Sequence record: PV112478.1
Reading direction: 5' to 3' (one strand)
Length of the DNA stretch: 64,000 nucleotides
Shown here: positions 1-64,000 of the stretch, piece by piece
How the letters are laid out: each line of letters begins with the position of its first letter
Numbering within the stretch: the first letter of the stretch is position 1
Program-made: the position numbers and the translations under genes
The notes under the pieces: model-generated
The model's database searches: none
The model's input: the letters and a program-made list of their open reading frames with translations, nothing else
Told to the model about the DNA's origin: nothing

Positions 1-87
1 TTTATTACCCATGAAGAAGCTCGTTATTCTGTAGTTAATTTGGACGGTAGGGAACCACTGGTCATTTCGCCTACCTTGCATAAGTAA
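1..87 (+). CDS. 3' end of a gene entering from the left edge (partial)
   Basis: Open frame FITHEEARYSVVNLDGREPLVISPTLHK* ending at 87, followed by a bidirectional terminator. Confidence 0.35.
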   Translation, partial: FITHEEARYSVVNLDGREPLVISPTLHK

Positions 88-118
88 CGTCCGAAGGCCA
101 AAAAAGAAACAGAAAAAA

Positions 119-152
119 TAAAAAAAAAGAAGGTGTGAAAACACCTTCTTTC
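119..152. terminator. bidirectional intrinsic terminator
   Basis: A-run + AAGAAGGTGT-gaaa-ACACCTTCTT + T-run between convergent genes. Confidence 0.7.
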
Positions 153-187
153 GTGACAGATGCACTATAAATAGCAAGAGGAATAAA

Positions 188-742
188 TTATGAAAACCCG
201 GCCAAAAGACGTTGGAAAGAATTCAACTCTTTAATGTATTTAGCGAGCACCGCAGCCTTCAGTTGGATATCTAATCCAGGCGGGAGTTGTTCCTTCAGCC
301 TGATCTGTCCGAACTGACTTTCGAACGTTGCGTAGAGAAAAACTTTACCAAGCTCTAACCGTAACCCTGCGTTGATCGCTCTTAACGGTAACGGATGTTT
401 CTCGGTGAGAATATCCCACTGCTCGGTGAACCCGCGAACGTTAAGGCAATACCCTCCTTCTGACGCGAGACGATTGATGTCGTCACCGGTCATGGAAAGA
501 TAGAGGTCTGCTATGTCAACCCCCAACTGGGTAACTGGGAATCGTTTGTTCGGCTCTTTCAGCGCGTATTTAAGTACCAGCGTACTATAATGCTCTTTGA
601 CAATGTTCTGAATATCAGTTTTCGCCTCTTTCGTTTTAAACGACGTCACTAACGAGCCGTAGTGTCGTAATTCATGGATGACGTTCCCTTGTGTCACGTA
701 ACTCTTCGCTCTAATTTTGCCCAGATCAAAATTATAGTACAT
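188..742 (-). CDS. hypothetical phage protein
   Basis: 184-aa ORF with AAGGAG RBS, in minus-strand operon. Confidence 0.7.
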   Translation of the reverse strand: MYYNFDLGKIRAKSYVTQGNVIHELRHYGSLVTSFKTKEAKTDIQNIVKEHYSTLVLKYALKEPNKRFPVTQLGVDIADLYLSMTGDDINRLASEGGYCLNVRGFTEQWDILTEKHPLPLRAINAGLRLELGKVFLYATFESQFGQIRLKEQLPPGLDIQLKAAVLAKYIKELNSFQRLLAGFS

Positions 743-776
743 TACTCGCTCCTTATTTACTGTCGTGGCGGTACGG

Positions 777-1229
777 TTATTGACCAGCGATTAACGCGTT
801 CTCTAACACTAAACGAAGAATCTTATCGTTCAGGTCGTCACGGTTAGTGGGCGAAGTAATCCGCTTTTTACGCAGCCCTTCTGCGACCGTTCCCGTATTG
901 AACTCGAGTGTAAGGTAGCCCACGTCTTCTTTCTTGTCTTCCAGCCAACGATATTCATACTCGAATTTTCTATCATCATACGCGACAGGGTGGCGAGAAA
1001 CAATACGGTAGGTGCGGCACATCACTTTATTTTGAAGATCACTGTAGAGCTTGTAGATCTCCATTTTAGTGACTTGACCTTTGACTTCCCGGTAATTCTC
1101 TGCCGAGAGTTCCGCGATCAGTTTACCGTCCTTTGCCAAGAGCAGGTTTCCGTGATGGATAGTCGCAACCATTCCGTCTTCACGGCGCTCTTGTAGACCG
1201 GCGCAGCCTGTTAGTTCAAATGTAATCAC
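777..1229 (-). CDS. hypothetical phage protein
   Basis: 150-aa ORF, start overlaps upstream gene end. Confidence 0.7.
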   Translation of the reverse strand: MITFELTGCAGLQERREDGMVATIHHGNLLLAKDGKLIAELSAENYREVKGQVTKMEIYKLYSDLQNKVMCRTYRIVSRHPVAYDDRKFEYEYRWLEDKKEDVGYLTLEFNTGTVAEGLRKKRITSPTNRDDLNDKILRLVLENALIAGQ

Positions 1230-1734
1230 TGAGTAATCCTTTAAAAAGTTTGAAAGCTTCTGGTTGGTAACCGATTTGTTCTGGGGCTTCCGAAGGACTG
1301 AGAAGGTAAAACCGATTCTCCTCGTCTTCTTGCCAAAGGAAATGATCCCGATAATCTAATAACCCATCAGGATATAAAAGATCGTAATAATAATCCCCTA
1401 CTTTCAATAACGAATGACCAAAACAAAAATCAGTCGGCGTATTGTCGTCGTAAGAAATCTCTTGGTAATAAAATAAAAATTCTTCCGGGTGATCGGTACA
1501 CAGTTCTTTCCCTAAATCACTGATGGCTAAGCAACACCCTGAATAGACTTCGCCAGGGCCTTGATCCGCTGAACCGTATAACCAGATATCAAAATCATCG
1601 CCTGGAACAAAACCGATTTCTTTCGCCCGCACTATCCCCCAGTCCCAACAATGTTGACCGAGATTTAGGTTGTTAGTCAGAAAGAACTCCTTGTAGACTT
1701 TCCTCAACAAATGCAGGTATTCACTTGTCGTCAT
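1216..1734 (-). CDS. putative papain/transglutaminase-like Cys-His-Asp protein
   Basis: Start re-called at MTTSEY (1734), abutting the upstream stop; motifs YSGCCLAIS...FGHSLLKVGDYYYDLLYPDG. Confidence 0.55.
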   Translation of the reverse strand: MTTSEYLHLLRKVYKEFFLTNNLNLGQHCWDWGIVRAKEIGFVPGDDFDIWLYGSADQGPGEVYSGCCLAISDLGKELCTDHPEEFLFYYQEISYDDNTPTDFCFGHSLLKVGDYYYDLLYPDGLLDYRDHFLWQEDEENRFYLLSPSEAPEQIGYQPEAFKLFKGLLSDYI

Positions 1735-1735
1735 C

Positions 1736-2080
1736 TTATTCGATCCTGTCGGTGTAATTTCCGTACCACCATCCATCCGGCGCCAACGTGACAACGATTC
1801 GACTTCCGCCTTCCAACGGAATCCATTCCTTATCAAAAACGTATTTAACAGGCCATGATGTCTCGTTAGCACGGACGCGTCTTCCTACGTTACTCTCTAA
1901 AGGAAGAAACCGGAATCGAAACATTTCTTTATTTTCCAGGGTTCCAATTTCTACCTTGACGTCAGGTATTCGACAACTTCTACGAACCGCCCGGGAAAAG
2001 GTAGCGATGATTCTTTTTTCATTGCGATAAAATTTAACACAAGGTGTAGTTTTAATTATACTCATAGGCAATTTCATCAA
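1736..2080 (-). CDS. hypothetical phage protein
   Basis: 114-aa ORF with RBS, coupled to next gene. Confidence 0.6.
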   Translation of the reverse strand: MMKLPMSIIKTTPCVKFYRNEKRIIATFSRAVRRSCRIPDVKVEIGTLENKEMFRFRFLPLESNVGRRVRANETSWPVKYVFDKEWIPLEGGSRIVVTLAPDGWWYGNYTDRIE

Positions 2081-2104
2081 AAAACCCTCTTAACGATTAT
2101 AGAA

Positions 2105-2132
2105 CCTCTAGAGACGGAAACGTCTCTAGAGG
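2105..2132 (-). terminator. intrinsic terminator hairpin
   Basis: CCTCTAGAGACG-gaaa-CGTCTCTAGAGG perfect 12-bp stem after the lysin gene. Confidence 0.7.
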
Positions 2133-2144
2133 GGAGTATTTTAT

Positions 2145-2825
2145 TCAGCGAGGTGAATGGTTATCTGCAAGGGCTATAGGTAACTGGTTCTGAAACGCAT
2201 AAAGCGTGACTTCCTGTTTATACGCCTTGCGGTGATTTGAAACGACGGAGTTGACGTATTGCTTGAATCCGGCAACTGTGCGGGGTTTACCTTTATCAGT
2301 GTAGAAGTACGCGCGATTACCTGCTGCGCCTCCTGCCACCCTTACCGCTAACCGATCATTTCGTGCCTTCAATATTTTCACTGCACCGCCGGGTCCTAAC
2401 AGATGGGCCATGTAGATTTCATTGATCCCGACCTGACGCTGGAGTGAACGCTCTAAAAACTCTTTGTTCTCCTTCATGTACGCTACCGCCATAAGCGTGT
2501 TCGCACGTGAGTTTTTTACACTGGTTCCGGGTTTGACCCCGTACTGTTTACCGTACTTCTTTACCGTGGCTCGCCACGTTCGATCTGTAAAACCAAATAG
2601 TCCTTTTGCTGAAGAGTGTTTATTGTGCATACCGGCGCCCATCGTACTTTCAATGGAAGCCATGGTAACCAAGTCAATCATTTTAACGTCGGTTTTTTGA
2701 GATACTCGATATAAGGTATCGCTATGCTTTGCAAAGCCTACGCTATTAGTCGAGACAGATGCGGTTGCTGGGGTAGCAATAATGCTTACCAGGCAAAGGA
2801 CAAGCGCCCAGAAATAGTTTGGCAT
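2145..2825 (-). CDS. lytic transglycosylase (SLT/lysozyme-like) with N-terminal signal peptide
   Basis: ASIES catalytic Glu, SSAKGLFGF, YMAHLLGPGGA motifs of phiKZ gp144-type catalytic domains; hydrophobic leader ending ATA. Confidence 0.8.
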   Translation of the reverse strand: MPNYFWALVLCLVSIIATPATASVSTNSVGFAKHSDTLYRVSQKTDVKMIDLVTMASIESTMGAGMHNKHSSAKGLFGFTDRTWRATVKKYGKQYGVKPGTSVKNSRANTLMAVAYMKENKEFLERSLQRQVGINEIYMAHLLGPGGAVKILKARNDRLAVRVAGGAAGNRAYFYTDKGKPRTVAGFKQYVNSVVSNHRKAYKQEVTLYAFQNQLPIALADNHSPR

Positions 2826-2921
2826 TTCTCATATTTCCTATTCAAATCAAAAGAAAGCCAAGGTAACCCTTGGTTACGTATCTCAACGTAACCGGGCATA
2901 CCCTGACTATAGAAAGGCGAA

Positions 2922-3569
2922 CTATTGCACCGAAATCACCCGCTCTTTCATCAAAGGGAAATCAAGATTCGTCCGGAAATCGACAATCTCGTGATCAAAG
3001 AAGCTGATATAGACGCGTTCACGGTCAACCAGATTACCGATGACAAAACGCGTAGTACCGAGTCGGATATGTTCCGCGACGACACTGAATGCGTACAGCA
3101 GCTCACCTGGATTAAACGGTATACTGTTCCCCTCAACGTTATCGACAGGCAATGACAATACTTCTGCCGCCACGAAGATGTGTGTTGTTCCTCGATGCCA
3201 CCATGCGTATTTGTGCACGCCTTCTTTCACTTTCAACATCACCGCAGGAATATCCGGGCGAGTGAGATCAAGAGCAATCTGCTGCACTGTTGGGAAAGTC
3301 GCACAGAGTTCAAAAAGTACCCAGAAGAGGTCTTTGTGATCCTCTCCTACCGCTGCATTCAGTTCCTCAATAGCGGTTGCGCTACCGTACTGACCGATAA
3401 CACTACTGAAGACAACGGGTTCGTCCAATAACTTGCTCCCTGGGTGTGGCACGTTCTCGAAGTTTTGAGTTTCTTCCGCACTGATTGGAACGGTCAGGGT
3501 CAAAGTTTCCGTAGCGTTATCCAACGTGAAGTTACCGGTCTGGAAGATTTTAAGTTCTGGTTTACTCAT
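2922..3569 (-). CDS. hypothetical phage protein
   Basis: 215-aa ORF. Confidence 0.7.
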   Translation of the reverse strand: MSKPELKIFQTGNFTLDNATETLTLTVPISAEETQNFENVPHPGSKLLDEPVVFSSVIGQYGSATAIEELNAAVGEDHKDLFWVLFELCATFPTVQQIALDLTRPDIPAVMLKVKEGVHKYAWWHRGTTHIFVAAEVLSLPVDNVEGNSIPFNPGELLYAFSVVAEHIRLGTTRFVIGNLVDRERVYISFFDHEIVDFRTNLDFPLMKERVISVQ

Positions 3570-3617
3570 TTTCTTTTCCGTATTAAGGTTAGTCTAACAA
3601 ATCAAGAGAACGTAACG

Positions 3618-3736
3618 TGACTTTGCAAATCGAAGTCAAGGTCAACTACTTAACCGTTATGACTCTAAAAGTCATAACTCTAAGGATGGACCTACGGTCT
3701 AATTAACGCACAGGCTTCGCCGTGCGAAGGTCAACA
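3618..3736. other. multi-hairpin non-coding element
   Basis: Four stem-loops and a direct repeat AAGGTCAAC within a 200-nt ORF-free gap. Confidence 0.45.
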
Positions 3737-3768
3737 GATAAATATAAATAAATTTATTTTTCGATGAA

Positions 3769-4176
3769 TCAACTTTTGTACAACGCGATTACCTTCAAAA
3801 TCTCACTGACCATCGAATCGGGAAGTTTGAAATCGTTCCGTTCCATTTGTTCCTTAAAGAGACGAATCTCTTTCAATGACCGATCCACTCGTAAACCGAA
3901 ACGATCTCCTAACCAGAACAACATCGGGTTTTTCATAAAACGTTTCAGTAGGCGTTGCTCGGGTTCCGTCAGTTCGTCAAACGTCCGTAAGACTTTAATG
4001 CGTAAGAGCAGCGGACGGCGTTTCGGGGATTCTAAGTAACGAGAGAGACGTTCAAAGAGTTCATTGTCAGAAATCTCTGGATTTTTCTCAGAAGGGATTA
4101 ACCGATCGATATAGTCATCACTGAATCCAAAAGAGCGAAGGAAACGTTCCGCAACGTCATAGTGGCGAATGGCCAT
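3769..4176 (-). CDS. hypothetical phage protein
   Basis: 135-aa ORF with GAGG RBS, directly downstream of a TATATCAC promoter motif. Confidence 0.7.
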   Translation of the reverse strand: MAIRHYDVAERFLRSFGFSDDYIDRLIPSEKNPEISDNELFERLSRYLESPKRRPLLLRIKVLRTFDELTEPEQRLLKRFMKNPMLFWLGDRFGLRVDRSLKEIRLFKEQMERNDFKLPDSMVSEILKVIALYKS

Positions 4177-4202
4177 GGTAATACTCCTCTAGTTAGTACA
4201 TT

Positions 4203-4217
4203 CAATAACGTGATATA
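4203..4217 (-). promoter_or_regulatory. phage promoter motif TATATCAC-NN-TATTG
   Basis: Same motif at 9035-9049, 33819-33833 and 42576-42590, always upstream of minus-strand genes; resembles the phiKZ early TATATTAC. Confidence 0.65.
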
Positions 4218-4238
4218 GTTTTTAATTCAATTTGAAAC

Positions 4239-4270
4239 AAAAAAAAGAAAGGGGCGAACCCCTCTCTTTT
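4239..4270 (-). terminator. intrinsic terminator
   Basis: AAAGAAAGGGG-cgaa-CCCCTCTCTTT stem with flanking A/T runs. Confidence 0.6.
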
Positions 4271-4635
4271 CAGCTGATCGGAACGATCTCGAGAAACCGT
4301 TTACTGACAGTAATACGGCTCCGTTTTCGTTTCGCCAACGCACGTTCCAGCACCGCCCGCAGTTTGATAGCTTGTAGCCGGGTTAAGTCCCAGACAATCT
4401 CTTTGCGCGTGACACATTTCCAGAATCCCCAGTAAGTGCCCGTGGAGATACGGATGATATTGTTCTCAGAAGCGATGAGACGTTCTCTCAGCGTCGGTAA
4501 GTCCAATGTCAGTAAATGACCAGGGGTTTTGATAGAGTCGGTTAGCTTGTCATTCAGCGCGTTATAGAGCGCTTTCATTTCACGGGGCTCGATAACCATA
4601 TCCCGATACCCGTAAACTTGAATCTCAACGGCCAT
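4270..4635 (-). CDS. hypothetical protein, paralog of 4625-4990
   Basis: Shared W-x-LTR-x-QA...LAKR motif. Confidence 0.7.
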   Translation of the reverse strand: MAVEIQVYGYRDMVIEPREMKALYNALNDKLTDSIKTPGHLLTLDLPTLRERLIASENNIIRISTGTYWGFWKCVTRKEIVWDLTRLQAIKLRAVLERALAKRKRSRITVSKRFLEIVPIS

Positions 4636-4990
4636 TTTTATTTACCGCCATCAGCTGAATTTGAGAAAAGCGCACTTGGTTAAAAGACATCACCAGTCGA
4701 TCGGATTGACGTTTCGCTAAGAAAGCTTCGCAACGTAACATCAAACGAAACGCCTGACTGCGAGTTAGCTTCCAGTAGTGACGATTGCCTAACCAGATCT
4801 GAAGAAGACCGTCGTCAATATCGATGACACGGACCAGAATATCTTCGCCCTGATTTTCTTCAAGGTCAGCGGCGATAGTCGCCCGGAGCTTTTTGGCGTA
4901 GTGACGACTAAGAACCATCTTAGGGACAATAGTATTTTCTTTTTCTTTCGCTGAGTCCCATTGTTTGGCAACGTTCTGAGTAAAGTTCAT
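4625..4990 (-). CDS. hypothetical protein, paralog of 4270-4635
   Basis: Shared W-x-LTR-x-QA...LAKR motif; AACTAAACC leader + AAGGA RBS. Confidence 0.7.
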   Translation of the reverse strand: MNFTQNVAKQWDSAKEKENTIVPKMVLSRHYAKKLRATIAADLEENQGEDILVRVIDIDDGLLQIWLGNRHYWKLTRSQAFRLMLRCEAFLAKRQSDRLVMSFNQVRFSQIQLMAVNKNGR

Positions 4991-5058
4991 TTTGAATTCC
5001 TTATTGGTTTAGTTAGCATAGTCCTTCGGTCAAACGACCGAAGGAAGTGTAAATAGGA

Positions 5059-5448
5059 TTAAGCGGCTTCAGCCATTTTGATACGAATTTCTGAAGGGAA
5101 ATCGAAAGCGACTTCTTTCCCTGGGCGCAATGCTTCCCGACGAGAAGCAACTTCGATGCGAACGTTTTTACGAATCTGAATACCAATACCCAGATCGGTT
5201 TTGTAACATTCGATGTCACGGTATTTATCGTTGGTGATTTCAATGGCGTTCAGTAACAGCCATTTGATATCACCTTTACGGTCGAAGGCAATGTCTTGCA
5301 GCTGCGCATAAAGCGGGTAGTATTCGGTTTCGAAAAGAATCTGTGCCGGAGTATCGACGAATTCAGTTTCGTGGTAAAGCGCTCTCAGTAAACCGGCGAT
5401 GCGAGCAGCGGTGATAGCGAGGGTTTGTTTATCAGTGAAAGTGATCAT
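5059..5448 (-). CDS. hypothetical phage protein
   Basis: 129-aa ORF with GGAG RBS. Confidence 0.7.
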   Translation of the reverse strand: MITFTDKQTLAITAARIAGLLRALYHETEFVDTPAQILFETEYYPLYAQLQDIAFDRKGDIKWLLLNAIEITNDKYRDIECYKTDLGIGIQIRKNVRIEVASRREALRPGKEVAFDFPSEIRIKMAEAA

Positions 5449-5489
5449 TTTTGGATACTCCGGTAGAATTGTTGAGGTAAAAGAATGTC

Positions 5490-5810
5490 TTAGGAAATGT
5501 TTTTAACTAACCGTTTGAATACGCCCGCATCGATAGTGAAGCAAACGATGCTCGCGGGTTCGACGTAATGATTGGTCAGCGTGAAGATGTAGTCGTCGTA
5601 GGTTTGCAGTATCTTCAATGCCGCCTCGTAGACGCTATGGTCTGCTTTACGAACTAATACAACGGTGTTGTACGAATCCCCGGGCAGGAGAAGGCGATCA
5701 CCCAGCGCATTGGCGTCATCGTGGGAAAAGATCAACTCGATACTGCGGACGTCGTTTGATTCGATGTCGTTCTCGAGAAAGACCACGGAGTTCATTTTTG
5801 AAAAGCGCAT
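5490..5810 (-). CDS. hypothetical phage protein
   Basis: 106-aa ORF with GAGG RBS. Confidence 0.65.
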   Translation of the reverse strand: MRFSKMNSVVFLENDIESNDVRSIELIFSHDDANALGDRLLLPGDSYNTVVLVRKADHSVYEAALKILQTYDDYIFTLTNHYVEPASIVCFTIDAGVFKRLVKNIS

Positions 5811-5819
5811 GTTTAACCT

Positions 5820-6479
5820 CTATTGGTTGAAAACGGAAATGAAGCGACTTACAACACGCGTACGACCTTTACCCGGACCGCGCTTAATTGGACAGGTCAT
5901 CGTGAGACGGTACGCTTTTAATACATCACCATCGAAGTCTGCAAAACCAGGCACCGCTGGTCCTTTATTTGCATGAAGATTAATAAGAGGGAGATGAGGG
6001 ATCATCGTGATACGGGCATCTGAAGTTAATAAATTATTCAGCAAAGCCTCCCGCTGAGATTGATCGTAATGGCCGATATTGTCTTTGTCCTCAAAAACAA
6101 TAACCTTAGAGTTATCGGGAGAGCCATAGATGTCTAGCTGGGGGCTATCAAGGAATTGAACTGTTTCGTACGGTTCTTCTGAAAGCACAACAATTTCTTT
6201 CAACCCGTCAATGATTGAAGAAGTTGCAATTACTGCCCGGACTTCTCCAGCTGGGGTCGTATCGTGAATACAATGTCGTGCAGCCATTAAAGATAATTGC
6301 ATCCCTCTCACTTTTTCACTTCTAACGAATAGTTCAGGTAATGACATGTCGTAGAACGCTTCAGCGTTATGTGATAATAGGTAAGCAATTTTCTTCTGGG
6401 AAATCTCAGTATCTTTTACAGTATCGAACCATGATAAAATATCTTTGGCCAGTTGTACGATAGTTTCAAAATTAGCCAT
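5820..6479 (-). CDS. hypothetical early protein
   Basis: 219-aa ORF, first gene after the repeated promoter module. Confidence 0.7.
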   Translation of the reverse strand: MANFETIVQLAKDILSWFDTVKDTEISQKKIAYLLSHNAEAFYDMSLPELFVRSEKVRGMQLSLMAARHCIHDTTPAGEVRAVIATSSIIDGLKEIVVLSEEPYETVQFLDSPQLDIYGSPDNSKVIVFEDKDNIGHYDQSQREALLNNLLTSDARITMIPHLPLINLHANKGPAVPGFADFDGDVLKAYRLTMTCPIKRGPGKGRTRVVSRFISVFNQ

Positions 6480-6492
6480 TTCACTTTCCTCT

Positions 6493-6590
6493 AAGTTTAG
6501 TTATTTAGAAAGGTCTTTACCTTTCCTTCTTCACCTTGGCTATATATACATCAAAAAAACTGCATTTCATTCCCTTAGAAAGTTTTTATG
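6493..6590. promoter_or_regulatory. divergent promoter module (minus-strand early promoter + plus-strand TATG)
   Basis: TTCACCTTGGCTATATATACATCAAAAAAACTGCATTTC (6530-6568) recurs with 2 mismatches at 27486-27524; related copies near 30.4, 49.7 and 60.1 kb. Confidence 0.7.
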
Positions 6591-7874
6591 TTACCCATTC
6601 TAATTTTGAAGGACACTGTTGTGGAAATCAAAAACCTTTTTGACGATCGTTTTAAGAACGTCGTTTACGATAGTCGCTTTGCCAGGGATGTCGCTGTTTT
6701 CACGAAGACCTTCGAAAACAAAGGCGAACATGCAAACTTCTTTGGTAGCGGTCTACTCGGTACCGTTAGGATTCGTTGGACAAACACCGAAACCAATGGG
6801 TTCTTTGATGACATTTTAAAAATCGACCCCGATGACCTGAAAGCTGACATCGACGAACTGGATTGCATCGATCCAAGTCATATCGTGACTACGGACGCCT
6901 TTAACTTGATGATCGTCTACTGCGTCCATCGCGCGATGACCAGTGGTAAACTCTCAGCGGTACAACGAAAAGAAACCGCGATTAACCTGTTAAGAATTCT
7001 CCACTTTAAATTCATCTGCGGGATCATCACCCGGTACTTCCCGCACGGGACAGACGTACAGATCGCACTGCGAACGTATGAGGCCATGACTAACCGCTTC
7101 GACCTCAAGATCTACAAGACTTGGGGCAAACTCATTACGGCCCGCGCCCAGTCAATTATTGAGCCTCACGGCATCCACGCGAAAACGATCCAGACCTTCA
7201 CTGACGACGACGCTGTCAAGTACATGCTCTCGGATATTCAGACCCGTATTCGAACCGTGATCAAAACGTTAACGGCGCTCTATTACCAGGTCAGAGAAAA
7301 CGATGGTCGAGTTATCTCGGTCTCCAGTATGGTTGAGGTCGAGGGTAACCTCGAGCTGCGAGACGTTAAACGTGCCTTCCCGAAATACCGGCGTTACCTC
7401 TTTGAACAAATGACTGACCCGGCTAGTTTTATACGTTTGGAGTTAGTGGATATTCTGACAAAGAATGCCCCTTCGCAGAAAAAAGCGTTAATTGCCACGT
7501 TGCAATATACCAGCTTGCATGTCATTAACCCGGAAACGTTATTTAACACCAACCGTGGGAAAGAAGTTAAGCAGAGTAAAGAAACGCGTCAATTGGTTGA
7601 GTTTACTGAAAGAACGCTCGAATATACTTTCGACTTTATTCACGGTAAGGGAATCAACCCACGCAACCTCGTCGAGTTAATCGGCAGCATCAAAGCGGTA
7701 TTGAACGCCTCCCGTAACAAAGAACCGGAGGTCATGTACCTCAGAACCGAAGGCGATAAGATTGTGCGTGCAGCCACCGGTAAACGCGAACCTACGCCAG
7801 TCTCTGCGGAACGAACATCGTTTATCCTGTATTTGATTCTGCGTACCCTGACAATGAACTACTACCAAAATTAA
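6588..7874 (+). CDS. conserved phiKZ-like jumbo phage protein flanking the terminase block
   Basis: 428-aa ORF; position next to terminase and sequence recalled as a conserved phiKZ-group protein; true start may be GTG ~6621. Confidence 0.6.
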   Translation: MLPILILKDTVVEIKNLFDDRFKNVVYDSRFARDVAVFTKTFENKGEHANFFGSGLLGTVRIRWTNTETNGFFDDILKIDPDDLKADIDELDCIDPSHIVTTDAFNLMIVYCVHRAMTSGKLSAVQRKETAINLLRILHFKFICGIITRYFPHGTDVQIALRTYEAMTNRFDLKIYKTWGKLITARAQSIIEPHGIHAKTIQTFTDDDAVKYMLSDIQTRIRTVIKTLTALYYQVRENDGRVISVSSMVEVEGNLELRDVKRAFPKYRRYLFEQMTDPASFIRLELVDILTKNAPSQKKALIATLQYTSLHVINPETLFNTNRGKEVKQSKETRQLVEFTERTLEYTFDFIHGKGINPRNLVELIGSIKAVLNASRNKEPEVMYLRTEGDKIVRAATGKREPTPVSAERTSFILYLILRTLTMNYYQN

Positions 7875-7876
7875 AC

Positions 7877-7909
7877 CAAAAAAAAAGAGAGGGGTAACCC
7901 TCTCTTTTT
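7877..7909. terminator. bidirectional terminator
   Basis: AAAAGAGAGGG-gtaa-CCCTCTCTTTT between convergent genes. Confidence 0.75.
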
Positions 7910-7918
7910 ATATTTTCG

Positions 7919-8965
7919 TTATAACCCGATTTGTTTCGCCAGTCGGCAATAACCACGATAGAACGCGTCGATCAGAAGATTCTCGAGAAGCGGAATGGAG
8001 GCGATACTCTGTCCAAAGACGTTGTAGTTCCAGGTGACGTGTTTGCGTACCGCACAGGTGTTCTCGGGTCGTGGGCCTTTCACCATATAGGCAATATCGC
8101 CTACGCTGGAAGTTAATACCCAACGCCCCTGATCTTCCCGGTATTCGACGTCCGTGATAAAGCGATCGGTTTTAAACTCTTCTTCGCTCAACGGTGAACC
8201 GATGATATCTTCCACTGCTTTTCGCATGTAAGAATCAATCAGCGGGATTTTCTCGACGTTTCCGTCGATATGGTAACCAAACCCCTTACCGAGTATTGAC
8301 CCTACGTAGAAGCCTTCACAGGTGTCTTTATCGTTGGATCGATTAATGAGCTTTAGAACAAGGTCAGTTGTGCTGTCAAAGAACAGGGCAACGTTCGGGA
8401 GAAACTGGTATTCACCGCGGCGTTGACAAACCACTTTGTGCGCCCAGCTTAATTCGAAGTGTTCCCGCATGTACAGGATAAAATCTTCACCCAGTTGTTT
8501 CTGCCAGGTACGGCCGTAAAAGTCACCGGTCCACGTACTCTTGTCGTCGGCCATAGTTCCGACTGCGATCGGGCGACCATTCATCAACAACGTCCGCTGC
8601 ATGACATGAATTTTAAAACGACAGTTGAGCATAAACCGTGCTCGCGCTTTCTGACCAATAAACCCTTGGAAAGCGTGTTGGATCGCCAGGAAACTAAACG
8701 GGCTTTTCGTTTCCTGAGTGAAATGATACCGCGTAGTATCGCCGCCTTCGGTAACGAAGACAAGGTGTTTCATTTCTAAGGTAGGGTTAGTGCTAAACCG
8801 TAAAACAATATTGTCGTCCTTGTCCGTAAAGATAAATCCGTTTTCGTTACGATAACCAAAAAGACGATCCTTTTTACTGATCTCCAAAACCCCTTCGTAG
8901 TGAAAATCAGTCCCTGTTTTCTTATCGTAAACGGTACTGTAAACAAACGTTTCTATCGTTGCCAT
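7919..8965 (-). CDS. hypothetical phage protein
   Basis: 348-aa ORF with AGGAG RBS, downstream of a TATATCAC motif. Confidence 0.75.
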   Translation of the reverse strand: MATIETFVYSTVYDKKTGTDFHYEGVLEISKKDRLFGYRNENGFIFTDKDDNIVLRFSTNPTLEMKHLVFVTEGGDTTRYHFTQETKSPFSFLAIQHAFQGFIGQKARARFMLNCRFKIHVMQRTLLMNGRPIAVGTMADDKSTWTGDFYGRTWQKQLGEDFILYMREHFELSWAHKVVCQRRGEYQFLPNVALFFDSTTDLVLKLINRSNDKDTCEGFYVGSILGKGFGYHIDGNVEKIPLIDSYMRKAVEDIIGSPLSEEEFKTDRFITDVEYREDQGRWVLTSSVGDIAYMVKGPRPENTCAVRKHVTWNYNVFGQSIASIPLLENLLIDAFYRGYCRLAKQIGL

Positions 8966-9034
8966 GTCGTTCTCCTTTTAGTGTGGATAATAAAAAGAAT
9001 GTCAGCAATAACGCCGACATTCTGTTGCGTATTT

Positions 9035-9049
9035 CAATAGAGTGATATA
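9035..9049 (-). promoter_or_regulatory. phage promoter motif TATATCAC-NN-TATTG
   Basis: CAATAGAGTGATATA on plus strand. Confidence 0.6.
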
Positions 9050-9067
9050 TTCGTCTATTGTTTTCGA

Positions 9068-11260
9068 TTACCTATAGAAATTCGTCCCCATGTATTTTTG
9101 GAAGTCAGCGTGACGATTAGCGTTCATCTCCTCGATCTTACCTGCGACGTTAATCGGTTCCGCACCCGCCTCTTGTAAACACTCGTTAAGGTAATTGAGA
9201 CGTCGCTCAAGCTTCATAGTGATAATTGGATTATCGGCATTTTCGATGGCTGACAATGTCTTTTCAATTTCACGATGGAGGAAATCAATCTCTTCCTGCT
9301 GCTCGTCAATTTCCTGCGCATTCCCTGCCAACGCATCTACTGCCCCCGTCAATACCCTTCTGGAATCTAACCCGTAATAGTCTAAGTTCGATCCGTACAA
9401 TAACAGATAGACGGTCAGAAGGTAGGCGATAACGGTATCGTCATGTCCACCCGGTGGATGGTCAATTCTTCCGTTCTTCTCGACCAACCCGGTCAATTCC
9501 GCAATGAGAATTTTATCATGAAGTCGTGTAGCCCCTTTCTGCATGGCGATCTTCAGAACGGTTTCGTAAAGCTGACGTCGGGTGGTGGTTCCCGTGCAGA
9601 AACCAAACTTCGTTTTACGACGAATATAGAATGCGTCATCACGACGGTTCATGTCACCCTGCAGCTCAAGGAACGCCGCGGTGTCCACTGACTTATTATC
9701 GACAATTAAGTTAAAGATTCGTTTGAACGGATCAATTCCCTTGCTGTGCAATATCAGACAGAGGTAATCAATAAACGTTTGTCCGGTGGATTTACGTTCC
9801 GGGATGAAGACAGCCTTAGGATAAGAAATTAACAGATCACCTAAGAACTCAGCGTATTTAGGAATCAGTGCTTCGTTGATTACTGAAATCCCGATAACGT
9901 CCGCAGTATAAGGATCAAGGAACACCAACGACAGCGCATCTCGTCCACCGCCTTCTGAGGTATCGGCCCCAATGACAAAGGTCATCGTCTTACGATTTGC
10001 ATCCAGATATTCTTTGGAGACATACCAGTGGACAATGTAACCGTTCCTGAAGATTTCGGAATAATCGGAATAACGCTGTGAGGCAATGGCTTTTGCTAAC
10101 AGCTCTTTATCAATCGGGTTGTTCGTCCCCGCTGCGGTCCAGATGTTAAAGAAGTCACGATCTGCTTCTGGGCCACGTGCCATAGCACGACGCATGTTCT
10201 CGTAATGCTGTTCGTCAGAGACCCCAACCTGGTTGTGACTCCACGTTCCGTTGATTAAGAGTTTCGCATCAGAGGATTTCAGATTGCGCTGAACGATCTC
10301 ACGAAGTTCTTCTTGACTCCCTGCGTCGTAAAAGTGCTCAGACCACCGAGCAGCTTCGTTCCACATTTTGAAAACAAAGCGACCATCGCGAGACGTTTGG
10401 TCACCCGCGGTAGTGGTCATGATACTGCCCCAGGGCATGTTTCTCGCTTTCGCTTTTTGAATCGCGGCGTTCATACCGGGCATTGCTGCTTTAAACGCAA
10501 TTTCGATATAGTTGATGAAGGGAGTTTCATCCCAGCCTACCGTAGGCGAGGTGTTACCACGGCCAACTTTATTCGCACCACCTGGGTCAGAACGAGATAC
10601 TGCTACCGCAAACAAGTTACCACGGGTGTTATAGGTCACCTTCTCGTTAGCAATCGTGTCTGAACGGTCTGTTACTGTCAGATAAGGTGGCAAGTATTCA
10701 CGGATACGACGTATCATCGTGGTTGTTTCAGAACGTAATTCGTCTGATTTGGTCACGAGTGAGATACGGGCCTTTGTATATCGCATATACAGCAGCCAGG
10801 AGTAAAGACAATAAGAGATAAGTGACTTACCAGTCTGACGGGGTTGTATCAACAGGTAATCGATATGGTTCATGTACGACCAGATCAAAGACATATTCGC
10901 GCGGTTTGCTCTTAAAAGATCACCTTCTTCACCGACAACCGGCGGAACGCGAAGACACTCTCTGAGATAATACCAGATGTTATATTCCGCTTCGATCTTA
11001 ATTGCGATCATCTGTTCTTCAGTCAGATCGGGACTGAAAGGATCGACACCGACAAGGTCCGGGTTTAAAAGTGCAATCGGCCAGTGGTGGTTTTTAATTC
11101 CCATGTTTTGTAAGACACCAACAAAACGTAGGAATTCTTTGTTTGGCGTATCCCAATCCGGGATAGCAGAGGGATGATAATCCCAATCGCTAAGGTGGAG
11201 AATAGGACGCGAGTCATTCTCTAGAATAATGGAGGAGGTCATAGAGTTTCCCTCTGACAA
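9068..11260 (-). CDS. terL: terminase large subunit (phiKZ gp25-like)
   Basis: Walker A QPRQTGKS, Walker B VGWDE, RNase H-like nuclease GADTSEGGGRD...HDDTVIAYL; synteny with sheath/tube. Confidence 0.92.
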   Translation of the reverse strand: MSEGNSMTSSIILENDSRPILHLSDWDYHPSAIPDWDTPNKEFLRFVGVLQNMGIKNHHWPIALLNPDLVGVDPFSPDLTEEQMIAIKIEAEYNIWYYLRECLRVPPVVGEEGDLLRANRANMSLIWSYMNHIDYLLIQPRQTGKSLISYCLYSWLLYMRYTKARISLVTKSDELRSETTTMIRRIREYLPPYLTVTDRSDTIANEKVTYNTRGNLFAVAVSRSDPGGANKVGRGNTSPTVGWDETPFINYIEIAFKAAMPGMNAAIQKAKARNMPWGSIMTTTAGDQTSRDGRFVFKMWNEAARWSEHFYDAGSQEELREIVQRNLKSSDAKLLINGTWSHNQVGVSDEQHYENMRRAMARGPEADRDFFNIWTAAGTNNPIDKELLAKAIASQRYSDYSEIFRNGYIVHWYVSKEYLDANRKTMTFVIGADTSEGGGRDALSLVFLDPYTADVIGISVINEALIPKYAEFLGDLLISYPKAVFIPERKSTGQTFIDYLCLILHSKGIDPFKRIFNLIVDNKSVDTAAFLELQGDMNRRDDAFYIRRKTKFGFCTGTTTRRQLYETVLKIAMQKGATRLHDKILIAELTGLVEKNGRIDHPPGGHDDTVIAYLLTVYLLLYGSNLDYYGLDSRRVLTGAVDALAGNAQEIDEQQEEIDFLHREIEKTLSAIENADNPIITMKLERRLNYLNECLQEAGAEPINVAGKIEEMNANRHADFQKYMGTNFYR

Positions 11261-11289
11261 CGAAAAGACAATATCATAGGGAATATAGC

Positions 11290-11319
11290 GGTACAGGAGG
11301 CCATTAAGCCTCCTGTACC
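11290..11319 (-). terminator. hairpin terminator
   Basis: GGTACAGGAGGC-cattaa-GCCTCCTGTACC. Confidence 0.65.
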
Positions 11320-11333
11320 AAGGGTTTGTACTT

Positions 11334-13043
11334 TTAACTCAGTGTTTGACGTATGATCAAACCGGAAGACGCAAGTTGTAAATCCACCCCGTTCACTGAA
11401 CGTACCCAATGAACGAGCGCCAATTCACCTACGTGCCCACCGGTTGCAATGGTAAACGTCGTGTTCCAGGCAGAGATCGGTTGTCTGACTCGAATGTTAT
11501 CCACCTGAAGAATGAAGTGCGTCGGCATCGGCGCTTCCGTTTCTGTCTCAGTGTCAAACAACGGGTGAAGACGGTAATATAGCCGATCCAGCCATTCGTT
11601 CTGTGTCTGGGCTCCCATGGTAAGGTCAGTCGACCAAACCTGAGACGAAATGTATTTCAGACGACATTCTAACGATCCGCCGTAGTCTTCGTCACCCAGT
11701 TCGTAGTTGACGTACCACGGACTATCAACGCCCGATTCACCATTGGCCATCAGGGTGATGTCGTTGCTCTGTACATGTCGATAGGAGCCAAACGAAGCAG
11801 AGACTTTGGAAATATCAAGCGCAAAGATCATGTGCTGTTTGGTGTTGTAAAGCGTAGGGTCCCAAACCGCCGAACCCGGCGACGCTTCGACGATATCGGT
11901 CACTTCGTACATCGCCAGACGATCGAGCGAATACATAAAGTGACGGAGCTTAAACCCGTTACCGTTCCGCTGCCATTCCGGGAACATGAAGAGTTTAACT
12001 GCATAGGCATTCGGTAAAGTTACAGTTTCGATCGTATAGGGAACCGTGATCGTTCCAGAAGCTGTCGTTGTCCCTTTAAAACTCTCTGTCGTGTCGAGCT
12101 GATAGAAAAGCGTCAGTGGGCTGTTTTGACCCGATTGCGTCGGGATAAACTCCGCTAAACCAGACAGGTAGATCTTACTGCCGTCCACCGGTTTAATGAC
12201 CGAGCTGCCATCAGTGTACGTTACCTTCGCGCTGACATCGATGGAGGTCATCAGAAGATTGACCGGAACATTCAGGCGGTTAGGGTCGGTTGCCGACAGG
12301 TAACTGCTGACCAAGGCGACCGAGTCAATAGAACGTTTCGCTGAATTCGATTGACGAATAATACCAGAGTCAACAACGGTCATTGTGAAACGGGACGTCG
12401 GTAACCCCGCAGCGTCGTAGAACACCACCAGGACTGTCTCACCGTTGGTGATTTTACGCGTAGCGTTGGCAGTCACGGGAATACGGTAATTACCGGTTCC
12501 ATCCCCATCGATTGTCATCAGAGGGATTTTATCGCTTTCGAGTTCACCGGACTGATTGTAATACGCTGAAAGCACTTCGAGGTTACCGGTACTGGACATG
12601 TTAGAGAAAACTCGCACGTAAGTCGCAGTAGGTTGATAGGCTCTCATTAAACTGTCGAATGCCATCTCCGGCGGTGAAACGGTATTGTCGACATAAACGA
12701 AATAGCCAGGTTGCGGGTAACGGCTACCGACTCCCAGCAGAATATCGATGGAGTTATCAATCGTAGTAGGAACGTTGTACGCAATCCACTTAGAAAGTAA
12801 TGTTGAGGTATCGACTTCGGTAACGATATAGAGACCTGAAGTTTTGTCGAAGATACGGTTACCAACATTCGGCACAAACCGGCCTTTGTTACCGCTACCA
12901 ATCCCTGCTGGTCCGACATAGATCTCGGACATGTCCCATTCTTTCCATAATCCATTCGGGTTCCAAATGGGGACGTCAGACGGCGTACTGTCCGTTAACG
13001 CTAATGCGTAACGCACCCCACTACTCGTGATCGATGTGGTCAT
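11334..13043 (-). CDS. virion structural protein (phiKZ gp26-like, baseplate region)
   Basis: 569 aa, beta-rich; syntenic position between terminase and sheath in phiKZ-like phages. Confidence 0.75.
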   Translation of the reverse strand: MTTSITSSGVRYALALTDSTPSDVPIWNPNGLWKEWDMSEIYVGPAGIGSGNKGRFVPNVGNRIFDKTSGLYIVTEVDTSTLLSKWIAYNVPTTIDNSIDILLGVGSRYPQPGYFVYVDNTVSPPEMAFDSLMRAYQPTATYVRVFSNMSSTGNLEVLSAYYNQSGELESDKIPLMTIDGDGTGNYRIPVTANATRKITNGETVLVVFYDAAGLPTSRFTMTVVDSGIIRQSNSAKRSIDSVALVSSYLSATDPNRLNVPVNLLMTSIDVSAKVTYTDGSSVIKPVDGSKIYLSGLAEFIPTQSGQNSPLTLFYQLDTTESFKGTTTASGTITVPYTIETVTLPNAYAVKLFMFPEWQRNGNGFKLRHFMYSLDRLAMYEVTDIVEASPGSAVWDPTLYNTKQHMIFALDISKVSASFGSYRHVQSNDITLMANGESGVDSPWYVNYELGDEDYGGSLECRLKYISSQVWSTDLTMGAQTQNEWLDRLYYRLHPLFDTETETEAPMPTHFILQVDNIRVRQPISAWNTTFTIATGGHVGELALVHWVRSVNGVDLQLASSGLIIRQTLS

Positions 13044-13044
13044 T

Positions 13045-15603
13045 TCAGGATTCCTTTATAAAGAAATAGTTATTAAGCGACAGACGATTATTCAGGTAAT
13101 ACTGATTGACGTTCTGAAGGAACTTCCAGCGCTTTGTGGTTACCGCGACGGCGGAGCTAAACGGATGTGCGTCAATGAAAATGTAGTTTGTATTCCAGAC
13201 GCTTCGGCACGGGTCAATATCGAGGTACTCGCTGTAGTTCTTCATGACACGGTCAAGCGAGACTTTGTCATTAACGTTCAACGGTTCAGTGATGGTTCCG
13301 TTATCAAGATCGAAGATCAGTCGTGTGATCACCACCGAGAACATCCGATAACGTTCGCTGATTGGGTTAGGGCCGGTTAAGACCTTCTCCGGGTACTTCA
13401 ACGTCATGTAGTCACTGACACGCTTATCGCTTTCGGCACCCATCTGAATCAACTCAGCGTTCGCATTCGTCGATATCCCGTACAGCGGAACGAAAACCGT
13501 CTCTTCGCAGTAAGGTAAGCCGTTAGGGAGTAACGGGATTTGTTTTTCGTCAGCGTCTTCAATAAACGGCACTGTTGAAGGGTCAACCACTTTCCCGTCA
13601 ATAATCGTACGTATAACCTTGTCGTCACGAATATCAAACGTACCGTTCACACTGACATAACCGTGATCCACGAATCCGATATTCAGCGGTCTTTTGTACT
13701 TCGCGCTTGGCGTTTCCCAACCTAAACAGGCAAAGGTAAAGTTTTGACTGTTGCCTAACGTTTCATCGTAGTAACGATTGGTGATGACCGTTCCTTTATT
13801 TCCGTCCAAGATATAGTCGAGCCCTTCAATCAACGGATGGCCATTCATCCACACGCGCAGTTGTTGTGGCCGAATAGGAAGAATCGTCCCGAGCGTCTTA
13901 CCGTAGGTCAGTGTAAAGCGGAAGATCCCGTCCGAACTCCCTACAACCTGATCGTATACAAGCGCCTCAGAGCTACTGAGGATCAGGCCCATGTTTCTGG
14001 CCTTGACGTGAATCCACGTGACGACATTATTTAAGACCGTGTAATCCGTCCCTTCTACGGCCGGTACCCAGACGTCGGAGACAACTCCTTTGTTGATCGC
14101 CGCTTTAAAGAAGTAGTATTGGTACTTATCGTCCAGCGTGTAGTTGTTGTTACTGGGCGCCCAGGTAATGGCTTTCTTACCCCACCCCATGAACCCCTCA
14201 ACCAGCGCTGCCCGCTCATTCTTCACGAAGTAGCGTTCCGAGTAACCGTGCTGATTCCAGCCCAACAACACCCCGTCTTCGTCGTACTCAAAGAGCGTAG
14301 AACAGAGCGAGAGTCCAAAGGGTAGATCGACAAAACCACCGTTCGAGGAAGGCGTCACCTTCGTTGGGTTTAACGCAAAGAGTTTTGCTAATGCGTTGTA
14401 GCCGTAAGCGTTGATGACGTCCGTCGCTGTAAACGAGCCCCAGAAGTTTCGCATGATCGCCGTATAAAGAGAGTTTTCCAGGTTCTCTACACGCCACTCA
14501 GCCAACGTGGAATCGAGTCCAATCATTGCTCTGAGAATGTCAGTGTCGCTTAAACGGTAAAGTGTTTCAATCCGATTCACCTCGTCGATGAGAGGGCGTT
14601 TAAAACCAGACTCACGAAGATGAAGACGAATATAAAGGTTGTCGTACGTTGTCCAGCCATCATTCAGATAAGCCGAAACATAACCCGTCGGAATACTGTA
14701 ATCGGCGTGAGTTACGTTACGTAGACTGTTCTCTTTATTGCGGTGATAATAGCGACCTGAAACCGAATCATTCGCGCCGACTTTGTACATGAACAAATCG
14801 ATATCGTCGACGTAATAGATTTCGTTATCGTGCGTATTTTTACTCGGGTGCAGCAGATACTTCTTCAGGTTGTCTAACGTCGACGTATAGTCGTACAGCG
14901 ACGAGACTTTGAAGTCCACTACGTGACTCACCGCGGCGTCGTAAACTGCCTCAACCAGGTCACCAATGGAAATATCAGTCGATTTGATTTCCGGCTTCCA
15001 CACGCCATTATGGTAAATATTGGTTACACCGGTTAAGGTTTGCAGCGGCCGCAACCCATTAATAAACGCAGCGATATCGGTTTGCTTAGTAATCTCTCTG
15101 CCGATATAGCCCACTTTCTGACCGATGTTATTACTTCGCTCTGAACGGAAAAAGGCGTTGTTGTAAATTCTGAGATACGCTTTCTTTTCACTTAACTCGC
15201 CAAAGATAGCGTGCTCTTTAATCGCAATGATCAAATTGTCGTCGTAGGTACGAAGAACGTAACTGCTAAAGAGCGGGAGTTTAACGCCCGTTTCCAGATA
15301 GAGGTCAATGATCAGCGCAGTCGCTTCGCTGTAAGGTCCCAACGCCATCCATTTTCCGCGAACGTCAGGGAGACCTGTACGCCAACGACTGTTTGCCCCG
15401 ATCTGATAGAGATGATAGACGTCGCCTTCGGTAGGTAATGGGGTATCAACCCAGAGAATGGTACTGGAAACTTTCGCACCACTGTCTCGACTGATTCGCG
15501 TCAGATCGAGAATGACCTGACGATCCTGAATAGGTGCACACCACAAATTCGTGCGTGCATGATCGAGAAGGAAACTTTCGGTTACGGAATTCATTACACG
15601 CAC
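13045..15603 (-). CDS. virion structural protein (phiKZ gp27-like, baseplate wedge-like)
   Basis: 852 aa; N-terminal LLDHARTNLWCAP.QDRQ motif and synteny. Confidence 0.75.
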   Translation of the reverse strand: MRVMNSVTESFLLDHARTNLWCAPIQDRQVILDLTRISRDSGAKVSSTILWVDTPLPTEGDVYHLYQIGANSRWRTGLPDVRGKWMALGPYSEATALIIDLYLETGVKLPLFSSYVLRTYDDNLIIAIKEHAIFGELSEKKAYLRIYNNAFFRSERSNNIGQKVGYIGREITKQTDIAAFINGLRPLQTLTGVTNIYHNGVWKPEIKSTDISIGDLVEAVYDAAVSHVVDFKVSSLYDYTSTLDNLKKYLLHPSKNTHDNEIYYVDDIDLFMYKVGANDSVSGRYYHRNKENSLRNVTHADYSIPTGYVSAYLNDGWTTYDNLYIRLHLRESGFKRPLIDEVNRIETLYRLSDTDILRAMIGLDSTLAEWRVENLENSLYTAIMRNFWGSFTATDVINAYGYNALAKLFALNPTKVTPSSNGGFVDLPFGLSLCSTLFEYDEDGVLLGWNQHGYSERYFVKNERAALVEGFMGWGKKAITWAPSNNNYTLDDKYQYYFFKAAINKGVVSDVWVPAVEGTDYTVLNNVVTWIHVKARNMGLILSSSEALVYDQVVGSSDGIFRFTLTYGKTLGTILPIRPQQLRVWMNGHPLIEGLDYILDGNKGTVITNRYYDETLGNSQNFTFACLGWETPSAKYKRPLNIGFVDHGYVSVNGTFDIRDDKVIRTIIDGKVVDPSTVPFIEDADEKQIPLLPNGLPYCEETVFVPLYGISTNANAELIQMGAESDKRVSDYMTLKYPEKVLTGPNPISERYRMFSVVITRLIFDLDNGTITEPLNVNDKVSLDRVMKNYSEYLDIDPCRSVWNTNYIFIDAHPFSSAVAVTTKRWKFLQNVNQYYLNNRLSLNNYFFIKES

Positions 15604-15611
15604 CTTCTACT

Positions 15612-16550
15612 TTAATAAGTTTTCTCGTGATGATTCGCCGTCAATGCGATCAGGTCGTTAACACGAGCAACGAAATCGTCGGTTTTCAGATTACGACCTT
15701 CACGGTCAATCAACTGCGTTAACCATGCTTTACGGTATTGTTTTTCACCGGCACACGCTGAATAAATCATGGCAATAAACATCGGTGGGTATTCGAGCGC
15801 CACGGCCAATTGCTCACGGACTTCTGAACTACCAAACCAGCTAGTTGATGTCAACGTCCAGAGAATGCGTTTGTCAATTCGTTTCAGCGATAAGCTCTCA
15901 CCGAATTCAGCTAACGCTTTGCAATAGTCATCGAGGTTCGCCATGTAGCCAACCGGACGCAACCACAGATCCAGTTTCTGATAAGGGATATTCAGGATGC
16001 GACTGATCTTCACGCAGAAGACCTCGTGACGACGATCGTTAAAATCTTTCGCATCGCAGTGTAAGCAGTAGTAATAATAAGCAGTGATTGCTTTGAGTTT
16101 TTCTGCAACCAGCTCATTCAGGTTCAGTTTGTTTTTGAGCAGTCCAGTTAACCACTTAGCAAAGATTGCCAACGGGACATCAACGTTGAAATAGAACGCA
16201 TCGATATTCCCTTCCGACCAAGCCATCTCCAGAACAGCACGGCGGAAAATGATCCCGACAGAACCTTCATTAACAAAGTCTGTGGTACCGTCTGCATTTA
16301 ATTTTAACGTCCCGCGGTAAGGGCGAAGATCAATATATGTATACGGTATACTTTGAACTTCTTGAGAAAGGGGATGACGAAAGACAGGAATGGCTTCCAA
16401 TTCTGGGGTTTTCTCCAGTACCGCGAACAGCCCTTTAAAGTGGTTAATTGGGGTTAATGCACCTTCTGCGTTCGCCACCAACATCTTCCCGGGTAGACTC
16501 GCAGGAAAAATAGAACTGCCGGCTGAGGTGTCAAAACTGTGTTTAAACAT
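15612..16550 (-). CDS. virion structural protein (phiKZ gp28-like)
   Basis: 312 aa, divergent from sheath; C-terminal ALEYPPMFIAMIYSA motif; synteny. Confidence 0.65.
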   Translation of the reverse strand: MFKHSFDTSAGSSIFPASLPGKMLVANAEGALTPINHFKGLFAVLEKTPELEAIPVFRHPLSQEVQSIPYTYIDLRPYRGTLKLNADGTTDFVNEGSVGIIFRRAVLEMAWSEGNIDAFYFNVDVPLAIFAKWLTGLLKNKLNLNELVAEKLKAITAYYYYCLHCDAKDFNDRRHEVFCVKISRILNIPYQKLDLWLRPVGYMANLDDYCKALAEFGESLSLKRIDKRILWTLTSTSWFGSSEVREQLAVALEYPPMFIAMIYSACAGEKQYRKAWLTQLIDREGRNLKTDDFVARVNDLIALTANHHEKTY

Positions 16551-16713
16551 TGCTTAATTCTCCGATAATGACCGTGACCTATAGAATGTTAATATGACGA
16601 CGTTTCCGTATTACCGGTAAACTATGGTTTAAAAACCACCCAAGCTTGGATTTAGCGTCATCAAGTAGCTACATAATTTATGCGGTACCCACTCTTTTTA
16701 AGAGGCAAAAGAC

Positions 16714-18783
16714 ATGTCAGAACAAATTACGGGATCAACACCCAGAATTTATTACCGCGGTACGAAGGATATTTCGTTCACCCGTTCTACGGGTTCAACG
16801 ACGACCCTGGCTCTTCATCGACCGCTCATCATGTTCTTCGGCCAGAAAGGTCCAACTGTCCCTACCTGGATCGATCCGGTAAAATTCGAAGACATTTACG
16901 GTAGCGAAACTACCAACCTTTCCGGCGTTTATGCGACCCACAGTACTCCTTTTATTAAGGAAGCGATTGCAGCGGGTAACCAGTTCCTGGCCTTGCGTCT
17001 GGAACCGGCAGATATCCCTGACGTCGCCACGCTGGGTCTCTCCGTCGATTGGGTAAAAACCAAAATCGACGACTATGAGCGTAACGACGACGGAACTTAT
17101 AAAACCGATACCAACGGTGACAAAATTCCGCTGGCCACGCAAGTAGACGGGATCAAATTCCGCTTTGTTCTCTCTAAAATCGAGACGGACGAGTCGGGCG
17201 TTTCCCAGTACAAAAAACGTACCGCTTCTGCGGGGACAATCGGTACCGCTGAGAACCCGTCAACGATCACGCCACTGGCCGATTTCCGTTGCCGTTATAA
17301 ATCGTCTCTCGGTGCGAATACAGCGATCCGTATTTGGGCACCGACTGTCAATTCGACTCAGGCCGCTGATGCCGATCTGCAAGAACGTATCAAATCGTTC
17401 CTGTACCGCTTCCAGCTCCTGACCCGTACCGATAAAAACAGTTCACCAACTATTTTTGAGACGATCTATAATGAAGCGTCTCTGTCGGTCGGTTTCGGTG
17501 AGAACTTAGTCGATCCGCAGACCGAAGTGGTTTACGATTTCGCGGAACGTATCGAAAGTCGTTACAACGACGAAGATCCATCGACTTACCTGATGTCGCC
17601 GATCGATGCGCCGTACCTGTATCAGTCCAACATCGATACCGTCCTGAAAGCAGTACAGTCGGTGGAATCCACCTTCGGTACGGTTTCTGACGATGAAGCG
17701 GATCTCTACACAATTAACCTGTTCGGTGCGCAGACGGTAGAGGGTGTACCGTATCACGCTGTTCAGATTATGGGCGTACTGGATGGTGGCGTCACGCTGA
17801 CAGAAACCTCCACCAACTACCTGCAAGGCGGTGGTGACGGTACGCTGGGTAACGCCAGTTTCAACGCTGCCGCTAACCTGGTGCTGTCCAACATGTCCAG
17901 CGGCGCATCTTTCAATATCGGTAACTACGCGCGTTATCCGTTCAATGCGTTCTGGGATTCCGGTTTCGACCTGAAGACCAAACAACTGATTCCGCAATTG
18001 ATCGGTCTGCGTGCAGACACCTGGATCGCCCTGTCGACTCAGGACATCAGCCTCGACTTCAACAGCAATGAAGAAGAAGAATCAATCGCGCTGTCCCTGA
18101 TGTCTCGCGTAAACGCTTTCCCGGACTCCTCTGATTTCGGTACCCCGGCGTTTCGCGGTATGATCGTAGGTGGTGCAGGTTATTACACGGAAACTACGCG
18201 TAAGCTGGCGGTCCCGCTGACCCTCGACCGTTTCCGTGCTTACTGTCAGTATGCTGGCGCTTCTGACGGTGTACTCAAACCGGAATACGCGGTGGATGAA
18301 GGTGAGAACCGGAAAGTCCAGGTGGTTAAAAATATTAACAACCTCGATAAATCCTGGCGCGTTCGTCGTGCGCAGTGGAACAACAACCTGGTTTACGTAG
18401 AAGACTACGATACCGGTTCGCAGTTCTACCCGGGCCAGCAGTCGTTCTACAGCGAACAAGGTTCCGTACTGAAGGCGGCTATCGTGGGTCTGTGCGTGGC
18501 TAACCTGAACCGTTTCGCTTTCGAAGCGTGGCGTGACCTGAGCGGTACTCAGAAACTCACCGACGATCAGTTGATTGAGCGCTCTGACGAAATCGTGAGC
18601 ACCCGCGGTGCCGGTGCCTTCGATAACCGCCTGATCTTCACGCCGCATTCTGAGATTACCCAGGCCGATAAAGAACGTGGTTATTCTTGGTCTATGCGCA
18701 TTGACTTCGGTGCTAACGCGTTCCGTACCGTAATGGATATGTCTTCTGTCGCATACACCAGAGAGGAATTAGCAAATGGCTAA
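16714..18783 (+). CDS. contractile tail sheath protein (phiKZ gp29-like)
   Basis: 689 aa; HRPLIMFFGQKGP, YL.GG.DGTL, FWDSGF motifs; followed by tube gene. Confidence 0.9.
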   Translation: MSEQITGSTPRIYYRGTKDISFTRSTGSTTTLALHRPLIMFFGQKGPTVPTWIDPVKFEDIYGSETTNLSGVYATHSTPFIKEAIAAGNQFLALRLEPADIPDVATLGLSVDWVKTKIDDYERNDDGTYKTDTNGDKIPLATQVDGIKFRFVLSKIETDESGVSQYKKRTASAGTIGTAENPSTITPLADFRCRYKSSLGANTAIRIWAPTVNSTQAADADLQERIKSFLYRFQLLTRTDKNSSPTIFETIYNEASLSVGFGENLVDPQTEVVYDFAERIESRYNDEDPSTYLMSPIDAPYLYQSNIDTVLKAVQSVESTFGTVSDDEADLYTINLFGAQTVEGVPYHAVQIMGVLDGGVTLTETSTNYLQGGGDGTLGNASFNAAANLVLSNMSSGASFNIGNYARYPFNAFWDSGFDLKTKQLIPQLIGLRADTWIALSTQDISLDFNSNEEEESIALSLMSRVNAFPDSSDFGTPAFRGMIVGGAGYYTETTRKLAVPLTLDRFRAYCQYAGASDGVLKPEYAVDEGENRKVQVVKNINNLDKSWRVRRAQWNNNLVYVEDYDTGSQFYPGQQSFYSEQGSVLKAAIVGLCVANLNRFAFEAWRDLSGTQKLTDDQLIERSDEIVSTRGAGAFDNRLIFTPHSEITQADKERGYSWSMRIDFGANAFRTVMDMSSVAYTREELANG

Positions 18784-19651
18784 GAAAGATCCGAACACAG
18801 TCATGAGTGCTAATAGTTCGTACGCTAACGGGGCCAATGGTCCCGTGACGAACTTGGAAATCCCAGCACCCTATGGCTATACCCCTGACTTCCGTTATTA
18901 CCACGCTGCGGCCGATTATACTCGTCGCCCGACCATCGCGTTTCTGATGGAGTTGCCTAACTGCTTCAAAGACACTGATGACCCGGAAAAATGGGGCGGT
19001 TCACTGAAAGCGCTAATCGAGATGCACGCTCGTACGATCGACGGTATCGATTACACGCTGGAAGTAGAACACGTTGAAACCCCGTTCGGTGGCGGCGGCG
19101 AAATGATGCAAACGCTGTCCAAGGTTCGTCGCGCTCGTTCTGTCCCGGTCTTTACCTGGGTAGAAAAAGTAGGGATGCCGGTTTCCCGTTACTGGAACAA
19201 CTACATCCTGTACTTCATGGGCGAACCGAACTCCAACGTCGCAGGGATTATTGGTAAAGGTGGTATTACCCCGGCTGCAACTTACCCGGATTACAACACC
19301 TTCTCCATCCTGTTTGTGGAACCGGATCCGACCGAACGTTACGCGTTGCGTTCTACGCTGATCACTAACATGCAACCGACCGGCCAAGGCCCGGAAATGC
19401 GCATGTCAAAAGATCAGACCTCTTCACCGGAACAGCTCCAGGTATCCTTGACGATGACTGGTCTGCAGATGGTAGGTCGCGGCGTTGATAAACTCGGTCA
19501 GATGATGTTGGACCGCGCGTCCCAGACGGGTATCGATCTTAACGCCCAACCTGCCTTCCTGAGCGATCGTGAAGCAGACGTGGCGGCAAGAGACGACGGG
19601 TATATCGAACAATTAGTTTCGAGCCTGTCTAAACCTGGTGTGGCGATCTAA
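18776..19651 (+). CDS. tail tube protein (phiKZ gp30-like)
   Basis: 291 aa overlapping the sheath stop; LKALIEMHARTIDG, FVEPDPT motifs. Confidence 0.85.
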   Translation: MAKKDPNTVMSANSSYANGANGPVTNLEIPAPYGYTPDFRYYHAAADYTRRPTIAFLMELPNCFKDTDDPEKWGGSLKALIEMHARTIDGIDYTLEVEHVETPFGGGGEMMQTLSKVRRARSVPVFTWVEKVGMPVSRYWNNYILYFMGEPNSNVAGIIGKGGITPAATYPDYNTFSILFVEPDPTERYALRSTLITNMQPTGQGPEMRMSKDQTSSPEQLQVSLTMTGLQMVGRGVDKLGQMMLDRASQTGIDLNAQPAFLSDREADVAARDDGYIEQLVSSLSKPGVAI

Positions 19652-19677
19652 GTTATCAACACCTTAGTAAATAGATT

Positions 19678-19705
19678 CCTCAAGGAACCTTCGGGTTCCT
19701 TGAGG
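19678..19705 (+). terminator. intrinsic terminator with UUCG loop
   Basis: CCTCAAGGAACC-ttcg-GGTTCCTTGAGG then T-rich run. Confidence 0.8.
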
Positions 19706-19778
19706 TTTATTCTCTTAAGTTTTTTATTTTACCGACCTGCAATAATCATCCTATGAAAGAATAGTTGAGAGGTGAATT

Positions 19779-20423
19779 ATGTTTGATAAAAACGCAGCAT
19801 TAAAATTACAGCAGTCGTTAAAGAACGCGGGTTTCGATCCGAAAGGCGTTGATGGTTTATGGGGTAAGAACTCGCAAGCGGCACTTGATGCTTCTTTCGA
19901 GAAGTATGACATCGCGTGGAGTGCAATCCCCTCACTGGAGTTCGTCAACAAGACGAAAGACATCGTGGCAAAATTAGGCGGTGATCCGAGTCATTTGATG
20001 TCGTGCATGGCGTTTGAAACCGGCCGTACCTTTAGCCCCACAATTAAAAACGGTGCAGGCGCGCCTTACTGGGGAATCATTCAGGGCGGTGCCGCATTCT
20101 GCAAAGACGTCGGGATCACACTTGATCAGTGGAAGTCCATGACCAACGTACAACAGTTAGACTACGTGTATAAATGGTATATCCCTTATAAAGGGAAACT
20201 GAACGATCTGCCGTCTTGGTATTTAAGAATTCTCTGGCCCGTTGCCGTGACCAAACCGGATTCTTACGTCATGTGGGACAATAAAACGCGTCCGACGACC
20301 TATCTCCAGAACAAGGGTCTCGACGTGAACAAAGATGGGTTGATTACGCGTGGGGAAGTGGCTAAAGTTATTTACAACATGTATGCGGAAGGTTGTTTAA
20401 TCGAAAAACGCCGACCGCTTTAA
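19779..20423 (+). CDS. modular endolysin (short PG-binding motif + lysozyme-like catalytic domain)
   Basis: LKNAGFDPKGVDGLWGKNS PG-binding-like motif; SCMAFETG catalytic Glu; Y.QNKGLD.NKDG.IT..E motif. Confidence 0.8.
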   Translation: MFDKNAALKLQQSLKNAGFDPKGVDGLWGKNSQAALDASFEKYDIAWSAIPSLEFVNKTKDIVAKLGGDPSHLMSCMAFETGRTFSPTIKNGAGAPYWGIIQGGAAFCKDVGITLDQWKSMTNVQQLDYVYKWYIPYKGKLNDLPSWYLRILWPVAVTKPDSYVMWDNKTRPTTYLQNKGLDVNKDGLITRGEVAKVIYNMYAEGCLIEKRRPL

Positions 20424-20433
20424 GCGAGGCGAT

Positions 20434-20559
20434 ATGGGTGTGAGTACTCTTACCGGTGTTGACGTTATAATCATTTGCACCGGTATTCTTGTCACCATGG
20501 CTACAACAGCGTTTGTTATTTCTATCCTGTTTGATGACAAAAATAAAAAAGATGAATAA
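20434..20559 (+). CDS. 41-aa single-TM protein (holin/antiholin candidate), absent from ORF track
   Basis: MGVSTLTGVDVIIICTGILVTMATTAFVISILFDDKNKKDE*; GAGG RBS at 20426; immediately after endolysin. Confidence 0.55.
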   Translation: MGVSTLTGVDVIIICTGILVTMATTAFVISILFDDKNKKDE

Positions 20560-20561
20560 TT

Positions 20562-20592
20562 AAAAGAGAGAGTCCAAATGGACTCTCTCTTT
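20562..20592. terminator. bidirectional terminator
   Basis: AAAGAGAGAGTCC-aaat-GGACTCTCTCTTT. Confidence 0.75.
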
Positions 20593-20597
20593 GTGTT

Positions 20598-21197
20598 TTA
20601 CCCTAAATGCTTCACCGCGAGATCGAAGACTTTTTGCTTCACGTCATCGAAGGTGAACAGACGTTCGTAAGCGGTTTCTTTCTGGTTCCACAACTTGTCC
20701 ATCAAAAAGACGTTACTGACTTCGTTGCGATCAGTACCATTCCAGTGCGGGTTATCGTCAAAGAGGTAATACTGATACCCCTTAAGGTTCTGGTCTAACC
20801 ACGTCTTTTTACACGGCACAATGGCAGGGTCAAGGAAAACCCCTTCCATCTCAATGCCCAGACGATCAAACTGTTTCTGCGTAAACTCTGCTGCGCGAGG
20901 ATGATACCCGCGGTGCGTGGCGAACATTGTTTGAATGCGAGAACCAAAGACCGTTTGCATTTCTTTAATGAGCGAAGGGAGTTGCTCAAAGCCCGAAACC
21001 CATTCTGCTTCTTCCATGAAATGGCCGTCTTCTAAAACCGCCTTGAGGTAAGGTGCTTCAAACGGATCGGTTCTCGAGAGACGGTTCTTCCAAACCAGAC
21101 CACAGTTGAAGGTCCGATTGATCCAGTTAGTCATCGCCACTTCAGTTTCGAATTTAGTGTCATCTAAATCGAAAACGAACATCAACTTTTCCATCAT
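20598..21197 (-). CDS. HAD-superfamily 5'-nucleotidase-like phosphatase
   Basis: FVFDLDDT motif I, ATHRG motif II, K..W, LFDDNP motif IV. Confidence 0.75.
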   Translation of the reverse strand: MMEKLMFVFDLDDTKFETEVAMTNWINRTFNCGLVWKNRLSRTDPFEAPYLKAVLEDGHFMEEAEWVSGFEQLPSLIKEMQTVFGSRIQTMFATHRGYHPRAAEFTQKQFDRLGIEMEGVFLDPAIVPCKKTWLDQNLKGYQYYLFDDNPHWNGTDRNEVSNVFLMDKLWNQKETAYERLFTFDDVKQKVFDLAVKHLG

Positions 21198-21694
21198 TTA
21201 CCTTTACGTTGAATATAGAGTTCAAGCGACTCTTTGAGATTCTCAAGGAAGCTTTGGTTTTGACTGGTCAACTTAAAAGTTCCGCCGCTCCCGGAAATGA
21301 CCAGAGTTTGCCAGAATAAAGAAATGGCGTTAAACTTCCTCAGATCGATGTGGAGCGTATGAGGTCCCCAATAGACCATTATCTCAAGGTCTTGAATAAA
21401 ACGCGTTCTAGGGTGTTCTGAGGAGTTCTCAAAGACCCCTTCGTGAAGAAGATAGTCCGACCACTGCGAGATGATATATTTAAAGACGGTTTCCGCCTCT
21501 ACAAGGTCAAGTGTCTGGATGTTAGTGATGTTGTTATCCTGGTCGATAACCGAGACAAAAGTTTTCGGATAGAGCGTACCTAAACTCTGCGCTTTATCAA
21601 CGTTTTTGATTCGGTTAAGGTCAACGTAGTAAACACCCTTGGTCGTCGAGATAAACAGTTTATCCGACTGTATCCGTTGTAAAAGAGTTTCCAT
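21194..21694 (-). CDS. hypothetical phage protein
   Basis: 166-aa ORF, translationally coupled. Confidence 0.65.
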   Translation of the reverse strand: METLLQRIQSDKLFISTTKGVYYVDLNRIKNVDKAQSLGTLYPKTFVSVIDQDNNITNIQTLDLVEAETVFKYIISQWSDYLLHEGVFENSSEHPRTRFIQDLEIMVYWGPHTLHIDLRKFNAISLFWQTLVISGSGGTFKLTSQNQSFLENLKESLELYIQRKGK

Positions 21695-21699
21695 CAGTT

Positions 21700-22662
21700 T
21701 TACCCTTTGTTATTTGTACCCAGTTCACTGTATTGATCGAGTAAAAAGTTAAGATACGCCTCATGGGGATCAGTGCGGAAAATCATCTCATGAAGCACGG
21801 TAAAAGGTACAGGATTGTCAAAGACCCCGCCAGCAGCCTCAGCGTGCCCTCCACCGTTAAATCGCACCGCGGCTTGTTGTGCCAAACCTGTCCCTTTGCG
21901 TGACCGGAACGACAAACCGAGACCGTTCCGGTTTAACGTTACGTTCACGACCAGATTAACTTTGTCGTCTTGGGCCATGATTGTACTGGCCGCTTCAGAA
22001 GCGTAATAATACGGAGCAGAAATATACGCCACTGAGAAAGGACTTTCTGCCGCCTCTTCAATAATGACTGCTTTATTCAGGTGAAACGCAATATTTTTAT
22101 CCCGACCTTTTACTAACAGTTCGGCCTGCGGGCGGAGAATTTCTTCAACTTGTTCTTTGCTGTATTTAAACAACTCAATGAAAGGTGGGAAAATTTCATC
22201 CTTATCCCCCTTCTTCAAATACTGAACAAAGAGTTCATGGTAATTCCGTTCGCTCTCTTCTGCAATCCAGAGGTCGCGGTTATTGATTAAACGAATCACT
22301 TCTGGCATAGGGGTAGAATTAACATATTTCCATGCTAAACCCGCCCCTGAAAGTTCTGTGTCGAAATAAACAACCGTCGCCCCGAAGAATTTTTGGATCT
22401 TATCACATTCTTCTTTTTTGTCTGCATGATGATCGAGTATCACGATAGACCGTATACGTGCCGCGTTCTTCTCAACCCATTCAAACGGTGGGGTGAAATC
22501 GACAAAAACAATATGCACCGGTTCCTCATTTTCTAAGTCCGGCATAGCGCGGTAGTTTACCGGGATGAAAGTCTGCAGCCTTGTATATTGATACATGATT
22601 GCCGCTGCCGCGAAACCGTCCATGCAAAGGTCGTGGTAATAAACGATTATTTCATTATTCAT
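21700..22662 (-). CDS. DHH/DHHA1 phosphoesterase
   Basis: YH..CMDG, VDF, LDHH, SGA.LAW, NRDLW, RS...GGGHAEAAG motifs. Confidence 0.85.
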   Translation of the reverse strand: MNNEIIVYYHDLCMDGFAAAAIMYQYTRLQTFIPVNYRAMPDLENEEPVHIVFVDFTPPFEWVEKNAARIRSIVILDHHADKKEECDKIQKFFGATVVYFDTELSGAGLAWKYVNSTPMPEVIRLINNRDLWIAEESERNYHELFVQYLKKGDKDEIFPPFIELFKYSKEQVEEILRPQAELLVKGRDKNIAFHLNKAVIIEEAAESPFSVAYISAPYYYASEAASTIMAQDDKVNLVVNVTLNRNGLGLSFRSRKGTGLAQQAAVRFNGGGHAEAAGGVFDNPVPFTVLHEMIFRTDPHEAYLNFLLDQYSELGTNNKG

Positions 22663-22709
22663 AAATTCTCCAAAAAAATAAAAGAGGGGAATTTTCCCCT
22701 CTGTGATAG

Positions 22710-22961
22710 TTAGGCCAGGATTTTTAAAATCTGACGACCGTAGAACGTTTGGGTTAAGACGTTCAATTTAAACTCGGCCTTTTCAGGATAAACAATGAAT
22801 TGTTCGCAGATATTTTTCGTCTCGTCAAAACGAAGACGTTTAAAAATCCGTTCCGCGACCCGTTTCATGATTTTTGCTTTTCCGTTGTGTTCGCGAAAGG
22901 CTATGGCTAATGTAACGAGCAGATCGATCATCTCGTGATCAATTAAACGTCTATCACTCAT
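22710..22961 (-). CDS. hypothetical phage protein
   Basis: 83-aa ORF, coupled to upstream gene. Confidence 0.65.
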   Translation of the reverse strand: MSDRRLIDHEMIDLLVTLAIAFREHNGKAKIMKRVAERIFKRLRFDETKNICEQFIVYPEKAEFKLNVLTQTFYGRQILKILA

Positions 22962-23305
22962 CCCGCGACATCCAGATTAGTGTAAAGTACAGAACAAGTG
23001 TCATCTCCGTCAAAAACAACACCGCTTTCATTCAACCAACGAACAGTTTCCTTTTTCTGCGTGAAAGAGACCGTACTGTAAACTTTATACCCTGGCGTCT
23101 GCGCCTCGCCTTCCATGGCAGAAAGCGAAGAAGGCTTAGCACGCATAAAGGTGACATGAACGGTTTTAGGGTTAACGCCAGGGAACAACGTCACCGCGTT
23201 TTTAACCTCAGTGTTGACGCGATCGATACAAGCGCTATTCGGCGCAGCTTGGGCGGTCGTAGCAGTGAACAGTAGAGCGATGGCCATCAAAGTAATCTTT
23301 TTCAT
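22958..23305 (-). CDS. exported protein (Sec signal peptide, two Cys)
   Basis: MKKITLMAIALLFTATTAQA leader. Confidence 0.7.
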   Translation of the reverse strand: MKKITLMAIALLFTATTAQAAPNSACIDRVNTEVKNAVTLFPGVNPKTVHVTFMRAKPSSLSAMEGEAQTPGYKVYSTVSFTQKKETVRWLNESGVVFDGDDTCSVLYTNLDVAG

Positions 23306-23401
23306 TTTCTTCTCCTTCTAAAACGCGGTTCTTTTGTTCGTTGTCTAAGTGAATCCCGATTTCGCTCATAGCGGCAAAGAAATCGTCGTCGGTGAAATTT
23401 T

Positions 23402-23803
23402 TCATTCTGTTACGATAAAACCAAAATTGTTTAACGGTCGGAAAGACCCGTGATCGATAAAACGAGAATAGTTGGAAAGCGTTTCGTACCATCTCAAAAT
23501 TGAGGGCGTGAGATTGTAGTACTCAATTCCCTCAATGATAGTTAACCAACTGGTCTCAGTTTGAATATCCAGTAAATATCCCTCATAATCGCAATTTAAA
23601 ATATCGTAGAGCGTTTCTACGAACAATTCGGTATCTACATCAGAAAGGTGAAGATCACTTCTGGAGAGTGTTTGTAGCGCCTTAAAGATAGGGCCCAGCG
23701 TTTCAAAAACTTCCATCCCATGATAACTCGCGAGTATCCGGATGAATGGCGGATACTCAACGAAAAATCGGCTACGCGACCCCCGGATAATATCGTAAGT
23801 CAT
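23402..23803 (-). CDS. hypothetical phage protein
   Basis: 133-aa ORF. Confidence 0.6.
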   Translation of the reverse strand: MTYDIIRGSRSRFFVEYPPFIRILASYHGMEVFETLGPIFKALQTLSRSDLHLSDVDTELFVETLYDILNCDYEGYLLDIQTETSWLTIIEGIEYYNLTPSILRWYETLSNYSRFIDHGSFRPLNNFGFIVTE

Positions 23804-24005
23804 CAGGGCGACGCTCCTTGAGTTCGCGGACTAAAACTTTCAATGGCGCCGGCGAGAGTGTCACTTTCATCAGCCAGTTATAACAGTCAATTTCTTTGAC
23901 TTTAGTCGCCATTAACCGGGCGGCTGTTTTGATAGCCGTTTGAGTTTTGTGCTCGCTGTACGCCAGTTGTAACGTGAGAAGAATGTGATCCCATTCAGTT
24001 TCCAT
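23772..24005 (-). CDS. hypothetical phage protein
   Basis: 77-aa ORF with GGAG RBS. Confidence 0.55.
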   Translation of the reverse strand: METEWDHILLTLQLAYSEHKTQTAIKTAARLMATKVKEIDCYNWLMKVTLSPAPLKVLVRELKERRPDDLRYYPGVA

Positions 24006-24007
24006 GA

Positions 24008-24430
24008 TTAGCTCCGTGTGAAAATGTCTACCCCAAAGAATCCTGGGGCGTCTTTGTAACTGTCACCCAACTTCCAATAGTCATTGAAGGTGCGGCGTTT
24101 AAGGGTTATCACCCCTTCGTATTCGATCAAGGTTTTATCCGTAATGGCGATATCAGCTTTGATCCCTTTATCGGTCAGTCTGAAATTACCGATGAAGTGA
24201 GAAGGCGTCACGATCTTTCTAAAACGTGCGAAGAATTCGTTAGTATTTTCCCAAGCGAGTTTAGTTAATTGAGGATTAAGTTCACCCTCAAGAACTTGTC
24301 TGGTTTTAAACGCCCTTGATAACCGTTCGATATCGGCAGCGCGCAGGTAGTTCGGTAAGGGGAGATAAATATTAACTAGTTTACTAACATTAGCCGGTTT
24401 AAACACGTTGAATACCCTTTCATGAAACAA
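24008..24430 (-). CDS. hypothetical protein, possible degenerate S80/prohead-protease-fold paralog
   Basis: EGELNP...SHFI...RR...FGVDIF pattern; start codon uncertain. Confidence 0.5.
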   Translation of the reverse strand: MFHERVFNVFKPANVSKLVNIYLPLPNYLRAADIERLSRAFKTRQVLEGELNPQLTKLAWENTNEFFARFRKIVTPSHFIGNFRLTDKGIKADIAITDKTLIEYEGVITLKRRTFNDYWKLGDSYKDAPGFFGVDIFTRS

Positions 24431-24459
24431 AACAAATAAGGGCGAAAACGCCCTTAGAA

Positions 24460-24627
24460 TTAAATTTTACATGCCCCGCCTTCGCAGTCATCGCTGGCTT
24501 CGATTTCGGGTTGTTCTTCGATAAACGCTTCGGCTTTCGCTAACGCCGATTCCGCTTCTTCTTCGCTCAGAGTGAATGAATCAAAATCCAGACTTTCGTC
24601 TTTCTTTTCAGGGGTGGTTTGTGACAT
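24460..24627 (-). CDS. 55-aa acidic peptide ending in an NrdA-like redox tail, absent from ORF track
   Basis: MSQTTPEKKDESLDFDSFTLSEEEAESALAKAEAFIEEQPEIEASDDCEGGACKI*; AAGGA RBS; hairpin terminator at 24436-24456. Confidence 0.75.
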   Translation of the reverse strand: MSQTTPEKKDESLDFDSFTLSEEEAESALAKAEAFIEEQPEIEASDDCEGGACKI

Positions 24628-24740
24628 GGTAACGCTATCCTTTCTTTATTCTAGGCGGCTTGCCTCAAAGAAAGACAGAATAAACTTAAAAAAGAAAAAG
24701 ATCTAGGAGCGGAGAGGGTTTACCCTCTCCACCCACTTGT

Positions 24741-25211
24741 TTAGCCGAGATAGAAGCAATTACCGCCTTTATTTTCGGCGACGATTTTCTTGAGCCCGTT
24801 AGTTGAGAAAACAACGAAGGTCTCCGGATGACTTTGCACGTAAACCTTAACGGTTTTTGCTTTGGTTTTCTTAACGCCTTCGAAGAACAAGCGCCAGTTA
24901 CTTGCCCCAACTGTAGAAGCAGGAGAGATCATCTGGTACTTCTGACCGGCCATTTCGATAACCAGCGCGTAGCGATCATCATCGCTGGAAAGCGAGTTGC
25001 CGTTAGTACCGTTCAGAAACAGCGCTTGAACCGGCCATTGGTCGCCAGTATCTCGGCAAGAGAATGCGAGCGAAAAACCGTCGCTGTTTTCGGTGTAGAA
25101 TTCCAGAGTACCCTGCTGATAAGATTCGGTCCAATTATTGACGATGGCCATGGCATTGAAGGACGCGATAGAGGACAGGGCGATGAGTGAAGCAGCAATG
25201 AATTTTTTCAT
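24741..25211 (-). CDS. exported protein (signal peptide, two Cys)
   Basis: MKKFIAASLIALSSIASFNAMA leader. Confidence 0.7.
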   Translation of the reverse strand: MKKFIAASLIALSSIASFNAMAIVNNWTESYQQGTLEFYTENSDGFSLAFSCRDTGDQWPVQALFLNGTNGNSLSSDDDRYALVIEMAGQKYQMISPASTVGASNWRLFFEGVKKTKAKTVKVYVQSHPETFVVFSTNGLKKIVAENKGGNCFYLG

Positions 25212-25279
25212 GGGATAGACCTTATTAAGTTAATGTAAATCGATAGATAGTTGAACGACAAGGAAACTGCGTCAGTGGA

Positions 25280-25588
25280 CTAGTACCAGTAATTACGGGA
25301 ATGAAACGATTCTCTTGCTACCGCTTCTCTTGTTTTCTGATAAACGAGACCTTCGAAGACAGCGCGCATGATCCAGAAAGCGACATGACTGATCAGGTAG
25401 CCTATTTTACTTAAGAAACAAGTCCAATCACGGAGTTTTCTTATCGAGCGACCTTTCCAGGAATTATCGTAAAGGACTTCTGGTGTTGCGCACTTTGCAG
25501 TTAACTTTTTGTTAGCGATGTAGGTTAAGAAAGTGATCATCGCCAGGACAGCAAAAGTAACAACAGAAATGAACAGATAGAATTCCAT
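25280..25588 (-). CDS. small membrane protein
   Basis: N-terminal TM helix; C-terminus NYWY shared with 25990-26262. Confidence 0.7.
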   Translation of the reverse strand: MEFYLFISVVTFAVLAMITFLTYIANKKLTAKCATPEVLYDNSWKGRSIRKLRDWTCFLSKIGYLISHVAFWIMRAVFEGLVYQKTREAVARESFHSRNYWY

Positions 25589-25608
25589 GGAGTAGTCCTC
25601 GGTTTGCC

Positions 25609-25917
25609 TTAAAGTGGTTGGTAGTCAGCATCATCAAATTTGTCGTGCCACGTGCGGCGGTTCTTGCCGGACACGCGATGGCGGTTACGATGACGTTTGT
25701 GTTTTTCTTTTTGTCTTTCCGTTGGTTCACCGTAGAAAAGAACATCGTTAACAGCAGGTTCTTCGTTAACAATTTCTTCGGTAGCACAAACTGCTTCGGT
25801 CGTTACCTCTTCGGCAACGACGTCGGCGTCAACTTTACCGCGGTAGAATATGGTAAAAAATGCACTACAGAGTAAACCAATGACAACAAGAATAGCAAAA
25901 ATGATTAAAAGAGTCAT
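25609..25917 (-). CDS. small membrane protein with acidic then basic tail
   Basis: N-terminal TM; AAGGAG RBS. Confidence 0.7.
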   Translation of the reverse strand: MTLLIIFAILVVIGLLCSAFFTIFYRGKVDADVVAEEVTTEAVCATEEIVNEEPAVNDVLFYGEPTERQKEKHKRHRNRHRVSGKNRRTWHDKFDDADYQPL

Positions 25918-25989
25918 GGTTATATCTCCTTATTTTTAGCGAACAAAGTTTTTAAAAATAACTACGAACTCAATGACGACAATTTTTAC

Positions 25990-26262
25990 TTAGTACCAAT
26001 AGTTATTAATTTCCAGCTCTACTTCAATTACGTATTTAAAAACCAACGCGGAAACAGGCACGAAGATAAAGAGGATTGCGTAATATGGTACAAACGCGCA
26101 GCCCAACAGAGCAGAGATACCGACCAAGCAAGAGAAGATGTAACAACCTTTAATGATCTCATTTCGTTTTTCGATACCGAATAACTTATTACGATCAACG
26201 GCAACAGCAATGATAATCGCTATCGCTGCTAATAAGCCCATTACGATAGTAAAGATTAACAT
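25990..26262 (-). CDS. small multi-TM membrane protein
   Basis: Three hydrophobic segments. Confidence 0.7.
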   Translation of the reverse strand: MLIFTIVMGLLAAIAIIIAVAVDRNKLFGIEKRNEIIKGCYIFSCLVGISALLGCAFVPYYAILFIFVPVSALVFKYVIEVELEINNYWY

Positions 26263-26598
26263 ATTTTTTTTCCTTTTACTTTAAGAGTAGACTTAGACGT
26301 GAGAGAGTTGTTTGCGTTATAAGAGTCGCATACGGCGATGTCCAGAACCAGACGGCGAAGCCTGTCAATTGTTCTGCAACTACCGAACCAGTAAGAGGGT
26401 TTACTGCTATTGTCCCTGAACTCTGATCTTTCCTCGATTTCGGAAGAGTCAGTAGGTACAACGCCACAGCCTCGATTACAGGTGTCGGGTGGGTAACGAG
26501 AAATATCGTCTTATAACGGTTTGAGAGTGTGAGAATTTAATTTAGCTTATCGTAAGGCGTTTCCTTCTTATCTCGTGTGCCAAGGGTGAGGTGACGAC

Positions 26599-26886
26599 TT
26601 AAGCGGTTACCGCTGCGTCAGAGACGTCGGTCTCGCCTGCGTCAGTCGCAGTCTCGCCGTCAGTGGCAGGAGAAATGACGGTTTTGAGGTTGTTGTAGCT
26701 ATCGTGAATATAGCTGAAGATAACCAAGACCGCAAAAGCGTAGGCCGCCACTTCCATGGCAGTGGCCATGCAGAACGCGGCGAAGATTGCCAGCGCGGCA
26801 ACGATCAGGGTGTCGGTGATGAAAGCAAAGATTGCTTTGGTTTTCTCAGTGAAAGAGAAAGAGAAGAACGCTTTGATTTTTTCCAT
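26599..26886 (-). CDS. small membrane protein
   Basis: Long Ala-rich hydrophobic core, acidic tail; AAGG RBS. Confidence 0.7.
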   Translation of the reverse strand: MEKIKAFFSFSFTEKTKAIFAFITDTLIVAALAIFAAFCMATAMEVAAYAFAVLVIFSYIHDSYNNLKTVISPATDGETATDAGETDVSDAAVTA

Positions 26887-26966
26887 GATAATTTACCTTT
26901 TGAATTGAATAATTTAACTACGGGCGAGAGTGCACTACTCACGCTGTTGAGAGGCAGCGCTTACTA

Positions 26967-27086
26967 CTATTTGACCGCTTTTAAGTAACTCCCTACGGCG
27001 ACGGCGAAAACGCAGGCCGGGAGTAAAGCCAGGTCAAGAATAAGTACCGAGGAAATAATCCCCAGTACCACGAAAGACGTTTTCAT
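26967..27086 (-). CDS. 39-aa hydrophobic peptide, absent from ORF track
   Basis: MKTSFVVLGIISSVLILDLALLPACVFAVAVGSYLKAVK*; TAATG overlap with upstream gene, GGAGG RBS. Confidence 0.65.
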   Translation of the reverse strand: MKTSFVVLGIISSVLILDLALLPACVFAVAVGSYLKAVK

Positions 27087-27256
27087 TACAACGCCTCCGG
27101 TGAATGAGTTGCGTTGAAATTGGCTTTGTTAAACTGCTCTTCTGAAAGCGCTCCAATAACTCCCGCGGCGAACGCTACCAGAACTGCTGGGATGATAGTC
27201 AGTTCAAAGAAGGTGCAGATCAGCAGAGTGAGAATTAACGTGATGAAGTAAGACAT
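27086..27256 (-). CDS. 56-aa hydrophobic peptide, absent from ORF track
   Basis: MSYFITLILTLLICTFFELTIIPAVLVAFAAGVIGALSEEQFNKANFNATHSPEAL*; GAGGGAG RBS. Confidence 0.65.
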   Translation of the reverse strand: MSYFITLILTLLICTFFELTIIPAVLVAFAAGVIGALSEEQFNKANFNATHSPEAL

Positions 27257-27271
27257 GATGATTTCTCCCTC

Positions 27272-27430
27272 TTAGGATAAATAGGTAACGGAGACTAACA
27301 GTGCGAACGGCGAAACGATATACCAGACGAGCACGGAGACGAATCCGTAAAGGATGGCCATCGGTAACGAGACACCGAAACAAAGCATCGCAACGAGAGC
27401 GACAATTAATAAAAGTATACTTTCTTTCAT
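27272..27430 (-). CDS. 52-aa hydrophobic peptide, absent from ORF track
   Basis: MKESILLLIVALVAMLCFGVSLPMAILYGFVSVLVWYIVSPFALLVSVTYLS*; first gene after promoter module, GAGG RBS. Confidence 0.65.
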   Translation of the reverse strand: MKESILLLIVALVAMLCFGVSLPMAILYGFVSVLVWYIVSPFALLVSVTYLS

Positions 27431-27446
27431 TTTACTTTACCTCTTA

Positions 27447-27544
27447 TTGGTTTAGTTATTTGGAAAAGACTTTTTCCTTTCCTATTTCACCTTAGCAATA
27501 TATACATCAAAAAAACTGCATTTCGATTTGTTGAAGTTTTTATG
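27447..27544. promoter_or_regulatory. divergent promoter module (copy 2)
   Basis: Near-identical to 6493-6590, including downstream AAGTTTTTATG. Confidence 0.7.
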
Positions 27545-28111
27545 AAACATCTACCTTGGGGATTGAATACGATGAAGAAAATTACGCTTTGGGGACATCC
27601 TGTTCCGTTATTGGGCTTCTTGCATTGGCTGAGTTTTTTATTGATCTACTTCGCAGCGTTGATCATTTGCGTCATTGTCACACCGTTTCTACCGGCCTTT
27701 GCGACGAAGGACGGTAAACTACCGAAATGGCTGAAATGGTTCGACACACCGGACAATAGTTTAGACGGGGATTCCGGTTGGAAAGAGAAACACTCCCTCT
27801 GGGTAAAGGTACTCCCTGAATGGACGCAAACTTACGTCGCCCGTGTCTTTTGGTTATACCGCAATCCATTGTACGGTTTTTCTATTAGCGTGTTAGGTGC
27901 ACCAAAAGACAAATTCCGTCAACCTATTTTAGAGGGTAAAGGGTTTGATGTTAAAGGCACCTATAAGTCCCATTACTGGATGGTCTACTTCATGCGTGAC
28001 GACCACGTGAAGAAACGCCGGTTTAAGGTTTACATTGGATGGAAACTGAAAGCAGAAGGGTTTGAGAAATACCAGTTTGCATTTCTGATCAACCCGTTCC
28101 AAACGCCGTAA
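27542..28111 (+). CDS. conserved phage membrane-associated protein of unknown function
   Basis: PKWLKWFDTPDNSLDGD.GW...WLYRNP...IGWKL motif family; N-terminal TM; true start probably 27571. Confidence 0.65.
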   Translation: MKHLPWGLNTMKKITLWGHPVPLLGFLHWLSFLLIYFAALIICVIVTPFLPAFATKDGKLPKWLKWFDTPDNSLDGDSGWKEKHSLWVKVLPEWTQTYVARVFWLYRNPLYGFSISVLGAPKDKFRQPILEGKGFDVKGTYKSHYWMVYFMRDDHVKKRRFKVYIGWKLKAEGFEKYQFAFLINPFQTP

Positions 28112-28151
28112 AGAAACAAAAAAAAAAGAGAGGGCAAACGCCCTCTCTTTT

Positions 28152-28571
28152 TTATACGCGTTTTAGCGATTCAATTTCGATTATCGCTTCAATCTCGAAA
28201 AACATTCGGACAAAGAAAGTAGCGATAGACAGAATACCTAATAAGTACTCATGGTGAACGCAGAGCAGAATGAATAGCACCACAGCCACGATTAAACGCA
28301 GCATAACGTTCATCCCGCCAGTGAAAGTCAGATGCTTCTCTATTTTTTGGCGAAGTTTACTTTTGTTCTCTGGCGTCAGCGATATTCTTGAGAGGTCAGG
28401 GAAGGAGAAGAACTGGAAACCCAGCCAGAGTAAGCGTATTATGATCAACGTGATCACCCAGTAAATTACTGCATCCTCTAATAACGGGATTTTCGCAATA
28501 ATGAGAATAGCCAGGGCGAAGCAGGAGAACAAAGAGAGTATTTTGGAAAGTAGGGTCAGCGAGTAAAACAT
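28152..28571 (-). CDS. multi-TM membrane protein
   Basis: Four hydrophobic segments. Confidence 0.7.
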   Translation of the reverse strand: MFYSLTLLSKILSLFSCFALAILIIAKIPLLEDAVIYWVITLIIIRLLWLGFQFFSFPDLSRISLTPENKSKLRQKIEKHLTFTGGMNVMLRLIVAVVLFILLCVHHEYLLGILSIATFFVRMFFEIEAIIEIESLKRV

Positions 28572-28603
28572 TTTATATCTTCCTTAACGTTAACGTTTTA
28601 GAA

Positions 28604-28630
28604 CGTCTCCGGTTCAGAGAACCGGAGACG
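28604..28630 (-). terminator. hairpin terminator closing the three-gene exported cassette
   Basis: CGTCTCCGGTT-cagag-AACCGGAGACG. Confidence 0.65.
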
Positions 28631-28638
28631 GGAGTGGA

Positions 28639-29133
28639 TTAGTTTTCGCAGGTCAGGACAACTTTGCCTTGGATGTGAGTAGTGCCCAGCGGCATCTCTT
28701 GTGCGTCGAGGTTGATTTTCGGCGCGATAGCCAGCGTTTTGCTGTTACCCTGGATCTGCTGATTTTGAGCAGCAGCGGACCACGCGTATTCCTGGTTGTT
28801 GATGAATACGGAAGTTTGCGAACGATCGCTGATGGTCATGAGGTTATCAGCGAAGGCGAAGCGGCCGGTGTTTTGGGTCAATTTGGCTTCGGTCAGTTTC
28901 CAGCTCTGGCGAGCGGTGTTACTTTTCAGTACGAAGTTAACTGCCTTTTGATTATCGGTACCTTGCTCGCCTTTCAGAAGGATCCCGCCGGTCTGCTGAC
29001 CATTGGCAAAATCGATCCCACATGACATTTGAGTTTGAGTGTATTCTGCATCCCATACCATTTCCTGCGCAGCGAACGCAGTAGAAGACAGAGACAGTAC
29101 CAGAGCAGCCACAGCGAATTTTACGTTTTTCAT
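28639..29133 (-). CDS. exported pilin/fimbrial-subunit-like protein
   Basis: Signal peptide; N-terminal alternating strand EMVWDAEY...SCGI; C-terminal GTTHIQGKVVLTC; two Cys; beta-rich, 143 aa mature. Confidence 0.55.
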   Translation of the reverse strand: MKNVKFAVAALVLSLSSTAFAAQEMVWDAEYTQTQMSCGIDFANGQQTGGILLKGEQGTDNQKAVNFVLKSNTARQSWKLTEAKLTQNTGRFAFADNLMTISDRSQTSVFINNQEYAWSAAAQNQQIQGNSKTLAIAPKINLDAQEMPLGTTHIQGKVVLTCEN

Positions 29134-29175
29134 TTGTTTTCCAAAAGAGAGATTGAGTTAATGTTTTATTACAAC

Positions 29176-29580
29176 TTACGGATCGACACGCATCGCACGT
29201 TGAGAATCCATTTGCTGATTCTGTTCCATGCGTTCCATTTCCATCTCTAAACGACGGATCTGTAATTCTTTTTGGCGACGACTAAGATCAGCTAACCGCT
29301 CGCAGCTTTCGGCCATCTTATCGTCACCGCCTAAGGGGATACTTATACTAACATACCCGCCTTTATCGTTATCTGCATAACGATACTGACTACCATTATT
29401 TCCGTACGCCCCGACGTTAATCGTTGCTTGCGGGCGGCTGACCTCACAGCTGATATCACCGTTTTGTACGCGGCCACGATTTTCAGCTGTGTTGTTCATG
29501 ATGTAAGGCGCATCGGCAAAAGCCATTGTTGAACAAGCCAGTGTAACTGTAAAGAGTAAGACTTTATTCAACATGGACAT
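29176..29580 (-). CDS. exported protein with amphipathic beta-hairpin and C-terminal coiled coil
   Basis: Signal peptide; ATINVGAYG...GGYVSISIPLG; two Cys; heptad tail RRQKELQIRRLEMEMERME. Confidence 0.6.
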   Translation of the reverse strand: MSMLNKVLLFTVTLACSTMAFADAPYIMNNTAENRGRVQNGDISCEVSRPQATINVGAYGNNGSQYRYADNDKGGYVSISIPLGGDDKMAESCERLADLSRRQKELQIRRLEMEMERMEQNQQMDSQRAMRVDP

Positions 29581-29935
29581 TGAAGCACACCTCGGGCTGG
29601 AACTGCACGTTGGGTATTACCTGCATTGCGCAGATAGGGACGTATTTCTGTCCATTATCGTGCTGCTGGATAAATTTGTTATTGATGGTCATCGGAAAGG
29701 TCGCTCTTTCACCACCGAAAACATATTTTTTGTAGGGGATCCCTTTCTTATCCGCAATGACCTTATTCCCGACACGAAAAACAAAATCACCGGATTCTTT
29801 CGTATCGATGTACATCTCAATTTGAGAATAGCCGTCCATGCCGATAGAGTTAGTTTGGTTAACTGGACCGAAGTAGTGGGCAGAGGCATTCGCCGCAAAG
29901 AAGGCAATCCCTATTAAAGCAAAGCGTGGTTTCAT
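29564..29935 (-). CDS. exported Ig/PapD-chaperone-like protein
   Basis: Signal peptide ending ANASA|H; all-beta; C-terminal Cys pair PICA...EVCF. Confidence 0.55.
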   Translation of the reverse strand: MKPRFALIGIAFFAANASAHYFGPVNQTNSIGMDGYSQIEMYIDTKESGDFVFRVGNKVIADKKGIPYKKYVFGGERATFPMTINNKFIQQHDNGQKYVPICAMQVIPNVQFQPEVCFNVHVE

Positions 29936-29946
29936 TTTAGTTTCTC

Positions 29947-30366
29947 TTATTTACGGCGACGTTGATGGTTGTTGTTGAATTTGTTGGCGAGGGTATTAAA
30001 TGATTCCTTTGAGATTTTATTTTCTTTCAAGGAGCTGATCTCGACGACATTGCGTTTATCGTTGCAAGGCCATAAAGACTCAATCAATTCTGCGGTGTCG
30101 TCTTTTTCAAGACCACGATAAATCTCTTCTAGTATATAGTAGTCGCAGAAGGCCGCCGCATCTAAAATGAGATTTGACATTTTAGCCCCTTTGAAAGGAT
30201 ACAGCTGACTAGCAACTAATTCGCCGTCTAAAATGTAAAGCGCCACCGAAATTTTTGGTGTGGTATAAATAGCTTTGACTTTAATCTCTTTAACAGTATA
30301 AGAACTTTTATTAATAGCTTTTTGTACGTTTTCGATAGTTTTCGCAGTCAGTAACATTAATAGCAC
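29947..30366 (-). CDS. hypothetical protein
   Basis: 139-aa ORF after promoter module copy 3. Confidence 0.6.
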   Translation of the reverse strand: MLLMLLTAKTIENVQKAINKSSYTVKEIKVKAIYTTPKISVALYILDGELVASQLYPFKGAKMSNLILDAAAFCDYYILEEIYRGLEKDDTAELIESLWPCNDKRNVVEISSLKENKISKESFNTLANKFNNNHQRRRK

Positions 30367-30370
30367 TCCA

Positions 30371-30453
30371 ATAGGTTTAGTTATTTTATTTACGGAAAGG
30401 TTTTATCTTTCCTAAATCACTGTAGCTATATAGATGTTAAAAAAATTGGAGAT
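30371..30453 (-). promoter_or_regulatory. promoter module (copy 3)
   Basis: GGTTTAGTTATT...GGAAAGGTTTTATCTTTCC...GCTATATAGATGTTAAAAAAATTGGAGAT. Confidence 0.55.
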
Positions 30454-30474
30454 GGGTTCATCTCCAATTGCCTG

Positions 30475-30837
30475 TTATTTCGAATAGCTGTTACGAACGG
30501 TAGTCAGGTATTGCCCGCCATTAGGAAAGTTCCCTTTCCCGTCGATGTAATCAAATGTGATTTCATGACTAGGGATAGTCGAAAGAAACCCTCGCTGGTT
30601 CGCCACGATCAGTTGTTTGATGACGTTTTGAATTCGTTTCGTCAACACCGTCAATCGGGCATTACCAGGACAAACGTTAGTGTAAATTTCGTTATAACGT
30701 TTCCCAATCAGTGACAACCTGGCAGGTGCTCGGAAAAGTACGCGTACCCCTTCTTTTTCGTAAATTTCTTTCTCAAGCTCCCACAGACCAAAAGTCTCCA
30801 TGGTATCCGGTTGTACAGGAACATCTTGCTTAGTCAT
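30475..30837 (-). CDS. hypothetical phage protein
   Basis: 120-aa ORF with GAGG RBS. Confidence 0.65.
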   Translation of the reverse strand: MTKQDVPVQPDTMETFGLWELEKEIYEKEGVRVLFRAPARLSLIGKRYNEIYTNVCPGNARLTVLTKRIQNVIKQLIVANQRGFLSTIPSHEITFDYIDGKGNFPNGGQYLTTVRNSYSK

Positions 30838-30883
30838 TTTCTTTCCTCTGAAAAGTAGGCGGGGATTAGCCCCGCCTACTGTG

Positions 30884-31147
30884 TTAGTCTTTTTCTGACA
30901 GACCTAATGCAATGTCTGCCTTTTCTCGCGCTACAATTTCGCTATGGGTAAGCCCGTGCCCTTTACGTTGATGGCCGCACATCCAGCAACTACAGTTACA
31001 AGGTGTGGTCGCTACACGACCGATAATGCCTTTATCGGTTTGGGGTTTCATCCCATTAAAATAGACATTGGCGTTCCAATAGTGAGAAACTTTCTTTTTC
31101 TTCATAGCACGTTTGAAACGGCGAAAAGCGCGGTCACGAATAGCCAT
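30884..31147 (-). CDS. small basic Cys-rich (Zn-binding) phage protein
   Basis: TPCNCSCWMCGHQRK motif; start re-called at MAIRD. Confidence 0.65.
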   Translation of the reverse strand: MAIRDRAFRRFKRAMKKKKVSHYWNANVYFNGMKPQTDKGIIGRVATTPCNCSCWMCGHQRKGHGLTHSEIVAREKADIALGLSEKD

Positions 31148-31228
31148 CGTTTTAAATCCTCTGAGTTCACCCGTAGAGAACATCTCTACGGGCAGAATAT
31201 GATCTCAGAGTGGCGGTAGTACCGCATT

Positions 31229-31666
31229 TTAGGCAGCATATGCTTTTTCAACTCCCGATAAAATTTCGCCGAGCTTCTCGCCGGAGATATCACCTAACCC
31301 GCCAATAAAGGATTGAAGGGTATTGACACCTAATTTGAGATTGCGAGAAGGCCCAGCCCAGTAGTTAATGGAAAGTGAAATATAAAAACACTCTGGACTG
31401 AAGCAAATACCAGTACTTTTTACACCAGGTGTGACATGGAACAGAGGAACATACGGCGCTTTATTTTTCTCTGCTCCATTGTCAATGCTACTGTCCGCTG
31501 GAAACAGGTCATGAAAATGAATAACAACGGAACGGTCTTTGGCCTTGACAAACAGCCCGAAATTGATTCGTAGTTTATCATCGCCACTGACCTGAATAAA
31601 TTCCCCGAAGTCAGCCTTGTTACGTTTGGTCCAAATCCCTTTACGCCCTTTAAATGTAGTGATCAT
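31229..31666 (-). CDS. hypothetical phage protein
   Basis: 145-aa ORF with GGAGGA RBS. Confidence 0.7.
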   Translation of the reverse strand: MITTFKGRKGIWTKRNKADFGEFIQVSGDDKLRINFGLFVKAKDRSVVIHFHDLFPADSSIDNGAEKNKAPYVPLFHVTPGVKSTGICFSPECFYISLSINYWAGPSRNLKLGVNTLQSFIGGLGDISGEKLGEILSGVEKAYAA

Positions 31667-31669
31667 CTT

Positions 31670-32002
31670 TTATTCCTCCGGCCATTGAATGAGAATGGCG
31701 TTACCTGTCCGCCGAGAGTATAACTCAGCTTCTTTGGACTTAATACAACGTTGAACATACCCAACAGAATAATCACCGTAGTGCGCGATCTCTTCGTCGC
31801 GTATCCCGCGTAAATGTGCTTCGTAAATTCCCGTCTGACGGAGATCCATTTGGATAAGTTCACGAAGATGGTATTCTTCCTCACGAAGCGCGTTTAGTGC
31901 TTTCTCTACCGAACTTTGAGCGATGATATTTGCTTTAAGTTCAAAAAGGCGTTGTCTTTGATGAGTAGAAATTGCCTCAGAATCATTTAAAAAGCAGTCC
32001 AC
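31670..32002 (-). CDS. hypothetical phage protein
   Basis: 110-aa helical ORF. Confidence 0.6.
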   Translation of the reverse strand: MDCFLNDSEAISTHQRQRLFELKANIIAQSSVEKALNALREEEYHLRELIQMDLRQTGIYEAHLRGIRDEEIAHYGDYSVGYVQRCIKSKEAELYSRRTGNAILIQWPEE

Positions 32003-32213
32003 GACAGACCTCCGCTTCTTCAGTGTTCGCTGTCAAATGAAAACCGTTAAGGGTGGTCAGATCACAACCCACCACTAACCCTAATCTGGTTATATCGAAA
32101 AGGGTATCGAAAATAGGTTCATCGAGATCCGTTACCTCAACCCCTTCGACCTGCTCTAACTCCGTTTTAATTTTGGCGTTAGCGTACCGCAATAGATTGC
32201 CTTCGTACATCAT
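31983..32213 (-). CDS. hypothetical phage protein
   Basis: 76-aa ORF with GGAGG RBS. Confidence 0.6.
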   Translation of the reverse strand: MMYEGNLLRYANAKIKTELEQVEGVEVTDLDEPIFDTLFDITRLGLVVGCDLTTLNGFHLTANTEEAEVCRGLLFK

Positions 32214-32624
32214 TTACCTCCAGCAAACATCGAACGTGATGATATCAAAACGGTAACTACCGTCTTGATTTCGCTTACGAAGAATTCGCGGGACAAATTC
32301 GAAAGGAAGTGTTTCCTTCATCAGCGCCCCCGCTACTTTCTCGGAACGAATAGGGCTGTAGTTTGTGATACTCGTAATGAGATTCCCTTCACTGTCCCAC
32401 TTGTAGTTCTTCGTCACAAAGTGACATTGGTCGCGGTTAACCGTCACATAACGTTGGAAGTCCTCTTTGGACATCGGACCTTTCGGCCTCTCCAATACCC
32501 CTAATTCCAAAAACGAGTGTTTACGTTCAAAGAATTTCCTGACCGCATCCGGGGAGTACTTATCGACATCGTCCTTTTTCAGAATGATTATTTCCCGAAT
32601 GAATCTGCTTAAATCATTGTTCAT
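32214..32624 (-). CDS. degenerate S80/prohead-protease-fold-like protein
   Basis: ELG...RYVTVNRDQCHF...FVPRIL...IITFDV pattern. Confidence 0.5.
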   Translation of the reverse strand: MNNDLSRFIREIIILKKDDVDKYSPDAVRKFFERKHSFLELGVLERPKGPMSKEDFQRYVTVNRDQCHFVTKNYKWDSEGNLITSITNYSPIRSEKVAGALMKETLPFEFVPRILRKRNQDGSYRFDIITFDVCWR

Positions 32625-33120
32625 TATCGGCCCCTTTCAGATACCCCGTTAAACGATCAACGTGCGGTTGTACCCACTCTATCGAATCGAACTCGTCGAT
32701 GTGTTCGGCCACGTAACGGATTTTCTCCGGGATAGGCTGTTTAAAGTGCTCGAGGAAGAGTTTAGCGAAACTGCACCCCAGGGCATCGATCTCCAGATAC
32801 CCGTCGATGAGCTCTTCAACGGTTACTTCATTCGCCCGATCTGCGCTATATTGAGAAAGGAGTTTCTCCAACTCAATACCGTGGGGATTAGCCGTGTCGA
32901 TAATAACGTCGGAGAGGCTTACAAAAGCATGGTTCCCGCAATCGTAAAAGATCACCTCATGTCCCCACTGCTTCGCTACCAAACCAATACATACTGCCGC
33001 CGTCCCGCAATCCCCGGAGTTAATCCGTTTAATCGCATCTTCTTTCGATTCACGGGAAAAATAGACCCGGTAAAAATCAACAAACTTATCAACAAGATTC
33101 AGGATTGATTCGGTAGGCAT
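32614..33120 (-). CDS. putative papain/transglutaminase-like Cys-His-Asp protein
   Basis: INSGDCGTAA...GNHAFVSLSDVIIDTANPHG; start re-called at MPTES with GGAG RBS. Confidence 0.55.
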   Translation of the reverse strand: MPTESILNLVDKFVDFYRVYFSRESKEDAIKRINSGDCGTAAVCIGLVAKQWGHEVIFYDCGNHAFVSLSDVIIDTANPHGIELEKLLSQYSADRANEVTVEELIDGYLEIDALGCSFAKLFLEHFKQPIPEKIRYVAEHIDEFDSIEWVQPHVDRLTGYLKGADNEQ

Positions 33121-33793
33121 TTTCAAACTCCTTGCGGTTGTTATCATCTAAGAAAAATTCCATGGCATCACGGTACCGGTGCCAGCATTGCGTATCACGG
33201 AAATGATAGATTTTATCAAGCTCAGTAATACGGTCAGTGACAAGTTTGTGAAGATGTGCGTAGTAACGTCCTTTCGGAAGAAACTGCGTAAAGATATCTT
33301 TTTCCGTGAGCCAAATTTTAAGGAAGGTGACTTCTATCCCTTCAACGTCTTTTAGGTTGTCGAGGATATCTGCCAATTTCACCGCCCACGCGTCAGGGTT
33401 AGCGGAGTTAAGGAGTTTAGTCGCCTCTAACATCGTTCGGTCTTTCCGGTTCGCTTGTATGGCTTTAGTTGTGTAGCGATCCGTAACCCAATCAACGAGT
33501 TTCAGTGTCTCATCAACCAGTTGGGTGTAATTACCGTCTATGCTATCAAACGTAAACAGCATAAAACGGAGATCCTCTAAAGAGATCTCGGTATCCTCAA
33601 CCACGTCATGTAACAGACCTGCGCAGACTACGGTGATAGGGTAGTCATTTTCCTTGAGCGTTTCACTGACGGAAAACGGATGGATGTAATAAGGTTTGTT
33701 AGACCCTTTTCTTTTTTGCCCAGTGGCAGAATGCGTTGACATCGCCACCAGATTACAAACAGAATATAATTTTCGTTCCGCTTCAGTTTTCAA
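33089..33793 (-). CDS. HD-domain small alarmone hydrolase (Mesh1/SpoT-HD-like)
   Basis: H..GQKRKGSNKPYYIHP, AGLLHDVVEDT, VTD, VKLADILDN motifs. Confidence 0.8.
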   Translation of the reverse strand: MKTEAERKLYSVCNLVAMSTHSATGQKRKGSNKPYYIHPFSVSETLKENDYPITVVCAGLLHDVVEDTEISLEDLRFMLFTFDSIDGNYTQLVDETLKLVDWVTDRYTTKAIQANRKDRTMLEATKLLNSANPDAWAVKLADILDNLKDVEGIEVTFLKIWLTEKDIFTQFLPKGRYYAHLHKLVTDRITELDKIYHFRDTQCWHRYRDAMEFFLDDNNRKEFENAYRINPESC

Positions 33794-33818
33794 TCCTAAG
33801 GCCCTCTGAGTAAGCTTT

Positions 33819-33833
33819 CAATAAAGTGATATA
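33819..33833 (-). promoter_or_regulatory. phage promoter motif TATATCAC-NN-TATTG
   Basis: CAATAAAGTGATATA on plus strand. Confidence 0.6.
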
Positions 33834-33902
33834 GTCTTCAAATAAATTCCACAGGACGTAAAATAGAAAGAGAGGAGGGCAGCTGCCCTCCTCTCTCTGT
33901 GC

Positions 33903-34526
33903 TTAATAAATCCGAATTTCGTACTGGCCTTGTTGAACGAAGGTCATTCCTAAACCCATATTTGAAGGCCAATTAATCAGGATTTTCCCGACCATAGCTT
34001 CCTTCTCAACGATGGCTGAAGACATCTCAATTGCTTCGCTCGCTAACCCTTTGTTTACCACGTACTCACCGAAGATATTAGGGTAGGTCAAGTTCGTCGC
34101 AATGATACGGTGATAGCCTGTGGTACCGATTAAACGACTCGGAATAGTGATCGACTCGTTTGCCAAAGCAGTATAGCGGAACACCACCCCAGTCGCGGAA
34201 CTGGTGATCGGAATTTCAATCGCCTTACCGGATTCAGTAAGTAATTGGGCTAACGTGTTACCGTCGAATTTGAAGATATTCGCCGAGGAGCGAGTGAAGT
34301 CCGACCAGATTAGTGCATAATCACCAGCTTTGAGATCGGCTAACGCTTTAGCGCTATCGTCGTAAACTGTCGGGTTAGCCATAATCATTCGTAGGATAGC
34401 GACGGAGACAGCTTGGGTACTTTCTGCTCCGTCCACTAACGAAGTAGAGAAAGGAATAATATCTTTCTCAGCAATGGTATTGACTCGGTTGAGTTCTGAG
34501 ATCTTAACGGAAATATCGTCTGCCAT
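33903..34526 (-). CDS. probable virion tail/fibre-adaptor protein
   Basis: N-terminus KISELN... shared with tailspike 42654; beta-rich; TATG upstream. Confidence 0.55.
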   Translation of the reverse strand: MADDISVKISELNRVNTIAEKDIIPFSTSLVDGAESTQAVSVAILRMIMANPTVYDDSAKALADLKAGDYALIWSDFTRSSANIFKFDGNTLAQLLTESGKAIEIPITSSATGVVFRYTALANESITIPSRLIGTTGYHRIIATNLTYPNIFGEYVVNKGLASEAIEMSSAIVEKEAMVGKILINWPSNMGLGMTFVQQGQYEIRIY

Positions 34527-34575
34527 GTTGACACCTTTTAAACGCGATTGTTAACATAGCAAACCATCCGGAGAA

Positions 34576-35811
34576 TTACGCCTGAACAGGGTTAGCGTTA
34601 TCGGACGTCAAGGTTTGATCGATGACGGCGACTTTCTCCTTAGGGTGTTTGATCTTAAACCGCCTACGCATCTGATAAAGGTAATTCTCATCATCACCAA
34701 CGTATTTTACCTCATAGCCTACCCGATCAAAATAGGTGATCTCGTCAGGTTTATCCGACGCCTTGACTAACGACACCACTACTTTATCATTAAAACGCTT
34801 AGAGGTAACTTCGACCCAAGATTGGAATTTTTGCGACGGGAACATAGGTTTTGTGAAATTAATCACGAAACGCGCCCCTCTAAACCAAACGAGTTCATCT
34901 CCAGCCAATTTCGCGTCCAGTGGAATCATTGCGATCAGTCGGGTCAAAGGTGCCACTAGTGTACGGGGGAGAGTTTCACCACGGAACATTCCACCGATAG
35001 GGACATTTTCGTTACCGTTTTCGTAATCGTCTGTCCAATAAACGTTATCTAAACTCATGAGCGCTCTTTTACGGGTCTTGTGATCAAAGGTACCCATCAG
35101 CTTAATAAACCGAGTAAAAAGCGCACTGAGTGCTTCCTGTTGGTCTTTATGAATAAAGAATGATTCAAGGTTGATATAGTCACCATTAATAAACCCCGCG
35201 GCTTGTGTAACAGCACGGGTGTCGGAAATTGCGGCGGCGTGTTCAGGGGATATTTCTAACGCACCGTCACGATCGGCATAAAAGTGTTTCTCGATATCAT
35301 CGGGCTGGACCCACGGGAAGGTCACTTCTACCGATGAATAAAAATTGTGGTAACCAATAAAGTCACTGCTGTAGGAAGAAGGAGTGTAGAAAATTCTACC
35401 GTCTAAAAAACGCGCAATTCCGTCATCGTCCATGAAGACGGCGCTACAACGTTTGTTCTGTTTGGAGCCATAGCTGTGTTCGGTCCATTCGTCCTCTTCA
35501 CCTGTCAGTGGTGTTAATGGACGATAGCTCACCAGGGTAATGAATTGTCCCAATAACTGGTCGCGTTTAGTATCGTCGAGATTAGGGTTCTCAAACAACA
35601 AGCGACTGAAACCGGAAAGTAGTGAGGCATTATCGTCTATAGGGGTCAGTGATTTTCGCCAGGCTTTGAGGGAACCGATTAAAATCCCGGCGCTGCCACC
35701 GGAGTGCCCTTGATCATGCCAGATATCAAACGCTGCACGTAATACGGAACGACTTTCTTCATCGAGCTTAGCGAATTCAAATTCCGCTTCGAAGTGGGAC
35801 TGTAAATTCAT
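34576..35811 (-). CDS. conserved phage protein of unknown function
   Basis: QGHSGGSA...PLTPLTGEEDEW...QNKRCSAVF motif family. Confidence 0.65.
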   Translation of the reverse strand: MNLQSHFEAEFEFAKLDEESRSVLRAAFDIWHDQGHSGGSAGILIGSLKAWRKSLTPIDDNASLLSGFSRLLFENPNLDDTKRDQLLGQFITLVSYRPLTPLTGEEDEWTEHSYGSKQNKRCSAVFMDDDGIARFLDGRIFYTPSSYSSDFIGYHNFYSSVEVTFPWVQPDDIEKHFYADRDGALEISPEHAAAISDTRAVTQAAGFINGDYINLESFFIHKDQQEALSALFTRFIKLMGTFDHKTRKRALMSLDNVYWTDDYENGNENVPIGGMFRGETLPRTLVAPLTRLIAMIPLDAKLAGDELVWFRGARFVINFTKPMFPSQKFQSWVEVTSKRFNDKVVVSLVKASDKPDEITYFDRVGYEVKYVGDDENYLYQMRRRFKIKHPKEKVAVIDQTLTSDNANPVQA

Positions 35812-35995
35812 CTTTGTTTCCTTAGCTTATTTTTCGATTAATTGATTGTATAAAGCGTATTCTCTGTGCGTTTTAATAACGACTTTCTTCTTATTATCAG
35901 ACTAAAGGCGAAGTGCGTAAAAAGATCTCTGAGCAAGGTATATCTTATGTTACGAACGCCCCTATTATCACCCTTTGCAAAGGTTATGACCCAAA

Positions 35996-37291
35996 ATGAA
36001 ACATACTCGTAAAGTACTCGAAGCCCTTGCTTCTACCCCCTCTTTGGAAGCCCAAGCGTTTATTGATCTCCCGGAAGGCGACGCTGGTGAGTTAGGTTTA
36101 CTGGCCCTCGAAGCTTATGAGCTGACCGGTGAAGTGGTCGATCAGCTCGATGAATCTGCGATTCTCGATGACAAATCCGAACGCGGTGAACTCCTGAAAG
36201 ATTTTATCAGTAGCGAAGTCGTAGGCGAAGATCGTATCGCCACCCCGGCCGAAATTGCGCTTATCGAACAAGCGACCGACGCCGTAGTTGACGGCACCGG
36301 TGAAACCGTAGAAACCGTCATCCCTTCTCTGGAAGCATTTGAAATCAAAGGCGCGTCTGAACCTGCTCTCGAATCGCTCGGCGAAACCGTCAGTAATTTC
36401 ATGAAAGGCGCAGTTCAGTTAGTCAAGAACGCCGGCGAGTCTTTCAAGAAATACGTGAAAGGACTGTTCTCTCGTTTGGAAGCCCTGAAGAATCTGGTGT
36501 CTTCTGTCGAGAAGAAAGCGACCGATGCAGAGTTTAAAGACAGTGTTCCGGTCAGTGAATCTTCCTCGGTTTACGTTGCGTGGGACAATAACAGTTTCGC
36601 GACGACGTTTGACAAAGCCGTTTCCGGTTTAGAAACGATCGCCAAGAAAACCGCCGAGCTCTCCGGTCCGTACTCCCAGAAAGTCCTGACCAAACACGAC
36701 GAATTCGTTAACCTGGTACAGAAGACTTTTGATACCTCGTTAGGCCGCGGTGATGCCAAAGCGAACAGTCGTAACGATCTCGCGAAAAAATTCATCGCTA
36801 ATGCTGAGGCGTTAGACGCACTGTTCCAGAGTACCTTTACCGATGGTAAAGCGTTCGGCGGGATTTATATTTCTAACGGCGAAAGACTGGAAAAGAGCGA
36901 AGACTTCCGCGCTGTCTCGAAAAGCATTGGCGAGTCCGTACCGGATATCTACTTAGCCGGGAACACCGACGGTCGCGCCTTTGAAATGACCGGCGTAAAC
37001 AAAGAATCTGTGCGCCGTCTTTGCCAGATGGTCAAAGGGACGATGGGAAGTCTCTCCCGTACCAAAGTGACCGGCACCATGTTTAACGTTGATTTCTTTA
37101 CTACGCACACCGACTTTGGTTTGGCAAGTTCTATCGTATTCGGGATCAGTAGCACCCAGTATCAAACCGCGATTAATCGCGTTAACCGGGCGTACATCAA
37201 AGCTTACACGAAACCGTTGATGCAATTCATCAACCACTTCTTCCGTGTGGCCGAAGCCCAGCTGAATGTGGCCAAAAAAGCAATGAAATAA
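35996..37291 (+). CDS. internal head (inner-body/ejection) protein with acidic propeptide
   Basis: Acidic N-terminal ~130 aa with repeated xLE/A sites (VLEA, SLEA, ALEA, SLEA, ALES); TATG at 35946; flanked by terminator. Confidence 0.7.
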   Translation: MKHTRKVLEALASTPSLEAQAFIDLPEGDAGELGLLALEAYELTGEVVDQLDESAILDDKSERGELLKDFISSEVVGEDRIATPAEIALIEQATDAVVDGTGETVETVIPSLEAFEIKGASEPALESLGETVSNFMKGAVQLVKNAGESFKKYVKGLFSRLEALKNLVSSVEKKATDAEFKDSVPVSESSSVYVAWDNNSFATTFDKAVSGLETIAKKTAELSGPYSQKVLTKHDEFVNLVQKTFDTSLGRGDAKANSRNDLAKKFIANAEALDALFQSTFTDGKAFGGIYISNGERLEKSEDFRAVSKSIGESVPDIYLAGNTDGRAFEMTGVNKESVRRLCQMVKGTMGSLSRTKVTGTMFNVDFFTTHTDFGLASSIVFGISSTQYQTAINRVNRAYIKAYTKPLMQFINHFFRVAEAQLNVAKKAMK

Positions 37292-37293
37292 AA

Positions 37294-37324
37294 GTACTCC
37301 TCTCTCCGCTAAGGCGGAGAGAGG
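37294..37324. terminator. bidirectional terminator
   Basis: CTCCTCTCTCCGC-taag-GCGGAGAGAGGAG. Confidence 0.75.
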
Positions 37325-37350
37325 AGCTATGAGTAGTTTTATCAGGTAAG

Positions 37351-37716
37351 CTATTTAACCACTTTCCCGTTGAGGAGATCCACGACAAAGGCGCGCTTCT
37401 TCGTGTCTTCGATACCCGGAAGTACAACAGCTTGAATAGCTGCCGGGACCGAACGATAAAGCTCTACGTCAATGTCCTTGGCGTCTTTCCCGACACGACT
37501 ATCGGAATACCCAATGATCGTGGATTCGATCTCTTTGACGATAACTTCCAAAGGGACCGTTAATGTTTTCCAACGATCTTTCGCACCGTCGTAGATACGT
37601 TGTAGCGTATTCGCTTCGCTACTGTTCAGGTAGAGCAGATCGGTGAAATAGGTCAGGACCTGTTTATTCTGAACAAGGCGATTAAACAACTCGTTGTCGA
37701 AATCTTTGAGGTACAT
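37351..37716 (-). CDS. hypothetical phage protein
   Basis: 121-aa ORF with AAGGA RBS. Confidence 0.7.
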   Translation of the reverse strand: MYLKDFDNELFNRLVQNKQVLTYFTDLLYLNSSEANTLQRIYDGAKDRWKTLTVPLEVIVKEIESTIIGYSDSRVGKDAKDIDVELYRSVPAAIQAVVLPGIEDTKKRAFVVDLLNGKVVK

Positions 37717-37721
37717 AATCT

Positions 37722-38108
37722 CTATCCTTTTTGTTTACCATATACCCGACCGTATTTGTCGGTATGCGTCACAAAATACTGCGTGTTCAGTTGAAGGAAC
37801 GATTCCAGTTGCATTAGCATCCGATCAAAATCATTACTGATAGAAGCAATAGTAATATTTCTCATCACTCCCTGAGAGTAACGGGTAGGTTCGTCAATCA
37901 ACGTGTTGACTTCACAACGGAGCATGAAGAAGTTCGAACCGTTAGGTTCTGCATTTCCGTCGAGAATATACTCTTTCACGCCGTAAGAGGAACGCATAAT
38001 GGCCTGCCAACCTCTCAACGCTTCTTTAGAACTGATCGGAGTAACATCAATCTCATTGATGCGAACGACGCTCTGTGCGATCTGATTCAATCTTTTGGTG
38101 GTGTCCAC
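37722..38108 (-). CDS. hypothetical phage protein
   Basis: 128-aa ORF. Confidence 0.65.
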   Translation of the reverse strand: MDTTKRLNQIAQSVVRINEIDVTPISSKEALRGWQAIMRSSYGVKEYILDGNAEPNGSNFFMLRCEVNTLIDEPTRYSQGVMRNITIASISNDFDRMLMQLESFLQLNTQYFVTHTDKYGRVYGKQKG

Positions 38109-38122
38109 TGAAATCCCTTTTG

Positions 38123-38776
38123 TTAGTCTTGTGACTCGTTAGATTCGAACTGAGTGCGTTTAATCGCTAGCCAGGCTTCGGCGTGCTCAGGAAACTCCAG
38201 CAGTGTCGAACTGGCGATTTTATCCTCTATTGCCCCACGACCATCCCACGGCTCGGCGTAGTAGTATTGCGGATGGACATTGGTCAGCGGGTTAATCGGG
38301 AACTCATCCGCGCGCACCAGCCGGGCCGTACTGTAACCCTGCCAGTATTTGAACTGGGGTTTAGGGAAATGATGAATAGCGTCATTGAAATAAATCGGAC
38401 CATCAATTTCATATCTGATCAACCGGTGGCAACCACGGTGTACGTAATGGTCGTAATAATTCGACCACTTCCAATCAGCCAGGGTATTGGTTAATGGTCG
38501 CGGAGATTGGTTGATCGAGAGTAACTCAATCGCCCTGACAACCTTAGGTGACAGTTCGAGAAGGTTCGCTTTTTCTTGCGCCTGCCTGATAAAATTCATC
38601 AACAACAATTGCGCATTGTTCGCAGAGTAGAAGTCGTTTTGTTTTAAGAAAGAGGAGAAACGACTGAGTACTATCGCCGGTAATTTACTGTTGAGAAAAG
38701 GCGTGACTTCGTGAATAAATTGCTTTTCTTTTTCGGTGAGATCTGCACCGTCTAAATGGATTTTGTTTTTATTCAT
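38123..38776 (-). CDS. hypothetical phage protein
   Basis: Start re-called at MNKNK (GGGGG RBS). Confidence 0.65.
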   Translation of the reverse strand: MNKNKIHLDGADLTEKEKQFIHEVTPFLNSKLPAIVLSRFSSFLKQNDFYSANNAQLLLMNFIRQAQEKANLLELSPKVVRAIELLSINQSPRPLTNTLADWKWSNYYDHYVHRGCHRLIRYEIDGPIYFNDAIHHFPKPQFKYWQGYSTARLVRADEFPINPLTNVHPQYYYAEPWDGRGAIEDKIASSTLLEFPEHAEAWLAIKRTQFESNESQD

Positions 38777-38802
38777 TTTAACCCCCGTAGATTTGTTTTT
38801 AA

Positions 38803-39366
38803 TTAAACGCCATTGAAAAGGCCGCGGGTAAAGTCCCGTTCGGCGTCCACCGTCGTGAGACCCGATGTACAAAGAACACCCTGTACGAAACCCAGCCAAC
38901 GGTGTTTCTTGGAGAGACTCTGTTCCAGGTCATCGCGTAGGGTCTCTAGCATCGACAGTAAATGCGACGCAGAGAAATAACCCTCTCCTAACTTGTCGGC
39001 GTTACTCTCAATCATTTTACGATACCGGTCTAGTATCGCGGGATAGAATGTTTTTGGAACCAAACCAATATCGCCCAAAAGGCTATGAAGATAACAATCC
39101 CCATTAATGACAGTGTCTTCCTTAACAACTGTCCGCTCGTCTAAAAGAAGTTCTTCAATCTCTTCTTCTGGATGGGCCGTCACCACGATATCAATGGGAG
39201 TAGGAGTACCGTTGCTCCCTGTCCCGTCAATGAGCGTTAAGAACATGAACCCTGCTAACGAAAGGGCTTCTTCCTTCGTTCCCGCATTGCGGTTACAGTA
39301 TCGAAGTATTTGTTTAAGATCAGAGAGGAACGTCTCTCTGAGTGTTTCAGCGGTATGTTCTGTCAC
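38803..39366 (-). CDS. two-domain conserved phage protein
   Basis: C-terminal KKHRWLGFVQGVL...ERDFTR motif. Confidence 0.65.
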   Translation of the reverse strand: MTEHTAETLRETFLSDLKQILRYCNRNAGTKEEALSLAGFMFLTLIDGTGSNGTPTPIDIVVTAHPEEEIEELLLDERTVVKEDTVINGDCYLHSLLGDIGLVPKTFYPAILDRYRKMIESNADKLGEGYFSASHLLSMLETLRDDLEQSLSKKHRWLGFVQGVLCTSGLTTVDAERDFTRGLFNGV

Positions 39367-39367
39367 G

Positions 39368-39649
39368 TTATAACCTCACGAAGAAGAGTGACCAGTTCAT
39401 CATGGTCAGGGCGATGATCAGGTACAGGTAGCACCAGTTGAAAACATACCTGGATGGGGATTTACGTTGACCTTCTCGTTTCAGGAGAAAAGAGAAAATC
39501 AATGACAAAACCAGACCACCAAGTAAAAAGCACCCCGCCACTGAAGGCGGGAGGCGTATACCGGTAAAAGTTTTGAATAAAAAACCAACCAGGATCAGAA
39601 TGAACAAGAATACGAAGGAAACCTTAGTACTGGGTGAAAATCGCTTCAT
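39368..39649 (-). CDS. three-TM membrane protein
   Basis: Three hydrophobic segments. Confidence 0.65.
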   Translation of the reverse strand: MKRFSPSTKVSFVFLFILILVGFLFKTFTGIRLPPSVAGCFLLGGLVLSLIFSFLLKREGQRKSPSRYVFNWCYLYLIIALTMMNWSLFFVRL

Positions 39650-39651
39650 GA

Positions 39652-40242
39652 TTATTCAACGTCCGGATTACGAGGTTGTTGTAATGCCCAATGCTTAGAA
39701 CAGACAGAAACATACTGGTCATTGCCACCCACGAGTACCTGCGGGCCGACCACTATAACATTACCTTCACTATCCAAACGCAGAACAAATCTGGCTTTTA
39801 CTCCGCACCAACAAATTGTTGGTATCTCTTCGAGCTTATCGGCTATAGCTAAAAGAACCGCACTGGCCGGGAAAGTGTTCCGTTGAAAATCTGTCCGCAA
39901 GCCGTAACACAGAACGGTGACGTCGTAGAGGTCAACGAGCGATCGAAGTTCGTAAACGTGGAATGGTTCGAGGAATTGGGCCTCGTCGACCAAAATGACT
40001 TTAGGGTAATTGCGATCCTTGTAAATGTCGTTTAGGAAAGAATCGTTTTTCCCTAACATGACACAGATACCCTCTAGCCCAATACGGGAAACCACTTTAC
40101 CTACTTTATCCCGAGTATCGACCGTCGGTTTATAGACATGAACCGACATCCCCCTTTCTCGGTAGTTGTACGCAGTTTGCAGTAGATTTGAAGATTTTGC
40201 CGAATTCATGGCACCAAATCGGAAAACTAGTGCTGACATCAA
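39652..40242 (-). CDS. tdk: thymidine kinase
   Basis: GAMNSAKS P-loop, VDEAQFL, YGLRTDF, CWCG and CSKH Zn ligands. Confidence 0.93.
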   Translation of the reverse strand: MMSALVFRFGAMNSAKSSNLLQTAYNYRERGMSVHVYKPTVDTRDKVGKVVSRIGLEGICVMLGKNDSFLNDIYKDRNYPKVILVDEAQFLEPFHVYELRSLVDLYDVTVLCYGLRTDFQRNTFPASAVLLAIADKLEEIPTICWCGVKARFVLRLDSEGNVIVVGPQVLVGGNDQYVSVCSKHWALQQPRNPDVE

Positions 40243-40518
40243 TTACACTCCCGCCGCTACTAAAGTTAATATCACAACCAACCCAGAAATCACGGCGGCG
40301 AAATAATACCACCGCCGCTGATTTTCTTTTTTGTTGTTTTTACCTACGGTATCAACACGCCATACGCAGAAAATCAATGAAATAAGACCCATCCCCACTA
40401 TCGTAAAAACCGCCCATAGACTGGGGTTGAGTTGGTGTATTTTTTCGGATAACACCGCGATAGTGAGGATAACGAAAAACATCACAAATGAGAAGTACGT
40501 ACTGGGTGCCCAAGTCAT
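40243..40518 (-). CDS. three-TM membrane protein
   Basis: Three hydrophobic segments. Confidence 0.65.
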   Translation of the reverse strand: MTWAPSTYFSFVMFFVILTIAVLSEKIHQLNPSLWAVFTIVGMGLISLIFCVWRVDTVGKNNKKENQRRWYYFAAVISGLVVILTLVAAGV

Positions 40519-40532
40519 CTTCTTTCCTTACT

Positions 40533-41141
40533 TTAACCGTAGTAATCTACGCATTCAATGACCCATGCGTGAAACGCAATGGCCGCGCTCTCTGTTTGAA
40601 AGGTAATTTCTTTATCGTCGATAAAAACGGTCGTATCATTTCGTGCGACGAGATTGACAGCTTTCCAGCGCACGTAAACAACCGCGCCGCCGGCGGCACC
40701 GGTCTCATGATAGCTGAAACTGAATTTGTTTTCGTCGGCATTATCTTCAACCTCAGAGAAGAATTCAATGTCTTTTTCTGAGAATGGTTCCGCGTCTTCA
40801 CCAATAAAATAACTGGAAGGAGACGGCATAGGCTTACTATCATCAACGATCCCGTATGACTTCAACCAAAGGTCGCTAATGATATCTTTTGCCAGCGCTG
40901 CGCAACGGTCAGTGGGGAATTGTAAAAAAGCTTCTTTCTCACCTAAAGCAAGAGCGACCGCCTGAGACCAAGGTAAACTTATCCCGGTCAATTCGGTGAA
41001 AGAGACAATTTCCAAATTATTTTTTGATCTGAGTGCGATGCCGCTGCGACCAAGATCGTTAAAAAGTTCAAGAAGCGAATTAACCTCAATAGCAGTTAAT
41101 TCCGCATCGTCAGGGAGGTATTTATTGAGGGTGGCGTTCAT
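40533..41141 (-). CDS. acidic hypothetical protein
   Basis: 202-aa ORF with AGGAG RBS. Confidence 0.7.
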   Translation of the reverse strand: MNATLNKYLPDDAELTAIEVNSLLELFNDLGRSGIALRSKNNLEIVSFTELTGISLPWSQAVALALGEKEAFLQFPTDRCAALAKDIISDLWLKSYGIVDDSKPMPSPSSYFIGEDAEPFSEKDIEFFSEVEDNADENKFSFSYHETGAAGGAVVYVRWKAVNLVARNDTTVFIDDKEITFQTESAAIAFHAWVIECVDYYG

Positions 41142-41153
41142 ACCGCTAAACTC

Positions 41154-41519
41154 CTATTTTGCATTTCGTTTAAACAAGAATATGATAAGCCCAGGGTCCA
41201 ACTCTGAAGATCCCCGGTATTCATACTCCGGATCAATCTCTTTCAGTAACTCGCCGATACGTTGACGCAGAAGATTAATTTGGGTTGCCAAGACAAATCG
41301 ATAATTGACTTCGCTGCCACCCCAAATAAAACGATTATTACTTTTAATCTGCACGATCAACCTACCGTTGTCGAGGTCTACTACCACAGTATTATTTAAT
41401 GAAGCAGAATCGACAACCGACCCATTCTGTTTACGGTCAAACAGTTTACGTAAAATATCAAAAATGCGGTCGGATGTTTTTTGATATTCAATTGAACGTA
41501 ATAAGGGCGAAGTCGTCAT
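41154..41519 (-). CDS. hypothetical phage protein
   Basis: 121-aa ORF, coupled. Confidence 0.65.
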   Translation of the reverse strand: MTTSPLLRSIEYQKTSDRIFDILRKLFDRKQNGSVVDSASLNNTVVVDLDNGRLIVQIKSNNRFIWGGSEVNYRFVLATQINLLRQRIGELLKEIDPEYEYRGSSELDPGLIIFLFKRNAK

Positions 41520-41860
41520 AGCGCAGCGCCCGCCGTGTTCTTACGCACAGTGAAAGAAATCACGGAAGGTTCAACAACGCTTTCCGTTTTATAGCCGTTT
41601 TCCGGTAAGAAGGCGACCAATAAATCTTTCAACGTTTCGACGTCTGCTGCGAGGGTAGTTGGATCATCCGTCCAATACGTTCCGTCAGGGTGAGTGATGT
41701 TGATACGCAACACATTCGCTGACACCTCGGCGGCGACTTCGTAATGTCCTGCCCATCCGTACATTTGGGTATTTTCATTATTTTCAGCGTAGGCTTTGTA
41801 GACCGCGCTGGCATCGGAAAACTCTCGTTTAAATTCTTCGATTAAATGTTTGGCGATCAT
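41516..41860 (-). CDS. hypothetical phage protein
   Basis: Start re-called at MIAKH (GGGGAG RBS). Confidence 0.65.
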   Translation of the reverse strand: MIAKHLIEEFKREFSDASAVYKAYAENNENTQMYGWAGHYEVAAEVSANVLRINITHPDGTYWTDDPTTLAADVETLKDLLVAFLPENGYKTESVVEPSVISFTVRKNTAGAAL

Positions 41861-42444
41861 CGTGAACTCCCCATTGTTTTTTCTAACCAATCAAAGACGA
41901 TCTGATGAGAAAGGTCGTAGATGTTGATGCAAGGGATATCACGATCCCTTGCAATTTTAAAGGCAGACCGAGTACCGCCTTTCGGAAGTCCTTCGGAGTC
42001 CTCTGGCGCACACGCGATCAAAAACGCTGACGGCGATTCAACGTCTTCGCCAAGAATCTGAAAGACGTTGCGAATATGGAAACGCTTTTGGCCGTCAGTT
42101 AAACGATCCCAGACCGGGTGAACCGTCGAGATAATAGCTTCTGCTTTCGCAATACTTTCCGGGCTGTAGTCGTAACGATCGTAGCGATCAGAGACAAAGA
42201 CGTTGTCGCGCTCGAAGGTTTTCCACGGAAGAAAGATCTGTGGATCACGAATATAGTCCGCTGCTGAAAGCGAGTTCTCAAAACCCGATTGAAACGCTTG
42301 GTCGGCACCCGGTGCTTTCCCGGAGCGGATTGAGAACCCCTGTTCGCAAAGAAAGAACCCTAACTCTTTACAGAACGAAAAGTGTGCCTGTCCTAAGTCA
42401 GTGGACCCTATCGTTGTCACGTAAGCAAATTCGGTCTTTTCCAT
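41857..42444 (-). CDS. SLOG-superfamily (DprA/Smf-like) nucleotide-binding protein
   Basis: TIGS, IRSGKAPGADQAF, RNVFQILG, GGTRSAFKIA motifs. Confidence 0.7.
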   Translation of the reverse strand: MEKTEFAYVTTIGSTDLGQAHFSFCKELGFFLCEQGFSIRSGKAPGADQAFQSGFENSLSAADYIRDPQIFLPWKTFERDNVFVSDRYDRYDYSPESIAKAEAIISTVHPVWDRLTDGQKRFHIRNVFQILGEDVESPSAFLIACAPEDSEGLPKGGTRSAFKIARDRDIPCINIYDLSHQIVFDWLEKTMGSSR

Positions 42445-42456
42445 ACTCCCTCCAAA

Positions 42457-42537
42457 TTATTCATCGTCATCGTCATCGCTGTCGTCGTTGCTTTGACCCA
42501 GTAAAACCAAAACCAGTAAATCGAGTAAATCAGACAT
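42457..42537 (-). CDS. 26-aa hydrophobic/poly-Asp peptide, absent from ORF track
   Basis: MSDLLDLLVLVLLGQSNDDSDDDDDE*; AAGGTG RBS; first ORF after TATATCAC motif. Confidence 0.5.
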   Translation of the reverse strand: MSDLLDLLVLVLLGQSNDDSDDDDDE

Positions 42538-42575
42538 TGTTTAATCACCTTATTTTTTGTTAATGATGTTAACTG

Positions 42576-42590
42576 CAATAGGGTGATATA
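42576..42590 (-). promoter_or_regulatory. phage promoter motif TATATCAC-NN-TATTG
   Basis: CAATAGGGTGATATA on plus strand. Confidence 0.6.
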
Positions 42591-42653
42591 GGTATCAAAC
42601 TAATTGGAACGGTAGTGAAAAGAGAACAGTAATTTTCCTATGACAATAACCCC

Positions 42654-45317
42654 ATGAGAAAGGTAACGGTAATGAGTGACTTCGGGAATAAGATCAGTGA
42701 ATTAAACAGTTTGACTAGCGGGAATATGGCAGGAGAGTTACCGCTAAGTCTGACGTTATCTAGCGGTACTTTGGCAACGAATAAGATCACATTGAGCCAG
42801 GTTCGGGATCTTTTTGATTTTGACCATGCCTTTGAGACAGTGGAGGAAGGGATTGCTGCAACGGTAGAAAACCAACTCTTCTACGTTTATGTCGACAGTA
42901 ACAAATTATCGGTTAATGAGTATATCAGAACAAACATCGGCGCAAATGCGGTTATCGGTAATAGCGGCACGAAGAAAACCATTTATATCCCGGAACTTTT
43001 GAAACATGTCAAAGTACAGGTGGATAGTTTTGCCGCATTGCGGGAGTTCAAACCATGGTGGGAAGGTCAGGTAGTTTACTTGAAAGGGTACTATTCTGAT
43101 GGGGTGACTGGCGGCGGGGATTTTGTCGGGCATTTAGGTACCGCCACTGATGATGGTGGGATCACTGCTGCCGGTAACGGATTTTACTGGCAACGGTATA
43201 ATAGCGAAAACATTGTAGATGCTCAATGGTTCGGCGTTATCGCTGACGGCGGAGACAGAGGAAATAATATCGACAAAGCGCTCAATTTCATTTCTGTTCG
43301 TGGCGGAGAATTAAAATTTCCCAATGGCGAAATAAATTGGGGTACACTCAGAAAGGTATTTAACTATTCTGCCAATTTGAAACCGTTTACTATATCTGGT
43401 AACGGAGACAGTACGGTCTTTACATTTGATGATGTTGCACCCCCTGTATTACAAGCCGGCGCAAACTGGGTAAAAGAACCTCCTTTAATTTCCTTTATAG
43501 GCGTTAACGGAAATCAGTTTATCCCTAAAGTGGTCCTCAAAAACTTTTCGATGGATTATTCTCGCCAAAAAAACAAAGGCGGGACTGATTTGGCAACTTT
43601 AGGGACAACTCATCCTACTCCATACTCTCTCGGGGTTTGGGGGATTTATTTCTTCTACGCCGATAGCCCAACGATTGAAAATGTAACGTTAAATAACATC
43701 TATGGTGACGGGATAATTGTCAGGAAGTCGTTTGAGCCGACAGTAAAGAGTTGCCAGTTCTATAATGTCTCCGCTGGAAATATCATTGCCAGAACCGACG
43801 GTAATATGGCTTCGGATTCTAACGGCGGTGCTATTTTCTTTTGGGCCTGTGTTGGGGGACTTATTGATAATGTCACGGCATGGAATCAACGGACGTATCA
43901 AGTTCACGTTAATTCAACAGACAACGGCACAGATGTTTATAACACGTTATGCGGTTACATTGGTATTTGGACAGAATACCCGTGGGATCAAAATATGACT
44001 AGTGCCGCGCCAGAGACAGCGCCACCAAGAATGACTTCTATAATCTCGGCGGGTAACTTGACGAGTAATTGGGACAACGAAGCCAAAGGTTGCACTATCC
44101 AAAATTGTACTGTATATGGATACACCATTGGAATTAAATCGGAAGGATTTAGTGAAACAAACATTGTTCACAACATGGTTCTTAATTGTTATCTTCCTAT
44201 TTTCCCGGCTAGTACTCGCGCGACAGTAGCTGATAATTTTACAGATATGCTCTACTGCGATAATAGAACATGTCCACAAGGCGGCTATCAAAGTATTCGC
44301 GGTCATCTCGTGTGCCATAACTACAGTACCGTTGACGATGGCGCTCGTAGGGGAGTTGAATTCAGGGGTAATAAATGCTACTGTGTATCATACCCTGCTT
44401 TCAGAAGTAACCGGTCAGGGTCAATGTTCGTCGGGAATATGTTCAGATTTTCCCGAGGCTCGGCATTTGCAATTGATGCGACTATTAGTACATTGGTTAA
44501 GGGCGTTATTATTAAAGATAATACCTTCTTCTTTGATAGTACAATCAGCAGTACAGTGACTTCTAATATCGCTTACCACGATGGACTTGTATTCAGCGGT
44601 AATAGGTTTGTCAATAAATCGAACTCGTTGGTTACGATTGCATTCAGGAATAGCTCGAAAAATGTGAAAGTAGAAAATAACTTTTTCGAGGGTTGGTTTT
44701 TCGTAGCATTACAATGCACGGGCATTTTCGATAAGAACATTATGGATGTTCAGAATCAACCTATCGCTAATAATTATCATTTAGGTAATGTTTTCCAGGC
44801 TACGGCGAGAGCGGTAATATCAAGGAACGAATTCAGGATTAACTCTTCTGCAACCAGCTCACAAATTGTAGTTTCCTCAGATAATAGTGTATTTGAGCGG
44901 AACACTATTCATGTACAAAATACGGGAACGCCGACATTGAATGGTTTGGTATCTTCTGAGTCTGCTGGCGCAAACCAAATCTTTGATGGTAATTTAGTGA
45001 CGCAAAACCCGTTTAATACCGCTTTATTCTACCTGAATAGCCCACATGCCCCGACCTTTATTGGAAACGTCAATAGCGGTAATCTGATCTATATTTTTGG
45101 TACCACTATTTATTCTCCTATTACGCTCGAGCGTAATAAATGCACAGGGTTATTTACCACCCTGGCGACAGAAAAAAATACAGGTGCTAACCTTTCGTCT
45201 AAAGTGACAGCTTATGTTGGAATGAAGATGTATTACATTCTCCCTAATGCTAACGGAGCAGAAGGGGAAATATATACAGCACAAGGATGGAAAACGTTTG
45301 GTAATATAGCCGCGTAA
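42654..45317 (+). CDS. tailspike / capsule depolymerase (parallel beta-helix)
   Basis: N-terminal anchor, VDSFAALR...GYY...GGGDF...YWQR linker domain, pectate-lyase-like repeats (IENVTLNNIYGDGI etc.); likely start 42672; TATG at 42639. Confidence 0.85.
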   Translation: MRKVTVMSDFGNKISELNSLTSGNMAGELPLSLTLSSGTLATNKITLSQVRDLFDFDHAFETVEEGIAATVENQLFYVYVDSNKLSVNEYIRTNIGANAVIGNSGTKKTIYIPELLKHVKVQVDSFAALREFKPWWEGQVVYLKGYYSDGVTGGGDFVGHLGTATDDGGITAAGNGFYWQRYNSENIVDAQWFGVIADGGDRGNNIDKALNFISVRGGELKFPNGEINWGTLRKVFNYSANLKPFTISGNGDSTVFTFDDVAPPVLQAGANWVKEPPLISFIGVNGNQFIPKVVLKNFSMDYSRQKNKGGTDLATLGTTHPTPYSLGVWGIYFFYADSPTIENVTLNNIYGDGIIVRKSFEPTVKSCQFYNVSAGNIIARTDGNMASDSNGGAIFFWACVGGLIDNVTAWNQRTYQVHVNSTDNGTDVYNTLCGYIGIWTEYPWDQNMTSAAPETAPPRMTSIISAGNLTSNWDNEAKGCTIQNCTVYGYTIGIKSEGFSETNIVHNMVLNCYLPIFPASTRATVADNFTDMLYCDNRTCPQGGYQSIRGHLVCHNYSTVDDGARRGVEFRGNKCYCVSYPAFRSNRSGSMFVGNMFRFSRGSAFAIDATISTLVKGVIIKDNTFFFDSTISSTVTSNIAYHDGLVFSGNRFVNKSNSLVTIAFRNSSKNVKVENNFFEGWFFVALQCTGIFDKNIMDVQNQPIANNYHLGNVFQATARAVISRNEFRINSSATSSQIVVSSDNSVFERNTIHVQNTGTPTLNGLVSSESAGANQIFDGNLVTQNPFNTALFYLNSPHAPTFIGNVNSGNLIYIFGTTIYSPITLERNKCTGLFTTLATEKNTGANLSSKVTAYVGMKMYYILPNANGAEGEIYTAQGWKTFGNIAA

Positions 45318-45320
45318 ATA

Positions 45321-45348
45321 CAGAGAGGAGCCAGACGGCTCCTCTCTG
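45321..45348. terminator. bidirectional terminator
   Basis: CAGAGAGGAGCC-agac-GGCTCCTCTCTG. Confidence 0.75.
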
Positions 45349-45349
45349 T

Positions 45350-45610
45350 TTATTTTCTTTTCAGTGCCACAATCACCAACCCTAATACAGGATCCATTGA
45401 ATCTGTTCTCGCTACCCCGTGGCGCGGTACCTCTAATATCAGTTGTGTAATGCGATGCTTCTCTGCGTCCGATAATGCACTAAGGTCTAATGAGTGAAAG
45501 TCTTCCACCAAACGAAATTCATCATCGTTATACGGAAAATCCCATTCTTTCATATCACTCAATTTATTACCTGGAATATAGGTCACATTGACACGAGTAT
45601 ATTTAATCAT
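45350..45610 (-). CDS. hypothetical phage protein
   Basis: 86-aa ORF, coupled. Confidence 0.6.
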   Translation of the reverse strand: MIKYTRVNVTYIPGNKLSDMKEWDFPYNDDEFRLVEDFHSLDLSALSDAEKHRITQLILEVPRHGVARTDSMDPVLGLVIVALKRK

Positions 45611-46122
45611 TGCCAGGTTACCTCTTTAAACTCAGAGAAGAATTCACGTTCCGGTATTGTTTTTGTTTCCCTTTCAATAGAAACAAAACTTCCAACGATA
45701 GACCATTCCACAGGGAAGTTGTTAGTCATTACTCGATTAAACCCTTGAAAAAGACGACCTTCTTTAATCGAGTAATAATACGCTTTGGGGTCCAAATCTT
45801 TTGTTTCTTTCAACCGTAAGTTTTTTTCTGGGCTATAGGTTAATTGGTACAAATCATCCGGTATAGCCTTTACTTTCTTCTCCACCAAAGAAAACAAATA
45901 ATGCAACTTACAACCCCCGTCGAAATCTCCGCTGCGTAAGTATAAGAAAATATCTCCAAGTGTATTGTCCTTGATAAAAGTAGCAGGGGTATTGTTTTTA
46001 CTTTTAAACATACGCCAGGTTCCTTTAATAAAATGGTGGGTGGTAAAACCACCCACCATAGATTTATTCTGCGTAGATCGCCAACGCAGTTTGACAGATA
46101 GGGGAACGCACACAATCGTCAT
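45607..46122 (-). CDS. hypothetical phage protein
   Basis: ORF; true start probably internal (MFKSK). Confidence 0.55.
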   Translation of the reverse strand: MTIVCVPLSVKLRWRSTQNKSMVGGFTTHHFIKGTWRMFKSKNNTPATFIKDNTLGDIFLYLRSGDFDGGCKLHYLFSLVEKKVKAIPDDLYQLTYSPEKNLRLKETKDLDPKAYYYSIKEGRLFQGFNRVMTNNFPVEWSIVGSFVSIERETKTIPEREFFSEFKEVTWQ

Positions 46123-46885
46123 CGGTAAAGTTAATCACCGGGATATCTAACTGTTTACGCTCTATCCGTTCAAGTAGGTCTGCTAACCCCGACTTGACGC
46201 CTTTAGGAAGATCGCACTGCTTTAAGTCGCCGTTAATGATGACTGTGGAATTGTCACCAACACGGGTCAGGAAGAGACGCATCTGGTTGACAGTAACGTT
46301 CTGGGCTTCGTCAAGAATAATCACTGCATCGTCAAAGGTTCGTCCGCGCATAAAACTGAATGGTGCAACTTCGATCTTCTCGATCTCAGGACGAAGACAA
46401 TACTGAAGGAAGCTTGGTCCCATCCGACGACGGAGAATATCATAGACCGGACGGAAGTAGGGCAGGAACTTCTCGTATTGCGTTCCCGGAAGGAAACCCA
46501 TCTCTTCTTCCGCTGTCAACATCGGCCGGGTCACAACGATTTTTTCAACGCTTTTCTCGCTGAGCTGATCGACCGCATAGACTGTGGCCAAAAGCGTTTT
46601 ACCCGACCCTGCAGATCCTGTAGCGACGATCAAATCCCGACTCTGTAATGCATCCATATAGAGACCCTGATTGACGTTACGGGCTTCTATCGGGCTACGA
46701 TCACGCTTTTCCTTCTCCATCCCAATATGAGTAACAGGGAAGTTGTTCCCTCTGTTATCAAACTGAAAAAGTTCCGCTGTTTCTTCATTCGATAGCGAGC
46801 GTTGCTGATTGAGTTTACGGCGAGACTCACGACGAACTTCGCGATCCAATTTAGCGTTACTCTTTTGACGTCCCATCGATACCAC
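46064..46885 (-). CDS. phoH: PhoH family ATPase
   Basis: GSAGSGKT, VTRP, GFLPG, FMRGRTF, IILDEAQN, FLTRVG, GDLKQCD motifs. Confidence 0.93.
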   Translation of the reverse strand: MVSMGRQKSNAKLDREVRRESRRKLNQQRSLSNEETAELFQFDNRGNNFPVTHIGMEKEKRDRSPIEARNVNQGLYMDALQSRDLIVATGSAGSGKTLLATVYAVDQLSEKSVEKIVVTRPMLTAEEEMGFLPGTQYEKFLPYFRPVYDILRRRMGPSFLQYCLRPEIEKIEVAPFSFMRGRTFDDAVIILDEAQNVTVNQMRLFLTRVGDNSTVIINGDLKQCDLPKGVKSGLADLLERIERKQLDIPVINFTDDDCVRSPICQTALAIYAE

Positions 46886-46981
46886 CTTAGCAGAGTTTAA
46901 AGAGGCTCACCGGATAGTGAGCTTTTTCTTGGTATGCAAAATAAACCACAGTTGTACGTTCATAAAAAGTCAACGGAATCT

Positions 46982-47323
46982 TTATTTTCGAATGAGGGGT
47001 TTAAATCCCCAACTGAACCCAGAGAAAATTCGTAACCATAAAGGTGCCTTTGGCTTATAACGATAAAATACCTTGATCCCCGATAACCAGCCGTAATAAC
47101 GGACGGTTTTAAACCAATTACTTTTTACCTCAGTGAAAATGCCCTGTAACCAGTAATCGATGGTTTCACGATAAGGTTCTAGTTCAGGGTCGTTATCGAT
47201 CAGCCGATTGAGGAAATCAGTATAAAGGATATTGGGGTCATAGTGTTCCAGTTTGTATTGCTTGTTGAGGACGAGACGGTCCTTATCCTCGATCAAGATT
47301 TCAAGAACGTGTTGTTTCTCCAT
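46982..47323 (-). CDS. hypothetical phage protein
   Basis: 113-aa ORF with GAGGG RBS. Confidence 0.65.
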   Translation of the reverse strand: MEKQHVLEILIEDKDRLVLNKQYKLEHYDPNILYTDFLNRLIDNDPELEPYRETIDYWLQGIFTEVKSNWFKTVRYYGWLSGIKVFYRYKPKAPLWLRIFSGFSWGFKPLIRK

Positions 47324-47404
47324 CGTTTAAAACCCTCGAGGCAAAAAAAAAGAAATTACATAGAGATGGTCTGAAGGAGGCGTTTGCCTCCTTCAGTAGA
47401 TGTT

Positions 47405-47752
47405 TTATCTTACCGTTTTAATTTGGGTATACGGGACTTCCATTGTAGAAACGTATTTACCCATACGGTTGTAGAATAACCCTAATACCGCCACCTGCTC
47501 GTTGTCATGGTTTTCTAAGACCAACTGGTAGTCATCGCTGTTACAACTCCATTTATATTGACTACCTTGCTGGCCCATATACTGGCAGCCTATGTTAGTC
47601 CCGCCAAAAACACCGAAAGCTCTGTCGCCAGATACCGTTACACGATTATGACCGCTACGAAAAGTTTCAGTCACCGCCTGTGCAGAGAAGGTAGTGAAAA
47701 CGGCTAAGAAAACTGCCGAACAAATGAGAAAAAACTTTTTCATGTTGAGCAC
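47405..47752 (-). CDS. exported small beta protein (two Cys)
   Basis: Signal peptide ending AQA; resembles neighbour 47757. Confidence 0.7.
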   Translation of the reverse strand: MLNMKKFFLICSAVFLAVFTTFSAQAVTETFRSGHNRVTVSGDRAFGVFGGTNIGCQYMGQQGSQYKWSCNSDDYQLVLENHDNEQVAVLGLFYNRMGKYVSTMEVPYTQIKTVR

Positions 47753-47756
47753 CTTT

Positions 47757-48113
47757 TTAAGAACTGGAGAGAGAACGGAATTGATTTTTGTTTACCAGCT
47801 TTTCAATGACCACTTTTTCACGTTTACCGTCGTAAATACGTAAAAGGAATAAATTGGTTTTGTTATAGCTTTTCAGTGCGAAGTAAAAACGATCCCCGCA
47901 AACGTAAGTGTCGGCGGAGTAAACAAAACCATCGTTATCGACCTGGTCATTGACGATTTCTGGATCGGTGCAGATGTACTTCTTGCCGTTCGCAAAGATG
48001 ACCGCGCGGTTATCGGTGATCGTCCATTTAGAGTTTTGATCCTCGAACATAATCGCTGTTGCATTAGCGAAGAAAGGGAAAACCAACGTTAAAATAAGAA
48101 TGATCTTTTTCAT
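47757..48113 (-). CDS. exported small beta protein (two Cys)
   Basis: Signal peptide ending ANA; resembles neighbour 47405. Confidence 0.7.
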   Translation of the reverse strand: MKKIILILTLVFPFFANATAIMFEDQNSKWTITDNRAVIFANGKKYICTDPEIVNDQVDNDGFVYSADTYVCGDRFYFALKSYNKTNLFLLRIYDGKREKVVIEKLVNKNQFRSLSSS

Positions 48114-48127
48114 GTTTATAACACCAA

Positions 48128-48475
48128 TTAATGGAAAGAATTAGAGAGCCAGAAACGGCATTCGTCTTGCTGCGTTGCTTCTAGCTTGGTTTTCATCTCA
48201 GTGAAACATTTGATGTCGTCACGATGTTTACTGGCGATTTCAGGATCAAGAACTTCTGCCAGTTCCGCCAGAAAAGTTAAACTCTGAATCGTACGATCAA
48301 GGAGTTCAATGGCGCGACTCGTTAACAGAGGACGTTCAATGAGGTCATGTTCGTCTTTAATCGAAAAGAGCGACTGGAAGACCGTTGAGAGTTCGTTGAT
48401 TGTAGCGTCGTTATCAGCAAATGACATATTGATTCTCCTTTTATTAAAAAACAAAATAAGAAGAGGGGTTACCAC
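48128..48475 (-). CDS. helical hypothetical protein
   Basis: Probable start MSFAD (AGGAG RBS). Confidence 0.6.
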   Translation of the reverse strand: MVTPLLILFFNKRRINMSFADNDATINELSTVFQSLFSIKDEHDLIERPLLTSRAIELLDRTIQSLTFLAELAEVLDPEIASKHRDDIKCFTEMKTKLEATQQDECRFWLSNSFH

Positions 48476-48491
48476 CCCTCCTCCGGCTGTA

Positions 48492-48959
48492 TTATTTCTT
48501 TAAAATGTCACTACCGTTAAAGTAGAGTCTCAGTCCAGCGAGACCGAGTTTCTCTACGGCTTCATCGACGCCTGTCGCCAGCTTTTCAATAACCGTATGT
48601 TCCCTACCGCGTAAGAACATAGGTTCGAAGTCATCACTGAAGACACCATCCAGATGAATCAACATCCAAATCTCACCGGTCTCTTTCATACAGACTTCCG
48701 ACTTACCCAGGTCATTGATGCGCTCAAGACCCAGATCACGTAATATCAGGATAGCTGAACCGCATTCATCGCCGAGGATCCAGTTGTCTTCATCGAAATT
48801 TTCTAACTCTTCAAGCAGAACTCCGGCATGATGAAGGACGATATCGTTAACGGCATTGACCATTGCCGCCGCGGCGTCACGGAATTTCTGTTCGCGTTCT
48901 TCACGGCTGTATTTCAGATTAGCAAAAACGCTTAAAGCAGTAGATTTTAAAAATGACAT
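48492..48959 (-). CDS. hypothetical phage protein
   Basis: Start re-called at MSFLK (GAGG RBS, AACTAAACC leader). Confidence 0.65.
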   Translation of the reverse strand: MSFLKSTALSVFANLKYSREEREQKFRDAAAAMVNAVNDIVLHHAGVLLEELENFDEDNWILGDECGSAILILRDLGLERINDLGKSEVCMKETGEIWMLIHLDGVFSDDFEPMFLRGREHTVIEKLATGVDEAVEKLGLAGLRLYFNGSDILKK

Positions 48960-49026
48960 TTGACTTTCCTCTATAGGTTTAGTTGTATAAATGGCAGGGG
49001 AATTCCCCTGCCAGGTAAGTGTTTGA

Positions 49027-49659
49027 TTAGTTAAAGAACGGCGCCATGTTCGCACTGAATTTAATATCTTCAGCGTGTTTGAATTTGATCGTTGTAACAG
49101 TGATCGGTTCGTAGTTGGCCATGTTAACAATCGACAGCGTTTTATCGAGGTAGATAACGTTGTCACGGATGATCATGTGGTAATGCTCACGTTCCCCGCT
49201 TTGTACTTTAGCCACTTCGTCAATGAAGATATCCGTTTCCGGATTAAAGCTGAAGTCGCTCGGCATAACTTTCACAGGGTTCTGTTCGCGATAACGCTTA
49301 ATATTAACGATAACTTCTTCTACCCCGTAGACGATAGAAAGAATATCCGTCTCTTCTTCGAAGTCTGCGAGTTCATCAGGAGTAAGAATCGTGCTGTCGA
49401 GGTATTCGCGTTTGTACGGCCAGTTGGCCAGGAATTCTGGCTCGTCGCACATCGTGGAAAACGCCTCTCTATTTTCGCAGTACATCCAAAAACGGTCGCC
49501 CGTACTCATACGAGTCTCCACGATTAAATCTGCCGTTTCCGGGATAGAATTTTCAAAATCGAAGCGCGGCGTGAATGTGGCGAAATTCTCGGAGAGCGTG
49601 TCCGGGGTCAAATCAAAGTTAGCGTCTTTAGCGAAAACAGTAATAGTGAAAGTGGTCAT
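49027..49659 (-). CDS. acidic early protein
   Basis: 210 aa, Asp/Glu-rich; first gene after promoter module copy 4. Confidence 0.7.
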   Translation of the reverse strand: MTTFTITVFAKDANFDLTPDTLSENFATFTPRFDFENSIPETADLIVETRMSTGDRFWMYCENREAFSTMCDEPEFLANWPYKREYLDSTILTPDELADFEEETDILSIVYGVEEVIVNIKRYREQNPVKVMPSDFSFNPETDIFIDEVAKVQSGEREHYHMIIRDNVIYLDKTLSIVNMANYEPITVTTIKFKHAEDIKFSANMAPFFN

Positions 49660-49671
49660 GATATATTCCTT

Positions 49672-49774
49672 ATTGGTTTAGTTAAAAGTATGATAAAAAG
49701 GTTATTCTTTTCCTTTATCACTCGGGCAATATATACATGAAAAAAATTGGAGATTAATCTTATGACTTTTTCAC
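49672..49774. promoter_or_regulatory. divergent promoter module (copy 4)
   Basis: GCAATATATACATGAAAAAAATTGGAGATT plus TATG at 49771 facing the GT genes. Confidence 0.6.
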
Positions 49775-49799
49775 TGAACATAACCAGGTTGAATACTCT

Positions 49800-51257
49800 A
49801 TGGACGTAATCATTGATGGTAAACGTTATATACCAGAAGAACAAGCAGAGAAGAAAATTGGGATAGCGATCTCCACCCGTAACCGACACGACGTCCTTAA
49901 ACGAACGTTAGAGCAACACGAAAAGTTTCTACCACCTAATGCCGTGGTTTACATTGTCGACGATGGGTCTGATACCCCAGTTAAAGGTCCTGAATGGGCT
50001 CAGGTGCACCGTCACGAGAAAAGCGAAGGGATTGTTGCGGTAAAGAATACTTCGCTTCAGCTTTTGATTGACGCCGGCTGTGAGCATCTTTACCTCTGGG
50101 ACGACGACGCCTTCCCTATCGCAGAGAATTGGTGGGTGCCGTATATGGAATCCCCTGAACCGCATCTGGGTTATCAATTTAAAGACCTCGCCGGTAAAAG
50201 GAAAATCAACGATACTATCGAGGTCTTCAATGACGGTAAACACTTCGCGCTTTCGGGTCAGCGTGGTGTAATGTTGTACTACCATAAATCCGCAATTGAT
50301 AAAGTCGGTGGTTTTGATCCTATTTACCAACGCGGGATGTATGAACACGTTGACTTAGCATTAAGAATTCACAATGCGGGGTTAACAACATTTCCTTTCG
50401 GCGACGTCGTTGGCAGTAACAAACTCATTTATTCACTCGATGAACATGAAGAAGTGACGCGTTCAGTCCCGCCAGCTGATCGCCAGCAACAGGTCGAACG
50501 TAACGTCAAGATTTATAGCGCCAGGCGGAGAGCGCGTTATACTGGTTTCGCTCCGTACCGTAAACCACGTCGGGTGGTAATGACTTGTCTTCTCACTGGT
50601 TGTGTAGACCCGCAGCGTAATCAGCACATGCAGGCGACCCCCGCTTTATTACAAGCGTGGGCGAACAGTATCAAGGGCGCAGAGAAAATTGTCTTTGCTG
50701 ATCAACTCTCAGCGATGACGGGTGTGAATCTGATTAAGGTTCCCGAAGTCAACAATCTTTCCCCTTACTTCTTACGCTGGCTGCACATCTACCAATACCT
50801 CCGCGATAACCCGGATATTGAACAGGTCTGGTGCACAGACGGAACTGACGTTATCATGTTGAGAGAACCATGGGAAAGTATGGAGCCCGGTAAACTGTAC
50901 GTCGGTAACGAACACACCACTTACAGTAACCCGTGGTTTGATAAAGTCAATCACCAGAAATACCTGAAAAAGTTTATTCAGGAAAATAAAGATCAGCAGG
51001 TTGTCAACGCTGGGATTATTGGTGGTTCACGTGAAGATGTCATGAAAGTGGCACACGGGATGATCGCGCAAGTCTGGAAAATGAAATCAGAGATTTTCTG
51101 GCGAGAAGAAACCGGCCCTGAATCAGCGACAGATATGGTAATGTTCGGGATCGAAGCCTTCAAGTTTGGTGAGAACCTGGTACACGGTCCGATTGTCAAC
51201 ACCGTCTTTAAAGGAAACGGTCACGGTAACGACATCGCTTTCTGGCAGCACAAGTAG
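49800..51257 (+). CDS. two-domain glycosyltransferase (GT2 N-terminal + second GT-A-like domain)
   Basis: IAISTRNR, IVDDGS, LWDDDAFP, YEHVD motifs; second domain with VWCTDGTDV and NAGIIGG. Confidence 0.8.
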   Translation: MDVIIDGKRYIPEEQAEKKIGIAISTRNRHDVLKRTLEQHEKFLPPNAVVYIVDDGSDTPVKGPEWAQVHRHEKSEGIVAVKNTSLQLLIDAGCEHLYLWDDDAFPIAENWWVPYMESPEPHLGYQFKDLAGKRKINDTIEVFNDGKHFALSGQRGVMLYYHKSAIDKVGGFDPIYQRGMYEHVDLALRIHNAGLTTFPFGDVVGSNKLIYSLDEHEEVTRSVPPADRQQQVERNVKIYSARRRARYTGFAPYRKPRRVVMTCLLTGCVDPQRNQHMQATPALLQAWANSIKGAEKIVFADQLSAMTGVNLIKVPEVNNLSPYFLRWLHIYQYLRDNPDIEQVWCTDGTDVIMLREPWESMEPGKLYVGNEHTTYSNPWFDKVNHQKYLKKFIQENKDQQVVNAGIIGGSREDVMKVAHGMIAQVWKMKSEIFWREETGPESATDMVMFGIEAFKFGENLVHGPIVNTVFKGNGHGNDIAFWQHK

Positions 51258-51268
51258 AGGTAACTATT

Positions 51269-51859
51269 ATGCGTATTGCGGTAGTAGGACATGTGTCAAG
51301 GAAGATAGTCATTGAAAAGCTTACGAGTGTACTCCCATGCGAAGTGTTTCTTGACACAGTAGGGACAGGGGCGTTGGCTAACCACATCAAAGCTTTGGAA
51401 TGGGCAGTACAGCAAGACGAACGAGTTGTTATCATGGAAGACGATGCCATTCCGGTTGAGGGCTTTATTGAAAAAGCAGAAAAGTGGTTTACTGTTTACC
51501 CGGAACAATTCGTCAGTTTTTATCTAGGGACGAGCCGACCACCGCAGTACCAGGAATTAGTAACGCACTCAATTCTTAATGCTAAACGGTTAGGGCGCGA
51601 AGCGATCCGATTAAATCAATTGATTCATGGTGTCTGTTATTCGCCCGCTCCAGGTTCTATTGAAAAGATCCTAAAGGGAATCGATATGCGAAAACCGGCG
51701 GACTTCGCTATTGGGAGTGCGTGGGGTGACCCCGTCTATTACCCCATTAAATCGCTAGTAGAACACCGTGACGGTCGTTCAGTGGAAAAGCATACTGACG
51801 GTAGGAAAAGTTCAGGGAAACGCGTAGCGCGCTTCTTGGACGGTAATTTGATGTACTAA
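51269..51859 (+). CDS. GT25-like glycosyltransferase
   Basis: GALANH.KA, VVIMEDDAIP, HGVCY, PADFAI, SLVEHRD motifs. Confidence 0.65.
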   Translation: MRIAVVGHVSRKIVIEKLTSVLPCEVFLDTVGTGALANHIKALEWAVQQDERVVIMEDDAIPVEGFIEKAEKWFTVYPEQFVSFYLGTSRPPQYQELVTHSILNAKRLGREAIRLNQLIHGVCYSPAPGSIEKILKGIDMRKPADFAIGSAWGDPVYYPIKSLVEHRDGRSVEKHTDGRKSSGKRVARFLDGNLMY

Positions 51860-51879
51860 AAAGAAAGATACGGCATAGA

Positions 51880-51914
51880 GTCTCTCCCTTCCTGCATTGG
51901 CAGGAAGGGAGAGG
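51880..51914. terminator. bidirectional terminator
   Basis: CTCTCCCTTCCTGC-attg-GCAGGAAGGGAGAG. Confidence 0.7.
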
Positions 51915-51915
51915 A

Positions 51916-52329
51916 TTATTCTACTAACGTGACGCCTTCAAAGCCATCCACCGTGTAACCGCGACATTTAACGAAGGTGATATCAAAAGCGATTTTTCCT
52001 AAGTTAAAGAGCGCGTCACCTAAGTCGATCTGTTCAACTTCGATCACGCACGATGCTTCAAATGTGTAAACAGGTATTTTCTTTTCCGCGACAAAGACGA
52101 TACGTTTCCCGGAAAGTTCCGCGTCCTTTTTCGCTGACTTGATTTTCTCCATCAAGTCTTTCGCGTTTAAATTGCCGTACTCGCTGTGAATGAAAAGGAT
52201 GACCTCCTCTTTCAATTCAGGGGCGACCGCTTTCAGGAAAAGCTCCGCTGCATCCGACGTCTCAGCGATAATCGATAAGGTATGCTGAGATTTTAAGAAC
52301 TGAATAAGTAGCTGTTTAACGGGGGTCAT
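51916..52329 (-). CDS. small alpha/beta protein, paralog family with 53763, 54128, 54925
   Basis: LSIIAET..A.ELF; C-terminal ASCVIEV strand. Confidence 0.6.
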   Translation of the reverse strand: MTPVKQLLIQFLKSQHTLSIIAETSDAAELFLKAVAPELKEEVILFIHSEYGNLNAKDLMEKIKSAKKDAELSGKRIVFVAEKKIPVYTFEASCVIEVEQIDLGDALFNLGKIAFDITFVKCRGYTVDGFEGVTLVE

Positions 52330-52527
52330 CTAGAAATCCTTGATAAACGTAATTAAGCTTATATAATGCAACCAGCCGAAGACGACGACACAAACTAACG
52401 ACTGTAAAACCGCCATCATTTTCTTTTTCAGACCGTCCCGTATTGCAATCCACAGAAAAGCGAAAATCAGGTTACCGCTCAATAAGACCAATAACCAAAG
52501 TAAGGTATTAAGGACGTATGCCATCAA
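52330..52527 (-). CDS. two-TM membrane protein
   Basis: Two hydrophobic helices. Confidence 0.6.
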   Translation of the reverse strand: MMAYVLNTLLWLLVLLSGNLIFAFLWIAIRDGLKKKMMAVLQSLVCVVVFGWLHYISLITFIKDF

Positions 52528-52672
52528 CAGCCCCGGTAATAGTTTCGAGTTTCCAGAATAACTCCTTCCCTTCTCGTTTATCAGGGGCAGGGAGTTTCCC
52601 TTTACTGACGCGAATACGAACAGCGGATTGGGAGATGCCTAACATTTTAGCGACGTCTTTTGTGTTTTTCAA
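52508..52672 (-). CDS. 54-aa AlpA/excisionase-like HTH DNA-binding protein, absent from ORF track
   Basis: TTG start after AAGGA; MKNTKDVAKMLGISQSAVRIRVSKGKLPAPDKREGKELFWKLETITGAVDGIRP*. Confidence 0.65.
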   Translation of the reverse strand: MKNTKDVAKMLGISQSAVRIRVSKGKLPAPDKREGKELFWKLETITGAVDGIRP

Positions 52673-53114
52673 CGGGTTCGTTCCTTATTGAACTGTCTTT
52701 GGTAAAGGTGAAGTCAAACGCTTCGATTGATTCTATCTGGGCGATTCTACCGTAGTCAGAATTAATGATAAGGGACTGACTACGCATAGCAAAACCAGAA
52801 AGGTCTGGAAAAAGATTTCTGAATCCGATCGCCTCGGGGGAAAGCGCAATGTCAGCATAAAGCCAGATGGCGCCACTGGAACAATTGTTAACGATCTCGT
52901 AACCTACTAGATACCCTGCGCTTTGATTCCGTGAAAAGGATTTTTCCCAATCATCGGCCTGTGCGAACGTGACGTAACCGATACTGCCAAAGTTCAGGAT
53001 CTTCTGCATTTGGGCTTCCAGTCGATCAAGTGTAATGTTGTACTGATCAGCATTACGAAAATCACTGGGCGCATTGAAATTCATTAACTCTAAATTCCGT
53101 ATCAATTCTGACAT
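52647..53114 (-). CDS. hypothetical protein, possible degenerate S80-fold paralog
   Basis: GSIGYV...GFAMRS...IEAFDF pattern. Confidence 0.5.
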   Translation of the reverse strand: MSELIRNLELMNFNAPSDFRNADQYNITLDRLEAQMQKILNFGSIGYVTFAQADDWEKSFSRNQSAGYLVGYEIVNNCSSGAIWLYADIALSPEAIGFRNLFPDLSGFAMRSQSLIINSDYGRIAQIESIEAFDFTFTKDSSIRNEPVEKHKRRR

Positions 53115-53132
53115 TGGCTTTACCCCACGATT

Positions 53133-53660
53133 TTATCCTCCGAAAGAATGGGAGGAAAAAGAAGAATGCGAACGAGATGTCGAACCAAATCCCGAACGGG
53201 TCACTGTTTTCACGCCTGAGAAACCATTAGAGGTTCGTGTAGGCGCGAATTCTGTACCGCTACGAGAACGAAAGGTTTCGCTATTTCGTGATCGATAGAA
53301 AGGCTGTGCGTAGCTCCCTGTACCGCCATAGGAATAATAATGCGGGTATGGGTAGAAATGCGACCCACCATGGGACGTGTATTCACAGCGATTGTTGTCG
53401 TTATCTTTCTCACACTCTTCTTTGGTACGATAGGGTTTTCCTGTTACCTTTGCGTTATCAACTGCTGACTTATACGCGTTGGTGCAATTAGCGGAATAGT
53501 CGTTGAGTGTCTTCTGACATTCTGAGATCGAACCGTATGGGCGATAAGTGTCGTCAGAGACGTCGCACCCGGATAAGAAAGCGCTGGCGATAATCACCCC
53601 ACCCGCCAGAATAATTCTTTTACGGAATCTCGCCTTAGAGATATTTTTTGTTCTTTTCAT
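53133..53660 (-). CDS. DUF1190/YgiB-like lipoprotein
   Basis: Lipobox FLSGC; Y.SISEC...C..AY..A...K.Y.TKEECE...C; Gly/Ser-rich tail VTRSGFGST. Confidence 0.75.
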   Translation of the reverse strand: MKRTKNISKARFRKRIILAGGVIIASAFLSGCDVSDDTYRPYGSISECQKTLNDYSANCTNAYKSAVDNAKVTGKPYRTKEECEKDNDNNRCEYTSHGGSHFYPYPHYYSYGGTGSYAQPFYRSRNSETFRSRSGTEFAPTRTSNGFSGVKTVTRSGFGSTSRSHSSFSSHSFGG

Positions 53661-53762
53661 TACCCCATCCTTTAAAAGTAAATAATCAAATAAATTAAAC
53701 AGTATAAAAAAATAGACAGGGGTAACCCTGTCTATAGTGTAATAGTTTGTTAACGTAGGCGA

Positions 53763-54131
53763 TCAGTCAGAACGTCGCGCGACCGTCCAGGCAAATCCAC
53801 CGCTACCTTTTTGTACTTTGATAACAATATCGGCAGCGAATTTTGTTTTGTTAGTGAGTGCCCTTACATCTAACGTCAACCATAATTGGCGATTGGCGGC
53901 GAGTACCGGTTGCGGTTTAGAAGGGTGTGACAACAGAGTCACACTATCGAACGTTCCGTCCGATGGTATCTCAGGCAGTGAATCAGAAAAAAGTTTCTTT
54001 ACGTTTCTTTCCGTGATCGGTCCAAACTGATCCTCCGTGAAGGCAAGTAAATCATCTTCCTGTTCCCCGATAAGCAAGACAGTTTTATTGTCTTGCCACA
54101 TGATCGCATTCAACGCATCTTGACAGGTCAT
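53763..54131 (-). CDS. small alpha/beta paralog-family protein
   Basis: KTVLLIGEQEDDLL...AADIVIKV. Confidence 0.6.
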   Translation of the reverse strand: MTCQDALNAIMWQDNKTVLLIGEQEDDLLAFTEDQFGPITERNVKKLFSDSLPEIPSDGTFDSVTLLSHPSKPQPVLAANRQLWLTLDVRALTNKTKFAADIVIKVQKGSGGFAWTVARRSD

Positions 54132-54577
54132 TCGTTTTCTCCGCTAAGTTTAGCTAAGCCGCTTTTTCTTTCAGAGCGGTCAAAGCCGAAAGTCGTTAAA
54201 TGTCCGTTGCTTAACTCGAAATGCGCGATGATATCCGCTACAAATAATGTTTTGGCCGGGAAAGCGTAATCTTGATAGAATCCCTGCGCAAATGAACCCT
54301 CGGAGAGAAATAATACCGACCCTTTTCTCTTACCAATAGAAGGGAAAATCTGTGAAAGTTGTCTCGATGCACTAATGAATCGATCGTCCGGATTATAATA
54401 GATCGCCATGTCAAAACCGGTATGACGTTCAATAAGCTGATTTTTACGATTATGGTCTATAGGATCTAACCCCAATTCCTTTAATCCCATCAACAACGCT
54501 TTTTCATTATTACCTGTAACGAGAACGAATTTTTCATTAGTGTTACTTATTAAAGTTTTCAATGTCTCGATATTCAT
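54128..54577 (-). CDS. small alpha/beta paralog-family protein
   Basis: Start re-called at MNIET; KFVLVTGNNEKALL...VADIIAHF. Confidence 0.6.
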   Translation of the reverse strand: MNIETLKTLISNTNEKFVLVTGNNEKALLMGLKELGLDPIDHNRKNQLIERHTGFDMAIYYNPDDRFISASRQLSQIFPSIGKRKGSVLFLSEGSFAQGFYQDYAFPAKTLFVADIIAHFELSNGHLTTFGFDRSERKSGLAKLSGENE

Positions 54578-54632
54578 GATGTTTCTCCTCTGTTTAAAAT
54601 ATAAGTAAGGGGTATTTATACCCCTTACCGTT

Positions 54633-54932
54633 TTATTTGCGATACGCTTTCGTGCCGTTGTCTGTCTGCTGAGTATACTTGTTCTCAGAAGGGCAATACG
54701 GATCACGGGCGGCATAACTTCCCCCTAAGACAGGCGCAATGCTTCTCCCTTCTACGTAGAAGTACTCACAACCAGTCGCGTGATCGATGATAATCCGTAA
54801 ATAACCATCATCCATAGACTTCTTCTCGAAGCGCCCTGCATAGTTATTATCGGGGTCATCCCACACTGTAATAGTGTCAGCTAACGCCCCGTGCGAGAAC
54901 AACAATACCAGAACAAGAAAAATTTTATTCAC
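54633..54932 (-). CDS. exported protein (DUF6440-like)
   Basis: Signal peptide; LRIIIDHATGCEY...IAPVL motif. Confidence 0.6.
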   Translation of the reverse strand: MNKIFLVLVLLFSHGALADTITVWDDPDNNYAGRFEKKSMDDGYLRIIIDHATGCEYFYVEGRSIAPVLGGSYAARDPYCPSENKYTQQTDNGTKAYRK

Positions 54933-55380
54933 TTAACATTACCTCCGAGACCCCGTATTTGTTTCGCCAGACAGAGAAGGAGATTCCTTTCTCAGTGCGT
55001 TTAGCTTCTAACCAAACAGATGAAAAGTATTTAATCTCGTCACCTGAACCCCCTACTGAAAGCCACAATTTCTTGCCATTAGAAGAATTCGACGAGCGAA
55101 TGGCTTTCATGACAGAATGAACAGAATCGATATAACTTGAAGTCGGGGACGTTAATTTTTGTTCGCCTAATCGGTTCTCCCAAAACGTTACGCTGTCAAC
55201 TTCCCCGTAGCAGAACTTTGTCATGTTCCGTTGCAATAGCGCAATCTGGGCGACATTGGTGACTTTGTTACTAAAAAGCATGTCAACTGCAGAGAGGAGC
55301 AGATCCTCATCTTTAGCGATCACTAACATTGATGCTTTTTCTTCTTTAAGAAAACTTCCAACAATGGATTCTAAATTCAT
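54925..55380 (-). CDS. small alpha/beta paralog-family protein
   Basis: SMLVIAKDEDLLL...FSSVWLEAKR. Confidence 0.6.
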   Translation of the reverse strand: MNLESIVGSFLKEEKASMLVIAKDEDLLLSAVDMLFSNKVTNVAQIALLQRNMTKFCYGEVDSVTFWENRLGEQKLTSPTSSYIDSVHSVMKAIRSSNSSNGKKLWLSVGGSGDEIKYFSSVWLEAKRTEKGISFSVWRNKYGVSEVMLSE

Positions 55381-55389
55381 TGGATCACC

Positions 55390-55587
55390 TTACTCAATAA
55401 ATGCAACGAAGATACAGGCTAAGGCGAGCGTACCTGCAGTGAGTGCAGCGTAGACTCCTAACTCAGGAATGGTTCCACCCACCCCACAAGAGATTAAAGC
55501 CAAAATGCCCATAACTACTATTGCTAATAATCGGAATTTTATTTCTGTTTGCACTTTAATTGGACCCTTTTGATTTCCAATTACCAA
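55390..55587 (-). CDS. two-TM membrane protein
   Basis: Two hydrophobic helices; start uncertain. Confidence 0.55.
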   Translation of the reverse strand: MVIGNQKGPIKVQTEIKFRLLAIVVMGILALISCGVGGTIPELGVYAALTAGTLALACIFVAFIE

Positions 55588-55619
55588 TTCCTTGGATGGG
55601 TTCCATAGCGACCTTCTTG

Positions 55620-56522
55620 CTAGAGTTTACGGTAAACATACCAGTCGTCGTGAATGCCCTCAAAAGAGACATTTCCCTGACGAAGAAGTTTCGTTAGTTC
55701 TTCATCCTCTTCAAATTCCTCATCGACTAACTGGAAGAAATCGTCATCCGCCGTACAACCCCGATATTCCCCTTGGCAGAAAAGAAGTTGTCCGGCGTGC
55801 ATTCGTTTGGCGACATTCGCCAACATAGGCGAGCCAAGCGGTGCCCAAACTGAGATGATCGCATCGTAAGGGCCGATCTCGATATCGTCTACGGATGCTT
55901 TCAAAAACCATTCTGGTAATTCATCAGTCCACCACTGAGAAGAATAGTTCCCTTCGCAATTATCTACCGCAATAATGCTGATATCATTATCAAAAAGTTT
56001 CTTTGATAACAAACCTTTACCAGCGCCCACTTCACAGACTTTCTTCCCTTTTAAAATATTAACTAATTGAACCTCCGTTTCTTTACTGAAAGGGACGAAC
56101 CCATAGAGCTCAATAAATAAATTTCGTTGAGCCCTTCTAAATTCGTAGTTGTCCAAACAATATCCTTCAGGATAAACTTCAGTAATTTCCTTTTTAGAAG
56201 GGAACTCGCCGTCCGCATAAAGGTCTATCAACAATGGCACATCAAAAATATGCCAGAGTTTGGCCACCGCTATATCCAGAATTCCAGAGAACCATTCGGG
56301 GAAACCCTTCTTGGATATTTTCTGGTAAAACATTAAGGTCGTTAAATAGAAATAGGATCGTAGCAGTACCCCTGTCTCTAATGTTTTGAATAAAGTAAAG
56401 CGGTAGTCGTTATAATAGACACTCACCCCGTTATACTCACCCAAAAACATTCCATCGGTGACTTTAATCCCTTCTATCCCCGCAGGATGCCATTCATTGT
56501 CGTAAATAAAGTCGTGAAACAT
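55620..56522 (-). CDS. class I SAM-dependent methyltransferase-like protein
   Basis: VCEVGAGKGLL...IAVD motif I/II; C-terminal GEYRGCTAD. Confidence 0.65.
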   Translation of the reverse strand: MFHDFIYDNEWHPAGIEGIKVTDGMFLGEYNGVSVYYNDYRFTLFKTLETGVLLRSYFYLTTLMFYQKISKKGFPEWFSGILDIAVAKLWHIFDVPLLIDLYADGEFPSKKEITEVYPEGYCLDNYEFRRAQRNLFIELYGFVPFSKETEVQLVNILKGKKVCEVGAGKGLLSKKLFDNDISIIAVDNCEGNYSSQWWTDELPEWFLKASVDDIEIGPYDAIISVWAPLGSPMLANVAKRMHAGQLLFCQGEYRGCTADDDFFQLVDEEFEEDEELTKLLRQGNVSFEGIHDDWYVYRKL

Positions 56523-57101
56523 TTAAACTCCTTTATTGTTCAACAGGGCTATTTCCATAACGTTGTTAATTTTATTCCTTTCCGCCAAAGCGACAGCTTG
56601 CTTCACGTCATTTAACGCCACCAGAGAAATAACACCGTCTACATTGAAAAGAATGGCCTCCGTATTTCTCGGGCCCGTGAATGATTCAAGAAGAGACGGA
56701 TTTTTCTTCGGCCGCAGGGTCAGTAGCTTTTCTTCTGCTGCGCTTTTAACTTCGGGGGTGTAAGAATACCCCATTTCTTCCAACGCGCTAAAATACTCTT
56801 TCAATTCATTAATATTGAAAATTGGAAGGATCATATTGTTAGAAGGGATAAAATGTAGGCGTTTGTAGAACGCCGTTGTTTTTTCGATCAAGGTAAAACG
56901 CGGAACTATTTTATCTTGACTCAATAGGATTTCAAAAAACTCTTCTTCTAAACGAGAATAGATTTTATCAGGTTCAGAAGCTTTAGCGTAAATAACGGTA
57001 GTCTTCCCATTGCGACAATTATCGGCGCAGGTTGCTACGTTATTAACAATGTAAATTTCGCCTTTATAATGCTTATATACCTGCCCGATAGATATGGTCA
57101 T
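56523..57101 (-). CDS. DUF1653-domain protein
   Basis: GQVYKHYKG.IY.V..VA...VIY...YSR..EEF. Confidence 0.7.
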   Translation of the reverse strand: MTISIGQVYKHYKGEIYIVNNVATCADNCRNGKTTVIYAKASEPDKIYSRLEEEFFEILLSQDKIVPRFTLIEKTTAFYKRLHFIPSNNMILPIFNINELKEYFSALEEMGYSYTPEVKSAAEEKLLTLRPKKNPSLLESFTGPRNTEAILFNVDGVISLVALNDVKQAVALAERNKINNVMEIALLNNKGV

Positions 57102-57460
57102 TTCCCCGCCTTAAATTCATTAATTTCGATTCCGTAAACTTCGCAACTGATTTCGTTGTATGCTACGGCCGCATTGACAGTGAAGCTATTACTATTCCTG
57201 TCCATCGCCAATAATCCCAGTGGCAAAACTTTAACATGTTCTTTCACCCTGACACCACCCTGGTAATAGGCCCCTACCGGTTCGAGAGGACCAGTTACCT
57301 CTACCCATTTGTGGTAGGCAAGGTTTTCCACAGAACCCCCGTTAAGAAGTTTCTCTGAGAAATATTCACCCATCACAGATTTGAGATGCCCGCGACAATC
57401 ATCAGCAAACGCATTCAGGGAAAGACCCGCCAGTAAAACTGCTAAAATCATCTTTTTCAT
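57098..57460 (-). CDS. exported protein (two Cys)
   Basis: MKKMILAVLLAGLSLNAFA leader. Confidence 0.7.
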   Translation of the reverse strand: MKKMILAVLLAGLSLNAFADDCRGHLKSVMGEYFSEKLLNGGSVENLAYHKWVEVTGPLEPVGAYYQGGVRVKEHVKVLPLGLLAMDRNSNSFTVNAAVAYNEISCEVYGIEINEFKAGK

Positions 57461-57465
57461 ATTTG

Positions 57466-58107
57466 TTACTCCGCAATTTCGAAGTTAATTGCTTTACGAA
57501 TTTCTTCGATGATTTCAGAATGTTTCTCAGAAAGGGGTACTTCTTCTGGTGAGAAATTGAAAGAGTGTTCTCCATTGAAGTGATAACGTTTGTCTTCCCT
57601 CGTGTCGAAATAAAGCACAGTGCAACCCTTAATAAAGCGACGTTCTTCGATTCCGTCACGGGGATACCAGAATTCTCGCCAGCTAGGTTTTCTGGTTTCC
57701 CCGATTCTTTCTGCCAGATTATCGAGCGAAATTTCGGTTGGTGTCCACTGAATTTCGTTACGAGGATCGGGGTAACCAAGATCGACGAAGAACTGAATGA
57801 AGTCGGATACGGCGATAATTGGAACTATACCTTTGAATCTCGTCGATCGGAAGAGGATAATTCCATCTTTGATCTCTACCGTCAGATCACTCGGTGTAAA
57901 TATTTGAGTGTTATTTTCGACCTTTAAGTGCGCGAAAATACGAAACGCAAATGAACCTGTTACATTCTCTTCGTTGATAGATAAGAATTCTAACAGTTTA
58001 GAAATGTACTTCCCTTTCGTTAAACGATTGAATTCGAATGCTAAAGAAAGATTTCCTTCGACCAATTCAAAGCGCACCTCTTCCCACTTTAAATTAAACT
58101 TACCCAT
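57466..58107 (-). CDS. hypothetical phage protein
   Basis: 213-aa ORF with GGAG RBS. Confidence 0.65.
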   Translation of the reverse strand: MGKFNLKWEEVRFELVEGNLSLAFEFNRLTKGKYISKLLEFLSINEENVTGSFAFRIFAHLKVENNTQIFTPSDLTVEIKDGIILFRSTRFKGIVPIIAVSDFIQFFVDLGYPDPRNEIQWTPTEISLDNLAERIGETRKPSWREFWYPRDGIEERRFIKGCTVLYFDTREDKRYHFNGEHSFNFSPEEVPLSEKHSEIIEEIRKAINFEIAE

Positions 58108-58160
58108 TTGATTTACTCCAATTCATCTAAAAAGAAAAGGGCGGAAACCGCCCTTTATCG

Positions 58161-59648
58161 TTACTGACCAATAGCCTGGTTCAGTTTCTCAATCGCCAGC
58201 CCCAACGCCGCCTGCGCGTCAATCTGCGCGTCAATGGCTTTCTGCGCTTCGGCGAAACGCATGACGATTTCATCACGTAACGGTTTGATAGCAGCAATCA
58301 ACGCCTCGTTACGCTCTTTCTGTTCCAGCTCAATTGCAACGCGTTCGAGTTCCAGAATCTGTTTACGGACGTCAGTGGATGTTGCGGGTGCCATAGTTTG
58401 CTCTTTAAACTCGATCGGTGTGATAGGGTCTGGTACAGAGTTGGCCATTTCAGGGAGTGTTGCTAAGTTCACCGGTCTAGCCTCTAAATGCGCCAACCGG
58501 TTAGGGTATTTCGAAGCATTAGTTTCCACCGTAGATTCCCCTTCTTTCGGCCCTTTTTGTAACGCTTCCATCACCGCCACCGCCATTGCAGTTGGTGCTT
58601 CAGTTTTCGTCCGATGGACAATCCCTACCGTATCCCCTTCTTCATTGAGTTTAATCCAGTTAACGTGGCAGCCCGGTTTGTTAGGGTGATCATCGCTGTA
58701 GATGGAGACAATACCCTTTTCTACTAACGGGTTCAAAATGGCGAAACGCGTTTCTTTACTCAGTTCCGGCAGGTTAGGGAGATAGTTCCAAACCTGGTAG
58801 ATCGGAAGTAAATTTTTAGACGCCTTCAGTAATTCTACGATCATGCCGCGGATAGCGGATTCGTTAACTTTTACCTGCGGTTTCGCTTCTTCTTTATTAG
58901 CGAAAGTATAGTCTTTTACCGCTTCCGGTAACACCGCTGTTTCAGCGTTAATGAAGTCAGGGTGAACAAAGCGCCCGACCGGGTACTTATATTTCTCCGG
59001 CTGCCATTCTTTCTCTACTACGCCTTCGTAGGTTTTCAGGTAGGAAAGAACTTGTTGACGAGGCGCTCCTTTCAAGTAGCGATACTCCTTGACCGACTCA
59101 TCGATCTCAGTGCGAGTAAAGCCTTTCGGGTCAGTGAGGAGAAAGGCTTTGATTTTATCGGCCGCGTTAATCAGTTTTACATCGACCAGGTGTTCGGCGC
59201 GAAGCGATTCAAAATCAACGACAGTTTTGGCGGCAACCGGTTTTTCTTGGGTGGTCATTTCTTTCTCCTCTTTGATAGGCGGGATAATGCGTTCCAGACG
59301 ACTGCGTTTCTTCGTGACAATGGTCTGTTTACCTGCACCGGTGATATGAACCACCGAACCAGACGGACGTTCTTTCTCTGGCTGTGCGAGGACGTTAATC
59401 GGCGCCGTAAACATTTTGTGGCGAAGCAGCGGTGCACACTTGACGCCTTTTTGCGTTATCTCTGTTACGACGATTCTGTTTTTCTCAATGACGTACTTGA
59501 GTAAGATATCCAGTTCTTTCTTCTTCAGTGAGCGTAGAGAAGGAATTTTAGACTGGAGCAGGTCATAGGTCATTCCTTCGGGCAAACGCTCCAAAAAGCG
59601 GCTCAGTTCTTCATACGGCAGATATAAGTTTTCTTGTAAACGGATCAT
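58161..59648 (-). CDS. protein with three winged-helix-like repeats and C-terminal coiled coil
   Basis: Three ~65-aa internally similar blocks; heptad C-terminus; AAGGAG RBS. Confidence 0.6.
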   Translation of the reverse strand: MIRLQENLYLPYEELSRFLERLPEGMTYDLLQSKIPSLRSLKKKELDILLKYVIEKNRIVVTEITQKGVKCAPLLRHKMFTAPINVLAQPEKERPSGSVVHITGAGKQTIVTKKRSRLERIIPPIKEEKEMTTQEKPVAAKTVVDFESLRAEHLVDVKLINAADKIKAFLLTDPKGFTRTEIDESVKEYRYLKGAPRQQVLSYLKTYEGVVEKEWQPEKYKYPVGRFVHPDFINAETAVLPEAVKDYTFANKEEAKPQVKVNESAIRGMIVELLKASKNLLPIYQVWNYLPNLPELSKETRFAILNPLVEKGIVSIYSDDHPNKPGCHVNWIKLNEEGDTVGIVHRTKTEAPTAMAVAVMEALQKGPKEGESTVETNASKYPNRLAHLEARPVNLATLPEMANSVPDPITPIEFKEQTMAPATSTDVRKQILELERVAIELEQKERNEALIAAIKPLRDEIVMRFAEAQKAIDAQIDAQAALGLAIEKLNQAIGQ

Positions 59649-59679
59649 TGTATTTCTCCTTCTTCTTTTACTGGTTTAG

Positions 59680-60105
59680 TTATTTGACTAACATTTGTAA
59701 TGAGGCAATAACCGCTTTCAGTTCCTCATTATTGAGAACAAGGTAAGTCGAATCTTTTTCAAACAAGCCATCTCGACTTGTCGCGAAAAGATCCATGGGA
59801 ATATCAGAGGAAATACCAGTCGTTTTCATCTCCCCTTGGATGAAATCATTGATTTCATCTCGTTCTTCTGAGGATCTGACTTCAATGTCAATTAAAGGTC
59901 TAAATACAAAGTCATTCCGTAGCGATTCGTATTTAACATTTAGAGCTAGATACCCCGGCTCTATTTGCCCCTCTGTCCAATCCGCTGGTCCAAATACAAA
60001 AAGTGTCCCGGAAGGTAATTTAAGAAATTCTTCTTTAGAATAAAGTTTCATTGTATTTCTCCTATAGTAGACTGACAAAAATGAAATCGAATTTAATACA
60101 TTCAA
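59680..60105 (-). CDS. conserved phage protein
   Basis: Probable start MKLYSKEEFLKLPSGTLF. Confidence 0.6.
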   Translation of the reverse strand: MNVLNSISFLSVYYRRNTMKLYSKEEFLKLPSGTLFVFGPADWTEGQIEPGYLALNVKYESLRNDFVFRPLIDIEVRSSEERDEINDFIQGEMKTTGISSDIPMDLFATSRDGLFEKDSTYLVLNNEELKAVIASLQMLVK

Positions 60106-60122
60106 CTATGTTGCATAACGGA

Positions 60123-60150
60123 GATATATACATGAAACAAATTGCATAAC
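60123..60150 (-). promoter_or_regulatory. promoter module (copy 5, divergent)
   Basis: GATATATACATGAAACAAATTGCAT. Confidence 0.45.
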
Positions 60151-60178
60151 TCCCTACAGCACATGCGTGCTGTAGGGA
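60151..60178 (-). terminator. hairpin terminator after Nampt-like gene
   Basis: TCCCTACAGCAC-atgc-GTGCTGTAGGGA. Confidence 0.7.
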
Positions 60179-60194
60179 ACGCTATGTCTTTAAA

Positions 60195-61976
60195 TTACAA
60201 CCACTGCGCCGCACGTTGACGAATAGTACGAAGACTTTCCAGTACTTTCACGTCGCCGTTCAGGTACACAGTCCGCATCGCGTCAACCTCACTACCGCGA
60301 AGCGCTTCATACTCTTCACGGGTCAGGTTATCACGGAGTTCGAGTTTTCCGTTCTCGCCCTTCGCAACGATCAGATAACCTTTCGCTGATTTCTTAGTAC
60401 CATCGTCGGTTTTCGGGTTTTTCGCGATAGAGTAATGTTTACCGTTAACCTTCCCAGCGGTCGCCTTCATGGCGATGCCCAGGGTGTCACGGGTAACATA
60501 CTGGAATTCGAAACTGCCCACACCAAAGACCACGTTGGAACTACAGAACCCATTCGCTTTCAAACGAGAAAGGATCTGAGTCATGCGAGTCAATGTGATC
60601 GCATCCCCGTAGATCAAACCGACGTGAGGGTCCAGTTCTTTGTAACCCGCAGCATTGGTTGTCCCGCCGAAGATTTCAAAGAGGATTTGTACCGCCCCTT
60701 TTTTCTCTTCCAAAGAAATAGGTTTACCGCTTTTAGTCGAATAGAAAACGTTGTCGATACAATAGCATTCGTATCCGTTTTCAATAGAAAAACGACGAAG
60801 GAATTCTTCCGTCTTTTCTCGACCTATTTCGGAATAGAGCGTTTTTCCACCAATTCGCGGGTCAGGATAAATACCAGCGGAAAGATGATTATCGCCATCC
60901 CAAGTATAACCACAGAGGATGTGATACGGATTACCGCTATCCGGACGATAGACCAGTTTACCGTCACGCGCCATAATCGCATCTTTATTAGCGATGGCTT
61001 TGGTGGTGATGGTATCGAAGAAGTCGTTAGTATCGCTGACGAAGCTGAAAACGCCAGACGGATAAACTTCGGTGATCAGTCGACGTTGGAAAAGTTCTTC
61101 CGCTTTCGACAGTAGTTCCGCTTCAGTCGCATCGCGATATCCCGGAGTAGCTTGTAACTGCTCGACATAGACCGCGATATTCAGACAGGTCACACTGTGC
61201 TCTGTAGCGGGTACACTCCCGGCGATTTCAGAAATCGGCATATCGCCTTCTGGGTTATAAAAGCGATTCGCTGTCCAGACCGAAGGGAAGCTATCGCTCC
61301 CTTTGAAGTAGATCAATTGACCGACTGAACTGTTGGCATCATCGAACATCCCCGACATACCGCGCAGGGCGAAGTTATGGGATTGGTAGTCGATAAAGGC
61401 TTTTGCCGCACCCGTTTCGTTAGCGTACTGTTCTAACACTCGACGGAAGTGCAACGCTTTCGTTGCCAGCACACATGGCTTCCAGAGTTCGTTACTCCAG
61501 AGGTCTTCGAAATAACCCGTCAGCCACCCGAAGCCGTCAACTGTGTTTTCAATCGTCAGGAACGGAACACGAATAGGGACGAGTGAGCCTTCCGGCACCG
61601 CACGGATCTCCAGTGGGATATAACCCAGTTCGTGAAGCGCTTTCAGGTGAGCGGATTTCACCACACCTTTACCCAGAACACCGTCCATGTACTGAAGGTA
61701 TTCTGCCTCCGATTCGTTGAACGGCGCTTTAAAGAAGTTATCGAAACTCCCTACCAACCAACGCAGAACCAGGCGCTGCATTCCCATGAACACCGAACCG
61801 TCGAAGTCCAGTGGCGTATTGAAGTACGTATGGCTACGTGCCGTCAGGTTTTCAAAGAAGCTGTCAGTGCCCAGAGGTTGTTGGTTGATGTGCCCAGTTT
61901 TGTAGGCATCGCACAGCAGGAAAACCAGCGGATCTTCAGTATAGAACTTTGGGTCTTTCAGTAAAGGGTTGGTCAT
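60195..61976 (-). CDS. nicotinamide phosphoribosyltransferase family (Namat/NadV-like)
   Basis: CDAYKTGH, HNFALRG, GSDS, SVPATEHS, SDT.D, RPDSG, GLIYGDAIT, GVGSF, TKKSAKG motifs. Confidence 0.92.
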   Translation of the reverse strand: MTNPLLKDPKFYTEDPLVFLLCDAYKTGHINQQPLGTDSFFENLTARSHTYFNTPLDFDGSVFMGMQRLVLRWLVGSFDNFFKAPFNESEAEYLQYMDGVLGKGVVKSAHLKALHELGYIPLEIRAVPEGSLVPIRVPFLTIENTVDGFGWLTGYFEDLWSNELWKPCVLATKALHFRRVLEQYANETGAAKAFIDYQSHNFALRGMSGMFDDANSSVGQLIYFKGSDSFPSVWTANRFYNPEGDMPISEIAGSVPATEHSVTCLNIAVYVEQLQATPGYRDATEAELLSKAEELFQRRLITEVYPSGVFSFVSDTNDFFDTITTKAIANKDAIMARDGKLVYRPDSGNPYHILCGYTWDGDNHLSAGIYPDPRIGGKTLYSEIGREKTEEFLRRFSIENGYECYCIDNVFYSTKSGKPISLEEKKGAVQILFEIFGGTTNAAGYKELDPHVGLIYGDAITLTRMTQILSRLKANGFCSSNVVFGVGSFEFQYVTRDTLGIAMKATAGKVNGKHYSIAKNPKTDDGTKKSAKGYLIVAKGENGKLELRDNLTREEYEALRGSEVDAMRTVYLNGDVKVLESLRTIRQRAAQWL

Positions 61977-62851
61977 TTCACGCGTCCATCTTTAGCAGTT
62001 AAATAAGATTGGGTTGGTAACCCGTCGTCAGTGATATTTTCCCACCAAACGTTGGTTGAGAAAATCTGATCAAAAGCGATAGAGAGTTCGCCCAGGCCCT
62101 TAGAAAAAATTCCATGGGTCACGAAGAGACTGAGCGATTTCGGGTTTTGGGTATTGAGCTTTTTCGCCAGCTCAGTGAAAGTCCACCCACCATCGCAGAT
62201 GTCGTCGACAACCAACAAATTACGACCTTCGATATTGTCATTGTCCAATAACGTAATGTCGAGAATGTTGCCGGTTTTAGTATCGCGCTTTTTGTTTGCG
62301 TAAACGATAGGCACCCCGCCGAGTAGTTTTGCCAACTCTTCAGTTTTCTTCGCCGCACCACCGTCAGGGGAGACTAATACGACGTTATTTTCCCGAATCC
62401 AATTAGCCAATAAATTGTAGACAATTTTGGACTGTTCCAGGACGACGAGGTTTTTGATCAGTGCCGGAGTAACGTTAGAATGCGGATCGTGTATCAGCAC
62501 TCGGTCTGCTTTCAGGCTATTGAACAGTTCAGCAAAAACGCCGAGTGAAAACGATTCGCCTGCATTACAGACACGGTCTTGTCGCGCGTACGGGAAATAA
62601 GGCACAATTAAATGGAGTTCTGTTTTCGCAGTGTATTTCCCAATACGACGAATAGCGTCGACCAGTAACAGTAGACGCACTGCCTCGGTGGAAGATTTGA
62701 TACTTCCTTCTATTTTAACAACGCCGATATCATGGGGCGGTAGCCCATGACGGTTAATTGTGATATGTTCCTCGCCACCCGGAAAAGTCATATTCTCATA
62801 AAGGACCGGTTGGTCATCAAACGTAACTTTAAACATTGTAACCCCTTTCAA
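61973..62851 (-). CDS. PRPP synthetase family (Adps/Prs-like)
   Basis: FPGGE, PYFPYARQDR, DPHS, SPDGGA, VDDICDGG.TF, VTHGIFSKG. Confidence 0.92.
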   Translation of the reverse strand: MKGVTMFKVTFDDQPVLYENMTFPGGEEHITINRHGLPPHDIGVVKIEGSIKSSTEAVRLLLLVDAIRRIGKYTAKTELHLIVPYFPYARQDRVCNAGESFSLGVFAELFNSLKADRVLIHDPHSNVTPALIKNLVVLEQSKIVYNLLANWIRENNVVLVSPDGGAAKKTEELAKLLGGVPIVYANKKRDTKTGNILDITLLDNDNIEGRNLLVVDDICDGGWTFTELAKKLNTQNPKSLSLFVTHGIFSKGLGELSIAFDQIFSTNVWWENITDDGLPTQSYLTAKDGRVK

Positions 62852-62884
62852 AGTGTTAAAACTTAATCTTCAAAATAAATATTA

Positions 62885-63424
62885 TCAGCGTGTTATTGGA
62901 TTCTGTATTTTCACGAACGTAGAGAAACGACATCCCTCGTCTTCCCCGAATTCAAGCGACTCAAGGGTCCAACCACGGTGAACTGTAGTATAAGAGAACA
63001 ATTTACTGAGTTCTTGGATAAGATCAATGTCGAGCGGAACATTCCCTTTGGAGCGAATAGGGATTTCCGTCACGTAAAGCTTCTGTACCCGATCTAATAG
63101 TTGTTTGTAGATACTTACCCCTCCGCAGATAACAATCTCGTTGTAGCCTTTTCTAGAGGCGTCTACAGCGATATCTTCAAATGAGCTATACGCGAGGAGT
63201 TCGGGGGTGTTTTCAAACTGACTGAGATCAGAGGTCAAAACGTAATGGGCTCGTCCAGGTAAAGCCCGGCCAATACCTTTAGCCGTGGTCGACCCCATGA
63301 CGATGGCTTTGTTTTTGGTTTTCCTTACAAACCAAGAAAGGTCTTCTTTGGATTTCCAAGCAAGTTTATCATCTTGACCAATAATGAAATCAAGATCGTG
63401 TGCAACGATGAGAGAGAAAATCAT
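62885..63424 (-). CDS. folA: dihydrofolate reductase
   Basis: IVAHD...IG...LAW..KEDL.WF, VMGSTT, LPGR, ICGG..IY motifs. Confidence 0.88.
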   Translation of the reverse strand: MIFSLIVAHDLDFIIGQDDKLAWKSKEDLSWFVRKTKNKAIVMGSTTAKGIGRALPGRAHYVLTSDLSQFENTPELLAYSSFEDIAVDASRKGYNEIVICGGVSIYKQLLDRVQKLYVTEIPIRSKGNVPLDIDLIQELSKLFSYTTVHRGWTLESLEFGEDEGCRFSTFVKIQNPITR

Positions 63425-63570
63425 AATGGGTTACCTGTTAGTGAGTTCAAACTAAAAAGTATATACGTGATAATATACTTCGTTGTTGATATTGTTTTCC
63501 AATTAGCACCACAACAGTGCGTTTCTTGTGACAAGAATCAACCTATTAGCCCGATCGGGCAGGAGATGAA

Positions 63571-64000
63571 ATGAGCACCAATTTTATATCTATGCCAAAT
63601 AGTCAATTCAAACTATCCGATGGAGCGAGGAACGCTAATTTCGGTAAATTGTACGTAGGTAAAGCCAATACCGACCCTACCGTTGCGGCTAATCAAATCC
63701 CGGTAACCGGTGTTGCTACCGACGGTACGAGTACTACGTTAACGCAACCAGTGAATCTGGACAGTCGGGGCTTTCCGGTGGACGCCTCGGGTAAAACCGT
63801 AACACTATCTGTAGACTCTCACTACAGTCTCGCTATATTCGATGCGTACGATAAGTTACAACAATCTGTCAGCGCAGTGGAAACAAAAGAAGTGAGCTCG
63901 TTCGCGGAGCTCAGATCACTCCCTGTACTTCGCGACGGACAGTCAGTAAAAGTTTTAGGTGTCGGCTATGGAGATTTCGTCGGTAAAAAGGGAACAGGCG
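63571..64000 (+). CDS. tailspike, 5' part (P22-type head-binding domain), runs off window; absent from ORF track
   Basis: AGGAG RBS; MSTNFISMPNSQF...NFGKLYVGKANTDPTVAANQIPV...LTQPV.L...G...HYSLAIFD, then VSSFAELRSL...GYGDF. Confidence 0.8.
   Translation, partial: MSTNFISMPNSQFKLSDGARNANFGKLYVGKANTDPTVAANQIPVTGVATDGTSTTLTQPVNLDSRGFPVDASGKTVTLSVDSHYSLAIFDAYDKLQQSVSAVETKEVSSFAELRSLPVLRDGQSVKVLGVGYGDFVGKKGTG

Follow-up and report, generated by a model that had tools for sequence, protein, structure and literature searches.

Why does a jumbo phage that lacks a ribonucleotide reductase (RNR) of its own encode a small protein whose end copies the redox tail of the host enzyme? The window, a stretch of 64,000 nucleotides, is bases 1-64000 of the Klebsiella phage LPKP23 genome (PV112478.1, 300,747 bp). 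The sequence-only reading had pointed out an ORF at 24460-24627, without giving its strand, and had described it as a free-standing NrdA-type tail with its own ribosome-binding site and terminator. This observation proved correct. The ORF lies on the minus strand, starts with ATG, and encodes 55 residues (about 6.0 kDa; D+E 17, K+R 4) ending in DDCEGGACKI directly before the stop codon. The ORF had been thought to be missing from the gene track, but the public record annotates it as hypothetical protein JNLGKPLP_00031. The features of the locus are as follows.

24460..24627, minus strand: complete ORF with stop codon, encoding the 55-aa acidic protein; an identical protein occurs in 10 Siatvirus-type records.
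24463..24507, minus strand: conserved C-terminal block (residues 41-55), including the NrdA-type redox tail (last 10 residues, with Cys48 and Cys53).
24514..24564, minus strand: predicted single alpha-helix (residues 22-38).
24568..24600, minus strand: N-terminal acidic/hydrophobic motif (residues 10-20), loosely conserved in the family.
24638..24642, minus strand: Shine-Dalgarno-like AAGGA, 10 nt upstream of the ATG.
24427..24456, minus strand: intrinsic-terminator-like hairpin (8 pairs, 5 G-C, loop of 4) plus T-rich run; the hairpin, at 24456-24437, starts 3 nt after the stop codon and is followed by TTTGTTTTGT.
24688..24730, minus strand: hairpin (8-bp stem, TAAA loop) and T-run that end the upstream gene; the terminator scan did not list it because the T-run starts more than 2 nt after the stem, and it was read directly from the sequence.

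The upstream gene (24741-25211) encodes a 156-aa protein with a signal-peptide-like start, which was assigned to phrog_3429 of unknown function. Because that gene ends with its own hairpin and T-run, the ORF looks like a separate transcription unit. No sigma-70-like promoter lies upstream of the ORF, and an upstream 12-mer is not enriched in the window. AlphaFold2 prediction on a 56-sequence alignment gave one helix at residues 22-38 (block-mean pLDDT of 87 and 83 for residues 21-40), while the ends had lower confidence (block means of 52-71) and no secondary structure. Elsewhere in the window, two small hydrophobic, membrane-like ORFs at 25280-25588 and 25990-26262 (both minus strand; 102 and 90 aa) end in the same four residues, NYWY, and may be paralogues with a shared C-terminal motif. 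A 320-aa DHH/DHHA1-like phosphoesterase, below the Pfam cut-offs, is encoded at 21700-22662 (minus strand). The same gene stays a few kb from the peptide gene in a related metagenomic contig (L137), and the "putative phosphohydrolase" gp124 of FBKp24 occupies the same relative position, although its sequence was not compared.

To examine whether the end of the protein is indeed the NrdA tail, we scanned one genome per bacterial species with a degenerate 30-nt back-translation of the tail. Direct searches of the PDB with the peptide or the family profile did not return NrdA, as the match is too short for HMMER thresholds. The scan returned at least 120 loci, and in all 120 examined the motif is directly followed by a stop codon. 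About 112 of the matches close NrdA-length ORFs, or ORFs cut by a locus end whose preserved C-terminal residues match the NrdA end, from Yersinia, Serratia, Klebsiella, Rahnella, Vibrio, Pseudoalteromonas, Advenella and others. The two that were tested with Pfam, from Klebsiella sp. (locus L031:3855-6137) and Yersinia similis (locus L011:2760-5045), carry the ATP-cone, Ribonuc_red_lgN and Ribonuc_red_lgC domains, and the Klebsiella protein scores 1630 bits against E. coli R1 (PDB 2r1r_A, 761 aa). E. coli R1 ends in DGCESGACKI with cysteines at positions 754 and 759, the Klebsiella sp. NrdA ends in DDCESGACKI, and the Yersinia NrdA ends in DDCEGGACKI. The last 10 residues of the window protein are thus identical to those of the Yersinia protein at 10/10 positions, of the Klebsiella sp. 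protein at 9/10 and of E. coli R1 at 8/10, with Cys48 and Cys53 aligned to Cys754 and Cys759. The pattern carries about 39 bits, so that about 2e-7 matches are expected in the window, and chance is excluded.

The protein is not itself an NrdA. Pfam detected neither the catalytic barrel (PF02867), the all-alpha domain (PF00317) nor the ATP-cone (PF03477) in the 55 residues, although the tail criterion of class Ia NrdA, a redox-active cysteine pair with four residues between them at the extreme C-terminus, is fulfilled. A tblastn search with the Klebsiella NrdA and NrdB found nothing in the window except the 10-residue tail. The sequence-only reading had proposed, as one option, that the peptide partners a tail-less phage NrdA encoded elsewhere, and had named the phage nrdA as the place to look. 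The same search of the complete 300,747-bp genome, assembled from the window and the remaining record segments (L129-L133), found no RNR body, and this option is refuted for this phage. A second carrier from another lineage, Erwinia phage pEa_SNUABM_25 (263,017 bp), likewise has only the tail; an apparent second NrdA-end hit in it was noise. The published gene table of a third carrier, Yersinia phage phiR1-37, lists no reductase and no redoxin (PMC4848604), and no RNR gene lies in any of the viral flanks fetched. Class III RNR was excluded only by the absence of any nrd annotation and not by a sequence search.

LPKP23 does carry other genes for dNTP supply, thyA, dut and tmk. The gene annotated as thyA (L129:27350-28729; record 91350-92729) is 459 aa long, much longer than a typical thymidylate synthase, and may be a fusion or a related methylase/hydroxymethylase. 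A tubulin-like gene and split RNA polymerase beta/beta' genes (L133:32761-33729; L130:36145-40632; L133:8822-11092; L133:21127-22581), the signature of nucleus-forming jumbo phages, mark it as chimallivirus-like. The record also annotates a suppressor-type tRNA with anticodon tta ("tRNA-Stop"; L132:43160-43243, record 257160-257243) and a block of nine tRNAs (L132:38687-40169). A CxxC motif scan of all ORFs of 60 aa or more found no thioredoxin or glutaredoxin candidate, although this is a weak test, and defence-system models (PADLOC) gave nothing for the peptide.

The distribution of the peptide among jumbo phages and the conservation of its cysteine pair had both been put forward as tests of the idea. 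A tblastn search of 50,697 phage records found, in addition to the 10 identical proteins, close relatives in FBKp24 and Centimanus and small free ORFs with the same end in Klebsiella phage Miami (46 aa), many Erwinia jumbo phages (45-52 aa) and phiR1-37 (g117, 51 aa). A word-based profile search of 5.8 billion proteins gave 57 clusters of 43-94 aa, many on contigs of 250 kb or more, and a full HMMER scan of 1.84 billion representatives gave 49 hits at E up to 1e-3. The window protein scores E 1e-25 to 6e-12 against its closest relatives. We defined from these a family of at least 62 distinct small proteins (43-94 aa, median 53 aa, acidic excess 8-14) with a central helix and the tail directly before the stop codon, a description that the window protein fits. 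Most of the members that were traced lie on phage or phage-sized contigs. Both cysteines are present in 62/62 members, so the pair passed the conservation test, and their spacing is 4 in 58/62. Gly51 is shared by 61/62, Glu43 by 59/62, Ile55 by 58/62 and Glu41 by 57/62, and the last two residues are Lys-Ile in 50/62. The N-terminal half varies much more (Asp14 in 47/62, Leu20 in 39/62).

One member (P0027, 47 aa; L134:8001-8144) lies 2 nt after a MYG1_exonuc-like gene on contigs of 325 kb (read here) and up to 581 kb (cluster record). These contigs also carry acetyltransferase and RND efflux genes, and the neighbours have no PHROG hits. It may be a bacterial chromosomal copy. Two PHROG families of unknown function, phrog_14561 and phrog_24014, match the tail of this protein or of other tail-bearing phage proteins over their last 13-24 profile positions, but the matches are weak (E 0.003-0.05) and limited to the tail.

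In the last 16 codons, synonymous codon differences outnumber non-synonymous ones in most pairs. The values are 8 against 1 for Miami versus pEa_SNUABM_23 and for pEa_SNUABM_23 versus phiR1-37, and 4 against 0 for the window versus FBKp24, indicating that the ORF is under selection as a protein. The family profile aligns to most NrdA ends over only the last 11-13 residues and to some Vibrio, Pseudoalteromonas and Pseudidiomarina NrdA ends over 20-24 residues. The rest of the protein is family-specific. We also tested whether the N-terminal motif mimics the C-terminal end of NrdB. A profile of that part, run against 15,580 six-frame ORFs of the 120 bacterial loci (nrdB lies directly downstream of nrdA in the one locus examined), hit no ORF except one in locus L048, a phage-type copy of the family itself, and the idea was not supported.

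The tail is not confined to this family, a point that the sequence-only reading had not foreseen. The same DNA pattern occurs 16 times in 2.9 million viral contigs, never on an NrdA and always on small ORFs with a stop codon right after the motif. Several of these have unrelated N-terminal parts: a Phage_gp49_66 domain protein (L153:1193-1582, E 7.6e-27) on a contig that also encodes a 3,819-aa giant protein, which we take to be an N4-type virion RNA polymerase; a 123-aa protein beside a DNA polymerase exonuclease subunit gene (L148:5787-6155); and a 61-aa protein just downstream of a DNA-polymerase-like gene (L154:2984-3166). Furthermore, 12 representatives of 115-360 aa carry the whole 47-residue module at the C-terminus, behind at least two different domains of unknown function (110 and 200 aa). 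Used as a "Rosetta stone", these fusions gave no functional clue: the N-terminal domains have no Pfam hit and only one other homologue cluster, and the AlphaFold2 model has a mean pLDDT of 62 with no Foldseek match to the PDB below E 0.1. In the contig that carries one fused form (P0060), an AcrVA2-like (anti-CRISPR-type Pfam) gene (L155:1526-2809) lies two genes upstream, which hints at an anti-defence or early region. Conserved gene neighbours were sought as functional partners, but the proteins next to the gene in Miami, in the Erwinia phages, in LPKP23 and in the 325-kb contig are unrelated to each other.

The only transcript data found concern phiR1-37 g117 (L005:2989-3144). Its mean normalised values are 3.9, 1.5 and 1.2 (early, middle and late), against 110 and 34,486 for its same-strand neighbours g115 and g118, although a predicted host-type promoter lies upstream. 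This homologue is therefore almost silent in laboratory infection, which was likewise unforeseen, counts against a role needed in every infection and must be weighed against the strong sequence conservation.

What could such a protein do? In class I RNR, the active-site cysteines are oxidised after each turnover; the two tail cysteines are reduced by thioredoxin or glutaredoxin and then swing into the active site to re-reduce the catalytic disulfide. The tail cycle, and the gain from a second reductant acting while the tail is away, have been described (PMC11903788, PMC4078304). The analysis itself demonstrates that the tail is a copy of the NrdA tail, that the gene is under protein-level selection and conserved across several jumbo-phage lineages, and that the checked carriers lack class I RNR; the function that we attach to it is inferred. 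In the reading that we tentatively prefer, the protein is a stand-alone mimic of the host NrdA tail that is recognised by the same two host partners and would serve as an extra, untethered electron shuttle, keeping host RNR turning over while the tail of the enzyme is away being re-reduced. This would raise the deoxynucleotide supply for replication of a 300-kb genome. Keeping both cysteines at the native spacing fits a substrate that completes both half-reactions better than a one-cysteine trap. There is no functional evidence of any kind; disulfide exchange with thioredoxin, glutaredoxin or the NrdA active site was not assayed and only the sequence prerequisites were checked. The native tail is tethered and so has a large local-concentration advantage, and a free copy could just as well compete with it. 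The tail does not track the variant of the known host: Klebsiella phages carry the Gly-Gly variant while Klebsiella sp. NrdA has Ser-Gly, and phiR1-37 carries the variant seen in Vibrio NrdA. The model also does not explain the conservation of Glu41, Glu43, the helix and the N-terminal motif, and the attachment of the tail to unrelated domains fits a docking tag at least as well as a catalytic shuttle.

The main rival, which is possible but less likely, has the opposite sign. The free tail would compete with the native one for thioredoxin/glutaredoxin or for the NrdA active-site entrance, throttling host RNR and host DNA synthesis as part of host takeover while the phage lives on precursors from other sources. 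The sequence evidence for mimicry is the same, and small, very acidic phage proteins are often inhibitory mimics. The extra conserved parts could supply binding energy for an inhibitor, an untethered tail is at a kinetic disadvantage as a reductant but can still occupy partners, and the phage carries the salvage-type genes tmk, thyA and dut. On the other hand, the checked carriers have no RNR of their own, so blocking the host enzyme would cut their own de novo supply. A thioredoxin trap would work better with one cysteine, yet both are invariant at the native spacing, and with both present a mixed disulfide should resolve quickly. The interpretation in the sequence-only reading was thus partly supported: the view of a real, free-standing, translated copy of the class Ia NrdA redox tail with no NrdA body attached held, the partner for a tail-less phage NrdA did not, and its trans-acting reductant and its decoy both still stand. 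The protein most likely enters the host thioredoxin/glutaredoxin-to-NrdA electron relay, but the sequence does not decide whether it boosts or blocks that relay.

A somewhat more doubtful reading takes the tail as a short linear motif that recruits host thioredoxin or glutaredoxin (or NrdA) to whatever it is attached to, the window protein being the minimal form of a modular adaptor whose real business lies in its N-terminal module. The unrelated tail-bearing proteins, the fusions and the lack of a neighbour gene conserved between lineages agree with this. However, no partner or cargo function is known for any of the fused domains, and the minimal 43-55-aa forms are by far the most common and carry no obvious cargo. 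A thiol function unrelated to RNR with a convergent motif, such as a metal- or cluster-binding C-terminus in a dimer, a redox sensor or a precursor of a modified peptide, is unlikely. Only 10-13 residues match NrdA in most comparisons and the family has its own conserved features outside the tail, but the identity includes non-cysteine positions, the exact spacing and the position at the very C-terminus, and the variants between the cysteines in the peptides (Glu-Gly-Gly-Ala, Glu-Ser-Gly-Ala, Asp-Gly-Gly-Gly) are the same ones seen in bacterial NrdA. As to a modified-peptide precursor, no maturase-type Pfam family appears among the called neighbours in four family contexts, but only three proteins of the window were scanned, which leaves this possibility neither supported nor excluded. 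A decayed nrdA remnant, which had been named in advance as a refuting outcome, is contradicted: although the tail must ultimately derive from, or imitate, an nrdA 3' end, no NrdA similarity lies upstream in any frame, the gene has its own start, ribosome-binding site and terminator, homologues occur in many phage lineages, and the tail codons are under purifying selection.

Compared with the C-terminal tail of class Ia NrdA (E. coli R1), the protein shares identical or nearly identical last 10 residues, the Cys-x4-Cys spacing, the Lys-Ile end, the position at the very C-terminus and a preceding acidic, flexible stretch, but it is a separate gene in a phage without class I RNR. A synthetic 25-residue NrdA tail peptide is deposited as a separate chain in PDB 1qfn_B, an entry that is the mixed disulfide with glutaredoxin 1. 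It supports the idea that a free tail can be handled by a host redoxin, but it is a laboratory construct, whereas the phage protein is a natural gene product with extra conserved modules. Phage-encoded redoxins that serve RNR, such as T4 NrdC thioredoxin and NrdH-type glutaredoxin-like proteins, are also phage investments in the electron supply of ribonucleotide reduction. They have a thioredoxin fold with a CxxC active site; the window protein has no Pfam hit, is modelled as a single helix with flexible ends and has cysteines separated by four residues. C-terminal peptides of the RNR small subunit that compete for the large subunit are a known principle of RNR inhibition (PMC9221315). They likewise illustrate that a free copy of a flexible RNR tail can act on the enzyme, but they copy a different subunit and a different tail.

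Ribonucleotide reduction is the bottleneck for DNA precursor supply, and phages are known either to bring their own reductase or to live on that of the host. Full-text searches of the library found no paper that contains the tail strings or describes a free-standing RNR tail in phages; what is new here is that a known enzyme part has become an independent, conserved phage gene. In the boldest form of the shuttle reading, which is doubtful, phages that lack RNR supply the host enzyme with a detachable spare part, a free copy of its own electron-shuttling tail that speeds the re-reduction half-cycle and so raises deoxynucleotide output. This would be a way of boosting a host enzyme that we have not found described, and the same tail, grafted onto other phage proteins, would serve as a general handle on the host thiol-redox relay. 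The protein would also give a natural, minimal probe for how the flexible tail, thioredoxin/glutaredoxin and the active site recognise each other, a step that has been hard to capture structurally. The presence of the same tail on unrelated phage proteins suggests a reusable host-docking motif, which is of general interest for phage-host mimicry.

Follow-up and report, generated by a model that had tools for sequence, protein, structure and literature searches.

An exported three-gene module with a predicted pilin-fold protein in Klebsiella phage LPKP23 and its relatives in other phages and bacteria

Introduction

Three small genes for exported proteins lie side by side on the minus strand of the Klebsiella jumbo phage LPKP23, and they raise the question whether a phage may build a structure on the envelope of the infected cell with these proteins and no usher. 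The window analyzed here (the whole stretch of 64,000 nucleotides) comes from sequence record PV112478.1, and window coordinates are those of the record. The annotation of the record lists all three genes, here called A, B and C, as hypothetical proteins. Our searches of the literature returned no description of the module, and the preprint on the structure of phiKp24 mentions neither these gene products nor virion mass spectrometry.

An earlier note, made from the letters of the window, read the locus as a candidate miniature pilus system with a chaperone-like (A), a pore-like (B) and a pilin-like (C) protein. This overall reading is partly supported by the analysis presented here, in which a secreted module with a pilin-fold protein is likely.

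Results

Gene layout and transcription unit

The open reading frames match the three consecutive minus-strand genes that had been described for positions 28639-29935, and their coordinates reproduce the overlap between A and B, which are probably translationally coupled. The locus comprises the following features:

29564..29935, minus strand: gene A, a 123-aa exported protein, predicted to be a single Ig-like/beta-sandwich domain, with Cys102 and Cys117
29176..29580, minus strand: gene B, a 134-aa exported protein, overlapping A by 17 nt (29564-29580)
28639..29133, minus strand: gene C, a 164-aa exported protein with a predicted pilin fold, with Cys38 and Cys162
28604..28630, minus strand: RNA hairpin directly after C, stable by folding against shuffles

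Judged from sequence, A, B and C are real genes and not chance open reading frames, because the proteins are conserved across genera and a profile of B retrieves relatives. The signal peptide and Cys pair that the earlier note ascribed to each protein can be read directly from the sequence: all three start with a basic n-region and a hydrophobic core followed by an A-x-A site, and each mature protein holds exactly two cysteines (102/117 in A, 38/162 in C, and 45/93 in B, which has an additional Cys16 within its signal peptide). A conserved lipobox was found in none of the three.

The hairpin had been taken for a terminator that closes the set. A stable structure is indeed present, with a stem of 11-12 bp, a dG of -21.6 kcal/mol and z = -6.2 against shuffles, but it has no U-run and for this reason was not called by the terminator scan. 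The canonical terminators that the scan places on the minus strand are located at 30444-30469 and 28122-28153, and the transcription unit may therefore extend to the ORFs 29947-30357 and 28152-28571. The GC content of gene C is 0.50, compared to 0.45 for the window (top 9% of windows), and this does not strongly suggest that the gene was acquired recently.

Relatives of the three proteins and distribution of the module

Searches with A, B and C against Pfam, NCBIfam, PADLOC and the sequences in the PDB yielded nothing significant. A and C were below detection in PHROGs, and window B gave weak matches to phrog_37374 (E 1.3e-3) and phrog_1755, both families of unknown function. A profile of window B identified relatives down to E 4e-49 among 1.8 billion representatives, and B relatives match phrog_37374 with E-values from 1e-8 to 5e-76. 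In the vibriophage pVp-1, the proteins of the module match phrog_25895, phrog_25455 and phrog_37374 (3e-94, 6e-86 and 5e-76, respectively), which are catalogued with function unknown.

Alignment with hhalign extends the relationship to the other two proteins. A aligns over its full length with bacterial and marine A-like proteins of the phrog_25455 type (probability 97.1 and 95.6%, compared to 7-31% for cross-controls; E 7e-11 and 1e-8). C aligns with the phrog_25895 type over 120 columns from Cys to Cys (probability 92.4%, E 5e-7), or over the last 34 columns only (89%) when a smaller profile is used, and its relationship to that type is therefore distant. By these sequence comparisons, the window trio is the enterobacterial-phage branch of a wider module (phrog_25895/25455/37374) in which the genes have the order C-A-B, as opposed to A-B-C in the branch of the window.

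The order A-B-C is shared by Maaswegvirus, Miamivirus, Eowynvirus and Henunavirus, so that at least four phage genera unrelated to one another have the trio, each time between different flanking genes, and it is also found in metagenome contigs. The order C-A-B is present in 77 of the 80 environmental viral loci from IMG/VR, the other three being cut by the end of the contig. All 77 uncut loci, the four phage genera and the vibriophages have the three genes adjacent on the same strand. The co-occurrence that the earlier note had named as a check holds nearly without exception across phage genera, metagenomes and IMG/VR loci, and similar trios in marine phages, as suggested there, were found in IMG/VR contigs and in vibriophages. 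Altogether, hundreds of phages besides LPKP23 have the trio, as do some bacterial chromosomes; the modules found include those of 220 IMG/VR contigs. The phages that bear the module include nucleus-forming Klebsiella jumbo phages, rV5-like Erwinia phages, and T5-like and other vibriophages, besides the environmental contigs; relatives of B were found in 176 cultured Vibrio phages.

Chromosomal copies outside prophages are present in Alphaproteobacteria and Vibrionaceae. In the Erythrobacteraceae, stand-alone C-A-B operons are located between the AMP nucleosidase gene and an SDR gene. A cluster in Photobacterium encodes at least six C-like paralogues together with two longer proteins (250 and 293 aa) whose C-termini have the same Cys motif, a makeup resembling that of fimbrial operons with minor subunits and tip adhesins. 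Among plasmids, neither DNA that matches the region nor a protein related to window B was found, and relatives of the Aliivibrio B protein are present on a few Vibrio replicons. A peptide-pattern search for bacterial relatives of C found none in 185,579 species genomes. We consider it highly probable that A, B and C are an exported and functionally linked trio.

Protein C and its predicted fold

The segments of C on which a comparison with pilins depends are the following:

codons for aa 1-21 of C, minus strand: signal peptide, with the A-x-A site AFA/AQ after residue 21
29023..29070, minus strand: N-terminal segment of mature C (aa 22-37), which may be a donor strand or an N-terminal extension
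28648..28686, minus strand: C-terminal strand (aa 150-162, G-x-T-x-I-Q-G-K...T-C), from conservation and the model

The AF2 model of C has a pLDDT of 82.4 and a pTM of 0.72. When this model was compared to the PDB with Foldseek, the best match was CfaB (E 1.4e-3, probability 1.0, TM 0.43-0.47), and other matches included SafA, the pilin domain of PapG, FaeG, FimA/F/G, CsuA/B, PapA/E and CupE. Chaperone-usher pilins and chaperone-pilin complexes account for roughly 30 of the top 50 matches, and the list also holds donor-strand fibres that do not depend on an usher, TasA and cannulae (ranks 10 and 12). The model of A served as an internal control and retrieved generic beta-sandwich matches only. 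The similarity between C and pilins is weak and confined to the level of the fold (TM 0.35-0.47, 9-14% identity, no E-value better than that of CfaB). At that level the pilin-like Ig fold proposed for C is upheld, with pilins leading the Foldseek matches of the model, and C probably has a pilin-type fold.

Sequence families did not add to this similarity. No Pfam or NCBIfam match to fimbrial families was obtained for C; Pfam matched none of 13 C-like proteins from bacteria, vibriophages and marine contigs, NCBIfam gave no meaningful match for three C-like proteins, and profile searches of the PDB sequences with C and with the bacterial C-like family were negative.

The strand motifs that had been quoted for C are present and conserved. 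In the N-terminal segment, E24, V26 and C38 are conserved at 90% or more. At the other end, G150, T152, I154, Q155, G156, K157 and C162 are invariant, the model has a strand at 153-163, and this C-terminal strand aligns with the ...T-C motif in which the C family of bacteria and marine contigs ends. The 16 conserved mature N-terminal residues lie outside the sheet in the monomer model, where DSSP assigns no strand to residues 22-37 (pLDDT 69-80). We infer from the model that this segment may act as a donor strand, a role with which its position is compatible and for which it is not diagnostic. Polymerization of C by strand exchange is a tentative proposal, and in our assessment a somewhat doubtful one.

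Proteins A and B

The features identified in the two partner proteins are listed below; cleavage sites were predicted according to the established A-x-A rule for signal peptides.

29879..29935, minus strand: signal-peptide codons of A (aa 1-19), predicted cleavage ASA/HY
29515..29580, minus strand: signal-peptide codons of B (aa 1-22), predicted cleavage AFA/DA
29302..29448, minus strand: amphipathic beta-hairpin of B, from Cys45 to Cys93, with a variable loop, from the family alignment
29206..29301, minus strand: C-terminal amphipathic heptad helix of B (aa 94 to about 125), from its conserved pattern

The AF2 model of A (pLDDT 72) is all-beta, and the mature protein of ~104 aa is modeled as a single beta-sandwich. 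The description of A as an all-beta domain of the size of a chaperone stands as far as this Ig-like domain is concerned, but the comparison with a PapD-type chaperone does not: Pfam gave no match to PapD, a PapD-family signature is not present, and in a Foldseek list of generic beta-sandwiches FimC appears as low as rank 50. With its one domain, A also differs from the two-domain PapD-like chaperones of about 220 aa. According to its model, A is a generic single Ig-like domain and not a PapD-type chaperone. A copper site as in CopC or LPMO proteins, suggested by the His at the mature N-terminus, was rejected, as members of the FBKp24 clade have Phe in place of this His. Of the three proteins, A varies most and evolves fastest.

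For B, the layout of a hairpin followed by a helix, as suggested before, is present and conserved across the family. Window B has the hallmarks of the B type, which are a signal peptide, a hairpin bracketed by cysteines, an I-P-L-G motif and a helix that starts with D-C-x-R-L-Y. Cys45 and Cys93 are both retained in 83 of 84 family members, at a spacing of 47-64 residues, and hydropathy alternates at positions 53-58 and 75-83. In the helix, which would form a coiled coil, Leu/Val/Ile are conserved at positions 96, 99, 101, 106, 108, 111, 115 and 118. B was considered as a lipoprotein and this was rejected, since Cys16 is not conserved and the junction A-F-A/D-A-P is invariant among close relatives. 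A profile of the B family did not match PDB sequences, and no outer-membrane beta-signal was found in B. The pattern of its sequence is compatible with an oligomeric pore; a role for B as an outer-membrane conduit is unlikely in our estimate.

Neighboring genes

The loci that were read, including the window cassette, do not co-encode an outer-membrane protein of about 800 aa as expected for an usher. No exported gene of that size was found in any of them, nor among the genes conserved across the 80 viral contigs, for which gene-cluster analysis returned no conserved neighbor of more than about 320 aa. The marine version of the module has two additional secreted proteins, of about 193 and 304 aa. 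An 861-aa neighbor in pVp-1 was evaluated as a candidate usher and rejected, as it is without a signal peptide and matches the fibre-like phrog_10818. The vibriophages Skimmer and 51E28.1 have similar large genes in the same position.

Discussion

The interpretation that we prefer, with a probability of roughly 40%, is that A, B and C constitute a self-contained Sec-exported envelope module that makes a C-containing polymer or coat without an usher. During infection, the three proteins would be produced together and exported to the periplasm of the host via the Sec pathway, where each would probably, once cleaved, be oxidized to a single disulfide. C would be the subunit, with a pilin fold of the incomplete Ig-like kind, and A a small periplasmic Ig-like partner that may hold or escort C. 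B, in which a short coiled coil follows an amphipathic beta-hairpin stapled by a predicted disulfide, may oligomerize at or in the outer membrane and serve as an anchor or point of exit. The infected cell would then carry on its envelope a polymer or coat that contains C, and the phage could use this structure to change the cell surface, for instance for the exclusion of other phages, masking of receptors or adhesion, which is speculation.

Several lines of evidence support this model. Pilins and donor-strand fibres dominate the Foldseek results for C and not those for A, and the conserved N-terminal segment of C stays outside the sheet of the monomer. The genes are tightly linked, homology ties A and C to the wider families, and bacteria have stand-alone operons. 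The Photobacterium cluster is organized like a fimbrial operon, B has the pattern of hairpin, loop and heptads, and the loci that were read hold no other conserved partner of the size of an export machine. Against the model are the weak similarity of C to pilins, together with its lack of Pfam or NCBIfam matches to fimbrial families, and the lack of an outer-membrane beta-signal in B. Moreover, one would not normally expect a chaperone to evolve fastest, as A does, or an exposed major pilin to keep as many invariant polar residues as C, and a specific binding protein would be a better fit.

A stronger version of the same idea is a complete pilus or fibre machine without usher, in which C would polymerize by donor-strand exchange and A would be a one-domain chaperone that donates a strand. 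The mature B of 112 aa would assemble in many copies into a new kind of outer-membrane conduit made of small subunits, with a barrel made of the hairpins and a periplasmic collar of the helices, and such a machine would be common to hundreds of lytic phages and to Alpha- and Gammaproteobacteria. We regard this complete machine as distinctly unlikely.

A rather unlikely alternative is a small complex in the periplasm or outer membrane that does not polymerize and in which the Ig-like C occupies or blocks a receptor, porin or envelope machine of the host. Its outcome would be superinfection exclusion or protection of the progeny from debris, similar in function to Llp of T5 and Cor but unrelated to them. 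Many polar and charged residues of C are invariant among relatives that are 48-99% identical, each enterobacterial phage has a single C gene and A is the most variable member, all of which would suit such a complex. The genomic position of the trio in vibriophages is in line with it as well: in T5-like and other vibriophages the trio directly follows large fibre-like proteins (phrog_10818/22875), and in pVp-1 and Skimmer it precedes holin and endolysin genes. The llp gene of T5 adjoins the gene for the receptor-binding protein, and the position of the vibriophage trio recalls that of llp. Against this alternative are the chromosomal non-prophage copies in Alphaproteobacteria and Vibrionaceae, the many C paralogues in bacterial clusters, the structural neighbors of C, which are polymerizing subunits, and the lack of a conserved lipobox.

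The neighborhood has also to be considered for an accessory role in lysis, as a bridge of the spanin kind or as a regulator, in which the periplasmic coiled coil of B, acting with A and C, would connect the layers of the envelope or disrupt them at the end of infection. In pVp-1 and Skimmer, about 0.6 kb separate the trio from the holin and endolysin genes downstream of it, contigs L006 and L007 carry peptidase M15 and Hydrolase_2 genes within a few kb of it, and in marine contigs B is followed by a protein of about 185 aa with a TM segment and a coiled coil; B itself has a predicted coiled coil. In contrast, LPKP23 and the regions examined of Miami, Eowyn and FBKp24 have no annotated lysis gene within 10 kb of the cassette, and almost all neighbors there are unnamed hypothetical proteins. 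The stand-alone bacterial operons adjoin housekeeping genes. Spanins of the Rz/Rz1 type pair an inner-membrane coiled-coil protein with an outer-membrane lipoprotein in a lysis cassette, an arrangement that the trio does not have: B ends its signal peptide in a cleavable-looking A-x-A site and not in an N-terminal anchor, the trio lacks a conserved lipobox, and no PHROG spanin family was matched. A function in lysis is very unlikely. Association with the virion or tail fibre, for example as fibre decoration or assembly factors, is the least probable of all, since the adjacent fibre-like genes of vibriophages and the fact that Ig-like folds are common on virions are outweighed by Sec-type signal peptides and conserved Cys pairs that point to a periplasmic fate (tailed-phage virions assemble in the cytoplasm), by bacterial chromosomal copies without surrounding phage genes, and by the location of the LPKP23 cassette, whose neighbors are a series of small genes for non-structural proteins.

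Should the module build a surface structure, no envelope fibre system known from Gram-negative cells would be smaller, and its product would cross the outer membrane without the help of an usher or a secretin. That lytic phages so different from one another have the module indicates a common and undescribed way of remodeling the surface of infected cells. Even if C does not form a polymer, three uncharacterized PHROG families would be placed, along with their relatives in bacteria, in a shared functional context and would have a concrete structural hypothesis.

Comparison with known systems

Exported proteins with which phages alter the envelope of a cell during infection, such as T5 Llp, Cor and T4 Imm/Sp, would be functional analogues of the module; in contrast to the trio they are single lipoproteins or inner-membrane proteins, and no homology was found. 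TasA of Bacillus, the cannulae of Pyrodictium and archaeal threads resemble the polymer or coat proposed here in that subunits are complemented by strands without an usher. Such fibres do not have to pass through a Gram-negative outer membrane, and the organisms have no partners like A or B.

Curli (CsgA/B, CsgC, CsgE, CsgF and CsgG) are surface fibres whose export relies on small accessory proteins in the periplasm, among them the Ig-like CsgC, and on a channel of many small subunits instead of one large barrel, and are in these respects analogous to the module as proposed. Unlike C, the curli subunit is an amyloid beta-helix and not an Ig fold, and CsgG is a lipoprotein of about 260 aa. The searches that were run gave no match between curli and the trio in sequence or fold.

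The closest structural matches are with chaperone-usher pili, above all CfaB of the class 5/alternate CFA/I pili, but also Saf, Fim, Pap and the archaic Csu pili. In contrast to those systems, the loci that were read encode neither an usher of about 800 aa nor a two-domain PapD-like chaperone, one of the two cysteines of C directly follows the N-terminal segment and the other lies at the extreme C-terminus, and A and B are without counterpart there. Similar to chaperone-usher pilins, C is Sec-exported, has a mature length of about 140-150 aa and a predicted Ig-like fold, and combines a conserved N-terminal segment with a conserved C-terminal strand; some bacterial clusters of the module also have several subunit paralogues and two-domain members, as chaperone-usher systems do. 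PHROGs 25895, 25455 and 37374 represent the same three-gene module, of which the enterobacterial-phage branch is a divergent form.

Gene organization

The window is identical to the record of Klebsiella phage LPKP23 (PV112478.1, 300.7 kb), with which it shares its coordinates. Its relatives, the phiKp24-like jumbo phages, belong to the genus Maaswegvirus; tubulin and nucleus-shell genes have been reported for phiKp24 (phiKp24 genome paper). An ORF map confirmed the three consecutive minus-strand genes proposed in the earlier note:

29564-29935, minus strand: gene A, 123 aa, hypothetical protein in the public record
29176-29580, minus strand: gene B, 134 aa, hypothetical protein in the public record
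28639-29133, minus strand: gene C, 164 aa, hypothetical protein in the public record

The 17-nt overlap of the first two genes (A and B) was likewise correctly noted. As read from the sequence, each N-terminus has a basic n-region, a hydrophobic core and an A-x-A motif, and each mature protein has two cysteines (A 102/117; B 45/93; C 38/162), in agreement with the signal peptide and Cys pair claimed for all three. B has a third, non-conserved cysteine inside its signal peptide. The proteins are probably disulfide-bonded.

A terminator at 28604-28630 had been proposed to close the set. The hairpin at this position is very stable (dG -21.6 kcal/mol, z = -6.2), but it lacks a U-tail, and a terminator scan placed canonical minus-strand terminators elsewhere, at 30444-30469 and 28122-28153. 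Because of these, the transcription unit may also include the ORFs 29947-30357 and 28152-28571, the latter encoding a membrane protein. With the terminator at 30444-30469 on one side and gene A on the other, the former (minus strand, 136 aa, low GC of 37.5%) probably shares a transcript with the trio; FBKp24 encodes a homologue (gp144), and the module elsewhere lacks this ORF. The latter (minus strand, 139 aa, multi-pass) directly follows the hairpin of gene C and ends at the terminator at 28122-28153; it is kept in FBKp24 (gp140) and is not linked to the cassette in other phage genera. Neither ORF has a PHROG match. The same long minus-strand gene run holds a RelA-like GTP pyrophosphokinase (33089-33793, minus) and a thymidine kinase (39652-40239, minus), both as annotated in the public record; the FBKp24 homologue of the RelA-like gene is annotated as (p)ppGpp synthetase/hydrolase.

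Distribution among phages

Searches with A, B and C gave nothing significant in Pfam, NCBIfam, PADLOC or PDB sequences, and PHROGs gave weak matches for B only, to two families of unknown function. Relatives among 5.8 billion proteins were few, all derived from phages or metagenomes. Comparison of the trio with 50,697 phage genomes (tblastn) and inspection of the loci place the order A-B-C in four genera: Maaswegvirus (LPKP23, FBKp24 gp143-142-141 and Centimanus), Miamivirus (Miami gp130-131-132; this phage is reported to encode chimallin), Eowynvirus (genes 39-40-41) and Henunavirus of the Vequintavirinae (Erwinia phage pEp_SNUABM_01 gp111-110-109). The A gene of pEp_SNUABM_01 has diverged beyond the reach of tblastn, yet is recognisable. 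Two further metagenomic phage-like contexts have the same order (ORFs of 121/126/184 aa and 117/125/173 aa). The flanks of the trio vary from lineage to lineage, and in pEp_SNUABM_01 the cassette lies inside a tRNA array, with tRNA genes on either side (locus L004, 3218-4441), a position compatible with a mobile module having entered a variable region. As a module, the trio is both conserved and mobile. Identity between LPKP23 and FBKp24, Miami and Eowyn, respectively, is 64, 39 and 36% for A, 86, 52 and 53% for B, and 73, 50 and 46% for C; B is therefore the most constrained of the three and A the least.

A B profile recovered 25 small proteins of the same plan from 1.84 billion representatives: a signal peptide, a cysteine, a hairpin with a variable loop, I-P-L-G, a second cysteine, and a helix starting D-C-x-R-L-Y. 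A pattern scan of IMG/VR built on distant B members identified 220 viral contigs, and in 77 of the 80 loci retained the order is C-A-B on a single strand, the module being interrupted by a contig end in the other three. Together with the four genera, these loci bear out the co-occurrence expected by the earlier note. B relatives are also encoded by 176 cultured Vibrio phages (tblastn), including the T5-like pVp-1, V. harveyi/V. campbellii phages of ~127 kb and V. crassostreae phages of 60-83 kb. The pVp-1 trio matches phrog_25895 (C), phrog_25455 (A) and phrog_37374 (B), all of unknown function. In profile-profile comparisons the window's A matched the A-like family over its full length (97% and 95.6% probability, E 7e-11 and 1e-8) and its C matched the C-like family over 120 columns from first to last cysteine (92%, E 5e-7), against 7-31% in the cross-controls. 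The earlier note's mention of such trios in marine phages was therefore correct, and the window trio belongs, as a divergent member, to the uncharacterised PHROG 25895/25455/37374 module. The three families are already catalogued with their function undescribed, and we found no description of them in the literature.

Several features accompany the wider module. At the IMG/VR loci (L047, L057 and 70+ others) two extra genes always lie upstream of C, one for a ~193-aa Ser/Thr-rich protein whose C-terminal tail is Leu-rich and one for a ~304-aa secreted protein, and a TM-plus-coiled-coil protein of ~185 aa usually follows B. ORFs with outer-membrane-barrel-like ends lie just upstream of the module in both IMG/VR contigs examined. 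The annotated starts of B in pVp-1 (L111, 5680-6015) and 51E28.1 (L110, 3052-3339) are probably too far downstream: in each, an in-frame upstream extension encodes a signal peptide, and in 51E28.1 this extension includes an L-A-A-C lipobox-like motif.

Bacterial and plasmid copies

Chromosomal B relatives were found in Erythrobacteraceae, Sphingomicrobium, Nitratireductor, Caulobacterales, Aliivibrio and Photobacterium, with A-like and C-like neighbours at every bacterial locus for which an ORF map was examined. The trio is a set of strictly linked small exported proteins in phages and bacteria. In Qipengyuania-type genomes the C-A-B operon lies downstream of an AMP nucleosidase gene, followed in some by an SDR gene, a setting that is housekeeping and not prophage. 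In Aliivibrio the order is A-B-C-x-C, adjoining a glutamate symporter gene; relatives of this B occur on a 1.7-Mb Vibrio replicon and Vibrio nigripulchritudo plasmids (H120-H123 of the plasmid collection). Around A and B, the large exported-protein cluster of Photobacterium makurazakiensis (L027, 2658-9353) comprises six or more C-like paralogues together with two proteins (250 and 293 aa) that share the same C-terminal Cys motif; this arrangement is reminiscent of fimbrial operons that encode minor subunits and tip adhesins. The cluster also contains a 165-aa ORF with an outer-membrane-barrel-like end and a 256-aa ORF with a lipobox. Nitratireductor soli has three B paralogues at one locus (L015, 2174-6432), two with A-like neighbours and one with a C-like neighbour, which suggests tandem copies of the module. 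The neighbouring proteins searched at these loci matched no Pfam or NCBIfam family, and no exported protein of usher size was seen at any locus with a gene map examined.

Predicted structures

The C model (mean pLDDT 82.4, pTM 0.72) has strands at 38-41, 65-71, 75-87, 107-111, 114-116, 133-140 and 153-163, with none assigned to the conserved mature N-terminal segment (aa 22-37). Its top Foldseek matches in the PDB are chaperone-usher pilins (CfaB, SafA, the PapG pilin domain, FaeG, FimA/F/G/I, CsuA/B, PapA/E/H, CupE and CupB6); further matches are to other donor-strand polymers, namely TasA, cannulae and ZP-module filaments. All these matches score modestly (best E 1.4e-3, TM 0.35-0.47, identity 9-14%), and the pilin-like fold suggested earlier agrees with this ranking. 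The viral structure library gave two unnamed proteins that share the predicted fold of C (E 1.4e-7 and 3e-4), BFVD A0A2I7S9Y1 and A0A482ID09, of 157 and 176 aa.

A had been read as a chaperone-like all-beta domain. Its model is indeed an all-beta sandwich (pLDDT 72), but the likeness to a chaperone is not supported: the matches are generic Ig/FnIII-like domains (glycosidases, carbohydrate-binding modules and similar), with FimC only at rank 50. As an internal control, A indicates that the pilin enrichment of the C model is not simply what any beta-sandwich would give. The models thus predict a pilin-like fold for C and a generic Ig-like fold for A.

Among 84 distinct B family members, 83 have the Cys pair, spaced 47-64 residues apart. 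In the two hairpin arms (53-58 and 75-83) hydropathy alternates strictly, the polar face carrying conserved Glu, Arg and Thr; positions 96, 99, 101, 106, 108, 111, 115 and 118 of the subsequent helix are hydrophobic.

Possible functions

Our leading, tentative reading (probability roughly 0.4) is that the module assembles, with no usher involved, an envelope polymer or coat containing C. A would be the periplasmic partner of C, and B, at the outer membrane, would provide the anchor or the exit. The strongest rival, which we consider somewhat less probable, is a non-polymerising complex of the three proteins, with C bound to a component of the host envelope and exclusion or receptor masking as the outcome; the many invariant polar residues in C, the fast evolution of A and the location of the vibriophage trio after fibre-like genes are all consistent with it. 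A role in lysis is very unlikely, and one in the virion slightly more so, because of the chromosomal copies in bacteria, the signal peptides and the absence of spanin features.

Comparison with chaperone-usher systems

The trio is not a chaperone-usher system as such: neither an usher nor a two-domain chaperone was seen at the loci examined, and its proteins show no family-level sequence membership in chaperone-usher pili. The trio may nevertheless work partly like such a system, and a wholly new machine seems improbable. Among known systems, we would place the trio with donor-strand-type surface fibres, here with new accessory proteins and no usher.
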